From NCBI GenBank assembly GCA_951406725.2, contig OX597820.1, positions 26,226,001-26,290,000 on the forward strand: DNA of 64,000 nucleotides, in the 5' to 3' direction. The position numbers and the translations under genes were made by a program. The DNA comes from Octopus vulgaris. Its lineage: Eukaryota. The notes beneath the pieces were generated by a model that worked only from the letters and a program-made list of their open reading frames with translations, was not told the DNA's origin and searched no databases. Below, in pieces: positions 1-64,000 of the stretch (its first letter is position 1; each line of letters opens with the position of its first letter).

Positions 1-161
1 GAATTCACATCGCTGCTGAAATTTCTTTCTAAAAAAATCCCCCCAAAAAACTCCCGTTTTATTTTTAATTTTGTTCAAAACTATTTTGAAATAAATTTTA
101 ATGTTAATGGTGTCATCTTTATTTATTTTTCCCTCTCTCTTTTTTCTCTTTTCTTTTTAAG

Positions 162-256
162 GATGAGGTCGTTGTTGAGAGCACAGAGTCGTCATCGCCG
201 GTGGTACAGCAGTCAGTGCCGGCATCATCATCATCATCTACTTCATCATCTACATC

Positions 257-291
<35 letters not shown>

Positions 292-471
292 TATCACCCC
301 CAACACCACCACCACAACAACAGCAAACAAACCCTACAGTTGATTGTAGGGAACTGCAGGTGGATGAGGTAGCATTGCTGTCTTCTGGTGCTACCATCAT
401 TAAAGATGGTGAGACTCCAGAAATGGCACTGCTGAAGGCAGCTATTGGGAAGGACAAGAAGAAAGACAAAG
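162..471 (+). CDS. ASXL: ASXL exon a ([13 protein letters not shown]...GKDKKKDK), Ser-rich
   Basis: Long pyrimidine tract + AG at 160-161; open frame matches ORF 201..521; donor AAAG|GTGATT at 471/472, phase 1. Confidence 0.7.
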
Positions 472-3400
472 GTGATTATCATCATCATCATTATTTATTT
501 ATTTATTTATTTATTTTTTGAGGTGGCAAACTAGCAGAATCATTACAACGCCAGAAAAAAATGCTTTGGGGCATTTCTTCCAATTTACATTTTGAGTTCA
601 CATGCTGCATGAGTCAACTTTGCTCTGGCCTTATGCCAAAATTTGAAATTTATTATTATTATTTATTTAATTATTTCAATTTCTTAAATTTGATATTTGA
701 TGGGTTAACCTTAAAATAGAGAAATTAAACGCAATCCTATGGAATCTGACCTTTCGATAGATTTTCTTCCATATTTCATACATTCTGTACATGATATCTG
801 TATTTTACTCTGCAAGAAGGCTTGTTTTCAAACCATTTATTCCCAATTTATTGTTCTGATAATCCATACAAATATTGATACCATGTTTAGCGTGGGCAAC
901 AATGGTTATCCTTCCAGAAAACATGCATACGTAAACAAACACCTAACTATTGACAAACCTGATAATGGCACCTCACTGTTTGTGCTTCTTTTGTATTTCG
1001 TTCAGTCTCCCTTTCCCTCTCGTCCTCTTTTATTTATTGTAAAGAATGTCGCATAAACATTGGTTTATTTCACAATTTGATTTCAATGTGAATCTATTGT
1101 ACATGTTATGTACACATACAAACATACGTAAACACACAAACCTCCCACAACCCCCGCTCCACCCCTGCTACTGCTCTTACATTATTCTAGACTAGCAGTA
1201 TCGCCTGGCATTGATCGAGTTTGTTTCGACCCTTTAGAATTGGAATTTTTGAAAAATAAAAATTTTGCATTATGTAGCTTGTTATTCTCTTTAAGTGAGC
1301 ATTTTTCTGGTTGAAAAACACCGAAAAATGGCGACACAGCAGTAAAAAAATTGCAAAAAATAGGGATTTCCATAGAAAAAAAAGCACCTTTTTGATGTAG
1401 ATAATTTTTGGTGTTAACATGGTCCGATTTGAATTTTTTCTTCTACGGAAGGAAGAGCGAGCCTTCTATCATACTCTCAATTTTGGTCAACTTGTGCCGC
1501 AGGGTCTCGGAGGAGATAGTGTTAGTTGAAGGCTACCAAACCTGCCATACACAGACAACTTCAGCTTTATATATAGAGAGATTAGCTAATGTTGAGCAAC
1601 ATAAATTTAGTCTGGACATGCTACTGTTAGGAAATTTGAAAACAAAACTATATATCTATTCTTTTAATTCTCATACTGGTTTTAGGTATTGATCTTTGGT
1701 TAAGCTCGGGCACTGTCTCTAATGGTTTCAGTTGATTATATTCTCGTTGCACTCAATATCTTTCCTAGTGCTTATTTTGATAGTGTTAGAAATAAAAAAG
1801 GTATGTGATCTGAGATGTCAAGGGAGATAACTCAGCTAGACCTAACTAGCTCAAGGTATATTTGTTTGCTGTACCGGTTTTGTTCATTCAGCAGTCAAGG
1901 GGTGTGAGAGAAAGAGAGACGTGGGGGCATCCTGTAATAATAATAATTATAGATAAACCAGATATTATTATAAAAGATCAGACAAAAAAAGGTGTGTTTA
2001 TTAAAATTGACATGAGTATTCCTTGCGATCACAATATAGCAGCGAAAGAATTTGACAAGATCAGTAAATATAAAGACTTGCTAATAGAAATTGAAAGAAT
2101 GTGGCATCTCAAGGCAACTACAGTACCAGTGATTGTAGGATCTATAGGAATGATAAAAAAAGGTACTGAAACCTATTTGAAAATGATACCAAGCTTACCA
2201 TCGCTACAGGAATTTCAAAAAGTCGTACTGAGAAGAGCATTATCGCTGTGAAAACAACATCCATTCATGTATTTATTTATTTATTTTTAAATACATATTT
2301 TACCTGTGAATTTGCGTGTGTAATCTGGGAATGCATACAATGAGCTTCTCTGCCCCAGATGTACGGAAACACTCTATGAGAAACGGAAGAAAATTTGAAG
2401 AAAGAAGGAAAATAATAATAATAACGAACTTATTGTATACAGTGTTCAGGTGCACTACAACTCATCTCAGAAGGTAGCCAAAAGTGCATGTACAGTACAC
2501 AGAACAGTGCACAAAAAGACAGGAAGGTGAACAGTGAATGAGTCATTAAAAAAATAACATCAAGCCTAGTGTTAGTGACAAGCAGTCCCACATTTTTGTT
2601 TACTAAGTGTCACTCATTGAGTGTTGGTCAACTTGAGTCTACAACAAAAGACACTTGCTCAAAGTGTCACACAGTGGGACTGCAAAGCAAGCGTCTTAAA
2701 TTATGTGGCTGTGTCCATGCTTATTTATAACTTCCTTCAATCAGCCTAGCCAATAGTTACATTGTCATCTATCATACAGAAAAGCAAAATGATCAGCTTC
2801 CCTATCCAGTAGTCAACTCACTCATTGCACCTATTAAATTATTTGCCTTCTCCAAAACATTGAATGTAATTTCTCTCTCTCTTTCTCTCATTAAATTCTT
2901 TCCCATGACCAGTGCTTAAATTTCCTCTCTTCCATTAGCCTCTATTATTTCAGTTCTAGTTTTCTAGCATCAAACTGGCTCTCTTGTTCAGTTTTAAACT
3001 CATTCAGAGGTACATCTTTCTACTTCTTGTAGTTAAGTGTGCTAAAAATATTGATGTTGTTACCTAATACACACATTAATTATTGGCATTAGGAAGGCTG
3101 TTTAATTCTTACAATTCTTCCAGTAATTCATGTGGAGTATTTACACCCTCCAACATATATTAGTATTCAAGACAGGGTATGAAATGCATCAGCACAAATT
3201 AGATATATGTGTTCAAAGTATTGTATGACGAATGTCCTTTTATTTTAATAGCTATGTAATAAGGTTTTATTCTTTTTTCAATTAAGTCTGTTTAGATGGG
3301 ACACCATTGTGTCTAAGTGATTTACATTATAACTTCTTGGAAAAGCCATTTATTCCACAGTGGTACCATTATACCATTTGTATTATTTTGAATGTATATC

Positions 3401-6400
3401 TCCCTCTGGTTCTATTTAAATCTGTCACTTGTTGAGCACTGTTTTGCAACTGTTTGCTATGAGACATTTCTAACTCATATTAAAATTAATGTGCCAAACT
3501 CACGTTTTTCTTTTGTAACCATCCATCAATATTGAAGAATGTTCTATGTTAGCACCCTAATTACTCTTGGTTACAATAGGTCTGTATTTTAAATATAAGA
3601 TGGCTCACAGGGAAAATTATTCATCTATTTCTAGATACGAATTATTGTTGTTTCTGGATCCCATTTTCCCCAGATCTGTTATTTATTACATTCTGTAGTG
3701 GTTTAGTGGACTGTTGTAGCTGTCAGCTGCAGATTCCTGTCAGACAGTCTTGTTGGTATATTGATAGCTTTGCATTTGTGTCTATATTTTTTTTGTTTTT
3801 TTATGTATTTCTTTTTAGTTTTTTTTTTTTTATTTGAATATGTTGTTTACATAAAGAGGTTTCTTTTAGTTTGATTTATTTTGAAATCAATCCATTATTA
3901 AGTATATTCAGTCCCAGTTTTGCTGCTCTTGGTGTCCATATGTTTATTGCTCTAGAGTGTAGTAAGTCTCTGTATGGTATAAAAGTGTGTTACCAGTCAC
4001 AGACCTACCTCTTCATTACTACTCTGTTATTCTATTTGCCTGCATTGATTTATAGGACATTTTTTTTTCCTCATTTCTTGACTGATTCTCTCTCTTTTTA
4101 ATTATGATATTCTTTCATGTTATGGCAGTCACCATATTTTATTCACACCAAATATAAAACAGTTTGTTTTTTTTTTTTCCTTTTTTTTTTTTAATAGCGT
4201 GAGTGGTTAACATGTCAGAATTCTGACTTTGGAAGCAATGTGTTCAAGTTCTGCCAACATATTTACATATTTATATTTCGAAGCACCGTTACATACTCGT
4301 TGCCAACCAGACTGGAAATAAAAATGTTTAAGTTAGATATTCATTTTGTAAAGATGCCAGTAACTGGAGCAGCAGCAATGTCCATCTTTTCAGAACAAAG
4401 TCAATATCAAAATAAAATGAAATATAAATGTAATTACTTGGATACAAATTAATACACATAGCAATAGCTCTCGAGTTATCCTAGATATGGAATAGTGAGC
4501 TAATTTGCCAATCTGTCAACTCAAGCAAATTGATAATGCAAAAGAAATTATTTGAAAAAGTTCACTATTAGTTTCCTCTGCCTTTCTCTCTTCTAAACTG
4601 ATTATTTCATTCTTAGCAAGATCATGCCAGAGTTCTTGTTGTTTCTCTGAGAATGCACTCCTCTCTGCTTCAAACCAAAATAGTATTTCAGGTGTAATAA
4701 AAAAAAATCAAAAAAAATCAAAGATGTAAAGAAGTTATATGTTAAACACTCAGCATTTCTGTTAAGCAGTATTTCATGACACTGTAGCCTCGAGGTTAAG
4801 ATACTCTACTCTTCACCAATATGATCATAAGTTCAAATCTCATGACTGTGTTTATTAAGGTGGTGGGCTAGTAGAATCATTACTGCATTGCACAAAATAC
4901 TTGGTGGCATTTCTTGCAGCATATTACATTCTAAGTTCAACTTCTGCTGAGTTTGACTTCACTTGCAATTTTTCATGGTTGAAAAAAAATAAATACCAGT
5001 TGAGTACTGGGATCAATTTAACTGACTTGATCTCTCCTCCTAAAATTGCTGGTCTCGTGCCACAGTTTGAAACTTTAACCCTTTAGTGTTCAGATTAATA
5101 TATCAAAAGTAATCCTTATTTATTTACATTTTTTAAAATGAATCTGGTATTATTTCATAGCTTCAAGAGTTGAAAGTTGTAATTGTTTTTTTAAAATGAC
5201 ATTGCAGGGTAGGTGTGAGACACTGGTTCTGGCCAGTTTGAGCATAAAATGAGTAGAATATTTGGGCCAGATACAGTCGGTTTAAACACTAAAGGGTTAA
5301 TGTTACCTTTATGCTCTTTGACAGGATACATAACTCTGCTTATACAGTTTTCCTTAATGATGAGAAGTTCTTCTCCTGTTGATCATTACATGGTTAGCAG
5401 CAGGAAGGGAATCCATCAGTAAAGCAGAATTTCTCCAGCAAAAAAACCATCGCAAGCAAGTAAATAGAAAAAAAAAATGGTCATAAAATGTGTTGGGGTT
5501 GGGAATAGGTGTATTAATAACTTTATTATTGTTGTTATTAAGACAAAATATAAGTTTATTTTTAAGGTGCTTCTAATTTGCTCAGTCACAAAATAGTTAT
5601 GGCATATTGTAGTAGTTTGTGGAAATATCAGTGTAATTCTACCACAGTAACAGTTAGTGGTCTCTTAATTCAAAGTCTAATTTTCATGCCTGGTAATAGT
5701 TCCTGCAATTAACAACCCACAAATATATTAGCTAGCTAAATTTTGTGCTCTGTATTTTGCATCAGTAGAAAATACAGCTTTTGTAAGGGATATGTGTGTG
5801 TGTGTGTGTGTGTGTCTGTATATATACAGGGTGCGATGGGTAAATTGTTGTTATTTTATATTTTTAATTTCATGTATGCACATTGTTGGCTTTTGATTTT
5901 GTCGACTACTCAGTATAGTAGGTTCTGTTGGACACCGTCTGTGAGAAAAATAGCACCATAACACAATTCACTCTGCCAGAAATTTGGAAACAACATGCTG
6001 TACTACTTGATATTTGCTCTAGAAGCTCTAATATAAACATTTCAGTGTGTTTGGGTGTCAATCTGAGGACAGTGTAGAGGATTCGGAAAGAGTTGGATGA
6101 GTCTAATGGTGGTTACGAAGGTACTGCAGCTCAGAAAACTCACTCTGATTGTTCTGATAAGAAAAGAACTGAATTTGTTGGTGAGATCCAAGCCATGATT
6201 GACAACGATCCCTCCAAATCAATCAGGTCCATTGCCAGGGATACAGGAGTGTTTCTTATCAGGCAGGTAGTGCATGAAGACATTTGGTATTCCTCATACA
6301 AGATGAGAAAGGGCCAATTTTTATCCCTGTGCTATGAAGCTTTTGAACAAATTCAAACATCTCCTCCAACCGAACATGCTTTGGTTTATCTCAGTCAAGA

Positions 6401-9400
6401 AAAATTTCTGACAGGATCAGATGGTGAACACACAGAATAACTGTTGGCTTGCTGTATTCCCAAAACATGTACCAAGAATGATAAAAATCAAACATCCAGT
6501 CAACATTATGGTGTTTGAAGTGATCACTATTGATGGTGACATTATGCCTCCATTCATCTTCCCACTTCGCTTCAGACTCAACACGGAGGCCTACATCGAG
6601 TACCTGGAGGAGATAGTGCTGCCCTGAGTCAAGAGAGTGGCTGCTGGAAGACTCTATGTCTGACAACAGGACTCTGCACCATGCTACGCAAGCAGTAGAA
6701 CTCTGTCATGGCTGTCAGACAATTTCTGCAACCACATCACCCCTAACATCTGGCCACCTAACTCCCCAAACTGCAACCCCCTTGTGAGAAACCAATAAAA
6801 CTCTTTGTTACACCAAAGATGAACTGAAGGCAAGGATTATGACAGCATTCACCAACTTAAACAAAGAGACTGTCCAGAAGAGTTGCAGGAGATTCCAAAG
6901 TCATCTGGAGGCCATGGTTGAAGTGAATGGCAATTTTATTGAATTAATTTTCTCTTTAGTATTTCAAGATATTTTTATGTAATTTTGGTACATATATCTG
7001 TTAAAGTAAGATGTCAGTGTTATTTTCATTTTTGTGTAGTTTAGATGACAATTCATTCACTGCACCCTGCATACACACACACACACACACTTGCATGTAA
7101 GAGTGTATATGCTTCTGTGGATGAAATGACCGAATGAATACAATATTAGCCTACCAGCTTGTAGCATATGACTTTTTTTTATCTGTAGCATAGCTTTTGA
7201 TAGGTTATTGTGTAAGGTATTTAAATCACTTTGCCTCTGTGTAATTAATATCATAGGATTTGTACCAGACCTTCTTGGAATGTTATTGGGAGCAACTGAA
7301 TCTTGTGGTAAACATTGCTTTTATGAACCTCTTAAGCTGTGGCTCGTCAAGATTTGATCACATTTAAATTTTGATCTAACTGCGTCAGACTCAAATCTTC
7401 TTTAATCTATATTATTCATCTACTTTGTGGTGTGTTATGACAGCTCACTTCTTTTATTTTCTACGTACATTAACCAATGCCTGACAAATCAGTTATGTGG
7501 TCTCATAACATATTTTGAAATATGGCCTCTTAACCTGCTATAACTATATATCTACTTAACATAGACATAGCAGACAAATCTCTCTCATATCGCACCTTGC
7601 CTGTCTTACAAAATCAAGAGATGCATTGGATAATGTGATCTTAGATACACATTGTCTGATAACAAAGCAGGTGGTAACAACTGGAATACCTTTGATCATA
7701 GCCCTGCTCTTTCATAGAATGATCTGGTGCTAAACAACAACAGCAACCATCGCCTGTTTAATCCTCTTACCTTCTCAGTTTATTTACACTCAGTCTATGC
7801 ATGTTTCTGGTTTACATCATCGTTATCCTTTAATGTCTGTTTTCCATGTTGGCATGGGTTGGATACTTTGACCAGAGCCAACAAACTGGGGAGCTGCACC
7901 AGGTCCCGGTCTGATTTGACTTGGTTTCTACAGCAGGTTGCTTTTAACATAGCACCAGCATGAGTGTTTTTATGCGGCACCGACAAGAGTGTCACTTGCA
8001 CAGAACTCTTGTAAGCCAATCCTCGTCAGCAGAGAAAGTGGCCTTAACCCTTCTGCTGTGGAGGACAGGTATCTCAGTCTTTTGTCATCTCATCTTGAGG
8101 TCGTCCTTTAGTTTAAATGAAATATTTTCACCTGATATCATCATCATCACCTTAGTGTTCACTGTTCCTTTCTTGCATGGGTTGGATGAACAATTATTGG
8201 GTTGGCAAGAAAGTAATTTCAGTTTTATAGTGTGAAATAAAAATCCTTTTTTTTTTCTCTCTCCATACAAAGAATGAAATTTAATCCTTAATATGTTCTC
8301 CATTTTGTTCGATGAACTTTTGCCATCTGGCAACTTCATGATTCCGCACTCATAGAACTTCTGGTCCTTATCAGCCAAAAACTGAAGCAAGTGTGATTTC
8401 AGGTCATCATCATCATCGTTTAGCATCCGTTTTCCATGCTAGCATGGGTTGGACGGTTCAACTGGGGTCTGTGAAGCCAGAAGGCTTCATCGGGCCCAGT
8501 CAGATCTGGCAGTGTTTCTACGGCTGGATGCCCTTCCTAACGCCAACCACTCTGTAAGTGTAGTGGGTGCTTTTTTCATCATTATTGAAAAAGAATTTTG
8601 CAAACTTTGAAATAAATGGTAATCTGGTGGTGCAAGGTCAGAGCTATTTACTGGATTTGACATCACTTCCCAACCAAGCTCCAATAATTTTTCTTGAGTT
8701 AGCAAATACATGTGTGGTCTAGTGCTGTCATGTTGGAACACAATTCCTTTATGATTTGCCAATCCTGGCTGTTTTTCTTTTTGATTGCTTCCTCCAGTTT
8801 CATTAGCTGTTGACAGTAAACACCTGAATTGATTGTTTGGTTCCTTCGAAGCAGCTCAATATGCACAACACTTTTGTAACCCCACCAAATCGACAGCATT
8901 ACCTTTTTTTGCTGCTATAAGCTTTCAATGTGGTTTGTGCTGGTTCATTGCGTTTGGTCCATGGTCGATATTGATTAATGTTGTTGTAGACAATCCATTT
9001 TTCATTACCAGTGATGATTCGTTTAAAAAAAAAAAAAAGAGAGGTCAATTTCATTGCATTTGAGATGCCTATCGCAAATGTTGACTTGTGTTAAGTGAAT
9101 CTCATTCAGTTTATGTGGAACCCAAATATCAAGCTTCTTAATGAGTTCAAGACATTTTAAGTGATTTTCAGTTGTTGTGTGTGATACAATTAACCTCTCT
9201 GCAATCTCTTGCACAGTTATATGACAATCAGATTCAGTTATGGCTTTGATTCAGTCATCACCAACTTCAGTAGGTTGACCAGAATGTTGGTCATCTTTGA
9301 GTGAAATATCTCCAGAATGGAATTTTTGAAACCATTTCTGACATGTGCATTCTTTTAAACAATGAATACCATAAACTTCACATATCTCTTTGTGAGGCCT

Positions 9401-10680
9401 CAGCAACTTTCTTGCCTTTATGGAAATTAAAAGGCAAAATATGGCAAAAATGTTTGTTTTTGCGCTCCTTGTTAAAATTGACACTGAACTAACAGCTGTA
9501 AACAAAATTATGTGCAATTTGCTTCTAAAGTAAGCTAAAAGTAACGGCTGTCAAAAGGAAAAAATCATAACATTGACAAAAGTCATTCAAAAAAATCGTA
9601 ACTCTATCTATTTGCAATAAACGAAATTACTTTCTTGCAAATCCAATATATAGATACTCCTTCATTGGCTCATGCTGTTGTGTGTTACACAGGTTGGATT
9701 TAAAAAAAAAAAAATGTTAAAAGAAAACAGTTTCAGGAGTTGGTACTAAATCCAAAGATGTCACTTGTTTGGGTCCAGCCTGTGTGGTTACCATGTTTAC
9801 TGTAACAGATTTTAGACAAGTTTGTCCATCCAGGGCCTGTTGATGCATGCAGTTTGCTTTAGATGCTCCAACTGTTAAGATTGTTTCTACTTTAGGCACA
9901 AAGCCTGAAAATTGGGATGGGGGAATTGATAGTCAATTGCATCAACCACAGTACACAACTGGTACTTATTTTATTGACACCCAAAAGGATGAAAGGCAAA
10001 GTTGACCTTGGCTGGATTTGAACTCAGAATGTAAAGATGGAGGAAAATGCCACTAAGCATTTTGCTTGGTGTGCTAACAATTCTGCCAGCTCACTGCCTT
10101 TTCTATTATTATTTTCTGAAGCATTGCTTGTTTGGTTACATTGATACTTTTGATCTCAGGTGATTCCCCCTCACACACCACTACTCCATTGAAGCACTCA
10201 GTTTAACTATCACAACTGACAGCCAGAACCATCCATTTTATGTTTGCAAGTTAAGATCATTGTGTACACGTGCACACACATGCACACACAAAATGTACAG
10301 ATATTTAAATGTGTATACCATCTGAATATTACCATTTACATATAGTTCTTTAAAAAATAGATAAGTAAATCATTTATCAGTCTTTGTTATAAATTTTCTA
10401 CACATAAATGTAAATAAAGAAAAAATGTTTATAGATGTTTGTGAGGAAATAAAATTAAAAGTGAACATATATCTGAACAGAGAAGGCAGAGCCTAAATTG
10501 ATAGAATACTAGACAGAGAGGCAAGAGGTTAGCAGTTCATGTGTTACCATTAGCTTTGAATTGTGACCTTGATGGAGAAACTGCACTCAGCTTTTAAATC
10601 TTCCACACAATGTAGTGTAGTTGTTTGCTGTTAACTGAAGTAAGAATATAAAGTAGATAATTTGTTGCATTAGCTTATAG

Positions 10681-10732
<52 letters not shown>

Positions 10733-12117
10733 GGGTACTGTTGAGTTACCTTAGATACACTGCTATATAAAGACAGTTATTCAGTGGTGATCCTGTAGAT
10801 TTGAACAATAAGGAAATATTTTCTGCAAATTTCTTAATGTTGTTCAAGAACATGATTCAATTTATTTATTGCAAAGTGTGTTTTGTTTTATGGATGCAGT
10901 CTTTTTCATGTTACAATTTAGCAGCAATAAATTATCTTTTAAATGTTTGCTTTGCTCTAATTTGTACAGCAAATGCTATTTACCACCTAGAGCTTTCACT
11001 TTTATCTTTTCATTAAAAACCTATAACGAAGAAAAGAATTGGTTTCATGTAAATTAAAGAGAAGTGAAATTAATGATCAGTCATCGAACATACGCTGTTT
11101 GTGCTTGTTGGAAACACTCTATTATGGGAGGAAAGAGAATTATTGTAACCAATTATTAATCTTTGTAAATTGACCATTAGGAAAACTTTAAATAAGAAAT
11201 GCAGTTTGTCATTATTAATTCCATAAGATTGTCTCACCTCTCATTATATGCACAGAAATATCTGGAAACATTTTGATATATAATTAGTTGAACACAACAG
11301 AACGAAAATATTTTCATTTTTATTTTGCTACAGTTTAGATTCTTTATTTGATAAATAATGGTTCTTCTGTCCTAACACGATGATATTGAACTGTCAGACA
11401 AAACGTTAGCATTTATGACTACAAACTCTGAACACTTTACTAGAATATTTCTAAAAATCAAACGGCAGTGATTTATTCTTATAACAATCTAGCATTTTTC
11501 CATGGTATTACTATTGGATTGTCGTCTCTGCTCACTGCAATTAGCTTTTCCTCCTAATTAATCTAATGGCATAGTCGTGTAACAGCAACTTGCATATATA
11601 AGGATGTGATGCCCGCACATACAATGTCTACATTCCATTCATCATCCATTGCGGAACAGCTGTGATGTTTAATCACAAATTAGCCTCTGTGTGATTGTGA
11701 GAGAGAGCGTGTATGTGTGTGTGTGTGTGTTGTGGTGTTGGTGAAGGGTTACACATGCACAAACTTGTCTTCCAATTGTTTTAGAGGAAGAGAATGTACC
11801 ACCAAGGTGCATGATGTCCAAGGGAGGTAATTCAGGCAACCCCCTCCTCCTCTATAAACACGAAGTAAATTATAGTGCTTGCATGGAATAACTATTAAAT
11901 ATTACATTATTCTGATTTTGTGTTTTTTTTCTCTCTCCATAATTGAAAGTTTCCTTGTATTGATTTGAAAGTAAATCTCAAATAAAACAGTAGAGACCTA
12001 ACAGAATATCAAAAGAAAAATCAACAATTTTTATAATCAGGGAAAAATTTGTCTGAAGAACATTAAATTGGTCTTCATAAAATAAAAATCAAATACAAAT
12101 CTAGAAGCGTGTGTGTA

Positions 12118-12163
<46 letters not shown>

Positions 12164-15100
12164 ATCAGTAAATTTCAAACAACTGAAATACCTCTTGGTG
12201 ATCCAATAGCAGGTTGTACAACACAGACTGTTGCAGATCATCATCACAGCTAGCCATAAACTGCAGACTAAAACAAAGACATAGTCTCTTAAACAGAATG
12301 TTATAAAGCATCTCCAATTGATCTGACTTAATATTCTGTGCACACTGGCTCGGTTGTTCTCAAACTGTTGTGTAATTTCTGTATTGCAGCGGCAATGCAG
12401 TTATTTAGTGATTGGATATTCCTATTTATTTGTCCATGGTTTTCATCTCTTTTATTAATTCACTGTTTTGACAGCAGCCACAGGGAAAGAAGTTGGTGGG
12501 GAAAAGTTATTTGTTTTGTAATAACATATACCATCTTAGATAATATATTTGGAAAATGTAACAATCTATTTCAGTGTGATAACCTGACTTTTCTTTCTCT
12601 ATTTTTCTCTTTTTTTCCTTCTTTGAAAATCCTTTGATATTTTCATACCTCACAATAAAATTGTTACTTGGATGATAAGTAAATGAAAATGAAAATAAAG
12701 AAATAGTTGACAGATTTTTCTGATATTCAGGAGAAAAGGTCTAGCCAGTCTTATGTTACTATTGACTTTTCAAGACAAATATATTTATATATACATATAT
12801 ATATTATTATTATTTTTTTTTGCGCACATTTAATCCAAGTTTCCATGGATTACCAGCTTCAAAAATTATCGTCAAATGGTGGTCACCCATTGTGTTGTTG
12901 TTGTTGTTTTTTTTCTTCTTACAGTATGTGGAGGAGGTGGAGGTGGCGGGGGAGAGGGAGGAGAAAGTTTAGCCAGTACTGATAGTCAATCTCAGGAAGT
13001 CCTAGTCCAGCAGCTGCCTGTGACCACATCTCCCGTTTTGCAGCTGCAGCAGTCGAATGGGGAGCAGCCGGTTCAGGTGGCTGGTACTGAATCCAAAGAT
13101 GTCACTTCCTTGGGTCCAGCCAGTGTGGTTACCATGTCCAACGTGACAACTTGTAGTTCGATCTCTGCGGTTCCCAGAACTTTACCAGCCAGCACGGACG
13201 GAGGTGATACTGTAAAGGAAGCAGCAATTCCCATAGCAAGCACCCCAACTGTGTCAGACATCCCTGGCAGACGAAATATCAGGCAGGCTTTGCGACCTAA
13301 GCGATGTAAATATTCCAATTATTTCCATTTTTTTCTCTTTGATCTTTTGTGACTGTGAAAAGAACCAGCAAACTCATGCTTTATTAAACTTTTTACGCGT
13401 TTGTTTATCTTTTGCCCCAGGTAAAAAAAAAAAAAGAAAGAAAAAGAAATTCCTTAATTTTTTTTATTTATTAGTTTTTTTCCTTCCCCATTTATTGTGG
13501 TTGAAATGTTTGATTCTAATCATGATTAACAGACATTGGTTGTTATTTAGTTGGAATGTAGTTTGGCTTGCTGATAATGCACTGGAATCTTGCACATTAA
13601 ATCTATTGTTCTTCCCCTCCCCTCCCACTTTTGCCTATCCTTCTATCTCCACCTGTCTGTCTGTCTCCCTTCTGTTGGTTTAGCACTTGCAGAGAGATAA
13701 CAAGAACTAACATCTTATGCAGTATGTTATGAAGCTTAGAATATCTAAATTTTTTTTTTTTTTTTTTGTTGGTTTGATACATGCTTGCACACAGAGATTT
13801 TTTTTGTATGCATATGTCCATGCACATGCTTAGGCAACTGAGTGCATGCACACATATTCACATACAAAGTGTCTGTAATACCTGGGAGTAACTATGCTCA
13901 TTTCTTATAGCATGCACTCACATACACTTAGCAAAACTATGTAAACTAATGCAGTTTAGATGGTTTTTTGCAAAGTTAGATATTTATTATCAAGTGAGAC
14001 TTGTTTGAAAATAGATTCTGGTAAGATTATTATGCATGATTTAAACCTATCAGTCAGCTGCTTATGATGTGAATTTATTGCTGTTGTGTTTCTTTGGAAC
14101 CATAAATGGCACTGTATTTGTTTATAACCATTTTGTTAACAAACATGAGCTGTTCCACCAGAAACTAGCCTAAGCTTCTAAGTTGAATTTCCCATGCTGT
14201 TGTTTTTGTTGCTCTTTGTTATGCTATTTATTCTATGCTGGTCTGTTATTTCAGTATTCATCTTGAAGGCACAGGCATAGCTGTGTGGTTAAGAAGTTTA
14301 TTTTGTAATCACATGGTCTTGGGTGCAGCCCTGACTGTGTGACACCTCGGGACAAGTGCCTTGTGAATGAAATTCGTTGAAGGAGATTGTATTAGAGCCT
14401 GTTGTGTGTGAGAGAGAGAGGAGAGAGAAAGTTGTCATTTTCTGCTTTGCACAAGATTGTCTGAGGAGGGTGGAGAAACCAATGTCATGTTTGCTTTGAA
14501 GTTTAGCTTGTAATTTCCTGAATCTGTCAAAACCTACTTGATGTTCTTTATCTCATCTCACTTTACCATCCTTACTGATCCCACAACAAACATTATGCTT
14601 GTAGAGCACTCCCCATGTTCATCATTTTCATCACTAATTCCAGTCTACAGAAGTTGAAGCTGATTCACAACATAGCTGTTGTTACCTTCCCATCTTGGGG
14701 CATCTGTATAAACTCTAGTTTAGTTTTAAGACAACTAAAACAATGATACAGAAAGCCAATATGTTATCATATAATAGATCTTGAGAAAATGTCTCATTTC
14801 ACTAGGGTGCTTCACCATTAAGCCATTTGGTCAGTGCTATCTCCAGCCTTGTATAAATGTGTTTGAGTTTCATTTCCTCAAGCTTCCAAAAGTTTCTGTA
14901 TAACAGAATCAACACAAATACGAATTTGTTGTTTCATGTGAAAATGTACTACAAATCAGACATATAAAAAGAAGAAAAAAAACATTGCAGAAATTATTTA
15001 TGTTGGAGCTCAGAAAGTCTAGCCTTGCAGATAGAATTTAGAAACACTTACGGCCTCAGCTGTTGAATGAAACCTGCCCAATTTATGTCAGTATGAATAA

Positions 15101-18100
15101 CAACAATAACAATACTAAATTGTAGAATAACTCAAACTTATTTTAGTACAGAACATTTATATGAGAAAATATAAGAGAAAGTGAAGTGTCCACACAGCCC
15201 TGGGTGGTGTCAATTTTGGTTGTTCTTGAATGTATTGCTCTTTTGGGAATGCTCATTTTAATTATCCTTCCCCCTCCTCAGTACTGTCCATCCGCTACTT
15301 CTACCCATTAGATGTTATTTCTCTTGCTTGCACATATTTTATTTGTATGCATGAGGAATTTAAAGATAGATTTCATTTTCAAATTCTATTATTTGTTTTC
15401 ACTGGTTATATTTTTCCCCTCTTCTGTTGCTCGCAAATAACAGAAGTTTAAGATTTCCAGTAAACAGGCAAGGCTTGTATGCTGCATTCTGGTGCTTAGC
15501 ACATATTGAAAGCAATATGTAGATAGTATTAATAGCATTTAGCCACCACTGACCTCAAACTTTGCAAGTATTATTGCTCTACTGCATCTGTGTTAGATTC
15601 TAAAAGTTGTTTTGTAGCTGATAACAAAAAAAAAAGAGTTTATATAAAATGATTTCTTAGCTGAATTTATCCATTGTAAAACAGGGTTACAAATTAAGTT
15701 TAAACTATATCCTTTAGTTAATTCTCAAGTATTTGCTTAGCAATGAAGTTAAAAATTCTTCATTTATTATTATTATTATTTTTTTTAAAAAAATTTTTAA
15801 CTTTTTTTTACTCTGCTAACAGAATATTTTGACCATTATAATTTAGAGAAAGATGGGGACAGAATTTTCCATCAAAATATTTAGTTAAAGAAAGAAGGAT
15901 AAAGACAGGAAAATCTGCTCAGCTGTCAAACTTTTCTCAAGTCCCAAAGACAGACAAATTTCATTTAATTCTTTCTGGTACTAATGAAGCAGTCTTAACT
16001 TTTGCTTTTGTAGCTCCCTTTTAATATCTTAAGAGGAAAAGCAAAAGTGATCGTAAATCTAAACCATTGACTGCAAGCTCTACTGTTGTTATTTAGTAAT
16101 TCTGGCCCGAACGTGGTCCATTTACTTGTTTGTTTACTACCCTTGCTATAAGTGTAGATAAGACTTCTACTTTTGGATAGTGAACAGTAGAAAGGGCACC
16201 AACTTATAAAGGTGAGGTTGTGTGGTTATGAAGTTTGCTTCCCAACTCTTTAGTCTTAGGTTCACTCCCATTGCACTGCACCTTCAGCATGTGTCTTCTA
16301 ATATAGCCCTGGGCCAACCATAACCTTGCATGGATTTGGTAGATGGAAACTGAAAGCCTGTTTTGTGTGTGTGTGTGTGTACTTAGCCAAGTATCTTCCA
16401 CTATAGCCCTGGGCCAACCAAATCCTTATGAGTGGATTTGACAAATGGAAACTGAAGGAAGCCCATTGTGCATTCATGCATGTTTGTGTCTGTCTTGGCA
16501 TTGTGTGGTGATTGTGAATGAGCATCACTGTCATACAAGCAATGTTATTCATTTCCTGTCTTCCCAAAGTGAAATATTACCTTGCTTGGAAATGAGTTGG
16601 CAATAGACAACATCTTGTTATGGAAACGTGGACATTAAATTATGATAATGATGATATCCAAAGTTCTAAAACTCTACCATTGCTCCTGAACAGCATGAAA
16701 GATTGAATGCTAAAGAAGAATGGGTAAACCTAGTCATTATTTTGTTATATATTCTGAAACACTAAATACATTGATTAGCAATAATCATAACATTGCTTAT
16801 TAAATCAGATATCAAATATGATATCTCTGTATTCTTTCCAATCAGATGTTGATGTTTTTACTATTTAGTCATTTGATGCTTAGCATGTGAAATGTTTGTA
16901 TGTGACTGAAATGAATGCTCTTTTGTGAACTCAGTATTAAAATTAGATATTAGTTCTTATTTTTAGAATATTCCATAAGGAAAATTTGGCAGCCTGAATT
17001 ATTGAGTTTGTCTTGTCATTCAGTTTGTCACTCTTTTTATGGCACTGTGAATTGATGAGAAGTACATGCAGTTATGAATTCAGTTAATTTACTAGTGTGT
17101 CATAATCTTTATATTATACTAAAACTCAAAGTTTGTCTGTTTTCCTGCCATTCAATTAAGATGATCAAGATTGCAAGTAAAATAGTCATTTCCCCCTTTA
17201 AGAAAAAAAAAATCAAGTTGAAAATGTTGACACTTCAAAGAGTCGGCCCAGCGACCACTGTCTGTCCTTTTTTCTTCTCTTAATCATTTATACAACTTTC
17301 AAGTGTTATAGACTGAAAGAGAAATTTTCCCTATATTTTTTTAATCACAGGTACTTGATTTTTTTTTTTTTTTTTTTCTTAAAGGGGAAAATTAATATTT
17401 TATCTAAAATAAAATATCAATCTTTATCATCTTAATCAAAAGGCAGAAAAACAGACAGTGAGACTATCTCTTTATAGACAATCAGTTGCAACGGGAGGAG
17501 TTGAATCTCATAAAAATGGAAAAAACAACAACAAATGGATTGTGTCGTATGAAATTCTTTTAAAAGAATTCAAATGCCTCTGCAACATTGAAATCGTTAC
17601 CGCAGTGAGGTCAGTTAAGTACATCATCAAGTTCATGCTGAAAGGAAATGACTAAACAGCCATCCAAATAAACAATGATAACAAAATTACTCAATACCTA
17701 ATGAATTGGTATATTGGACCATCCCAAGCAGTTGCATCCATTTTAAGATTTTCAATTCTTGAAAGAGCATCTGCAATAGTGAAACTGCAAGTTCATCTAC
17801 CAGATGAACAAAGAATATTGCTCAGAAATAATAAAGATATATATGGCTGTCAGTGAATGACATATGAGAACAACATTGATGGGATTTTTTCCATTATGCA
17901 TCAGTGATGACTTTGAAAAGCATTATTTTATGCTGAAGTACCCATGTATTTCACTTGGAACAGTAGTAACAAAGAATGGCAAAGAAGAAAGCGAAGAAAA
18001 AAAGTTGAAGGCCATTTCAACATTTTCAAAGAAGAAACACTTGGTTGTGTTTATGTTGTCACACCAAAGGCAGGAGAACTATATTATTTAAGAATTTTAT

Positions 18101-18456
18101 CATAAGAAGTTCGAAATAGTATTTTTTCCTTTGCTGCCGTTCATTAACATTTTCAACTTGGAGTGGTTGTGACCCAACAGGTCACGGCGGGTAGATCTAG
18201 TTTTTGTATAAAAGAAGACACATCATCATCATCATCATCATCACTGTTTAATATCTGTCTTTCATGCTAGCAAGGGTTGGATAGTTTGATAGGAACTGGC
18301 AAGCCAAAGGACTGTGCCAAATATTCCGACATGGTTTCTACAACTGAGTGCTTTTTTAACATGGTACCAGCATCAGAGAGAACACCATTGGTATTATATA
18401 ATTCAGTTGTTCAAATTAAGTTTAAAAAAACAACTTTTAAATTCCACTATTACTAA

Positions 18457-18507
<51 letters not shown>

Positions 18508-20994
18508 TAATTTGCTAGGAGATGGTGTATTCTTGTACATTTTTATTTATTTATTTATTAAATTTGGGTCTGTCTATGTTTCAGCAGAATTCAGAATATA
18601 AGTAAATGTATAAATGTTTTGAGGGTTTTTTTTTTTTTTTTTTTGTGTGGACATACAAAAATTAAGGTATGTATGTGGAATCAGTGTGAGAAATCATCCT
18701 CTTCATCATCTATCTGCTTTTCATGCTGTCATGGGTTGGATGGCTGTCACTGTCTAAGTTCTTCACAGTGGCTCTTCTCTTCCTAGACTGATTGTAGGAC
18801 CATATCCTACTTGCACACTTCAGCAGTTTTGACTTGGTTTCCTTTCACCATCCAACCTCCAGAGTGTACTTGGTGTATTTCATTTAGGCACAAGCACTTG
18901 AGATCATTGTTATCACCTCCATCTAACATTCATGTTCCATGCTAGCTTGAGTTGGACATTTTGCTAGAATTTTAACAAGTGCAAGGACTGCATCATGCAT
19001 CAGAGATGTATTGTAAAATAGTGTAAATTAATCCAATTCGTTTCTAATTTAGTTTAGGTAGAAAATAAAGATAGCAAGGTTTGAAATTGTTACCAGTTTA
19101 TGTGGTGGGTTCTGTTGATGGCACCAAGCTTAGTTGTTAATAACTGTTATTTTAACAGTATTGAGATTTCATCAACACTTGACTAGTATATTAAGAAAAT
19201 TTGTTTGTTTTTGACAGTTCACAATAAATAAACTTTGAGGTATTTTCCATTATTTATATATGCAAAAATCTGTGGATGATACAAAATAATTGCAAAAATT
19301 ACTTCTTTAAAGGAATTTGCCCTTGTAGAACTAGAAAATCAACTTCACAGAAAAGCCTGATTTAAATACTTGTTTCAGTATTGCAGTTACATGTGTATTT
19401 TGTTGAAGGTAACCTTCTCAGGACAGTAGTTGATCTCTTTGTAATGACAAACTGAGGTCACTTCAGATAGATTAAGTCTTTGTGTGTGTGTGTGCGCGCG
19501 CGCATGCACTCACGTTGGTGGAGTAGTACAACACATATGCAAGTGTACCTGTGTATGCTTCCTTTTGCACTGCCAGATACAATAATATTGCTTCTTTTAT
19601 ACAAATAATGACAATAATAATAATAATAAATTTCTAGGTTTTATTTTGCCTTGTTTATAGAACTGACTGGATCTTTTTATATTCTTATGACTGGGAGACT
19701 AGTGCTAAGAGAGAGGTGGAGGATATACAACATGTCCATAAAGTCCCTATCTATTTTAATGAAGCAACGTTAAAACTGCATCAAAGATATATAATTATAG
19801 AATGAAAGATAAGTAATACCGTTGGAAAAGTTTCGAGGTTCAAGTTCAGCATGGCAGTCATCAGTATCCCTTGCACTGGTATGTTTGTGCCACAGGATTT
19901 TCCAAAAAATGTCCTTAAAATTATTTGCAGCATTTCGTACATGTTCGTGTGAATTCTCCAGAGTCGTAATTCTTGTTTGGTTGGCTTGCAATTCGAGAAA
20001 GTCACAAGTAAAGAAAACCAAAGAAGCTAGATTTGGGCATTTAGATGGCTGTCATCTATTATTCTCATATCTCTTTTCATCAATTTTGAAGCAGCTCATG
20101 TAGGTATTCTTGAATAATTGGGGAATAATTTTGTTGAAATGAATCAATGTTAATTATCTCATCTGCAGTTAACTATAGCTCAAAGGATTTTGCTGTAAAA
20201 TGGTAAGCTAGATAGATCCTCTAATTGGGTAAAGAAGGGAAAAAAAGTTCAGTTATCTTACATTTTGTTATACCCATCTGAGCATTATCTTTAGACAAGT
20301 CCCTTTCATATTGTTGGACAAAGTCCTTTGGATGTTCATCTGTCCAAATGTGATGATTTGCCTTCTCACATGTACAGAACGTCATTTCATCACTGCAAAT
20401 AGTGTTATCCGTTAAATTTTCACAGTGGATGTGATCTACAAAATCAGTACTTGCTCACACGCTTTGCAGTGAAATTTCTTCGTGTAAATTATGTCAGTGC
20501 AAATGATAGCTGTTTTTACACAGTTTGAGAATTTTATGTATTAATGGCTTTGTGAAAGTGAGTTTGTGTTCTGTTGCAAGAATATTGGAGTAAGAATTGT
20601 CATTGACAATTCAACTCACTGTATTCATAATATCCTCTGGCAATATAGGGTTGTCTACTTTTTTTTTTTTTTAAATATCATGTACAGAACCTGTTCTTTT
20701 AAAATTGCTCACTAGTTCATATATCATTGTGTGTGTGTTGGTCCAGCTTTGTTAAATCTCTTTGCAAACATATCTAATGTTGGTAGATATTTTTGTTATA
20801 TTTGCAAGATATTTACTGCTATAATCTTTCTCTGTATGTCTGTCTGTCTCTCTCTCTCTCTCTGCATGGCTTGTAACGTCAGCACATACCCTAGTAATCT
20901 TCCAAGTGCATCCTGTAATTTTCAATTTGTGGTGCTATTTTAGCCTCAAAAAGTTCAAGATTTTGAATTATGTATAAATGATGTTTGGGATTTT

Positions 20995-21028
<34 letters not shown>

Positions 21029-24000
21029 ATGTACAGTTGAAAATCCTTTATCTAAAATCTGAAATCTTTTGGAGTAAGAGAGGTGCCATAAATAGAAAAT
21101 TCCAGAAAGCACTCAGAAGGTCTCAAGGAAGCATACAGTTGTTATATATATGGTTATATTTACAAGTAAATATAAAAGCTTGAAGAAATGTGTAAGTCTT
21201 CTATTACCAATGTATCTCAAATGCAAAACCAACTATAAATCGTAGCTCATTGTGTGTGTGTGTGTTTTGAGCTACTACTTATAGCTGGATTTGTATTTAA
21301 TAGAAAACTTATATATATATATATCATCATCATCATCGTTTATTGTCCATTTTCCATGCTAGCATGGGTTGGACAGTTCGACCGGCATCTGGGAAGCCAG
21401 GAGGCTGCACCAGGCTCCAGTCTGATCTGGCAGTGTTTCTACAGCTGGATGCCCTTCCTAACGCCAATCACTCTGTGAGTGTGGTGGTTGCTTTTTATGT
21501 GCCACTGGCACAGTTGCCAGGGGAGGCTGGCAATGGCCATGATCGGTTGGTGCTTATATATATATATATTTACTTTTTCACTTGCAAGTATCCAATTTGG
21601 TTGGTTATAAGTTAAAGATTTACTCTGGTGTAATGGTGCATCATTGTCTTGATTACAATGAATGTGTTGTGTGTGGTCTTTGGAGTTGATCCCTATTACC
21701 GTCAGTCGGTTGTTCTATCTCTCTGGAAGTGGAGATGATTTCAAAAAATCCAAGAATATATCTTGTATGGTATTTAATACCATATAAGATATATTCATCT
21801 TTGTTGTTCAAAAATTAGCCATTGGCCACCCTGGTTTTTGTTTTCTTTTTCTTTTAGTACATTTTGTTTCATTTATGCAAATTACCTATGCTTTAGATGT
21901 ATTCTGCTCTTCTTTGTTTATGTGTAAACATCTTTTTCTGCTGGAGACAAGGCAGAGCAAGTGCTGAGATGTCATACCTACTGAGGTAAAAACAAATGTC
22001 CACAACTGTTCTCTTGTTTCCAGACAGTCAGACTGTCTTTTCTTTTCATGGCATTTCGGTTTTTGGGGAAATCCTTGACTCTTGAGATTATCTCCCCCTT
22101 CTCATTTGGTGTGGCCATGAATTACCACCAAGCAATTATTCTGCTTTCTCTGGAGACTAGAGCTGATTTCAATATATTCAAGATTATATCTTGTCTGGTA
22201 CTTAACATATCCTTTCTATGTCTTTGTCCAAATACATGCCTCTGGCCACTGTGAATCATTTCTCTTAGCTCATTTTCATTTCACTTATGTATAATTGTGT
22301 GTACACACATGCAAAATCATGTGCAATTGTGTGTGTGTATGCATACATACATGTATGTATATACTTAAACATATAATGTTTTATCCGGAAATTGTAGTTA
22401 TCAGTTGATGTACTATAACATTGCATTAAGATATAGTTGGTTGGTGTTTAATTTTCTGCTAGAATGGGTGTTAACTAATTTTTATTTGCCAATATCAAGT
22501 TCTGTCCTGAAGGTTTATTTGTTGGGGTTTTTTTTGTTTTTAAAACTAAAGCAATAATATTTCAGACTAAGTTTTTGTATTTTTAAAATTTTATTTTCAT
22601 TTTGCATTTTATTTGTCTGGATAAGAAGAAGAGCAGGCCATGTTGCTTCAGTTTCCATACCACAGAAGCGTTATTCATTTCCAGTTATTAATAATTATAT
22701 AACCATTATTGGATAGAACCCATAATATCAATCCAATATCTTTTCTATATCTAGTCTGTGACTATAGCTACGTCCAACATCATATCACTAGTGTCAGACT
22801 ATATTTTGATATTTCAGTGATGTGCTTTGCTTGATAGCGATATCAATTTTATCAAACTGCAGAATCAGTTGGTTTTCATTTGCAGTATCAGAGTACTGGC
22901 TGTTTTGAGATTTTAATCTTTTGATATAGGCTAGAGCAGTACCTTCTTATAACTGGTTTGGTATTTCCCAGTGTTAAATACAAATGCTGCTTATGTAACC
23001 TTTGCACCCCTCCTTCCTATTGGTGTTGATAAAGGCCAGTAATGCACTAGGCTTATATCTTATAAACTTTGGCCAGTACAAGCTAGCTCTATGCATGTTT
23101 GACCCTTTAGCATTCAGATTACTCTGTCAAACGTAATGTTTATTTATTCACATTGTTTTCAATTAACCAGGCATTATTTCATAGCTTTGAGATTTTGATG
23201 GTTTGATAGTTTATTTTTAGAATAGAATTGTAGGGTAGATGTGAGTGGTTGGATCTGACTGGTTTGAACTTAAAACGGATAGAACATTTAGGCTGGATAC
23301 ACCCAGTTTACATGCTAAAGGGTTAACAGAGGGCGATATTTTACAACTCATTTTATTGAAGATTGTTGAAGTAAATAAAGGCTTGAATCTTAAAATATCT
23401 GAAATCCTTCTATAGTTGTAGATTTTCTTACCTCTTCATCTACCATACACTGTCAGGCATGGCTGTGTGGTTAATAAGTTTTCTTTACACCCATCTGATT
23501 TTGGGTTCAAATCCATTCATCGCTTCTGTACAACACCTTGGGCGAGTGTCTTCTACCTCACCTTAATTTGACCAATATTTTGGGAATGAAATTTGATAAG
23601 CAGGAGTTACTTGTCTTCCTACAAGCAAAGCTTGTATGTTCAACTAGCTGGGCATTATAAGCCATCCAACCTCTGCTGGCATGGAAAAATGCAGATGTAA
23701 AATAAAGTTTTTGATATATTTTTCTCAGTGTATGTTAGTGAAGGATATAAACATTGATTGGAAAACTGAAAAAGAACCATGTTTTCTGAACAAAGTCCTT
23801 TGCAATATTTGCTTTACACTGAGTTACACTCCCTCCCTTGTCACTCTCATTATTGGATATACAATGGATAAGGGATTAAGGTCATTCAAAACCTGTAACC
23901 ACTGACATGGTTGTTCACGATTTGACAACTTATAGGTGTAGGCATGGCTGTGTAGTAAGAAGTTCGCTTCCCAGCCTCATGGTTCTGGGTTCTGTCCCAC

Positions 24001-27000
24001 TGCATGGCACCTCGGGCAAATATCTCCTACTATAGCTTTGAACCAACCAAAGCCTTGTGAGTGGATTTGGTAGACAGAAACTGTAAGAAGTCCATTGTGT
24101 ATGCATGTGTGTGCGCACCCACTTGTCAGTTGGGTGTTTGTGTTTTTACGTCCCTATCAATAGAATAAGTACCAGATAAAAAAAAAAAAAAAGAAAGGTT
24201 TGGTTTATTTGACTAAAATTCTTTTAGGCAGTGTCCCAGGATGGCTGCAGTCTAATGGCTGAAACAAAGTGAATATACAAATTGTCATTTCCTCCTCTGC
24301 ATGGTCGCATTTCTGTGATTTTGCTAGAATTCAATATTCAACATACAATAGACGGACACACTTTCTACACTTGCTTTCACTGCAACCAGCATCAAAGTGT
24401 ATGATTGTGTGTGTTGAGATAGAAACAAAGAGTTAGCATGGTCTTACTGCTTTGCTGTATCTCTTACAGTTGTTTATCATTAAAAGTTGTACTGAGGCTA
24501 TTTTCTTTTACTTGATCCTGTTATTTGACAGTGGCCACCCTGGGGTACCCCCTTAAAGGGTTTAGTTGAACAAATTGACCCTAGTACTTTTAATTTTTTT
24601 TTATGGTCACTACTTATACTATTACACTCCTTTGCTGAACTGCTAAGTTCAGGGATGTAAACAAACCAACACAAGTTGTCAAGTGCTGGAAAAGACGATC
24701 ACACACACACAAAATATGCTTCCTTCCATGCAGTTTCCAGCTATCAAGTTCACTCGCAAGGCATTGATCAGTGCAGGGCTAGTAGGAACACACTTGCTGC
24801 ACAGTGGGATTGAACCCAAGACCATGTGTTACAAGGCTTCTCAGGAAAGCACCAAACATTCATTTGGCCACTCCATGTCATATGTCTACTACAGCAAAGC
24901 TGAGTTCAGTCCATAGCATCTAGACCCTAACTCAAGAATTACCTAGGTTTCATTTATTTATTTATAAGTTAAGCCATTAGCTTTGGAAAAATAAATAAAT
25001 AAAAATAGGTTGTGGATTTTCTGTAGACTCAAGTAATAGATGCATATAGTATGATATTGCTGGGTTTTGTGACCTGAAATGATTGTTATCTTCTTTCATT
25101 ATAATGCAGCCTGGTTAGTCAATTATTGTATAATGTCTTGGAATCTGTTTGGATCATGTATTTTATTTAGACCGAGGACTACCAATCTTGAAGCTTTATA
25201 TATCTATAATGGTGAGATTATTACTAAGCTGTTGGCTTTAGTGTCCTTTTCTTCTGACAACAGCATTGCTTTTGTTATGTCTTCTACTGTTACATCAAAT
25301 ACTGTCAAATAGGCAACACTTTGTGTTGGAAGTGGTGCTATAATACAGACTGTGGTTTCTTGATAAAATTGTCCATTTCAATTAATTTTTTTCAACCCCG
25401 GTTGATTCTATGAATGTTTGTATTATTATACATCTGCTTTTCAGCTGTTCTCTAGAAATAGAGCTAAATCTACTAAATGTGTGTCTTTACTATAATGTGT
25501 GTGTGTGCATGAATGTTATACAATGTTCAGCAAAAGGAAAATGATGGAATGTATGCTGCTCTCACTGAGTGTTGTAAGTGAATGCAGTTCTGATTTTGTT
25601 ATCAAGCTGATGTTTGGAACATAGATTAACATGAAACTTCAATGAAAATTTTAATTTCTATCACTTTGGAAACAGAAAAGTTTGTATCATAGAACCAAGG
25701 GTGGTCTCAGACAGGTTTGTATCAAAAGGGTTTATATGAAGTGAATTAGATGACTGCATATGACATTTGTATTGAGAAAACTTCATTTGCAGATTATGAG
25801 GTTTACATCCTGTTGGAAACATTTTACTGTATGTTCTAATAGAAAATACCTCTGCGGAGAAGACTTTTGTTTTATCTACAGGAACGCTTTATTTCCCACA
25901 AGTCTAATGTTACAAGAACCCAAGATAAATACTGACCATTTGTGGTATTGTAATTTGTAATAGGTCTAATAACCACTGTCACAACTTTTTGAATAATTAT
26001 TATATTTACTAATTATATTTGCAGCTACATGTGATTAATGTTTTCTCTTCTTTTGTTCTCATTGCAGATGAAAAACTTAATAAATTTCCTGAAAAAGTCA
26101 ACTGTAGTAGTGGTACCGGTCATCGTAGCATGTCGTTATCATCTTCATTATCATCCTCTTCCTCATCTTCATTATCATCGTCCTTGTCCGTCACTTCTAA
26201 TCATGTGAACTCCCTGGCAGACAGCAAGACCACTGTTGCTGGCACAACGATTATCAACAGCTGCACAACATCCCCTGCTGCTGCTGCTGCTGCTGCTATG
26301 GCAGCCACCGGTGCAGGGAGTAGCCACCGGCATGCCACTCGGGCTTCCCTTGTTGGAGGTGGCCACTCTTTGCAGGGTGTGCTAAGGCCACAGCAGACAA
26401 TGAAAGAGATCTTGGCCAGTGTTCCTGGTGTCAGTAAAAAGGTAAGATACTACATAAATAAATATACTCTTTCTCCTAACCTCAAGTATTAGTTTAACTG
26501 GTAGGTTTCTGGATCATCATTGCCATCCTCCTCCTCCTCATCATCATCATCATCATTTAACATCTGTCCTCCATACTGGTTTGACTGGATCTGATGCATT
26601 AGAGGACTGTGTTGTACTCCAGTCCAATGTTTACTTTAGCATGGTTTCTACAGCTGGATGCCCACCCTAACACCACCCTCCTTACAGCATGTACTGAGTG
26701 CTCTTTTCATAGCACCAGCACCAGTGAGGTCACCATGTAACTTGCATGACTAAAGATACCTCTCAATTGAGCAGAAGTGTGGTTGAAAGGAATGCCTTTA
26801 TGCTAGGTTCTGATAGGCTAAAGTACAAAAGAAGGGATAGAAGTAGTCTTCTTGTTGTAGGGGAAGTAGATCATTGCCTCACATTATGTAAGTGTAAGCA
26901 GATGTAATCGAGGTGGAAATTGCTAAAACAACAGCTAAATATACATTTTTTTCTTTTGCAAACAATTCTCTTGTATTTAACTAAATGTTGCTTATTTTAT

Positions 27001-30000
27001 CTTTAGGACAAAACTAGCTCAGTCAGATTTGGTTTAGAAAGCAAACCAAACAATTAGGTTAAACAATGTCAAACATTTGAAATTCCTCTTAAAAAAACAT
27101 AAAAACCGAGTGCTTGAGCACTGATGAAAACTTCAGTCCTGGATGGTTTAATTTGATTACTGTTGTGGTCAAGTTGGCATTGAAATAAGTAATCAATAAT
27201 GTACTGTTCTTTGTGGTCAGTAAATAGACCAGTTCTGATTTATTGGATCAGTGCCAATATTTGAATTGTCTATAGTGATGATCAGAGGAGGTCTCCTTGA
27301 TCAGAGCTGACGTAGCCATTGTAACTGTGGCAGCAACATCATTACACATTGCAGCCAAATTGTATTTTTGGCAACACTTTTATTTTGTATTACAGAAAAA
27401 ATATTTTAGGAAATTTTAAATTCTATCAGAGGGTCTTTATCAAGTTATAAACACAAGGCAAAATAGCATTAAACATGATATGAGGGAGCACTCTGTCGGT
27501 TACAACGACGAGGGTCCCAGCTGATACGATCAACGGAACAGCCTGCTCATGAAATTAATGTGCAAGTGACTGAACAATCCACAGACACAACCGTACCCCT
27601 AACATAGTTCTCAGGGAGATTCAGCGTGACACAAAGTGTGACAAGGCCGACCCTTTGAAATACAGGTACAACTCATTTTTGCCAGCTGAGTGGACTGGAG
27701 CAACGTGAAATAAAGTGTCTTGCTCAAGGACACAACGCATCGCCAGGAATCGAACTCACGACCTTACAGCCGTGAGCCGAATGCCCTAACCACTAAGCCA
27801 CACGCCTTCACAAACATGATATAACCACTGTGTAATCGACTGACTGTTGTTTGCCACACATGAAGGCTTGACATCACTGAGATCATGTTGGTGATGTCAT
27901 TTGTTCCCCCCTTACCATTCTTCTCAGTCTAACAGCAGTCCATCATTGATATCTGTGTACGCTACAGGTTGCTTTCGATGTCTTCCCAGGGTCTTTAGGT
28001 GATGGCAAATGCTGATCACCATTTTCTACAACTATATTTTATGCATCACAAGTGATCAAACACCCACAGATGTCCTCACCTAGCAAACTTCTTTTCGCCG
28101 AAGTCTCATTCTGACTCTGGTAAGGGTTACTAACTGAAAATTTAACCAAGCACATTCATTTAATGTGTTATTTCAAATGAGGTTGTTTAAATCTGAGCAC
28201 ACAGGCACCAAGTTTAGGAAGTAGTTCCTTGGAATTTTCTCTAAGAGACGGGACTTGTGTATTGTCAATAAGAATGTCAGTGTCATTATTGTTCATCATC
28301 ATCATCATCGTTTAACGTCCGCCTTCCATGGGTTGGGTGATTTTGACTGAGGGCTGGTGAACCAGACGGCCGCACCAGGCTCCAATCTTGATCTGGCAGA
28401 GTTTCTACAGCTGGATACCCTTCCTAATGACAACCACTCCGAGAGTGTAGTGGGTGCTTTTTACGTGCCACCGGCCTGGTAGTAAACATTTCATGAGTTT
28501 TATTGCCCACATAGCATTTCTTGAGTTTTGTTATTGAATTGAGGAATATTTAAAAAGTATTTTTTGCATATGAATTTCGTGTTTGGTTACAGTTCTCTCT
28601 TTACACCAGTGTATTGCTTCTGCACATTATGTATGCATATATCGAATACTTTATAAACTAATGTTTATCAGAGCTCATTAGGTTTAATTAATATTTCATT
28701 TGAATAAGGCAGCAAGCTGGCAGGGTCATTAGCACACTGGACAAAATGCTTAGCAGCATTTCAACCGTCTTTACGTTCTGAGTTCAAATTCTGCCGAGGT
28801 CACCTTTGCCTTTAATCCTTTCAGAGTTGATAAAATGAGTACCAGCTGAGCACTGGGGTCGATGTAATTGACTTACCCGCTCCCCCAGTATTTCATTTGA
28901 ATACTCTAAAAAAATTTTATCCGTTCATTAATCTTTTTGTTGTCATACTTCAAATTAAACAGTGTCTGCTAGCTACACTTCTGTAAGGTCAAAGTAATGT
29001 CCCATTTTTCTTTTAGGACTGTAATAGTCTAATAGATTTGTTAGTGAGGGTCTGTTGCTCCATGTCAGAATAAATATTTAGAAAATATAATAAGAAAATT
29101 CATGTATTCAGTTTCTGATGGTATCATTTGGTTGATAATATAAGTCAGTGGTTCCCAAAGTGGGCGGTATTGACCCCCTGAGTGTGGTGGAAAGTTCCAA
29201 GGGGCCATTCAAGAAAAGTGGGGTGATAATGGGGTAGCAATTTGTGTAAAAACAAACAAAATAATGGATTTGTTAGCTTAGTTTTATTTGTGAAATACAG
29301 TTGCTTTGAATTTGCTTCAGAAAGAGGTCTGTGTTTGTAAAGGTTAGTTGGGGTGGGAGCACCAGGAATGTGGCCTGGGTGTCAAGCAGGTAGCAGCCCG
29401 AAAGATTTTAGGAACCACTGATAAAAGTGAGAAACTGAAAATGAGACTTTTCTGAATGTTACATATATGAGAATATATTGATGTGGATTGTTTCTAAAGA
29501 TTACCACACTTGCCAACACACACACACATGCACACGTGCGTATTTATGTAGGTCTCCAACACACCTTATGTAATATCTAGTTGTAAGTTGTGTCTCTGTG
29601 TGCTCACGCATGTGTGTGGCTATATTTATGAGACCCTTTAATGTAGAAATTCTGTCATTGGAGCTCATTTTACAGAAACAACAATCTTCTCATCAATAGT
29701 GTTAGAGGTGACATAACCGAACACTCCTTAACTCCTTCAATCCATCCCTCCTTTTTAATTTACTCACTGCTAACAACTCACACCCAAATGGCATATGCTA
29801 GCTAGTAATTTATGCACACACACACTACTGATGCTCCTTCCTCTTGACATCACACACAACTGACACTCTGATACTTACTGATGTAACAACTAACATATTA
29901 CTGATGATTCATTGCATTCTCTTCCTGACAACTCATGGTATTGCCACTCCCTCTATTATGTCTCATACTGCTGACACTCCCTTCAAGAACTCACATTCTA

Positions 30001-33000
30001 CTCATGCACTACTGATACTCTTCAGCACAATGCCAGTTTTGTGTGAGCTGTTGTTATAGAAGGGATCAGCTTATCAACTTGCATTGTGTAATAGCTTCTA
30101 AATCACATCTTGGCTAACAACACTAGATAATGGTTGATAACAGCATACAACTAATAATATTAGATGACAGCAGCCAAGTGAGACCATAACCCGTGGCCTA
30201 TGGCAGGGTTGTAACCAGCCCACTTATGCATATCTTTCCTTCAGTGGACACTAAACTTGTGAAGACTTGGGGCAAGTGAAATCGAAGTCAAATCAAATTT
30301 GCAAGTTCGATGACTGGCACCCGTGCCAGTTGAGCGCTAAGAGCACCATCAGAGCGTGATTGCTGCCAGAGCAGCTGACTGGCTTCTGTGCCGGTGGCAC
30401 ATAAACAGCACCATTCAAACGTGCTCATTACCAGCATCGCCTTACTGGCACTAGTGCTAGTGGCATATGAAAAACATTCGAGTGAGGTCGTTGCCAGTGC
30501 CGCTGGACTGGCTCCTGTGCAGGTGGCACATAAAAAACACCACTTGAGCGTGGCCGTTGCCAGTACTGCCTAATTGGCCCTCGTGCTGGTGTCACGTAAA
30601 AGCACCCACTACACTCTTGGAGGGGTTGGCGTTAGGAAGGGCATCCAGCTCTAGAAACTCTGCCAGATCAGATTGGAGCCTGGTGCAGCCATCTGGTTCG
30701 CCAGTCCTTCGTCCAACCCATGCTAGCATGGAAAGCGGACGTTAAATGATGATGATGATGAGTCAACAACATCATACAATAAAATATTGAAATTGGTTTG
30801 TTATATAATATTTTAGATAATTGAGTAAATGTTAATGCTACGAGAAAGAGGCAAGGGCTGTGTATACTAGTGTAAAAGTTGAATATTTAGACCAGATGTT
30901 TAGGCTAAAAATTAGGGGTTGACTATTTATATAGATATTTCTTTAAAGGAAAGTGGGGAAATATTAGAGTAATTACAGTAACAATGTCAATAATTATCCA
31001 GTATTTACATCAAAACTTTGTAGCTCTTGTGTTTTATCTCCATCCCTCATACTCAATTTATTAACTTTGTCAAAGTCAAATTCATCAACAGTACTATGTA
31101 GGTAGCAGTGCTGAATTTTTGTCACTAATTCAGCACAGTCTAAGGCTGTGAATGTCAAATAGAAATTTGAATTACACTATAACTTTTAGAAATTTCAAAC
31201 ACAAAGGTCTATTCAAATCTTACAAAATCACACTGTTCATCATTATTGTCATCTTATCATCTCAATCAGCAGGCAGCTTTTGTGCAGTTTTCATTCTCTG
31301 CCAATGTGTTAAATCGTCTCGTTATATGCATCTTGTGCACTTGCCTTAAACTAGAAAGCTAAGTTCACTTTGTGCAATACAAGGAAAAATACCAGATTTT
31401 TAGGTTAAAAAAAAAAGTGAGGGTGAGTTTGATTCCTCTTCTCCAGAGATTTGAACAGCTCCATGAGTTACATATTTTCCTTCTTGATGATTTCCAAGTA
31501 CCTACTTCAGCAGCATCTTGCAAGATATTTGTTTTTGTCATGTGTGTGAAGTTAGTTCAGTATCTCATACAAACTTTCTCAAACCACTAACTTCTCTAAC
31601 AGCCACATAGTTGTCTTCTCAGTAACTTTCAGTTTGAATGACACCTGTATAATTGTCTTCCTGGGAAGCATATTTGCATAAAATAACAAATTTAAGGCCA
31701 AAACTACACAACTGTATTCTGCAAGTGTCACAAGGGAACTAGAATTAAGAGCTCACCTGTCTAGTGAGTCACTGATTCAACTTTAACCTGACCTTTGTAC
31801 AGTCTTTCAGACCTCTGTAGCTGGTAGAAAGAATGAAACAGCAAGATTTGGAAATTATAACATCACTGCATTGAGAAGGATTGCTTATCATTTAACTGGT
31901 CACACTGCTTCACGTTTGTTTATTATTATAAACCATAGGCTGATGAAGCATTGTGTACTGTTTATTGTGTGCATACATCAATGACTGATGCATCTGGGTT
32001 ACATCTTCAGTGATGTGCCTGGTATCATCAGGCGTTTCAGGTCTTTCAACATCATACACCCTCCTCCTGGTGACCCAGCAGGGGCTGATTAGACCCCAGC
32101 TTGTGTGCCTAGATGGCCAACTAGCTACCCCATGGCTCTCCTCTTTTGATCCACAGCCATCTTAAGGCCGTCTCTGCCGCATTTGTGGTACTGTGGATGG
32201 CCTTCCTCCTCACTCCCTCGATGCCCAAACTGCTGAAGGCTCTGGTCAGGGAATGGGCTGCAAAACCTCTGCATCCAATTGTTCAGAAATATGGTAATTA
32301 GAAATGGTGTGTCCACTAATTGCAGTTATTTGGATAATTGATGTGATGAATCCAGCCACCTGATGTTTTTGCGAACTGTACATCAAAATATATCAAAGAG
32401 GAAAATTTATTCTCTCATTGCAACATTTTATACATAAAAACAATCTTTTTTCCTGCGAAAAATGTAAGGTCAATTACCTCGTTTTCAGAGCAGTCCAGGG
32501 GAACTAACTCTTAGCAAATTATTTTGTAGATTTATATCCGTTATTTTGTTGTTGGTATATTTTAGCACTACAGTTGATCTCTTTCCTTGAAACGCATTGC
32601 ATCAAGTCTTTGTGAAATTTGCTTGGATAGGATACAAATTTATGACAAGTACATTTTCTCAGTTGTACCTTAAATAGATAGTACAACATTAAGAGACATT
32701 GAACATGGGCTTTTTTTTTGTTTTTTAAATCAGGTAATACCTATGTTATTCATGTTTCAGGAAAGACTATAGTAGAAAGATTTGATGTTATTAAGGTCAT
32801 TAATTGGTTGAATCCTCAGACCATCAGACAGAATGTCTTGCAGTAATTCATCTTACTCTTTAGTCTTTTACTTGTTTCAGTCATTTGACTGTGGCCATGC
32901 TGGAGCACCGCCTTTAGTTGAGCAAATCAACCCCAGGACTTATTCTTTGTAAGCCTAGTACTTATTCTATAGGTCTCTTTCGCCCAAACGCTAAGTTACA

Positions 33001-36000
33001 GGGACATAAACACACCAGTTTCGGTTGTCAAGCGATGTTGAGCAGACACACACACACACACACACATATATGTATATATACGACGGGCTTCTTTCAGTTT
33101 CTGTCTATGAAATCTACTCGCAAGGCTTTGGTTAGCCTGAGGCTATAGTAGAAGACACTTGCCCAAGGTACCACGCAGAGGGACTGAACTTGGAACCATG
33201 TGGTTCGTAAGCAAGCTACTTACCACACAGCCACTCCTACGCCTATATTAGGTCAACTTTCTCTATCATCCTTTTGGGGTTGATGGTGTTGACTAACTTC
33301 CTTCCTTTAAAATTGCTGTGCTTGTGTCTAAATTAGAAATACTAATTATTATGAAGAATAACTGAAATGTTGACAATGGCATGATTTTGAACCTCTAGCT
33401 CTTTATGGTCTAAGTTTAGATCCTGGTCGCCTTCGCGTTTCATTCCTCCAGGTCACTAGAATAAAGTGCCAGGTTCTTGTGTATAATGTACACTGACTTT
33501 TCTTTAGTATTAAGATATATGGGGGAAAAACTGAATAGATTTATTATAATTGCTGTATAAAATATTTGAAAATATTTACATATCCCTCTTTCTTTCGGAG
33601 AGGTACTGAGCAGCTATACACACACGGCAGTAACTTCCGCCTACCAAATTCAATCACAAAGCTTCGGTCGACTCGGGGCTATAGTGGAAGACACTTGCCC
33701 AAAGTGCCACGCAGTGGGACTGAACCCGAAACCATGTAGCTAGGAAGAAGCTCCCTAACCACACAGCCATGCGCCTACAATAGTTGTAATTTCCCGGAAT
33801 CATCTGTATTGTTGTTGTAGTCATCAACCTTTATTATATTCTAATCTTGTGTTTAAAAAAAAAAAGATAAATCTGTTTGAAATTTGTTTTATTTATTATT
33901 AATTACTTTTGTGAATGACTTTGTTCATTTGTTGTAGCCCCGAAAGAGAACCAACAAGAAGTTGAGTCCTGCTGCCCAGCTGGAACAAACAAAAGAAGGA
34001 TGTGTTGACTTGGAGACACCTGACTCCATTCTTGTGAACACTAACTTAAGAGTGAGTTAATTGTCTTTTAGCTTTGTTTCTTTGTCTTTTCATTTATTGG
34101 TTTCAGCCCTACTCGAAGCTCTTTATGTTCTGAGTTAAAATCCCACCAAAGTTCACTTTGACTTTCATCCTTTTGAGGTGAATAGAATAATAACAATTTA
34201 GCATGGATTGATGTAATTGACCACCCCTTCTCTCTAGGTTTGTCCTTGTGCCAAAATTTTAAACCATTATTCAAGCACAAGTTATCAAAAAAACAGAATT
34301 TCTTTGTTTTGCTTCAAGGATGTGAGATAACATTTCCGTTCCAAGTTGTCATGTTTGTATTGGACAACTCTACAGAAAAGATTTCTCTGTCTTTTCATCA
34401 GTTTATTTATGATTGGTATATGAATATTATTTCATAACTATTTTTTTTATATATCTATATCAGCTTTAGGTTTACATAATGTTTTAAATTTTCTCTCAAC
34501 ATATACTCACCATCTTTCACCTTTTAGCTTTCAGATTAGTTTGTCAAATGTAATGCTAATTTATTCAAATTGGTTTGAATTAATCATGCAGTATCATGCA
34601 GCTTCAAACTTTCAATGATGTGAATGTATATATTTTTATGAAGACATTGCATGGTAGATGAAAACAGCCAAATCTGGTCAGTTTGAACATAAAACATGTA
34701 GAATGTTTGGCCCTCATACAACCAGTTTAAATACTAAAGGGTTAAATAAAAACCCCTTTCCCATATTTGAAGTCCCAGCCCTAAGAGGCCATATCACTTA
34801 AAGATAATCTGAGCATCATTAATAAATTGCTCAGTCAAATGATCTTTTCATAACTTACCCTATGCCATAACTGTACACAAGTATAGAGACTCAGCAACAA
34901 GATATTGTTTTCTTTCTTCTAATATGTCATCCATTTTACACCTGTGGAATATACCATAATCTGTTCTGTATACATTAAACCAATCAGGATCCCTGTTTTA
35001 CAAGATGATTTTTAATTGTCTTTTTCAGGCATTAATTAATAAGCACACATTCCAGCTTCTTCCAGCAGATTACCAGTATCGGTTGATTCAGCTTTTACCT
35101 GAGTGTGACCGGTTGGTTGAAGGGTCCAGGTAAGAAATAATAGTGTCTTTTTTTGTTTTTTTAGTTTTTGAATTTTTTTTTTTTGTGTGCACTTTGTTTA
35201 AACCAAGATAACAATTTAGGAGACATAGCCAAGCTGCACTGATAACAACTGACAGTAATACAAAGTGACAATTTAGAGCAATTGTTCTCAACCGGGGTCC
35301 ATATGAGGTTTGGGGTGGGAGGTGGGGCATCCATGCATGCAAAATAGTAAATTGCATACACACAGTAGTATATTATAGGTCCATGAAAACATTTTGACTT
35401 AGATGTATTTATTGGGAAAAACAATTAACTTTCTTTCTCTGACGTTTTACATAGTTCAACCTACACAAGTTAATGTGTGATGACCAAAATAGGAATTTCA
35501 AAAGAAGTATCTATAAAACCAGGTTTTAAACATCAAGAGGCTAAGGGGGTCCACCAGACTAAAATTGTAATGAAAGGGGTCCATAGGTAAAAAAGTGATT
35601 GAGAAATACTGATTTAGAAGAACTGTTAATTTGTTTGGCAGTTGTGCTAACTGGTTCTTATTAAGATACATTGTCTCTGTTAGCTGTTAAAAGTGTTTAG
35701 TTGAAGAACCCACCAAGAAATATATTTTTTGAAAATGGTAACTTTATTTCAATGATGAGAGCATTCGTTTTTGGCTACACTGGCATAGGTTTGATGGATA
35801 CTTGTCCAAAGCAGTGTGTTTCTAGCATGCACTAGATTGCAATTATATAAACAATAACTCTGAGCACCTTTTCAAACTCAACCTGTCTAACACCCGTGGA
35901 CATGCTTACAAAGTCAGAAAACAGCACAGCTCCCATGACTTTTGGAACCATTTTTTCATGCTAAGTGTTGCTGAAGTATGGAACAAACTGCCAGCATCAG

Positions 36001-39000
36001 TTGTTAGTTGTCGGAGCACTGCATCCTTCAAAACTTCCATGCTTCCTGAGATTTACCAACACTCATACACTGTTCACTGTTGACAAGTTGTGGTGTACCT
36101 GAGCACTGTATACAATAATTTCATTATTATTATTATTTTTCTACTTCTGTGCAGGAGAGGAAGAATGCTATTGCCAAGGGAGATTATTAACTTTAAAGCC
36201 ATTTGTTTGTTGAAAGAAATTTTCTATGCCACTATCTTTTTCTTTTATACAGAATGAGTACAACTGCTTTAAATAATGAGTTCTTTTCCAAAGCCTGTCA
36301 AGAATGGAAAGAAAGATTGGCAGAAGGTAATATTTATAAGTCGTTCTACTCTTGCTTTTATTGTTTTGGGACAAGGAGGTTTTTTTTTTAAATACTATAT
36401 TTGTATGTAAAGCACTTTTGCATATAATGTGCATTCATGAAATAAAAACTATCTCATGTACTGTTCCCTCTCTACTGTGTGCATGCAGAGGCATATAGTT
36501 TTTGCAACCAATGCACCAAAAAAAATCATATACACAAAAGTTTGTCTAAAATAATGAATGAATAATTATATTTGTATATTCAATGCATAGTGCAAGATTT
36601 TTGTACATGCAAATATTAGAAGCAACACTGTTCTTGTGTATAATGTACACTGACTTTTCTTTAGTATTAAGGTATATGGGGAAAAAACTGAATAAATTTA
36701 TTATAATTTGCTGTATAAAATAATTGAAAATATTTACATATTATAAACAAAACAAAAAGGAAATTTGAAAGTGACCTTCAAACTACAGTAAGCACTCGCC
36801 ATATTGCGGCTCACCTATTGCACCCTCAGTACATCACAGATTTTTTTGGCTAATTTATGTAAATTTATATCGTGGACTCCTCAGTATATTGCAGGTTTCT
36901 GCGGCTGATTTGTATTTATTTTTTTTTTTATTTTAATTATTTCTGTGGTAGAATAAGCATTTTCACACCTAAAAATTAATAATTAAAAATACAGTACAGT
37001 ACTGCACTGCATAACACATTAATTAAAATGTATTAAGAGAAAATACATAGTGTACCCTAGATGAGTAAACAAAAAATCGCACATACTGTATGGAAAATGA
37101 AACTTGGGAGGTGAGTGTGTATTGTTTTGCATTTATGATAAAATAAATATATACAAATTATAAAAATAATATAAAAAATACAGGACAGTACTGTTTCTAC
37201 TTTGTGGATTTTCACCTATCACAGGGTGGTTTTGGAATGTAACATCCGTGATAGTTGAGGGATTATTGTATACTAGTATAACTTGCAAAAAGTATTTGCT
37301 GTGTAGTCTACATTGTGTAAATCACCAATGTTTTTTCATGGAAAATAAAAGTGCCTAAAATAAATGCAGAATCTATTAATATTTGGAATGTTGTATGTAA
37401 TTTTAAAATTCTGGGTATAAAGAATTTGATTGATTGTTGGAGCATGTGTTTTTACATTGAAATGTTCTCCTTACTTACTGACCTGTTAGCATCAACCCTG
37501 TTTTTGTTATTGACAGGAATCACTTGATATTTAAACAAAATTAACATTATTTGAAAACTAAGAAATTTGTGCCCAGACAATTAAATTACTCTTAAATTGA
37601 TTTCTTATGTAGGCATAATGCCAAAAGTTTAAAAGGAAATAGACTGTGACTGGCCTTGTAGACTGTCTTAGCATAAATAGTTTAAATGAAATAAATTATT
37701 AGCAATTTGAAGCAGCTCACCAGAAGATCATCCTTTTTTTTTTAAAACTTAATTACATGAAACTGGCATTACATTACTGTATTCATTTTTCGCCATTTTC
37801 TTATCCTAATTTGCAGGAGAATTTACACCTGAAAACCAACAACGCTTGAAGCAAGAAGAAGAGAAAGAACAGACGAAGATGGATCCTTGGAAGGTAAGTT
37901 ATTATTTAATAAGATGACTGATGGTGTAATTCAGTAACTGTTTCATGATAAGTGAGAACTGTTTAAAAAACTCCTTGTTCTTTTTATAAATCTGGTGGTT
38001 GCTTGTAGAGCTGTCTGTAATTGAACAAGTTAGCACTGCAACTTCTTCACATCTTGGGAGTTACTGAGTCTAACAGAAACCTCTTTTGGCTGAGGCACCC
38101 TGTACTCTTTGTAATTTTTTTTTTAGCATTTCAGGAATAGATATTATGAAGGATTATGCTTCCACTAAATTTCAGTTTCTTGGAACATAGAAGGAATATA
38201 ATGGTTAAAATTTGCTAATGATTTGAGCATTTTCTTCCTTTGTATTTGTACATTGGCTAGATAGATGTGTATTTTACCATGAGTTCACACATGTCGAGTT
38301 TGTCGTTATCTGGGTGTAACACAGATATCATTTTATTGTTGGTGTTGTGCATATTGGCACAAAGATATAGAAGTGTATGAATCGTTTGAATAACAAAGCT
38401 CTCAGAATACTATTGGTCCCAATTTTATCCATAATAATGGGATAGCGGGTGTTGTTGATGTTCACTGTATCTTAATACTTTTAATACCAAACCCACATAA
38501 GAATGTCCCTTGTTCTATAGTACAAAAGTCTTATTTTAAAGTGATCTAAATTAAAATATTCATTCAAAATTTCTTGTTAATTTGTTCCAAACCTCAGCTT
38601 AGTGATAAAAATGTTATTTTACTGAATTCCTTCATTATCTTTAAAATGAACTGAAACAAGAGCAGTGTAATTTCAACAGAAATTTGGTAACAAGAGTTAA
38701 AAGAGTGTAATAGCGCAAACCATTTAATCTGATAGATTACTATTTCTGCTGTTTCTCAACTCATTTATTGCATAACAATATCAGTTGACCTTTCTAGTTG
38801 GCAGATTCTTAACTTGTAATTATAACAACATGACATTGTTCTAACTGTAAATCCTATTGTAAGCAACTTCAAAGTGAGAAAATGAGAGGGAAAAATGAAC
38901 TTGAGCGAAAATTTATTTTTCATTGATTTTTGCCTCAGAAATATTGCTTGTTAAAATACTTCCATCTACTTAAGATTTTAATGATTCTCATGGTCTCTTT

Positions 39001-42000
39001 GTTTTTCTTTTCAGATGAAGCATTTTGAACAGGTGTGGGGGCAGAGGTGAGTGTGTCATTTTATCAACTACTACTACCTGAGTAGGGTGGCATAATTAAA
39101 TTATTGTAAATAATTAGAAATAATAGGATCCAATTATTCCATATACCATATTGTTAAAGTAATGTGGTAAAAATGTGTAACATCATCCTCATAACACAGT
39201 TGACCTGGGTTCAATTCCCAACATGGGAATTTGTTATTCATCCCCATAACCTAGCAGTTCAGCTGTGGATCAACCCTAATCTGCAAACTGTGTATTTTTT
39301 GAATAATGTTACTTCAGTAACCCTTTAGAAAACCCTATTTTGGCTGCTTGTATTTGTGATTGTATTCATTTGGTTACTACCCAAGATTAATTACTGTAGG
39401 CAGGGGTTTGGCATGAAAACTGAAGACAGTGAGCTTAGCCCTTCTGATGACTGAGTGCTCAAACTAGCACATTACTGCACCAGTGCCAGCAAAGTCATCA
39501 TCACCATTTTTAACATCCATTTTCCCATGCTTGTATGGCTTTGATTGGAATTTATTTAGACAGATTTTCTATGGTCTGATGCCCTTCCTGTCACCAGCCC
39601 TCGCTTGTTTCCAAACAAGGTTATATTTCTGCATGACCAGGCATGTTCTCGAAGAATATTGGAAATGAATGATACTCCTTGTATGACAGTGAGATTCACT
39701 TACAATTATCATGCGGTGTCAAAGCAATAAGACACAAACATACACATTCATACGTACACACACACATCATCATCATTGTTTAACGTCCGCTTTCCATGCT
39801 GGCATGGGTTGGACGATTTGACTGAGGACTGGTGAACCAGATGGCTGCACCAGACTCCAATCTCATCTGGCAGAGTTTCTACAGCTGGATGCCCTTCCTA
39901 ACGCCAACCACTCCTAGAGTGTAGTGGTTGCTTTTATGTGTCACCGGCACAAGGGCTACTCAGGCAGTACTGGCAATGGCCACACGCAAATGGTGCTTTT
40001 TATGTGCCACCTGCACAGGAGCCAGTCCAGCGGCACTGGCAATGACCTCGCTCAAATGTTTTGTTCACGTGCCACCAGCACAAGTGCTAGTAAGGCAATG
40101 CAGGTAACGATCATGCTAGAATGATGTTTTTAATGTGCCATCGGCACGGAGGTCAGCTTGTTGCTCTGGCTACGACCTCACACAAACACACATATGTATC
40201 ATGAGCTTCTATTGGCTTTCATCAGTCCACCCTATCGTGGAAGACCCTTGTCCAAAATGCCATGTAGTGGAGCTGAACCTGAAACCATGTGGTTGGAAAG
40301 TAAACTTCTTAAACATAGAACCATACCTTCATCTTTAAAAGTTATACATTTCTGAAATTAAACACATAAAATAACTTTAGATGCAGTCCAAGCTTGTTAC
40401 TTTTTTTTTTTTTAATTAAATATTTCATTGTAATTTTTGTATATCCAAAAATCTGAAATACTTCTGTTTCTTTTTTGCAGAAATCTCACAGATGTTCCCA
40501 AAGCTACAAGTTCAACTCCTATTTCTCGGCCACGTTCACCTCAAGTTACCTCTCCAATGCGTCGCAAAACAAAGCGAGTTTCCAGTTTATTCAAACCACG
40601 TTCATTGGCTGTGACTGCTGGTGGTGGTAGTAGTGTTAGTAGTAGTAATAGAAGTAGTAGCAGCAGTAGTAATAGTAGTAGCAGCAGCAGTAGTAATAAC
40701 AACAGCAGCAATAGTAGTGGTAATGGAAGTAGAAACAGTAGCAACAGCAATTCAAAGTTACCACTTGTTGTGACCTCAGCTGCTGCAATGTCCAGTTCAG
40801 AAGCTGTGGCAGGTGTGAAACCAGCAACTACAGTATCTGTTTCCGTTACCACTACTACCTCAATTACCACCTCTTTGAGTGACCAAGTGATCAGCAGTGT
40901 CCCCGAAGTGATCAAAACATCACAGGTGGACGACCGACTACCTTCGCCTGGTTCGCAGGACATTGCCAGCAACCTGAAACGCCCCTTATATGTGGCTACT
41001 GACCTAACTGGTGAGTTGGGTAGTTCTGCTGATATCGACAGTGTAAGCCCTTCTAAACGTCAAAAGTATTCTCCCAGTCAGAAATTTGGCAGTACGAGGA
41101 TTCTTGCCCAAACCAAAGCGTCGACTGAAAGCAATCGACAACCAAAAACCTTACATTCATCCTGGGGAGGCAGTCCTCAAGAGAAACAGGCTTCTCCTGT
41201 AACAGCATCCAACACTCCTTTAATACACCCACCTCGCCTTCAGACTGCTTTACTGCAAGTATCCAAATCCTCACCCCCTGCTGCAGCTAGCAGTAGTAAC
41301 AGTAGTACTAGTACTGCTGACAGTTGTGTCACCGATGCTTCTTCTAAAAACTCTGCCCCTACAAATCAGTCCCGCGTACTTGCTCAACTCCAGGTACCCT
41401 CTCAGTTCTTGGCTGCCACGGTATTGGTAAAGTCTCAACCGAAATCAAAACCTGTTGTTCGAAACAGCACTAATTCGAGTCAGTCCAAGACGACGTCGTC
41501 CGTGACAGCTGCGACATGTACCGAACCAGACACGAGTTCACCGTCCAACGAGTATCGTCAGAACGTTTTTGCATTGTTTCGGAAGTTGCGGAGCAATAAC
41601 AATAACGACAACAATGATAACAGCAGCAGCAGCAGCAGCAACAGTAACTCCAGTTCTAGTGATTCAGGTACTGTAACAGCTTCTGCTACGTCACCAACAC
41701 TGACGACGACAACAACAACAGCAACAGCAGCAGCAGCGACGACGACGACCACAACAGCAGCAGCAGTGGCAGCAACATCACCTATCAGTTTTGTCAACAG
41801 CAACAGCCCGAACAGCAGCAGCAACAGCAGCACCACCACCAACAACAACAACAAGGACAGTTCAAATAGTAATACAAACAAAACTGAAAGCATGCCAGCA
41901 TCAGATAGTAGTCTGGCACCATCACAGAAGAACAATGATGCTGTGAATCTGCAACGTTCGCATGAGATCTGCCAAGCTGTGTTTGAGAGAAGCCGAAGTA

Positions 42001-44612
42001 ACTTGAACAAGAGCACAATGGTATCGCTGTTGCCAAAATCAAGTAGCGTGGCCATTCAAGTGACAACCAATCAATTCCAACAGCACACATTTGGTGCCCC
42101 CAGCATCATTATCCCCCAGTCAACCATCACCAGCTCCAATCAACAAAAACTCACTCCTGTAACAAGTTCCTCAAGCCAACTAGGATCTTCGAAAATCTTG
42201 TTCTCGCAGTCGGAGTCTGTTTCTAATCTGTTTGCTCAGTTGCAGAACCCGAAATCAAGTTCTAAGCTTGTTGTGAGCAGCACGTCTCCGATGCTGTCAC
42301 CGTCATCATCATCGTCGTCAGGCAACGTCGAAGAAAGTAACGAGGGAGTGAAAGACAGCAGTGATAATGGCAGTAATAAAGATAGAGATTCCAAACAGGA
42401 CGACAGTTCCAGTGTGCAGAATGACTCGGCTCTTAGTTCGGTTGGCATGGAGTTACCATCTACATCCTTGTCGTCACTTTCCTCAGATACCAAGGCGACA
42501 CCGGCAACAGCAACAACAACAACAGCTTCCGAGCAGAAAGAAGTGCACGCAGCTCTGACATCCGCTGCAACAGACATGTTAGTACAATCGAGTTTGCCGA
42601 CCACCAGCACTGCAACCACCATCAACACCACCACCTCAGCATTCTCCAGAGTTGAAGGTTCTGCGGCACTTTCTGCTCCAGCCAACTCATTGCAATCCAT
42701 CTCCTCCTCCACCACCACCACATCACTCAGCAGCCCCAGAACATCCCTGTCTCTAATGTCTTCTATGACGACCACCACCACTGCGATGACATCCACCACC
42801 TGTTCTTCACCCTCAACAACTGTAGCTCTAACCTCTACTCTATCCTCTGCTCTCTCTGCAGCTAGTCAGTCTCCTGTAGCCATTACTACTTCAACTACTA
42901 CATCTACTAATGCTACTACTACTACTGCTACTACTACTACTTCTGTTACTACTACTACCACAACTACTTCTACCACTACTATGCCTACTTCGAAACCAGC
43001 CTCAAGCGTTGTCGAGGAAACAAGCCCAAATCCAGAGATTCTGTCATCAACAAGCAGAAATGAGAAAGCAGCTGTGAAGACAACACCTTCAGCATTATCA
43101 ACAGCAGCAGTAACAGCAGCTGCAACTGCTAGTAATACTACTACTACTTCAACAACAACAACTACTACTACAACCTCAATCCTAGCTACGGCTTTGTTAG
43201 CGCCGCCTTTAGATTCTGGCTGTGTGGTCAGAATACTGGAACGGACAGACAAAAACTGTGAAATGGCATCGGAGTCGCCGCCACCGCCGCCTTTACCACC
43301 GGACAAGGTAGCGGTGGCGTCCGCCTCTGGCCAGCTGGTTGACTCAACGTCACAGACCATGGACACTGCCACTACGGCATTGGCCTGTTCTCAGACTGAC
43401 TCTAGTACCACTACAGCGTTGTTAACATCAACTATAACAACCATAATAACAACAACAACAGCTACTGTCGTGGTACCAGATACTAAAGCAAAGTCAGTTA
43501 TGGCAACCATTGCAACCACTTCTTCTTCTTCTACTACTTCTTCTTCTTCATCCTCCTCTTCCTCCTCTTGCTCTCCACCTACTGTCTCATCGTCCACCTC
43601 CTCCTTTTCCACTTCTATGGACAACACGAATCCTGATTGTAGTCAGTTACCCTCTTCCAAAAGTAGAAAGCTTGATGGTCAGGTTTCTGTTGCACCGCCC
43701 CGGTCATCAAGTGCACCGCCAACCACATTGTCCACTAAATCCCCCGGCCACACGGTCATTGCCGGCAGCAACACGGAGAACATTGCCCGGTCGGCCAGCG
43801 TGGACACCAGCATCAATGCTCTCTACAGCAGCAACAACAACAACAGCAGCAACAGCAATCAACTGAAAGATGACGAGCTGCCCCCAGTGTCGGAAACATC
43901 AAGTACCCCGAACGACGAGGTCGACACTGAACACAAACTTTATCTAACACAACAAGAGGTAAATTTTTTATCGCGAGCTGGCACTGCTACTGCAGCAGAA
44001 CAGAAGGGGCCTCCAAGTAACTCAACTTCTGTATTAAACGACGTAATTAGTAGTAATCATAAACCTACCCCCCTGCTACCCACTCTAGCACCCTCACCCT
44101 TGGCTTCAACGCCCATCACCACCATTATAATTACAACCACCACTACAACTACTACTACTACTACTACTACAACATCAAACGTCGCGTCTGGCACCCCAAC
44201 CCCTCAACCTTTACAATCCCCCAATTCCTCTCTCTTACCGCCAGACACAGTAGACAGTGTCCAGAACATCGCATTAAGCTTAGCAAACAATGTGGAGGCG
44301 CATATATCTGACCTTTTGAGCACACCCGTATCCATCATCGCCGGCAGCACCCCCGTACACGTGCTGGCAGCCACCAGCGTCGGTGACCCGATGCACATGA
44401 TCCAGTCGACCGTCTTGCCGTCGATGGTTGCTGCCGCCGCTGCTGCTGCGGGTGCCGCTCCTGTCCCAAATGGCAGCTGCGCAATAGCGCAGTCACCCAA
44501 CTGTGCCTGCAGTCTAAAGGCCATGGTGATGTGCAAAAAATGTGGTGCATTTTGTCACGATGACTGTATCGGGCCGTCACGTCTGTGTGTGACCTGCCTG
44601 ATTACAACGTGA
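162..44612 (+). CDS. ASXL: Polycomb group protein Asx/ASXL (BAP1/Calypso partner of PR-DUB), 5'-partial, nine coding exons: 162-471, 12925-13305, 26068-26441, 33938-34051, 35029-35129, 36253-36326, 37817-37893, 39015-39046, 40481-44612
   Basis: All junctions are GT..AG with polypyrimidine tracts and compatible phases (1,1,0,0,2,1,0,2). Summed length 5595 nt = 1865 codons including TGA. Spliced product contains the DEUBAD domain ([58 protein letters not shown]) and the ASXL PHD ([33 protein letters not shown]). Linkage of the first two low-complexity exons rests on phase only. Confidence 0.95.
1192..1581 (-). mobile_element. Non-autonomous Helitron-type element
   Basis: On the minus strand it begins TC(TCTATATATAAAG) and ends in an imperfect GC hairpin + CTAG, inserted at an A|T site without TSD. 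Confidence 0.6.
1951..2423 (+). mobile_element. 5'-truncated R4/Dong-like non-LTR retrotransposon (restriction-like endonuclease C-terminus + 3' UTR)
   Basis: KPDIII.D...[26 protein letters not shown]...VPVIVG.IG = PD-(D/E)xK RLE domain; flanked by (TAA)n on both sides. Confidence 0.8.
5079..5296 (+). mobile_element. piggyBac-type MITE; related copies at 23103-23322, 34520-34741 and a SINE-interrupted copy at ~62270-63000
   Basis: TTAA|CCCTTTAG...CTAAAGGG|TTAA termini and shared internal sequence between copies. Confidence 0.8.
5827..7069 (+). mobile_element. Decayed Tc1/mariner transposon (probably maT/DD37D-like)
   Basis: TIRs CAGGGTGC...GCACCCTG, TA at left; frameshifted transposase remnants [35 protein letters not shown]. 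Confidence 0.85.
8197..9646 (-). mobile_element. Decayed mariner (DD34D) transposon with a nested retroposon fragment at ~8405-8575
   Basis: TIRs TA|TTGG.TTG.CAAGAAAGTAATTTC at both ends; motifs [34 protein letters not shown] in broken minus-strand ORFs. Confidence 0.9.
9728..9880 (+). pseudogene. Decayed intronic copy of part of ASXL exon b
   Basis: 9732-9807 aligns with 13072-13148 (TGGTACTrAATCCAAAGATGTCACTT..TTGGGTCCAGCCwGTGTGGTTACCATGT). Confidence 0.85.
9880..10100 (-). mobile_element. tRNA-derived SINE family A; other copies ~521-650, 4858-5072, 28708-28890, 48478-48685 and a cluster at 49491-50455
   Basis: Shared head GGCGAGCTGGCAGAATCGTTAGC (A box) ... GAGTTCAAATTCC (B box) and body GTCGACTTTGCCTTTCATCCTTTCGGGGTCGAT. 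Confidence 0.85.
10684..10730. repeat. (GA)n microsatellite
   Basis: Perfect dinucleotide run. Confidence 0.95.
12925..13305 (+). CDS. ASXL: ASXL exon b (VCGGGG...RQALRPKR)
   Basis: ttttcttcttacag acceptor in phase 1; GC-rich coding-like composition; donor T|GTAAAT is weak, so the 3' boundary is less certain. Confidence 0.7.
17421..18200 (+). mobile_element. Internally deleted Helitron with Rep/Helicase remnants
   Basis: A|TC 5' end; hairpin GTTGTGACC..GGTCACGGC then CTAG|T 3' end; peptides [16 protein letters not shown]....[41 protein letters not shown]. Confidence 0.88.
18460..18506. repeat. (TAA)n microsatellite
   Basis: Perfect trinucleotide run. Confidence 0.95.
26068..26441 (+). CDS. 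ASXL: ASXL exon c (..EKLNKF...[17 protein letters not shown])
   Basis: ctcattgcag acceptor, AAG|GTAAGA donor; ends in [11 protein letters not shown], resembling the segment preceding DEUBAD in invertebrate Asx. Confidence 0.88.
27482..27811 (-). mobile_element. tRNA-derived SINE family C with 11-bp TSD; relatives at 58008-58333 (-), 52247-52455, 62358-62598, 62599-62895 (+)
   Basis: TSD AAACATGATAT at 27471-27481 and 27812-27822; A/B-box head GTGGCTTAGTGG...GTTCGATTCC; shared body TTTCACGTTGCTCCAGTCCACTCAGCTGGCAAAAATGAGT. Confidence 0.9.
29146..29420. mobile_element. hAT-type MITE
   Basis: TIRs CAGTGGTTCC...GGAACCACTG with near-identical 8-bp flanks ATATAAGT/ATAAAAGT. Confidence 0.8.
30140..30760 (+). 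mobile_element. Retroposon family D with (GAT)n tail (RTE-like 3' end), longest copy; 5'-truncated copies at ~8405, 21322, 26535, 28294, 39765, 61645 (-) and 47432-47696 (+)
   Basis: Shared 3' end GGTTGGCGTTAGGAAGGGCATCCAGC...CCAACCCATGCTAGCATGGAAAGCGGACGTTAAA(TGA)n; internal degenerate TGCC.GTGGCAC repeats. Confidence 0.8.
30860..31780 (-). mobile_element. Highly decayed pogo/Tigger-like transposase fragment
   Basis: Minus strand near 31135-31155 reads ..QPLD.., typical of pogo DDD transposases; otherwise fragmentary. Confidence 0.35.
31960..32280 (-). mobile_element. 3' end of a HERO-like (RLE-encoding) non-LTR retrotransposon with structured 3' UTR
   Basis: Minus strand encodes CRGFAA and [17 protein letters not shown], matching the RLE C-terminus as I recall it for HERO elements; followed by ~150-nt UTR and AATAAA. 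Confidence 0.7.
32855..33245 (-). mobile_element. tRNA-derived SINE family B; near full-length copies at 23934-24270 (+), 55216-55570 (-), 56245-56640 (+), plus many fragments
   Basis: Head GGAGTGGCTGTGTGGTAAG...GGTTCAGTCCCACTGCGTGGCACCTTGGGCAAGTG, internal (CA/TG)n, tail GAAACAAGTAAAAGAGTAA. Confidence 0.9.
33938..34051 (+). CDS. ASXL: ASXL exon d, DEUBAD start ([38 protein letters not shown])
   Basis: gttgtag acceptor, AGA|GTGAGT donor, 114 nt; not in the ORF track; translated by hand. Confidence 0.96.
35029..35129 (+). CDS. ASXL: ASXL exon e, DEUBAD ([33 protein letters not shown])
   Basis: tttttcag acceptor, CAG|GTAAGA donor; LxxLLP.xDR motif. Confidence 0.96.
35860..36138 (+). mobile_element. 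CR1-type LINE 3' end; related tail fragment on minus strand at ~2424-2545
   Basis: Encodes [12 protein letters not shown]...FF...[13 protein letters not shown]...SFK (CR1 ORF2 C-terminus), ends in (ATT)n. Confidence 0.8.
36253..36326 (+). CDS. ASXL: ASXL exon f, DEUBAD with NEF motif ([24 protein letters not shown])
   Basis: ttttatacag acceptor, AAG|GTAATA donor; LNNEFF..A...W.ERLAEG signature. Confidence 0.97.
36786..37268. mobile_element. Tigger-like MITE
   Basis: TA-flanked imperfect TIRs CAGTAAGCACTCGCCATATTGCGG / CCGTGATAGTTGAGGGATTATTG. Confidence 0.55.
37817..37893 (+). CDS. ASXL: ASXL exon g, DEUBAD ([26 protein letters not shown])
   Basis: cctaatttgcag acceptor, AAG|GTAAGT donor; GEFTPE and DPWK motifs. 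Confidence 0.96.
39015..39046 (+). CDS. ASXL: ASXL exon h, 32-nt small exon ([10 protein letters not shown])
   Basis: gtttttcttttcag acceptor, GAG|GTGAGT donor; F-E-x-x-W/Y-G-Q end of DEUBAD; needed to convert phase 0 to phase 2. Confidence 0.93.
40481..44612 (+). CDS. ASXL: ASXL terminal exon, 4.1 kb, S/T/N/A low-complexity region plus C-terminal PHD finger (44502-44609)
   Basis: ttttttgcag acceptor at 40480; ORF 40437..44612; PHD motif [25 protein letters not shown]. Confidence 0.97.
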
Positions 44613-45127
44613 CATTGCGTATTGAGGAGTTTTGTTTGTTTGTTTTATTCTGTTTATATGCATATATATATATATAAATATATATATCTATATAATATAT
44701 ATATGTATATGTACATTTTTTTTTTGGAACTTAATGTGTGAAAGATGAAAACAAAATTAAGGAAAAGAAAGCCATATTAAATAATGATTATAATGTAATA
44801 ATAATAATATAATAAATAATAATAATAATAATGATATGACGTTGGTTGATGAAATAAAGATGTTAGTAGAATCTGAACGAGTGTTAGGTTGTGTGTGTGT
44901 GTTTGTGCACGTATATGTGTATGCGTGCGTGCGTGGATGTGCGTGCATGCAGACATGTGTGTGTGTGTATTTTTTTGAGACAAAGAGTGGCAGTGGGAGA
45001 TGACTGACTGCAAGAGAGAAGGCTACAAGGATGAATTGATTGCGAGGTGAGGTGAGATGAGATGAGATGATAAAAGACTTTATTCACATTGAAGAGGAAC
45101 AAATATAATTAAGAAGAAACATTTAAA

Positions 45128-45350
45128 AATAAATAAAAAAAAAAAAACGAAAATACTTTTTGAAGAAAGAAAAAAGGAAAAAAAAAATATGTGAAGAATA
45201 AATAAATAAATAAATAAATAAAAAATTGAGATGGAAAAAATAAAATAAATAAAAAAAAAAATTACCCTCAGAAAGATGTTAAATGAAATATAGTGAATAA
45301 AAAAGAACTATATGGAAATATTTGAAATAATGAAGGATGCCAAATAAATT
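45128..45350 (+). terminator. Cluster of AATAAA polyadenylation signals, candidate 3' end of ASXL mRNA
   Basis: Many AATAAA hexamers (e.g. tandem run 45197-45222, also ~45296 and ~45342) followed by GT/T-rich DNA at 45590-45680; actual cleavage site not determinable. Confidence 0.4.
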
Positions 45351-46024
45351 TTTGATGTGATCAGTAAACAAAAACAACAAAAAAATTTCAAAAAAAAAAG
45401 ATAAAGGAAAAAATCTATGGGCTGTCCCATGAGGAGGAGAAATGATATTGTACATTTTTCTTATATTCTGTATAATGTCTGCCTACCTGTGAATTTTTTT
45501 TTCTCATTTTAGTGAGAGGGAGGGGAAAAAGAGAGAAAAAAACTAAAATTTTCTTCAAACAAATTTAATTTCAATTTTTATTTATTTATAACTGTTTTTG
45601 TTTGTTTTCGTTTCAATCTTTGCTTCTAATTGTTCATTTGCTGTGGTTTTTTGTTGTTTCTTTTTTGTTGTTATTTTTTTCTTCACAACTTTCACTCTCC
45701 TGGGCTTAGCAGAATCCATAGTTGAACAGACAAATTGATTTACAGCATTCATTTATGTTCTTCCAATGTTTACAGTTCAAATCCCAATCTTGCCAGGCAC
45801 AACTTCAATATTCATCTCCTTCTGAGGTCGGTAAAAATAAACTTGAAGCATGGCTCTGTGGTTAAAGACACTCTCTTTGCATCCAGGCAGTTCTGAGCTC
45901 AATCCCCCGTGCACGATACTTTGGGCAGTTGCCTTCTTCCATAACATTCTGTTGATTAATACCTTGTGAATGGAATTTGGTGGGAGGAAGCTGTGCAGAA
46001 GCCAACCACACGTGCATATGTACA

Positions 46025-46241
46025 CGAAAAGTTACTGAAAAGTTCCTGGCTTTGCATTAAAGAAAATACAGGAGAATCAGCTAATTATGCTTTTATTCAA
46101 TATATTCCCCTCTCAGATTCACACACTTATTGCAGTAGTCCTTCAGTTTTTCTAAGCCCTGTTGAAGAACTCGGAAGGTTGGGCTTCCAACCAGGCCTTG
46201 TGCAATACCCTTAAAGCCAGGAAATTTTCAACACCCCTTCG
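46025..46241. mobile_element. mariner-derived MITE
   Basis: Imperfect TIRs CGAA....CTGAAAAGTTCCTGGCTTT / AAAGCCAGGAAATTTTCAAC....TTCG. Confidence 0.7.
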
Positions 46242-46255
46242 TATGTATGTATCAG

Positions 46256-46290
<35 letters not shown>

Positions 46291-46293
<3 letters not shown>

Positions 46294-46610
46294 CGTTTTT
46301 GGATTTGGTTTGCAAGATTCTTTATATGAGTTCGTGTGTTGAAGCATATTCTGTTGTGTCTGGGTAGAGTAATTTTCTTCATGTGTCTTATAATGTAACA
46401 CATTCACCGGTAAAATTTCCACTTATTATTTTTATTTTCCTAAAATTTCCGTTGTGTCTTGCAACTCTCAAGAGTCAAGACTATTGAAAAGGTTTCAAGA
46501 TGCAACGGAAATTTTAGGAAAATAAAAATAAGAAATAAGTGGAAATTTTACCGGTGAGTGTGTTACATTATAAGGCACAAAAAGAAAATGACTCTCCCCA
46601 GACACAACAG
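46291..46610. repeat. Palindromic interspersed element; second copy 57137-57410
   Basis: Arms 46351-46465 and 46491-46610 are reverse complements; both copies have TA-rich flanks. Confidence 0.85.
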
Positions 46611-46761
46611 TATATATATGTGGTTTTATTTAAACTGAATGTTTATTGAGGTGATATGAATTTCACACAATTGCAATCTTCAGGTGAGAAGCTCAAGGTG
46701 ACGTGAAATTGAAGTCACAAGACAAACACTCACTTTATATTTATTTACATGTCTCATAAGT

Positions 46762-46815
<54 letters not shown>

Positions 46816-49800
46816 GTGCATACACACACACATAGCAGCAGCAGCATTTAACATCCACTTTTCCATGCTTGCATTGGTTGGACAGAGTTTATTATAGTAA
46901 ATTTTCTTTTGACTAAATGCTCTTCCTGTTGCCAACCCCTACCAGTTTCCAAACAAGGTGATATTTCCTCATGGCCGGACAAGTTCTCACAGAATATTGC
47001 AAATGAGTGGCTGCTTGTTTGACAATGATACTCGTTTACAGCTACCAGTCAATGTCGCATACACACATTGTACAGTGGGCTTCTTTCAGTTTCCGTCTAC
47101 CAAATCCACTAGCAGGGTTGTTGTAGACAACACTTCTCAAGGTGCTACACAATGGGACTGAACCCAGAACCATGTAGTCATGAAGCAGACTTTGTGTGTG
47201 TGCATGTGTGAGAGAGAGAGAGAGTGATATTTCATATCACTAGCGATTGTTTGTTTCAAAGTTTCACCATTAAAACTGGCTTCTCAAACTTTGTTGAAAC
47301 TTTGAATAAACAATTACAGTCACTATTCATATGAATTATTAATTCGACTCTACAGACAGTAATTGAATCCTTTATTCATTGCATATTCAATATCAATTAC
47401 ATCAGCCGATTAAACAAACATTCATATATATGGACTGGCTCCTGTGCAGGTAGCATGTAAATAAACACCATTTGAGCGTGGCCGTTGCCAGTACCACCTG
47501 ACTGGCCCTCGTGCCAGTGTCACGTAAAAGCACCCACTACACTCTCAGAGTGGTTGGCGTTAGGAAGGGCATCCAGCTGTAGAAACTCTGCCAGATCAAG
47601 ATTGGAGCCTGGTGCAGCCATCTCGTTCGCCTGTCCTCAGTCAAATCGTCCAACCCATGCTAGCATGGAAAGTGGACGTTAAACGATGATGATGATATAT
47701 ATTATATAATTCGTTTTGACTAGTATTGTTTGGTGACTTCCAGTGAATATGCTATCATGCGGAACTTCAAATCCCAGTTAAAATGAGTTTTATAATTGGG
47801 CTCTACTTTTAGCATTGAGTAAATGTGATATTCTTAAATTTAAAAAAAAAATAACAAAAGTGTGTGATATGGTACTTTGGCAGTGAATGAGGTAGAATGG
47901 CTTTTACAAACAAAATATCTTGAGGTGTTGGTTTTATACCAGTTTACAGATGTGGAGGCATTTAGGGTGTTGGATTCTTGATTGTAAGATTGAGATTTTT
48001 GATTTCTGCACCAGGTGATGCATTGTGTTCCTGAGCAAAACACGTTATTCCAGGCCACTCAATTGGCAAAAATGAGTAACTCTGCAATGGTTTGGTGGCC
48101 CGTCCAAGGGCCGGAAATACATGTACCATGGAAACCTGGGAAATCTGCTCTTTGAGTCTATATGACTTGGAAAGAATCATCAGTTTACAGATACTTCCTA
48201 GTCGCTCCATATTACCAGAAATAGTTAACCAGTGATTAGCATGTTGGAAACTGCTAGCTAAATGCTCTCTTGTCCACCGCTAAGTACAGGAGTTTGGGAT
48301 TGATAAAAGAAGGTCCCGGTCAAGTTTTATGGTCAGTGTAATTGACTAACACTCTCTCCTTGCTCCCCCCTTAAATTACTGACCTTGTGTTGTGCTTATA
48401 TTAGAAACATTATTTGCTTAATGGCCATATAATACTAAGAGAATAATAAAAACACCTAGTGGTGTTACAAGAAGTCAGGCAGCGAGCTGGCAGAAATGTT
48501 AGCACGCTGGGCGAAATACTTAGTGGTATTTCGTCTGCCGTTACGTTCTGAGTTCAAATTCCACCAAGGTCGACTTCGCCCTTCACCCTTTCGGGGTCGA
48601 TAAATTAATTACCAGTTACGCACTGGGGTCGATGTAGTCGACTTAATCCCTTTGTTTAGCCCCTCATGGGCAATAAAGAAATAAGAAGTCATTGTAGCAT
48701 TCAGATCAGATTGCTCCTGGCAAGAATGTACTGTTTGCCTGTGACTGTACACTCTCAGTTGGTGAACTTGATTGAACAATGCCTATATGAAGGTTTTTAT
48801 GATTGCCAAAATTTCCTTTCATTTTATTTTTATACATAGTGACAGTTGCAGGCTAATGCTGAAGTTTGTATAAATTGAACCTGCAATTGTTGGATATATT
48901 TTCAAATTTAGTTTGAACTATTTTCCAGTTTGTCTACATTGTTCAGGACAGTATGGATATAATGGGGCTGAGAAGAGTTTCATGAATCTCAAGCTTAGTA
49001 CCTGTGTGAGAAAAATTATAATTATTTACAAGGACAGTTGTTAGGGTGCTTGGATTTGTTTAGCCACATCCCGTTACATTCTGAGTTCAAATCCCGGTGA
49101 AGCCAACTATGTCCCTCCAACAAAATCTGTGGCCTTTAACCTGATATTATAAATCATTATTTGAAACCTAATGGTTCGCATTGATAAAGCCACATTTCTT
49201 TCTTCTTGATTTCATTTTGTGAGTTGCCAATATGGTCCATAGCAGCATATTTTAACTCTTCCGTTAAGGAAGGAATCATGCCTGCTTAAAACTTTTGATA
49301 CTTTTTGCTTTGGTTCTCAGTTGTAACTATTTTGTTTTGTTTATGTTGGTCATTAAGAAAAGCATGACTATCACAATCTCATTTCCTCTTCTCTGTGAAC
49401 CTGAGGACCTGTAACCTATAAAATGGAATAACATTTTCATACTTTCTCTACATTTCATTTTTATTTATTATTATTATTAAGATGCTGAAAGGCGATGCGC
49501 TGCCAGAATCGTTAGCACGCCGGACGAAATGCTTAGCGGCATTTCACGTTCTGAGTTCAAATTCCGCCAAGATCGACCTCGCCTTTCATCCTTTCGGGGT
49601 CGATTTAATTGACTGCCCCCCCTTTTTTTTTCAGGCCTTGTGCCTATAGTAGAAAGGATTATTATGGTTATTGTTACTGTTAAGTGGCAGAATTGTTAGT
49701 GTGTAAGACAAAATGTTTAGCTGCATTTCATCCAGCTCTTTATGTTCTGAGTTCAAATCCTGTTGGAATCCACTTTGCTCAATCTAATCAACCTGATCCC

Positions 49801-50469
49801 TCCCTCTCCTCACAGTTACTGGCCTCGTGCCAAAATTAGTCTTATTACAAAAGATGACAAGCTGGCAGCATCATTACCATGTCGGTCAAAATGCTTAGCA
49901 GCATTTCTTCTAATTCATCGCGTTCTGAGTTTAAATTCCGCCGGGGTCAACTTTGTCTTTCAGGGTTAATTGAACAAGAACCACTTGAGCACTGGGGTCA
50001 ATGTAATCGACTAACACCCCCCACCAAATTTCAGGCCTTATTTCTTATTTCTTTATTGCCCACAAGGGGCTAAACATAGTGGGGACAAACAGAGGGATTA
50101 ATTCGATTACATCGATCTCAGTGCGTAACTGGTACTTAATTTATCGATCCCGAAAGGATGAAAGGAAAAGTGGACCTCGGCGGAATTTGATCTCAGAATG
50201 TAACAGCAGACGAAATACTGCTAAGCATTTCGCCCGGCATTCTAACGTTTCTGCCAGCTCGCCGCCTTGTCCCTACAAGAAAAAGTTATTAAGGCGGCTC
50301 GGTGGTAGGATCATTAGCATTTTGTTTGTATTTATGTCCCGAGTTCAAATTCTACTGAGGTCAACTTTGCTTTTCATTCTTCGGGGTTGATGCCATCAAA
50401 TTATTCCACTCCCCTAAAATTACGGGCATTGTGCTAAAATTTGAAACCGTTATTATTATTGCTTAATCT

Positions 50470-52880
50470 CATCCCTTCCATCTCACCAGTCTCCTGAATG
50501 GATTCTTACTAACACTTTTAAGCAACTCGTGCTTGAGTTCCAGATTTGCATCAATGATCCAAGTTTTCCACCACAACAGACAGTATGAAAGACCTTCACT
50601 CTTTCCCATCCAGTTTTTGAGATGTTCATGGAAACTAGGCGACACTCTGCTTTGGTACAATTCAGCTGTCTAGACTTGTTTGTTGCCGTAATTTGGACCG
50701 TTTTGACTTCAGGAAACAACAAAGATATCTCTTCTCCTGAACTAGTAGCACTATATCGCCATGGTGACCTTACCATCAAACTGGACAAGAACAACACTGT
50801 CACGGTTTAAGAAGTGAGATTTCCTCAGGGAGAAAGTACACTTCCTGCTCAGCAACCGATTCCACCTTGGGACTTTACTCATTGTAAACAAAATCTTATT
50901 TCCACCATTATACACCAGCTCATCTCTCTACTTCTGACCTCAGGTACAAATCTCAAACACTCCATCCAATTCCCTGCCATTAATTTCCTCCTCAAAATGA
51001 ACAATTCCAATCATCCTACTATCTTCTACCTGAAGTTTTCCACAGTTAACCATAACAACCTTACATCGCTCCTGATTACAAACTTGCTATCCCACAGCCA
51101 TCTTACCAACATTAGCCTCCATCTCTTCAGCTCCTGTTCCTTTGACCCTCCAAAATCATCTTTACCTCTGAGTGTTACCACTCCATACTCTACCTTTTCG
51201 ATTCTGGCTCAAAGTGATGGACCCAGGTCTCATCCGTGACTATTCTCTCCAAAGAAGCTGCCCCTTCATCGTTGTAGCAGTCGAGTAGTCGTTGGTGATC
51301 TCCACACGATTGTGCTTATGCGCTTCAGTTAAGCTCTCTTGGCACCTATCTCGCTTAAACTTTACAAAAGCAAACATAGATATTAAATTCCTCTGCACTG
51401 ACCTCATTCCTCTGGTGAATTTCAATAGACAGGTTACAAGAGACGTGAGTATAAACTTGTAGACTACTTCAAGGTTCAGATTTTCACCCAGTTCGCGGAG
51501 ATCTGACTTCTGAGTTATACGATTGTTGTATCACTGTCCCCTTAACCCTCATGAAGGGCCTGCTCACCTCTTTCATCTTGGTCTTCCGCTCCAAAATTCA
51601 CTTCTACCTTCTCTGACACTTCGATTTCCTAAAATGTTTTTACCAGCACTTTCCATTAATCCCAAACCTACTGGCTCCCACTCATGTTTCGTTTTTTGGT
51701 CTTCCTATTACACAAACATCTAATCTGTTGCCCCTTCTCACAATTTCTTCGGTTCGATTACCTAAGCACGAAAGAACTTCCCACCCCTAGTAACAAATGC
51801 ACTAGTTTTTTTCCTTTCACGAGGACACACTCTCCATCGTGGATGTGACCACCTCCATCAAACAAGCCAGTCATCTGCTGGAACCTTGCACTTCAGTCAC
51901 ACATTCATTTACCCACCTGGCAACTGAATCCCTTTTTCTAAACATAAAAACTTAAGCAACTACGTTTAGATATTCCTTTGTCCCTAGTCACCCCCAACAT
52001 GGAGCTTCTCTTCTTTCCTTCATCCAAAGTTCAATTTGCTCCTTCATTTTCGGCACAACCCGTTCAACATGATACCAAGCTTGCGCCCCTGACAGTATAT
52101 GCAGTAGAGTCTTACCTCTATACAATACATTTATTGTAATCTTAATCTCCAACTTAACATGAAGGTTGTGTTAGAATACAGTATATTTCGAGAATCTCAT
52201 AAAGATTTATTTGCCTTCTGTCAAGGTAAATTACCCAGTATTCTGTGGAGGCGCGTGGCTTAGTGGTTAGGGTGTCAGCATCATGATCGTAAGATTGTGG
52301 TTTTTGACCAAAACACTTCATTTCACGTTGCTCCAGTCCACTCAGCTGGCAAAAATGAGTAACGCTGCGATGGACTGGCGCCCCGTCCAGCTGGGGAACA
52401 AATATGCCATGGAAACCAGGCCCATGAGCCTGGCTAGGCTTTAAAAAGGGCGCATTTATTATTTTTTTATTCTATATTTTAACACCACCTCCACATTAAG
52501 TTGGAGATTAAGACTATCTTTGGGTATTAATACTGCTTCTGTCGCCATTAAATACATCTATTGTATATAAGTGAGACACAGAGCAGTGTAGGTGGTTGCT
52601 TCTGAGGATAAGACGATACCTGAAACTATTCTGGGTATCCTCAAACCTGTAACTCACCACTTCAACAACTTACCTGGTCGTTCCCAGCCTGACTTCTGTC
52701 TGAAAAACTCCAATAATATGAATTAAGGGAGATTCGCTAATTCAATGAGCAACCCCACCTGACCTTTTTTTTTTATTTTGTTACCCTGGAGACTTTGATC
52801 TTCCCGTTATGAAAATCCGCCTCAGCTTCTTCTGTCGGACCTTAATGTCTAAGAGGAAATTTAGTGGCATCGATCTCAAC
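50470..52880 (+). mobile_element. Heavily decayed Penelope-like retroelement (RT + GIY-YIG), interrupted by a MITE and a SINE
   Basis: Remnants DLTIKLDKNNTVTV (cf. IIKPADKG), KPTGSH (cf. KPTDSH), SQFLR, LYISET (cf. YIGET), PVTHHFN (cf. VA.HFN) in the expected order. Confidence 0.6.
52140..52513. mobile_element. MITE with ~40-bp TIRs containing a family C SINE
   Basis: TCTTAATCTCCAACTTAA...TTAAGTTGGAGATTAAGA inverted termini. Confidence 0.7.
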
Positions 52881-54489
52881 AGTTTAGGAAGGCCATGGGT
52901 TCTACCGCCGGACCCTGCAAGAAGAAGAAAAGAAAAGGGAACTTCTGAACAGGATATCTCGCAAGATCGTCACTTTTTAAAACAGAAATAGGGAGGAGGT
53001 TTGAGAAAGAATGAAATCGTTTATGTGACGGACAAAGTGAACGTTTATGGGAGACAGCCTGACTGTTGAGATAGTTGAAGAGGAAATTCTGGCGTTTAGG
53101 TGTGTATGTGGGGGATAAAAGAACTGAAGCTTTGTCGATTCAAGAGAAATCCGTGCGGGACGGAGATAGCTGTGTGTTCTTGGAACTGGAGATCCGAATT
53201 CTTGCGACTTAATCATCATAGCTGTTGAGTTTGGTGGGATGACAGTTTTATTGAGAGTCAGTCGGGCACTGAAGTGGAAATGTGTGAGGGGTTATCGATA
53301 GTAATTGAACTATTGAGAGAAATGATATGTTGGATATTGTAGAGGTAAATTCTAAAGCCAAGCCACGTACGAAATAATAACTTCATCGCAAGACTTACTA
53401 TTACCATTCCCTCTCCTCTATTCAATATTTTATTTGAATATCAGAGTTGCCTCCCTTACCTATGACATTATCATTAATGATTATGATTTTTCTTTGCGGT
53501 AAGGGAATTTTAGTTTGAAAAATTTTTGATTTAATTATATATATATATATATATAAAATAAAATTGCTTACAACAACGACTTCATTAATCCTCACTTAAA
53601 TTTCTTCATGTGAGCTTTAAACTCCCACTCTCTGAATTCCAAGGCGTTGAAATGATTGTCAGTACAAAATTCCTGTATGAACGAGACGTCGGTACGTCGC
53701 AGATTTGATTCCAGTTGCTGCTGAATGAACTGTTACAGCTCAGAGCTTTCTTAATGCAGAGGCCTAGCATCCTAACTCCTACCTCTTAATAAAAAAAAAT
53801 ACTATAGAGCATTGAGTTGTTCGGAGGCCTGTAATGCTACTAAGAAGGCCTCGGTGCAGCAACATGAAATGAAGTTCTGCTTGGTCCAGAAATCGAACCC
53901 ATTACATTACAATTAGCTCAACACCGTTACCGCTAAGTCACTTACCTTAGCTTACAGTCAATATTAAAAATGATTTAGTATTGATAACTTCTTACTCCCC
54001 GCATAAAGTAATAGGTCTAATCAAATGATCAAATCTCTTAATTCTCAAAGTACATGACTGTATTCTAATCGACAAGTTAAGTGTTGAGATATTTGATGCA
54101 ACAAGCATCGAAAACCCAGTTAGTAATATTTATATAGTGGGGATAACCAACCATAACACTGATTAATATTCTTTGTTAGCGTTCATGAAGAGCAGAGTGT
54201 AAATGTGACGGTGGGGAAAGATGTCTATCAATGGATTTGAGTGGAGTGTGTGAAGATGCACGTATGGCGTAGTGATTAAGGTGTTGGACTCACGATAGTA
54301 AGGTTATGGGTTCGATTCCCATACCGTAGGTCATGTTGTATTCTTGAGCAAAGCACTTCATTTTTTACGTTGCTCAAGTCGTCTTAACGTAAAATGAACT
54401 ACAGTAATGGTTGGAGGTTATCTACGCAGCGGGTGGCGTCCCATTCATTGTATTAGAGACTCTTATCTATCCACCCCGATGAAGGAGGC

Positions 54490-54725
54490 TTTGTAGTTTC
54501 TTCAGAAAGAATACTCATAGGCGAGACCTAGGTTCATCATTTTGGGCCAGAATTCTAAAGTCAGAGTATGGAGTGGAAAAAAACCCAGATTCACCAGCGA
54601 AAGGCTAATTCAAAACTCAAACTTTCACAGAAAAAGTGATGCGAATCGTTTTTCGTGACCCCAAAAGACCTATACTGGAGCATTACCTAGAAAATAGCGC
54701 TACAGTCACCAACTTCGTCGTATTA
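54490..54725 (+). mobile_element. mariner transposase fragment
   Basis: Broken peptide RILIG-ET*VHHF.PE..SQSMEWK..DSP...FKTQ...KVM..VF.D.K.PILEHYLE. Confidence 0.7.
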
Positions 54726-57700
54726 TTTGTGTCTACAGAGATTGTCTACTATCCTGTATGATAGTATTCTCATTTCTGTGTCTGCTAGCGAGAAAGACAA
54801 ATTAAAAGGAGTGCATGCAGATAGATTAACAGTTGTGTTCTCGTGCTCATGACAGGACTTACCTAAGATTAAGAAGATAGCCATGCTTATTTGTTGGTAC
54901 CGAATTACCAAAACAGAGCGACTAATATTCGCTGGTGTATTTATAACGTTCGTAATTTAATTAGGTCAACCGAAAGCAATAGGATTATTCACTATATCAG
55001 GCTTGACCCGTGAATGCCTTGAAGAAGGCCTAAGAGGTCGGTTTTTTCTCATTAACTTCTCAGTACAGAAAGGCTAAGACAACAGCTTGAGAACTTCCTT
55101 GACAATGTGGAGAAATGTGGATTCGCTTTTGAATCATAGCTAAGGTATTCTGTAGCTGTTCGCCGCATATTTATTTGTGTGTGTGTGTGTGTAAGGTATT
55201 AGCGATGGAAGTAGTATACTCTTTACTCTCTTTTACTTGTTTCAGTCATTTTGACTGCGGCCATGCTGGAGCACTGCCTTTAGTAGAGCAAATCGATCCC
55301 AGGACTTATTCTTTGTTGTTGCCGAACCGCTAAGTTACGGGGACGTAAACACACCAGCATCGATTGTCAAGCGATGTTGAGTGGGGGGACACAGACATAA
55401 ATACATATATATGACGGGTTTCTTTCAGTTTCTGTCTACCAGATCCACTCACAAGGCTTTGGTCGGCACGACGCAATAATAGAAGACACTTGCCCAAAGT
55501 GCCACGCAGTGGGACTGAACCCGGAACCATGTGGCTGGTAAGCAAACTTCTTACCACACAGCCACTCCTGTACCAAAAATCAATATTTGTATTCAGCTTA
55601 GCGTGGATGTCTTGTTGGAACACCGGAGGCCGCGTTATTAGCCTTTAGAGATCCGTTCATATAGGCACTTGGTGCATAACAACACACACATATATCGTTG
55701 TAGATGAGAATTGTTTGATTTCAGTCTACTAAACACCATCAGTGTGTGTGTGTGTGGGGGGGGCATCTCCGGTCACTACGTTCCAGACCAATCTCGCTGT
55801 TACGATATAAATCAGGCTGAAACACTGCAGTGTCGCAAACTCTTTCCCCTCAATCATTCGAATGTGTTGTGAACATTGACCGACAGGAAAAGTTGTTCTC
55901 TGCAGACAAAATACACCAGCGATAAGCATGTTCACGTTCGAATCGGCCGGAACGTATTAAGAGTAAATATGTACGTCATTGTTTTGATCATCACTGTTCT
56001 CCTTGCATATGATCAATTACCATATACAGTGAGTTCTCTGAAAACCCTTCATCTTTTGATAGTATTTTGTCCAAATCTAAAAATCTTTTAACAAAAATAT
56101 TAATAAATACGCGCCGAAAGTGTAACAAAGAAGAGGTAGACCAGTAATCGCAAAATTTAGAATGGGAAAAATCACGTCTTTTGTAGTTTCAATGGAGTCA
56201 AAACAATAAATGCTTTCTCGTTAGTGTTTTTTTTTTTTCTACGCAAGCTGGAGTGGCTGTGTGGTAAGTAGCTTGCTTACCAACCACATGGTTCCGGGTT
56301 CAGTCCCACTGCGTGGCACCTTGAGCAAGTGTCTTCTACTATAGCCTCGGGCCAACCAAGGCATTGTGAGTGGATTTGGTAGATGGAAGCTGAAAGAAGC
56401 CCGTCGTATATGTTATTGCGTGTATGTTTGTGTGTCTGTGTTTGTCCCCCTAGCATTGCTTGACAACCGATGCTGGTGTGTTTATGTCCCCGTAACTAGC
56501 GGTTCGGCAAAAGAGACCGATAGAATAAGTACTGGGCTTACAAAGAATAAGTCCCGGGGTCGAGTTGCTCGACTAAAGGCGGTGCTCCAGCATAGCCGCA
56601 GTCAAATGACTGAAACAAGTAAAAGAGTAAAAAGAGTAAGCTCGCTCGTTCACAGACGTACTTCAAGACTGTTCTCTTATTTCCAGATTATAATCTTGTT
56701 CTTTTTTTTTTGATAGCACGAGAGTTTTGTGGAATTTCTTGAATCTTGAGATGATCTTCTCTCCTCAAATGCAGCTGGTTTTAATTACCATTTGGTAATT
56801 ATGATACATGTTCTAGATGCGGAGATCATTTTAATAAACCAAGAATTTTTGTTGTATGGATTTTGGCATATTGGTATTTGTCTAGGATTAAATAAAGAAT
56901 CTTATTGAAAAACAACCTCTTTATTCACCAATTTAAGCTAACTTTATGATATCTAGTAAACGCGATAAAATTTATTGAAATGAACTTTTGAAAAATGGCA
57001 TAGATTACAAAAAAAAAAACATGAGCACATATTTAATACGATAGCTTCAAGGGAAATAACTCTTGCAAGTATTCCCCTTTAGAGTGCCTTCCCTTTAATA
57101 AAAAATTGATTTTATTGGAATATAACGTATGTATATTTCGTTTTGGGTTTTGGTTTGCAAGATTCTTTATGTGAGTTCGTGTGTTGAAGCATATTCCGTT
57201 GTGTTTGGGGAGAGTCATTTGCTTTTTGTTCCTTATCATTTAACACACTCACCGGTAAAATTTCCACTTATTTCAAGACTATTGAAAAGGTTGCAAGACG
57301 CAACGGAAATTTTAGGAAAATAAAAATAAGAAATAAGTGGAAATTTTACCGGTGAGTGTGTTAAATTATAAGGCACCAAAAGAAAACGACTCTCCCCAGA
57401 CACGACAGAATGTATGTATATGGTTCATATATATATAGAAAACCACATTAAAAATACAAATCCGAAACCAGGTAAGACAGAAAAAATGGGAAAAGAGAAA
57501 CAAAGAAAGAAAAAAAGAGAACACACATCACTTCAACACCAAGTATCTCAATTGGTCGCACACCACAAGGTTCAACGGACCCACTGAAACAATTTCTTCA
57601 ATTTTTTGCGTTACTGAATACAATAGTAATGAAATATTTAATTACGATTCAAATCCTGCCAAACTCAACCTTACATTTTATCCTACCAAGGATGATAAAA

Positions 57701-58389
57701 TATAGCATCAGTAGAGTATAGGAATTGGTTTAGCAGATTATAGCAGTCGTGGGCAACCTGCAGTCTGCAGAAGTTTCTGAATGGCACGCCCAGAGAAAAA
57801 CTATCTTTGCTTTTTTTAGTAGTGAGGCCCACCTGGTCACGAGTCATCTCCCATGCGGCTCGCTTCTCAAAAAAGGTTACCCGTGCTTGGACTATACACT
57901 TCCCTAAAATGTTGTTACAATACCTGCGAGAAACAGCAGCGAAATCCCTCTCAGATCTTACTCTTCTTTAAATAAAAAAAAAACGGTATGGCATGATGGA
58001 TGTTATACTGGCACTCCGTCGTTTACGACGACGAAGGTTCCAGTTGATCCGATCAACGGAACAGCTTGCTCGTGGAATTAACGTGCAAGTGGCTGAGCAC
58101 TCCACAGATTTGCGTACCTCTTCACATACTTCTCAGGGAGATTCAGCGTGATACAAAGTGTGACATGGCTGGCCCCTTGAAATACAGGTACTACTCATTT
58201 TTACCAACTGAGTGGAATGGAGCAATGTGAAATAAAGTGTCTTACTCGAGTACAAAGCGCGTCACCGGGAATGGATCTCACGACCCTACGATCGCAAGCT
58301 GAATACTCTAATCACTAAGCCACGCGCCTTCACATGGATGATATAGTCGGAGATTACTTACACTTGAACAAACAAGGTCATGGTTGGAA

Positions 58390-60630
58390 TGTCTGTGGTA
58401 GAAGAAAGACCGGGAGGGGAAGAGATAGCGTCACGTCGGCGAGTGAGAAGAAAAGTTTCTCTCTATTTCATGCTATCTGCGACAGAGGCGAGACGTGACG
58501 ATAGAGAGGTCGTGACAACACATGTTAAGAATTGAACAGTCTGTCAGGGGTACCCGATTGCATGTCGAGGTAAGAGTGACTTTATTTACGTGCCTTCGAA
58601 CCACAAGCTATTTCGGCACATTTGTTACAAACTGTGAGGATACGTCTGAAAAGTGGATTTTTAAATATTTTTCTTTCGCTCTTATTCTTCGTTTTCTTTC
58701 TTTCTTTTTTTTCTTTTGTAATGGCCCCAAAAATCAGAATCGGTAGTAACGTGTTGAAACCATTCACTGGGGAAGGCAATGTGGTGGACTGGATAAAAAA
58801 GGTGAAACTCGTGGCGAAGTTGCAGAGAATAGAAGATGTGCCTAGCCTTATGCCGTGGTACTTAGAAGGTAGTGCACTGAATCTCTACTTGGAGATGCAT
58901 GAGGCGGACCAAGAGAAAGCGGGAAAAAATTGAAGAGTGGCTGGAGAACACCTTCACGGAAGGGGATTTCATAGCCTACAGCATGTAGCTATGTCAAAAG
59001 GTGAGCAGAAGGAGTGAACTGGGGTGATAAAGTGGAAGAGAAGACGATGGAGATGATGCGAGAGGTCTTGAAGAGAGTACGAGCAGAAGATCCAGTGAAG
59101 GGTAGTTGGTACGTGCCTGATACAAAGAAAGGGATCGTGTAGTGCGACGCTAGCAGAATAGCATTGGGAGTAATGCTAGAAATAGGTGTCGTGGTGGATG
59201 ATGCAGTGTGGCTTAGGAAGAAGGACGACTACAACCACATCAATGTAACCGAACTGGATGTTGTGTTAAAGGTCATCAACCTAGCATTGAGATGTTGACT
59301 ACGAACCGTCGAGGTCTGGACTGATTTTGCTACAGTGCGTGGGTGGGTGGAATCAGTGATCACCAACCGGAAGAGGATTCGCATGAAAGGGGCCACAGAA
59401 ATGGTGATTAAGCGTCCCCTGGTAATCCTGAGGGAGCTAGCTGTCGAGTTTGACCTGAAGCTGCATGTGATGTTCATGCCCTCAGAAAAGAATATAGCAG
59501 ATGTTCTAACCAGAATGAAAAATCATTGGTTGGAAACAGTAGAGGATATTCCGAGTGGGTTAGCAGCGGTTTGTCGGCTTGAGGGTACAGAAATAAGGAA
59601 GCTGCACAATATGCACCACATGTGGGTCGACAGGACGTTATTTTGGGCTAGGACGGTATACCCCGATGTCAACAGGAAGTGCGTTAGGAGGATAGTGGGG
59701 AATTGCAACAGGTACCAATCGATCGATCCTGCCACGAACCAAGAAAAATTTCAGGTAGAGGAAGACTGGAAGAGGCTAGCCATTAACGTAACGCACTATT
59801 GGAGAAAGGTGTACCGGGACGAATGACTATATGGAGAGAAATCAGGACGGAGACTGTTGCCGAAGTCGCAGAAGTGTTGAATGCGGTGTTCTTGGAAAGG
59901 GGGCCTGTAGACGAGTTATTAATGGATAACTAAAGTTTTTCGCGTAGAGCAGCTGAGAGAGGTACTTGGAAGGTGGAGCACAAGACGCTTCTTCAGAGCT
60001 GCATACAGGCCCGGAGGAAATGTAATTGTGGAATGGCACCACCGTACGATTAAAGCCATGGCTGACAGGGGACGAATCTCCCCTATGGAGGCAGTCTTCT
60101 AGCACAACATGTCGTCCAGGGTAGGGCAAGCCGAAGAGTCAGTCCCGCCGAGGGCCATATTCCGTAACAAATGGAGACACCCGAGTGTGGTGCCACAGCA
60201 GCTAGAGGTAGAAGGGATTACCTCTGTGCAGGTTGGAGACGAAGTGTAGCTGAAACCCCCGAACGCTCGGTGTACAACGCAATGAGTAAAAGGAAAGGTG
60301 GCCGCGATCAGTACTCTGAGTAATGTATCAGTGGATGGAATACCGCGTCATGTTCTGGATATTCGAAGAGTTATTAGCTCTTCCGATGACGAAGGTCTCT
60401 AAGGGAACGACGCCTCCCTTCACACCGCCCCAGGTGGATGGACAATTACGAGACAGAACAGGGGAGCAGTGATCTTTAGGTGGAAGGAAGACCAGAAGGG
60501 GAAGAGACGACGTCATGTCGGCGAGTAAGAAGAAAATTTTCTCTCTTTTTCCTGCTATCTGCGACAGAGGTGAGACGTGGCGTTAGAGAGGTTGTGACAA
60601 CACGTGTTAAGAACTGAACAACATGTGGTT
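58390..60630 (+). mobile_element. Internally deleted, decayed Ty3/Gypsy LTR retrotransposon
   Basis: Direct LTRs 58390-58538 and 60470-60623; polypurine tract before the 3' LTR; gag start ATG 58721 (LKPFTGEGNVVDWIKKVKLVAKLQ..YLEG.AL.LY); RNase H (CDAS.IALG, HIN.TELD, TD); integrase H..HH..C zinc-binding and core remnants; RNase H precedes integrase. Confidence 0.9.
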
Positions 60631-61003
60631 GGTAAGCAAGCTACTTACCACACAGCCACTCCTACGCCTATATCTTCGCCCACTCTTACGTCTTCCTTAC
60701 TTTCTCATCACTTGCCCCAACTGATATTTCTTTGAACACATGTCTGGATTGCCATGTCATTGAGTCCAGCTAGTTCTTATCCTGTGGCTACTCACCATTA
60801 GCCTATGTTGAATTAGTGGTGTATTCTTCACTTGGAAAGGATTTAGCATTCACAGTCAGTTGCCTGGTTGAGTATGAAATTTATCTCAGTGGTTTGCATG
60901 TTTACCTTTTGGAAGCTGATCAGGCAGCTGGCCTGTTTTCTGAAGTTAGTGTTACAAATGGACAGTCAACCAGACTCTCTCTCTCTCTCTCTCACACACA
61001 CAC

Positions 61004-61039
<36 letters not shown>

Positions 61040-63310
61040 CCAGGCTTTGGCTCAATTTCCACAGAACAAATTTAACCTATAAGGTATTAGTCAACCTCTG
61101 TCGTGTATCTTTTACTTGTTTTAATTATTCTTCTGAACAGCAGAACAGTAATGACGAACTAGTAGATAGGAGATGGATGAGGGAGATGTATGATATTGGG
61201 AAGGTTGCAGGAGTAGGTGAGGAAGAGAGAGGTAGACATAGTGCATGAGGAGGATGAGAGACACACGGTGACAGGGGGTGGCTAGTTATTGTCTCAGGAG
61301 GTGGGTGAACAATGGAAGTGACAGGGGGAAGGCATTAGCCCCAGTTGTCTAGCAGTGGGATTGAACCTAGAACCATGTTGCTGCAAAATAAACTTCTTAA
61401 CCACATGGTTATGCATGCTGTTATATATAATTAAATTCAAATGTAAAATGTTTATTAAAATTTGCATTCTCTCTCCTAGTTGTTGTTGTTGTTGTTGTTG
61501 TTACTTAGCTTCTGGTCAGCCCTGATTGAACAGATCTATGACCAAAGGCATTCTCCTTATAACCATTCCATCTGTTTGTATAACAGGGTCTATATCATCC
61601 AAAATAGCTTTCATCATCATATCACACACACACGTACTTGTAGTCATCATCATCATCTAATGTCCATATTTCCATACTGACATGTGTTGGATAGTTTGAC
61701 AGGATTTGATGAACCCAAGGGTCTGCATTATGCTCCAGGGTCTTCTTTGGCATGGTTTCTATGACTAGATGTTCTTCCTAGCATCAACCATTTTACAACA
61801 TGTACTGGGTGCATTTTTTGTGCCATTTACACTAGTGAGGTCATCAGGTGGTTTGCAAGACTACAAATTAAAAACCCAGATGGGAGCAACTTTATGCTAG
61901 GAGACGAGATGAAAAAGATGGGTAACAGTATGAGATAAGGGATCAAGTCAGAACAGGTTTCTTGCTGTAGAGGAGCTACACATTTTAGAAGAGAAGGTGT
62001 GAGTGATAAACTGGAATAAGAGAGCAATGAAGGGATAGGGAGTAATAGATGAGTGAGTTCTGATCAGCAGAACAGTAATGACGAACTAGTAGATAGGAGA
62101 AGGATGAGGGAGATGTATGATATTGGGTAGGTTGTAGGAGTAGGTGAGGAAGAGAGAGGTAGACATAGTGCATGAGGAGGATGAGAGACATATGGGGACA
62201 GAGGAGGCTTGTTATTGTCTCAGGAGGTCGGTGAACAATGGAAGTGGCAGGAGGGAAATCAGTATTAATGCTTTAGTATTCAGATTTCTATGAAAAAAAA
62301 AATGAAATGTCTCTTTATTCACATTGATTTGAATTAGTCATGCATTACCTTGTAGCAGTGAGTGCGTGGCTTAGTGGTTAGGGTGTCAGCATCATGATTG
62401 TAAGATTGTGGTTTCGATCCCTGGACCAGGCGACGTGTTGTGTTCTTGAGCAAAACACTTCATTTCACGTTGCTCCAGTCCACTCAGCTGGCAAAAATGA
62501 GTAACGCTGCGATGGACTGGCATCCCGTCCAGCTGAGGAACACATACGCTATTGAAACTGGGCCCAAGAGCCTGGCCAGGCTTTAAAAGGGCGCATTTGG
62601 AGGTGCAATGGCCCAGTGGTTAGGGCAGTGGACTCGCGGTTGGAGGATCGCGGTTTCGATTCCCAGACCGGGTATTGTGTGTGTTTATTGAGCGAAAACA
62701 CCTAAAAGCTCCACAAGGCTCTGACAGGGGGTGGTGGCGACCTCTGTTGTACTCTTTCGCCACAACTCACTCTCTCTTCCTGTTTCTTGAATAACACTGC
62801 AATGGACTGGTGTCCCGTCCAGCTGGAGGGAACACATACACTACAGAAACCAGGAAACCAGGCCCATGAGCCTGGCTAGGCTTGAAAAGGGCAACGTTTA
62901 TCGTTTTTTTCTTTTTTAATGTGAGAGGCCAGATCTGGCTGGTTTGAAAATAGAACAGGTTATTTTGGCTGGATATGGCCAGTTTTAATACTAATGAGTT
63001 AATGAATGAAGGATGGATAGCGAGTGGTATCAAGAAAGAGCTGCCGTTAAGACAGTTGAGTGTGATCTGACTGCTATCTCTAGCCATTTATGAGACTGCA
63101 CTGAGGCTCTGTATTCAAGAGTCATCTAGTTGTTTGTTTAACCAAACTATCCTGTATTTACATGACCAACTTATTTTCCAGTTCTTCAACGCAATTCAAA
63201 GTGAAATAAATCATCTTTCTTGTTGTTAATCTGGTTAATCTCATTATCGGTCATATTGCCTTTGCTAAATTGTATTTTTTAAGTTGTGTATATTGTTGTT
63301 TTTGTTGCTG

Positions 63311-63713
63311 TAGTCGTCGTCGTCCTCCTCCTCCGGCTCCTCTCCTCCACCACCACTACCATCTCCTCCTCCTCCACCACTACCACCACCTCCTCCTCCA
63401 CCACTACCACCTCCTCCTCCTCCGGCTCCTTCTCTTCTGGCTCCTTCTCCTCTGGCTCCTCTTCCTCTCCTCCACCACCACCTCTTCCTCTACCACCACC
63501 TCCTCCTCCTCCTCTACCACTACCACCACCTCCACCTCCTCCTCTACCACTACCACCACCTCCTCCTCTACCACTACCACCACCTCCCCCTCCTCCTCTA
63601 CCACCACCTCCTCCTCCACCTCCTTCTTGCCGCTGCTCCTGCTGCTCTTCTTTTTCTTCTTTTTCTTCTTCTTCTTGCCCCCCACCTCCACCTCCTCCTT
63701 CTCTGCCTCCACA
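63311..63713. repeat. Compound (CCA/CCT/TCC/TTC)n trinucleotide low-complexity tract
   Basis: Mosaic of pyrimidine-rich triplet repeats giving open frames on both strands. Confidence 0.85.
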
Positions 63714-64000
63714 TTAACATCAATGCATCACAGCAACTATACATCAACATCAACCTTCCTGTCCCCACCTTCTCCCTAGTACTTGACTGGTACTTATACA
63801 TTATCAACTCCCCCCCTTTCTTCCTTCCTCTAACCCCCCCAATCACCCCCCATCCACACAGAAGTGATGAATGGCAAAACTAATCTCAGTGTATCCTTAA
63901 CACAGAACATTAAAAAGAAAGATAAAACAAGCCATAGACTAAAATACAGTGAGGCAATTTGTTTGACTCATTTATAATTCTACCAATCCTGCCGCAAATC

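Follow-up and report, generated by a model that had tools for sequence, protein, structure and literature searches.

We identified an RNA structure in the 3′ UTR of HERO-like non-LTR retrotransposons that is hammerhead-like at every core position tested and that comparison of related sequences establishes as real and clade-wide. Its strands form three blocks: S (stem III 5′ strand, NUH and stem I 5′ strand), G (stem II 3′ strand, GAAA and stem III 3′ strand) and C (stem I 3′ strand and CUGANGA). These follow one another in the order S-G-C, and the chain is opened between A9 and G10.1, with the stem II partner lying upstream of block S. On these sequence grounds the motif is a member of neither hammerhead types I-III nor type-SGC, and it is probably a conditional self-cleaving hammerhead in a new topology.

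The retrotransposon copy in the window

One copy of the motif lies in a 64,000-nucleotide stretch of Octopus vulgaris DNA (the window). Its features are as follows.

~31965..32278, minus: 5′-truncated, decayed HERO-like non-LTR retrotransposon copy, 3′ end only (limits of family contig matches)
32124..32278, minus: C-terminal remnant of the reverse transcriptase/restriction-like endonuclease ORF (76% identity to P0017)
32102..32109, minus: 5′ strand of the closing helix P0, damaged here (P0 comparison across loci)
32077..32101, minus: hairpin Ph, with loop TAATCA at 32091-32086 (palindrome comparison and contig variants)
32072..32076, minus: stem II 5′ strand from G10.1 (32076), upstream of block S (89% paired; pair changes on the ORF tree)
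32062..32070, minus: stem IV 5′ strand (32070-32066) and non-bulged kink-turn strand with GA at 32063-32062 (kink-turn scan)
32049..32061, minus: block S, comprising stem III 5′ strand with U16.1 (32056), A17 (32055) and stem I 5′ strand (32054-32049); predicted cut between 32055 and 32054
32030..32043, minus: block G, comprising stem II 3′ strand (32043-32039), GAAA (32038-32035) and stem III 3′ strand
32018..32029, minus: kink-turn bulge (32029-32027), GA (32026-32025) and stem IV 3′ strand (32022-32018) (kink-turn scan)
32004..32016, minus: block C without a stem II arm, comprising stem I 3′ strand (32016-32011) and CUGAAGA (32010-32004)
31994..32003, minus: P0 3′ strand, directly after A9, damaged here (P0 comparison; family variants at 31998-32000)
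31975..31991, minus: small terminal hairpin ending at TGTAT near the element 3′ end (pairing read by eye)

The element occurs once within the 64-kb window. Matches to contigs of its family end at 31965, and at 32277/32278 the contigs continue into further ORF sequence (loose contig ends). An AATAAA at 31966-31961 sits at or beyond the end of the family similarity and was rejected as a part of the element. A broken frame (32124-32282), whose stop lies ~65 nt before the motif, has 76% identity to the fish retrotransposon protein P0017 (E 4.9e-15). Full-length relatives have a single ORF of ~1000-1100 aa with RVT_1 and zf-RVT domains and, read by eye, a PD..E endonuclease motif, which is the HERO layout of a long single ORF with reverse transcriptase, zinc finger and C-terminal restriction-like endonuclease. 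The HERO-like context that a sequence-only reading of this DNA had proposed fits these matches. The clade label comes from that reading, and we write "HERO-like". The hosts of the protein matches are fish, lancelet and bivalve, consistent with the published HERO host range.

The window copy is probably inactive. Its core letters and kink-turn signature are intact; P0 is down to 4 bp, stem IV carries an A.A mismatch, the 10.1-11.1 pair is G.U, and the palindrome of the hairpin loop is lost (TAATCA at 32091-32086, against TGATCA in the family). Base counts for related copies were taken from the best-supported 40 of 87 rows of contig variants. The A at 32068 in stem IV is a copy-specific mutation, the family base being U in 798/798 of the summed contig depth in X1. 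At 32039 (position 11.1) the window copy has U and most family contigs have C, with the pair-restoring base in 822/1537 of the summed depth in X1. The palindrome-restoring base at 32090 makes up 455/520 of the summed contig depth in X1. N17 is C in related contigs at 975/1390 of the depth in X1, 600/2346 in X16 and 0/29 in X10. One X1 DNA contig resumes at 32054, the first base 3′ of the predicted cut; this was rejected as a cleavage trace because 32055 is a variant site and alignments would break there. Contigs guessed to come from RNA reveal neither ends nor strand and were not counted as evidence for expression or cleavage.

Spread of the motif among relatives

Relatives were fetched by protein alone, from an alignment of 20 C-terminal protein fragments. 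The loci are the best 80 of 260 metagenome loci plus 5 loci from a genome collection; the ORF end was present in 78/85, and the ORFs show 39-89% identity. Motif counts refer to the 63 loci in which the ORF is followed by 200 nt or more; these loci are related by descent, so counts across them are not independent.

A strict descriptor (U, GAAA and CUGANGA in order, stems I and III of at least 3 bp, within the first 330 nt after the ORF) passed 44/63 loci, compared with 0/63 on the opposite strand, 0/63 in ORF sequence and 7/3150 shuffles. A relaxed scan of the whole downstream flank recovered a further 9 loci out of the 19 missed, in four of which the motif sits 400-700 nt past the ORF end, and a covariance model added one more (L072), yielding a total of 54/63 protein-selected relatives with a hammerhead core in S-G-C order, the strand order first read in the window. 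Nine loci lack the full motif. Truncation accounts for L007 and an internal deletion for L028, and by eye L056 and L062 appear decayed. The sequences of L057 and L063 probably do not extend far enough, judged by the motif position in their sister L044; in L040, L073 and the distant L084 the downstream flank showed no motif.

When derived from 32 loci outside the window's family, a covariance model matched the window only once, on the minus strand at 31994-32080 (E 1.1e-5 by a rough calibration). Applied to the other loci, this leave-family-out model matched on the sense strand only. A chance resemblance within a decayed repeat is conceivable given that a loose S-G-C descriptor finds ~1.35 sites per shuffled 64-kb window and that neither the window nor any of 20 loci matched Rfam 15 at gathering threshold. 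This explanation is extremely improbable against the 54/63 relatives selected by protein, all carrying the motif in the sense strand, and the single match of the leave-family-out model; no site as good as the window's was found with the S-G-C descriptor in 20 shuffles of the window. Three weak matches to box C/D snoRNAs in Rfam (E 1.3-3.6) were taken as chance. In viral contigs no relative was found by DNA pattern or by protein.

Core stems and core letters

We aligned the window with 41 loci by sequence only, taking one locus per 90% cluster from the 50 that passed and setting the register of L049 by hand. Across the 42 sequences, stem I is 97.5% paired, stem II 89.0% and stem III 93.4%, together 93.3%, and the three stems show 188 double changes compared with 51.8 when shuffled; slid registers are 36-44% paired. 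The variable pairs change type 2-16 times each on the tree of ORF proteins. The stems I and III proposed from a single copy are conserved and covary across the clade. In the window, stem I and stem III have 6 bp each, and every strand named in the sequence-only reading is present on the minus strand: GGGTGT at 32061-32056, A17 at 32055, TGATGT at 32054-32049, GACCT at 32043-32039, GAAA at 32038-32035, ACGCC at 32035-32031, ACATCA at 32016-32011, CTGAAGA at 32010-32004 and, upstream, CTGGGTC at 32078-32072.

The hammerhead core letters C3 U4 G5 A6 N7 G8 A9 and G12 A13 A14 A15.1 are intact in the window. Across 58 loci the sole variation is at C3 (U in 2) and G12 (A in 2); 49 of these loci had been filtered on the core letters. 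Core letters and the first 3 pairs of stems I and III were used in the filter, and their conservation is therefore partly circular in these 49 loci; the strict filter left the upstream stem II, N17, N7 and 15.2/16.2 free. The cleavage triplet proposed for the window recurs throughout: U16.1 is found in 57/58 loci, and the unfiltered N17 is A in 19, C in 19, U in 20 and G in none of the 58, as the NUH rule predicts. N17 changes 17 times on the ORF tree among 41 loci. N7 is free, 15.2/16.2 is C-G in 54 loci and U-A in 4, and a near-identical pair of loci (L022/L029) has U at position 3. Nine loci outside the model drawing also never have G at N17, and they show the kink-turn in 7 cases and a P0 of at least 9 bp in 6; their scan was scored on stem II, so stem II is not independent there. 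Nested minimum free energy folds, a method that cannot draw pseudoknots, do not form stems I and II together, and competing local hairpins appear.

Stem II and the break between A9 and G10.1

G10.1 is the first base of the stem II 5′ strand, which is found ~19-21 nt upstream of U16.1. The stem has at least 5 bp in 36/42 sequences, compared with 12% for swapped partners; double changes occur in 4/5 pairs, and pair types change 8, 8, 8 and 3 times on the ORF tree. The 10.1-11.1 pair is G-C in 27, G.U in 6 and other in 9 of the 42, and is absent from L039, L042 and L043. Stems I, II and III with covariation and an R10.1-Y11.1 closing pair are features that the motif shares with the hammerhead class. 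In that class A9 is joined to stem II directly or via 1-2 nt, whereas here A9 leads into P0 and G10.1 is located 64-77 nt upstream of A9.

The sequence-only reading had drawn stem II with the strand after CUGANGA and called it poor in this decayed copy; a side remark noted that upstream CUGGGUC could pair with GACCU. The side remark identified the true stem II. The strand after CUGANGA is 53.9% or 47.3% paired compared with 56% in a slid control, and in most families it makes no more than one pair. We rejected it as a stem II partner; since it pairs no better than the control across families, decay of the window copy is not what makes that stem poor. A plain type-SGC hammerhead with stem II built from this strand is accordingly very unlikely: the window's family has a G one base past A9 that could pair with 11.1, but the downstream strand forms P0 instead. 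Of the rearranged hammerhead first proposed, the S-G-C order stands and the plain type-SGC form does not, since the chain is opened between A9 and G10.1.

Stem IV, the kink-turn, P0 and hairpin Ph

The initial drawing had no stem IV or kink-turn, and neither P0, the closing helix, nor the palindromic hairpin. Stem IV pairs the stretch following IIa, the stem II 5′ strand, with the one preceding Ib, the stem I 3′ strand, over at least 5 bp in 35/42 sequences compared with 39% for swapped partners. It is a helix tie, and it holds the position of the tie between stems I and II in HRIMA-1.

Between stems III and IV we found the sequence signature of a kink-turn, with C helix, 3-nt bulge, tandem G.A/A.G and NC helix, in 32/42 loci and 17/26 families, the window included, compared with 2.6% in shuffled linkers. 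In this register the 5b-9b pairs form in 27-32 of the 32 loci. The 3b.3n pair obeys the self-folding (ion-folding) rule of PMC4382518 in 26/32 compared with 53% expected from the margins. The kink-turn is missing in 10/42, mostly on one side of the tree. A box C/D reading of the kink-turn was rejected, as by eye the bases after GA keep no box C.

P0 is formed by the strand after A9 and upstream sequence. It has at least 7 bp in 28/42 sequences (12% when swapped) and begins directly after A9 in 25/28, and in 23/28 the hairpin Ph fills the gap from P0 to G10.1 exactly, giving a perfect junction. The hairpin loop carries a 6-nt palindrome in 25/42 sequences compared with 5.6% in ORF windows; it is TGATCA in 17 and TGGCCA in 7, and the two are related by a double change. 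In 6 further loci the loop is a GACG tetraloop, and 12/42 have neither a common palindrome nor GACG. Such hairpin loops are retroviral kissing signals.

The palindromes and their double change would fit a hammerhead that is active only as a strand-swapped dimer, two RNAs being paired by their loops and one cutting the other. Three mutually crossing helices are hard to fold in one chain, and dimeric metazoan hammerheads are known (PMC4209133); those of Penelope-like elements and of newt satellite would be the model for such a dimer. We nevertheless consider a strict dimer improbable: the short conserved linkers, the kink-turn and the perfect junction suggest a compact monomer, stem III has a full 5-6 bp, unlike dimer-dependent minimal hammerheads, and 12 of the 42 sequences have neither a common palindrome nor GACG. 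A single-chain fold is the reading developed below.

Relation to known ribozymes

The closest known relatives are the type-SGC hammerheads, among them HRIMA-1, which cleave with the same stem I/II tie at 0.007-0.13 per minute (PMC10085705). The HERO-like motif shares with them the order S-G-C, a short link between stem I and stem II, a helix tying the other arms of these two stems, and the core letters. It differs in several respects: block C is in two parts, with the stem II 5′ strand placed ahead of block S; P0 and a hairpin stand between A9 and G10.1; and both strands of stem IV continue into stem III through the kink-turn. It also comes from animal DNA, in a retrotransposon 3′ UTR, and is known from its sequence. 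Eckert et al. 2023 (PMC10085705) assumed that block C, with stem I arm, CUGANGA and stem II arm, is impossible to interrupt; here it is interrupted, and because its continuity failed the motif was not filed as type-SGC. Non-circularly permuted hammerheads have been reported mainly from metatranscriptome and metagenome contigs, and the same article records no type-SGC in genomes of known organisms, the one rearranged candidate there being a bacterial type-GCS. HERO elements and fish are not mentioned in the parts of this article covered.

Hammerheads of types I, II and III, including those of Penelope-like elements (PMC4209133) and viroids (PMC1636495), have in common with the motif CUGANGA, GAAA, NUH, the G10.1-C11.1 pair and a link to retroelements. 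They are circular permutations with a three-way junction and the cyclic order S-C-G, unlike the S-G-C order here. One extra base at 9/10.1 is the precedent in these types; in the HERO-like motif two helices are inserted. No Rfam hammerhead model matches the window or the 20 loci.

The HDV-like ribozymes of R2 and other non-LTR elements (PMC7650587, PMC13725137) are self-cleaving motifs of elements with a restriction-like endonuclease, as the present motif is predicted to be, and like the R2 ribozyme the present motif may free a unit from a co-transcript. They belong to another class and lie at the 5′ end, whereas this motif is inside the 3′ UTR, upstream of the element 3′ end. The kink-turn resembles known ones (PMC5061560, PMC4382518) in its canonical helix, 3-nt bulge, tandem G.A/A.G and a 3b.3n pair mostly of the self-folding kind; it differs in being a sequence signature, and none is reported within a hammerhead in the literature compared, which also included PMC3088659, PMC9004415 and PMC10294476. 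No description of the motif was found in Rfam or in the literature searched.

Proposed fold, cleavage and role

Comparison across loci establishes the core letters, the helices, the signature of the kink-turn and the perfect junction of P0 with Ph; the fold proposed from them is as follows. In a single RNA the strands would run P0a - hairpin Ph - IIa - IVa - [IIIa, NUH, Ia] - [IIb, GAAA, IIIb] - IVb - [Ib, CUGANGA] - P0b. This topology would be that of type-SGC (HRIMA-1) with its former ends joined through the kink-turn and new ends made between A9 and G10.1. We infer that the kink-turn folds stem IV back, tying the tips of stems I and II and replacing the loop I-loop II contact. P0 would stack on Ph, and these two would meet stem II and the core in a four-way junction where A9 is held beside G10.1. 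The other stacking conformer would be inactive, making a switch that could be set by loop-loop dimerization via Ph or by protein binding.

The RNA is predicted to cut 3′ of N17 (the equivalent of 32055/32054), slowly or conditionally. As P0 and stems II, III and IV would all bridge the cut, cleavage would leave a nicked RNA capable of re-ligation. In all integrated copies seen, the sequences flanking the predicted cut remain in register, which implies that the template was uncut, re-ligated or jumped, and thus that cutting is slow or conditional. Efficient cis-cleavage would destroy the template, and we counted this against cleavage. The absence of any insertion longer than 1-2 nt at 9/10.1 in the literature searched counts on the same side, as do the U at position 3 in L022/L029 and the missing 10.1-11.1 pair in L039, L042 and L043; the one natural extra nucleotide at 9/10.1 in known hammerheads counts in favor.

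Several of these observations bear on a hammerhead-shaped scaffold that does not cut and is bound by an element or host protein to choose the 3′ end of the template. In non-LTR elements templates are usually recognized at the 3′ UTR, both halves are retained in all copies, the break between A9 and G10.1 is unprecedented in the literature searched, and the deviations at position 3 and at 10.1-11.1 occur at the level of families. The exclusion of G at N17 could also protect the fold instead of the chemistry. We judge such a scaffold unlikely, as the variation follows the catalytic rules of the hammerhead position by position among ORFs as little as 39% and up to 89% identical, and a pure protein site would not be expected to allow the 17 changes at N17. 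A self-cleaving RNA that cuts slowly or conditionally is the reading we prefer.

If the RNA cleaves, two roles suggest themselves, and we infer weakly, with about an even chance, that one or the other applies. The ribozyme may free unit RNAs from transcripts that read through or run head-to-tail, in the manner of the R2 5′ ribozyme. A further HERO-like ORF was found head-to-tail downstream in 12/46 loci with at least 500 nt of flank (2 of them weak matches), and with such neighbors a 3′ ribozyme would have the job of releasing the next unit. Alternatively, it may separate the ORF from the tail, cut RNA going to translation or decay and uncut or re-ligated RNA serving as template. The most far-reaching version is tentative and, in our estimate, doubtful: an active hammerhead that falls beyond the six permutations considered possible, shaped by a kink-turn and controlled through a four-way junction with a kissing-loop hairpin, whose reversible nick would decide clade-wide which RNAs are translated and which are reverse-transcribed.

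Implications

The window copy aside, it is the design of the family that matters. If the motif cleaves, it would add a further hammerhead topology, the first non-circular one in animal genomes as far as searched, and descriptor searches for ribozymes would need to allow breaks inside blocks held to be unbreakable. The kink-turn would then be a solution to the geometry of stem III and stems I-II left open in PMC10085705. For the retrotransposons, cleavage would place a ribozyme within the 3′ UTR of a restriction-like-endonuclease clade, where the known ribozymes are at the 5′ end, and would suggest that non-LTR elements carry RNA dimerization signals.

Variation in the core and a possible alternative pairing of the hairpin

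Two near-identical copies of the hammerhead-like motif (L022:2215–2297 and L029:2087–2169) carry a U in place of C at core position 3 and retain G8; the U is a family-level deviation. In four other HERO-like loci (L039, L042, L043 and L064) stem II is found with its closing 10.1–11.1 pair absent or shifted, and L042 and L043 also do not have the standard kink-turn between stems III and IV.

Within the family of the window copy, the 5' arm of the hairpin (window 32077–32101) can pair alternatively with the 3' strand of stem II over 6 bp (window 32096–32091, versus 32076–32072 for the 5' strand of stem II). The same pairing can form in L001, L002, L004 and L008, and the MFE fold of the window favours it. 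It may represent a switch or a misfold.

In sequencing run X1, one DNA contig skips 90 bases and its match restarts exactly at window 32054, immediately 3' of the predicted cleavage site. This joint probably reflects a variant position at which the alignment broke.

HERO-like fragments were also found on short contigs of bacterial assemblies (L081, L082, L083 and L084), most likely as contaminating animal DNA; L083 contains the full motif.

Other repeats and frames in the window

The window is rich in further dispersed repeats, including palindromic MITE-like copies, and contains an open frame that appears to resemble a CR1/L2-type LINE ORF at its 3' end.

8404–8575, 21312–21563, 30365–30763, 39762–40170, 47431–47708: dispersed repeats, example pairs
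32852–33238, 55217–55569, 56250–56640: dispersed repeats, further examples
46282–46625: dispersed repeat, further example
35826–36083, + strand: open frame

Element ends and head-to-tail arrangement

A TGTAT motif occurs close to the 3' end of the HERO-like element in the window (31975–31991) and in 22 of 44 loci, often 20–30 nt after A9 and at a small hairpin's base, and is possibly a signal for priming or protein binding.

Neighbouring HERO-like elements from different families are often arranged head-to-tail (12/46 loci), and L019 and L025 share one contig.

L006, L011, L012, L018, L024, L025, L039, L061: head-to-tail neighbour 50–100 nt after A9

The downstream unit of these pairs opens with a conserved 5' UTR motif, which together with the head-to-tail placement suggests self-targeting insertion of HERO-like elements.
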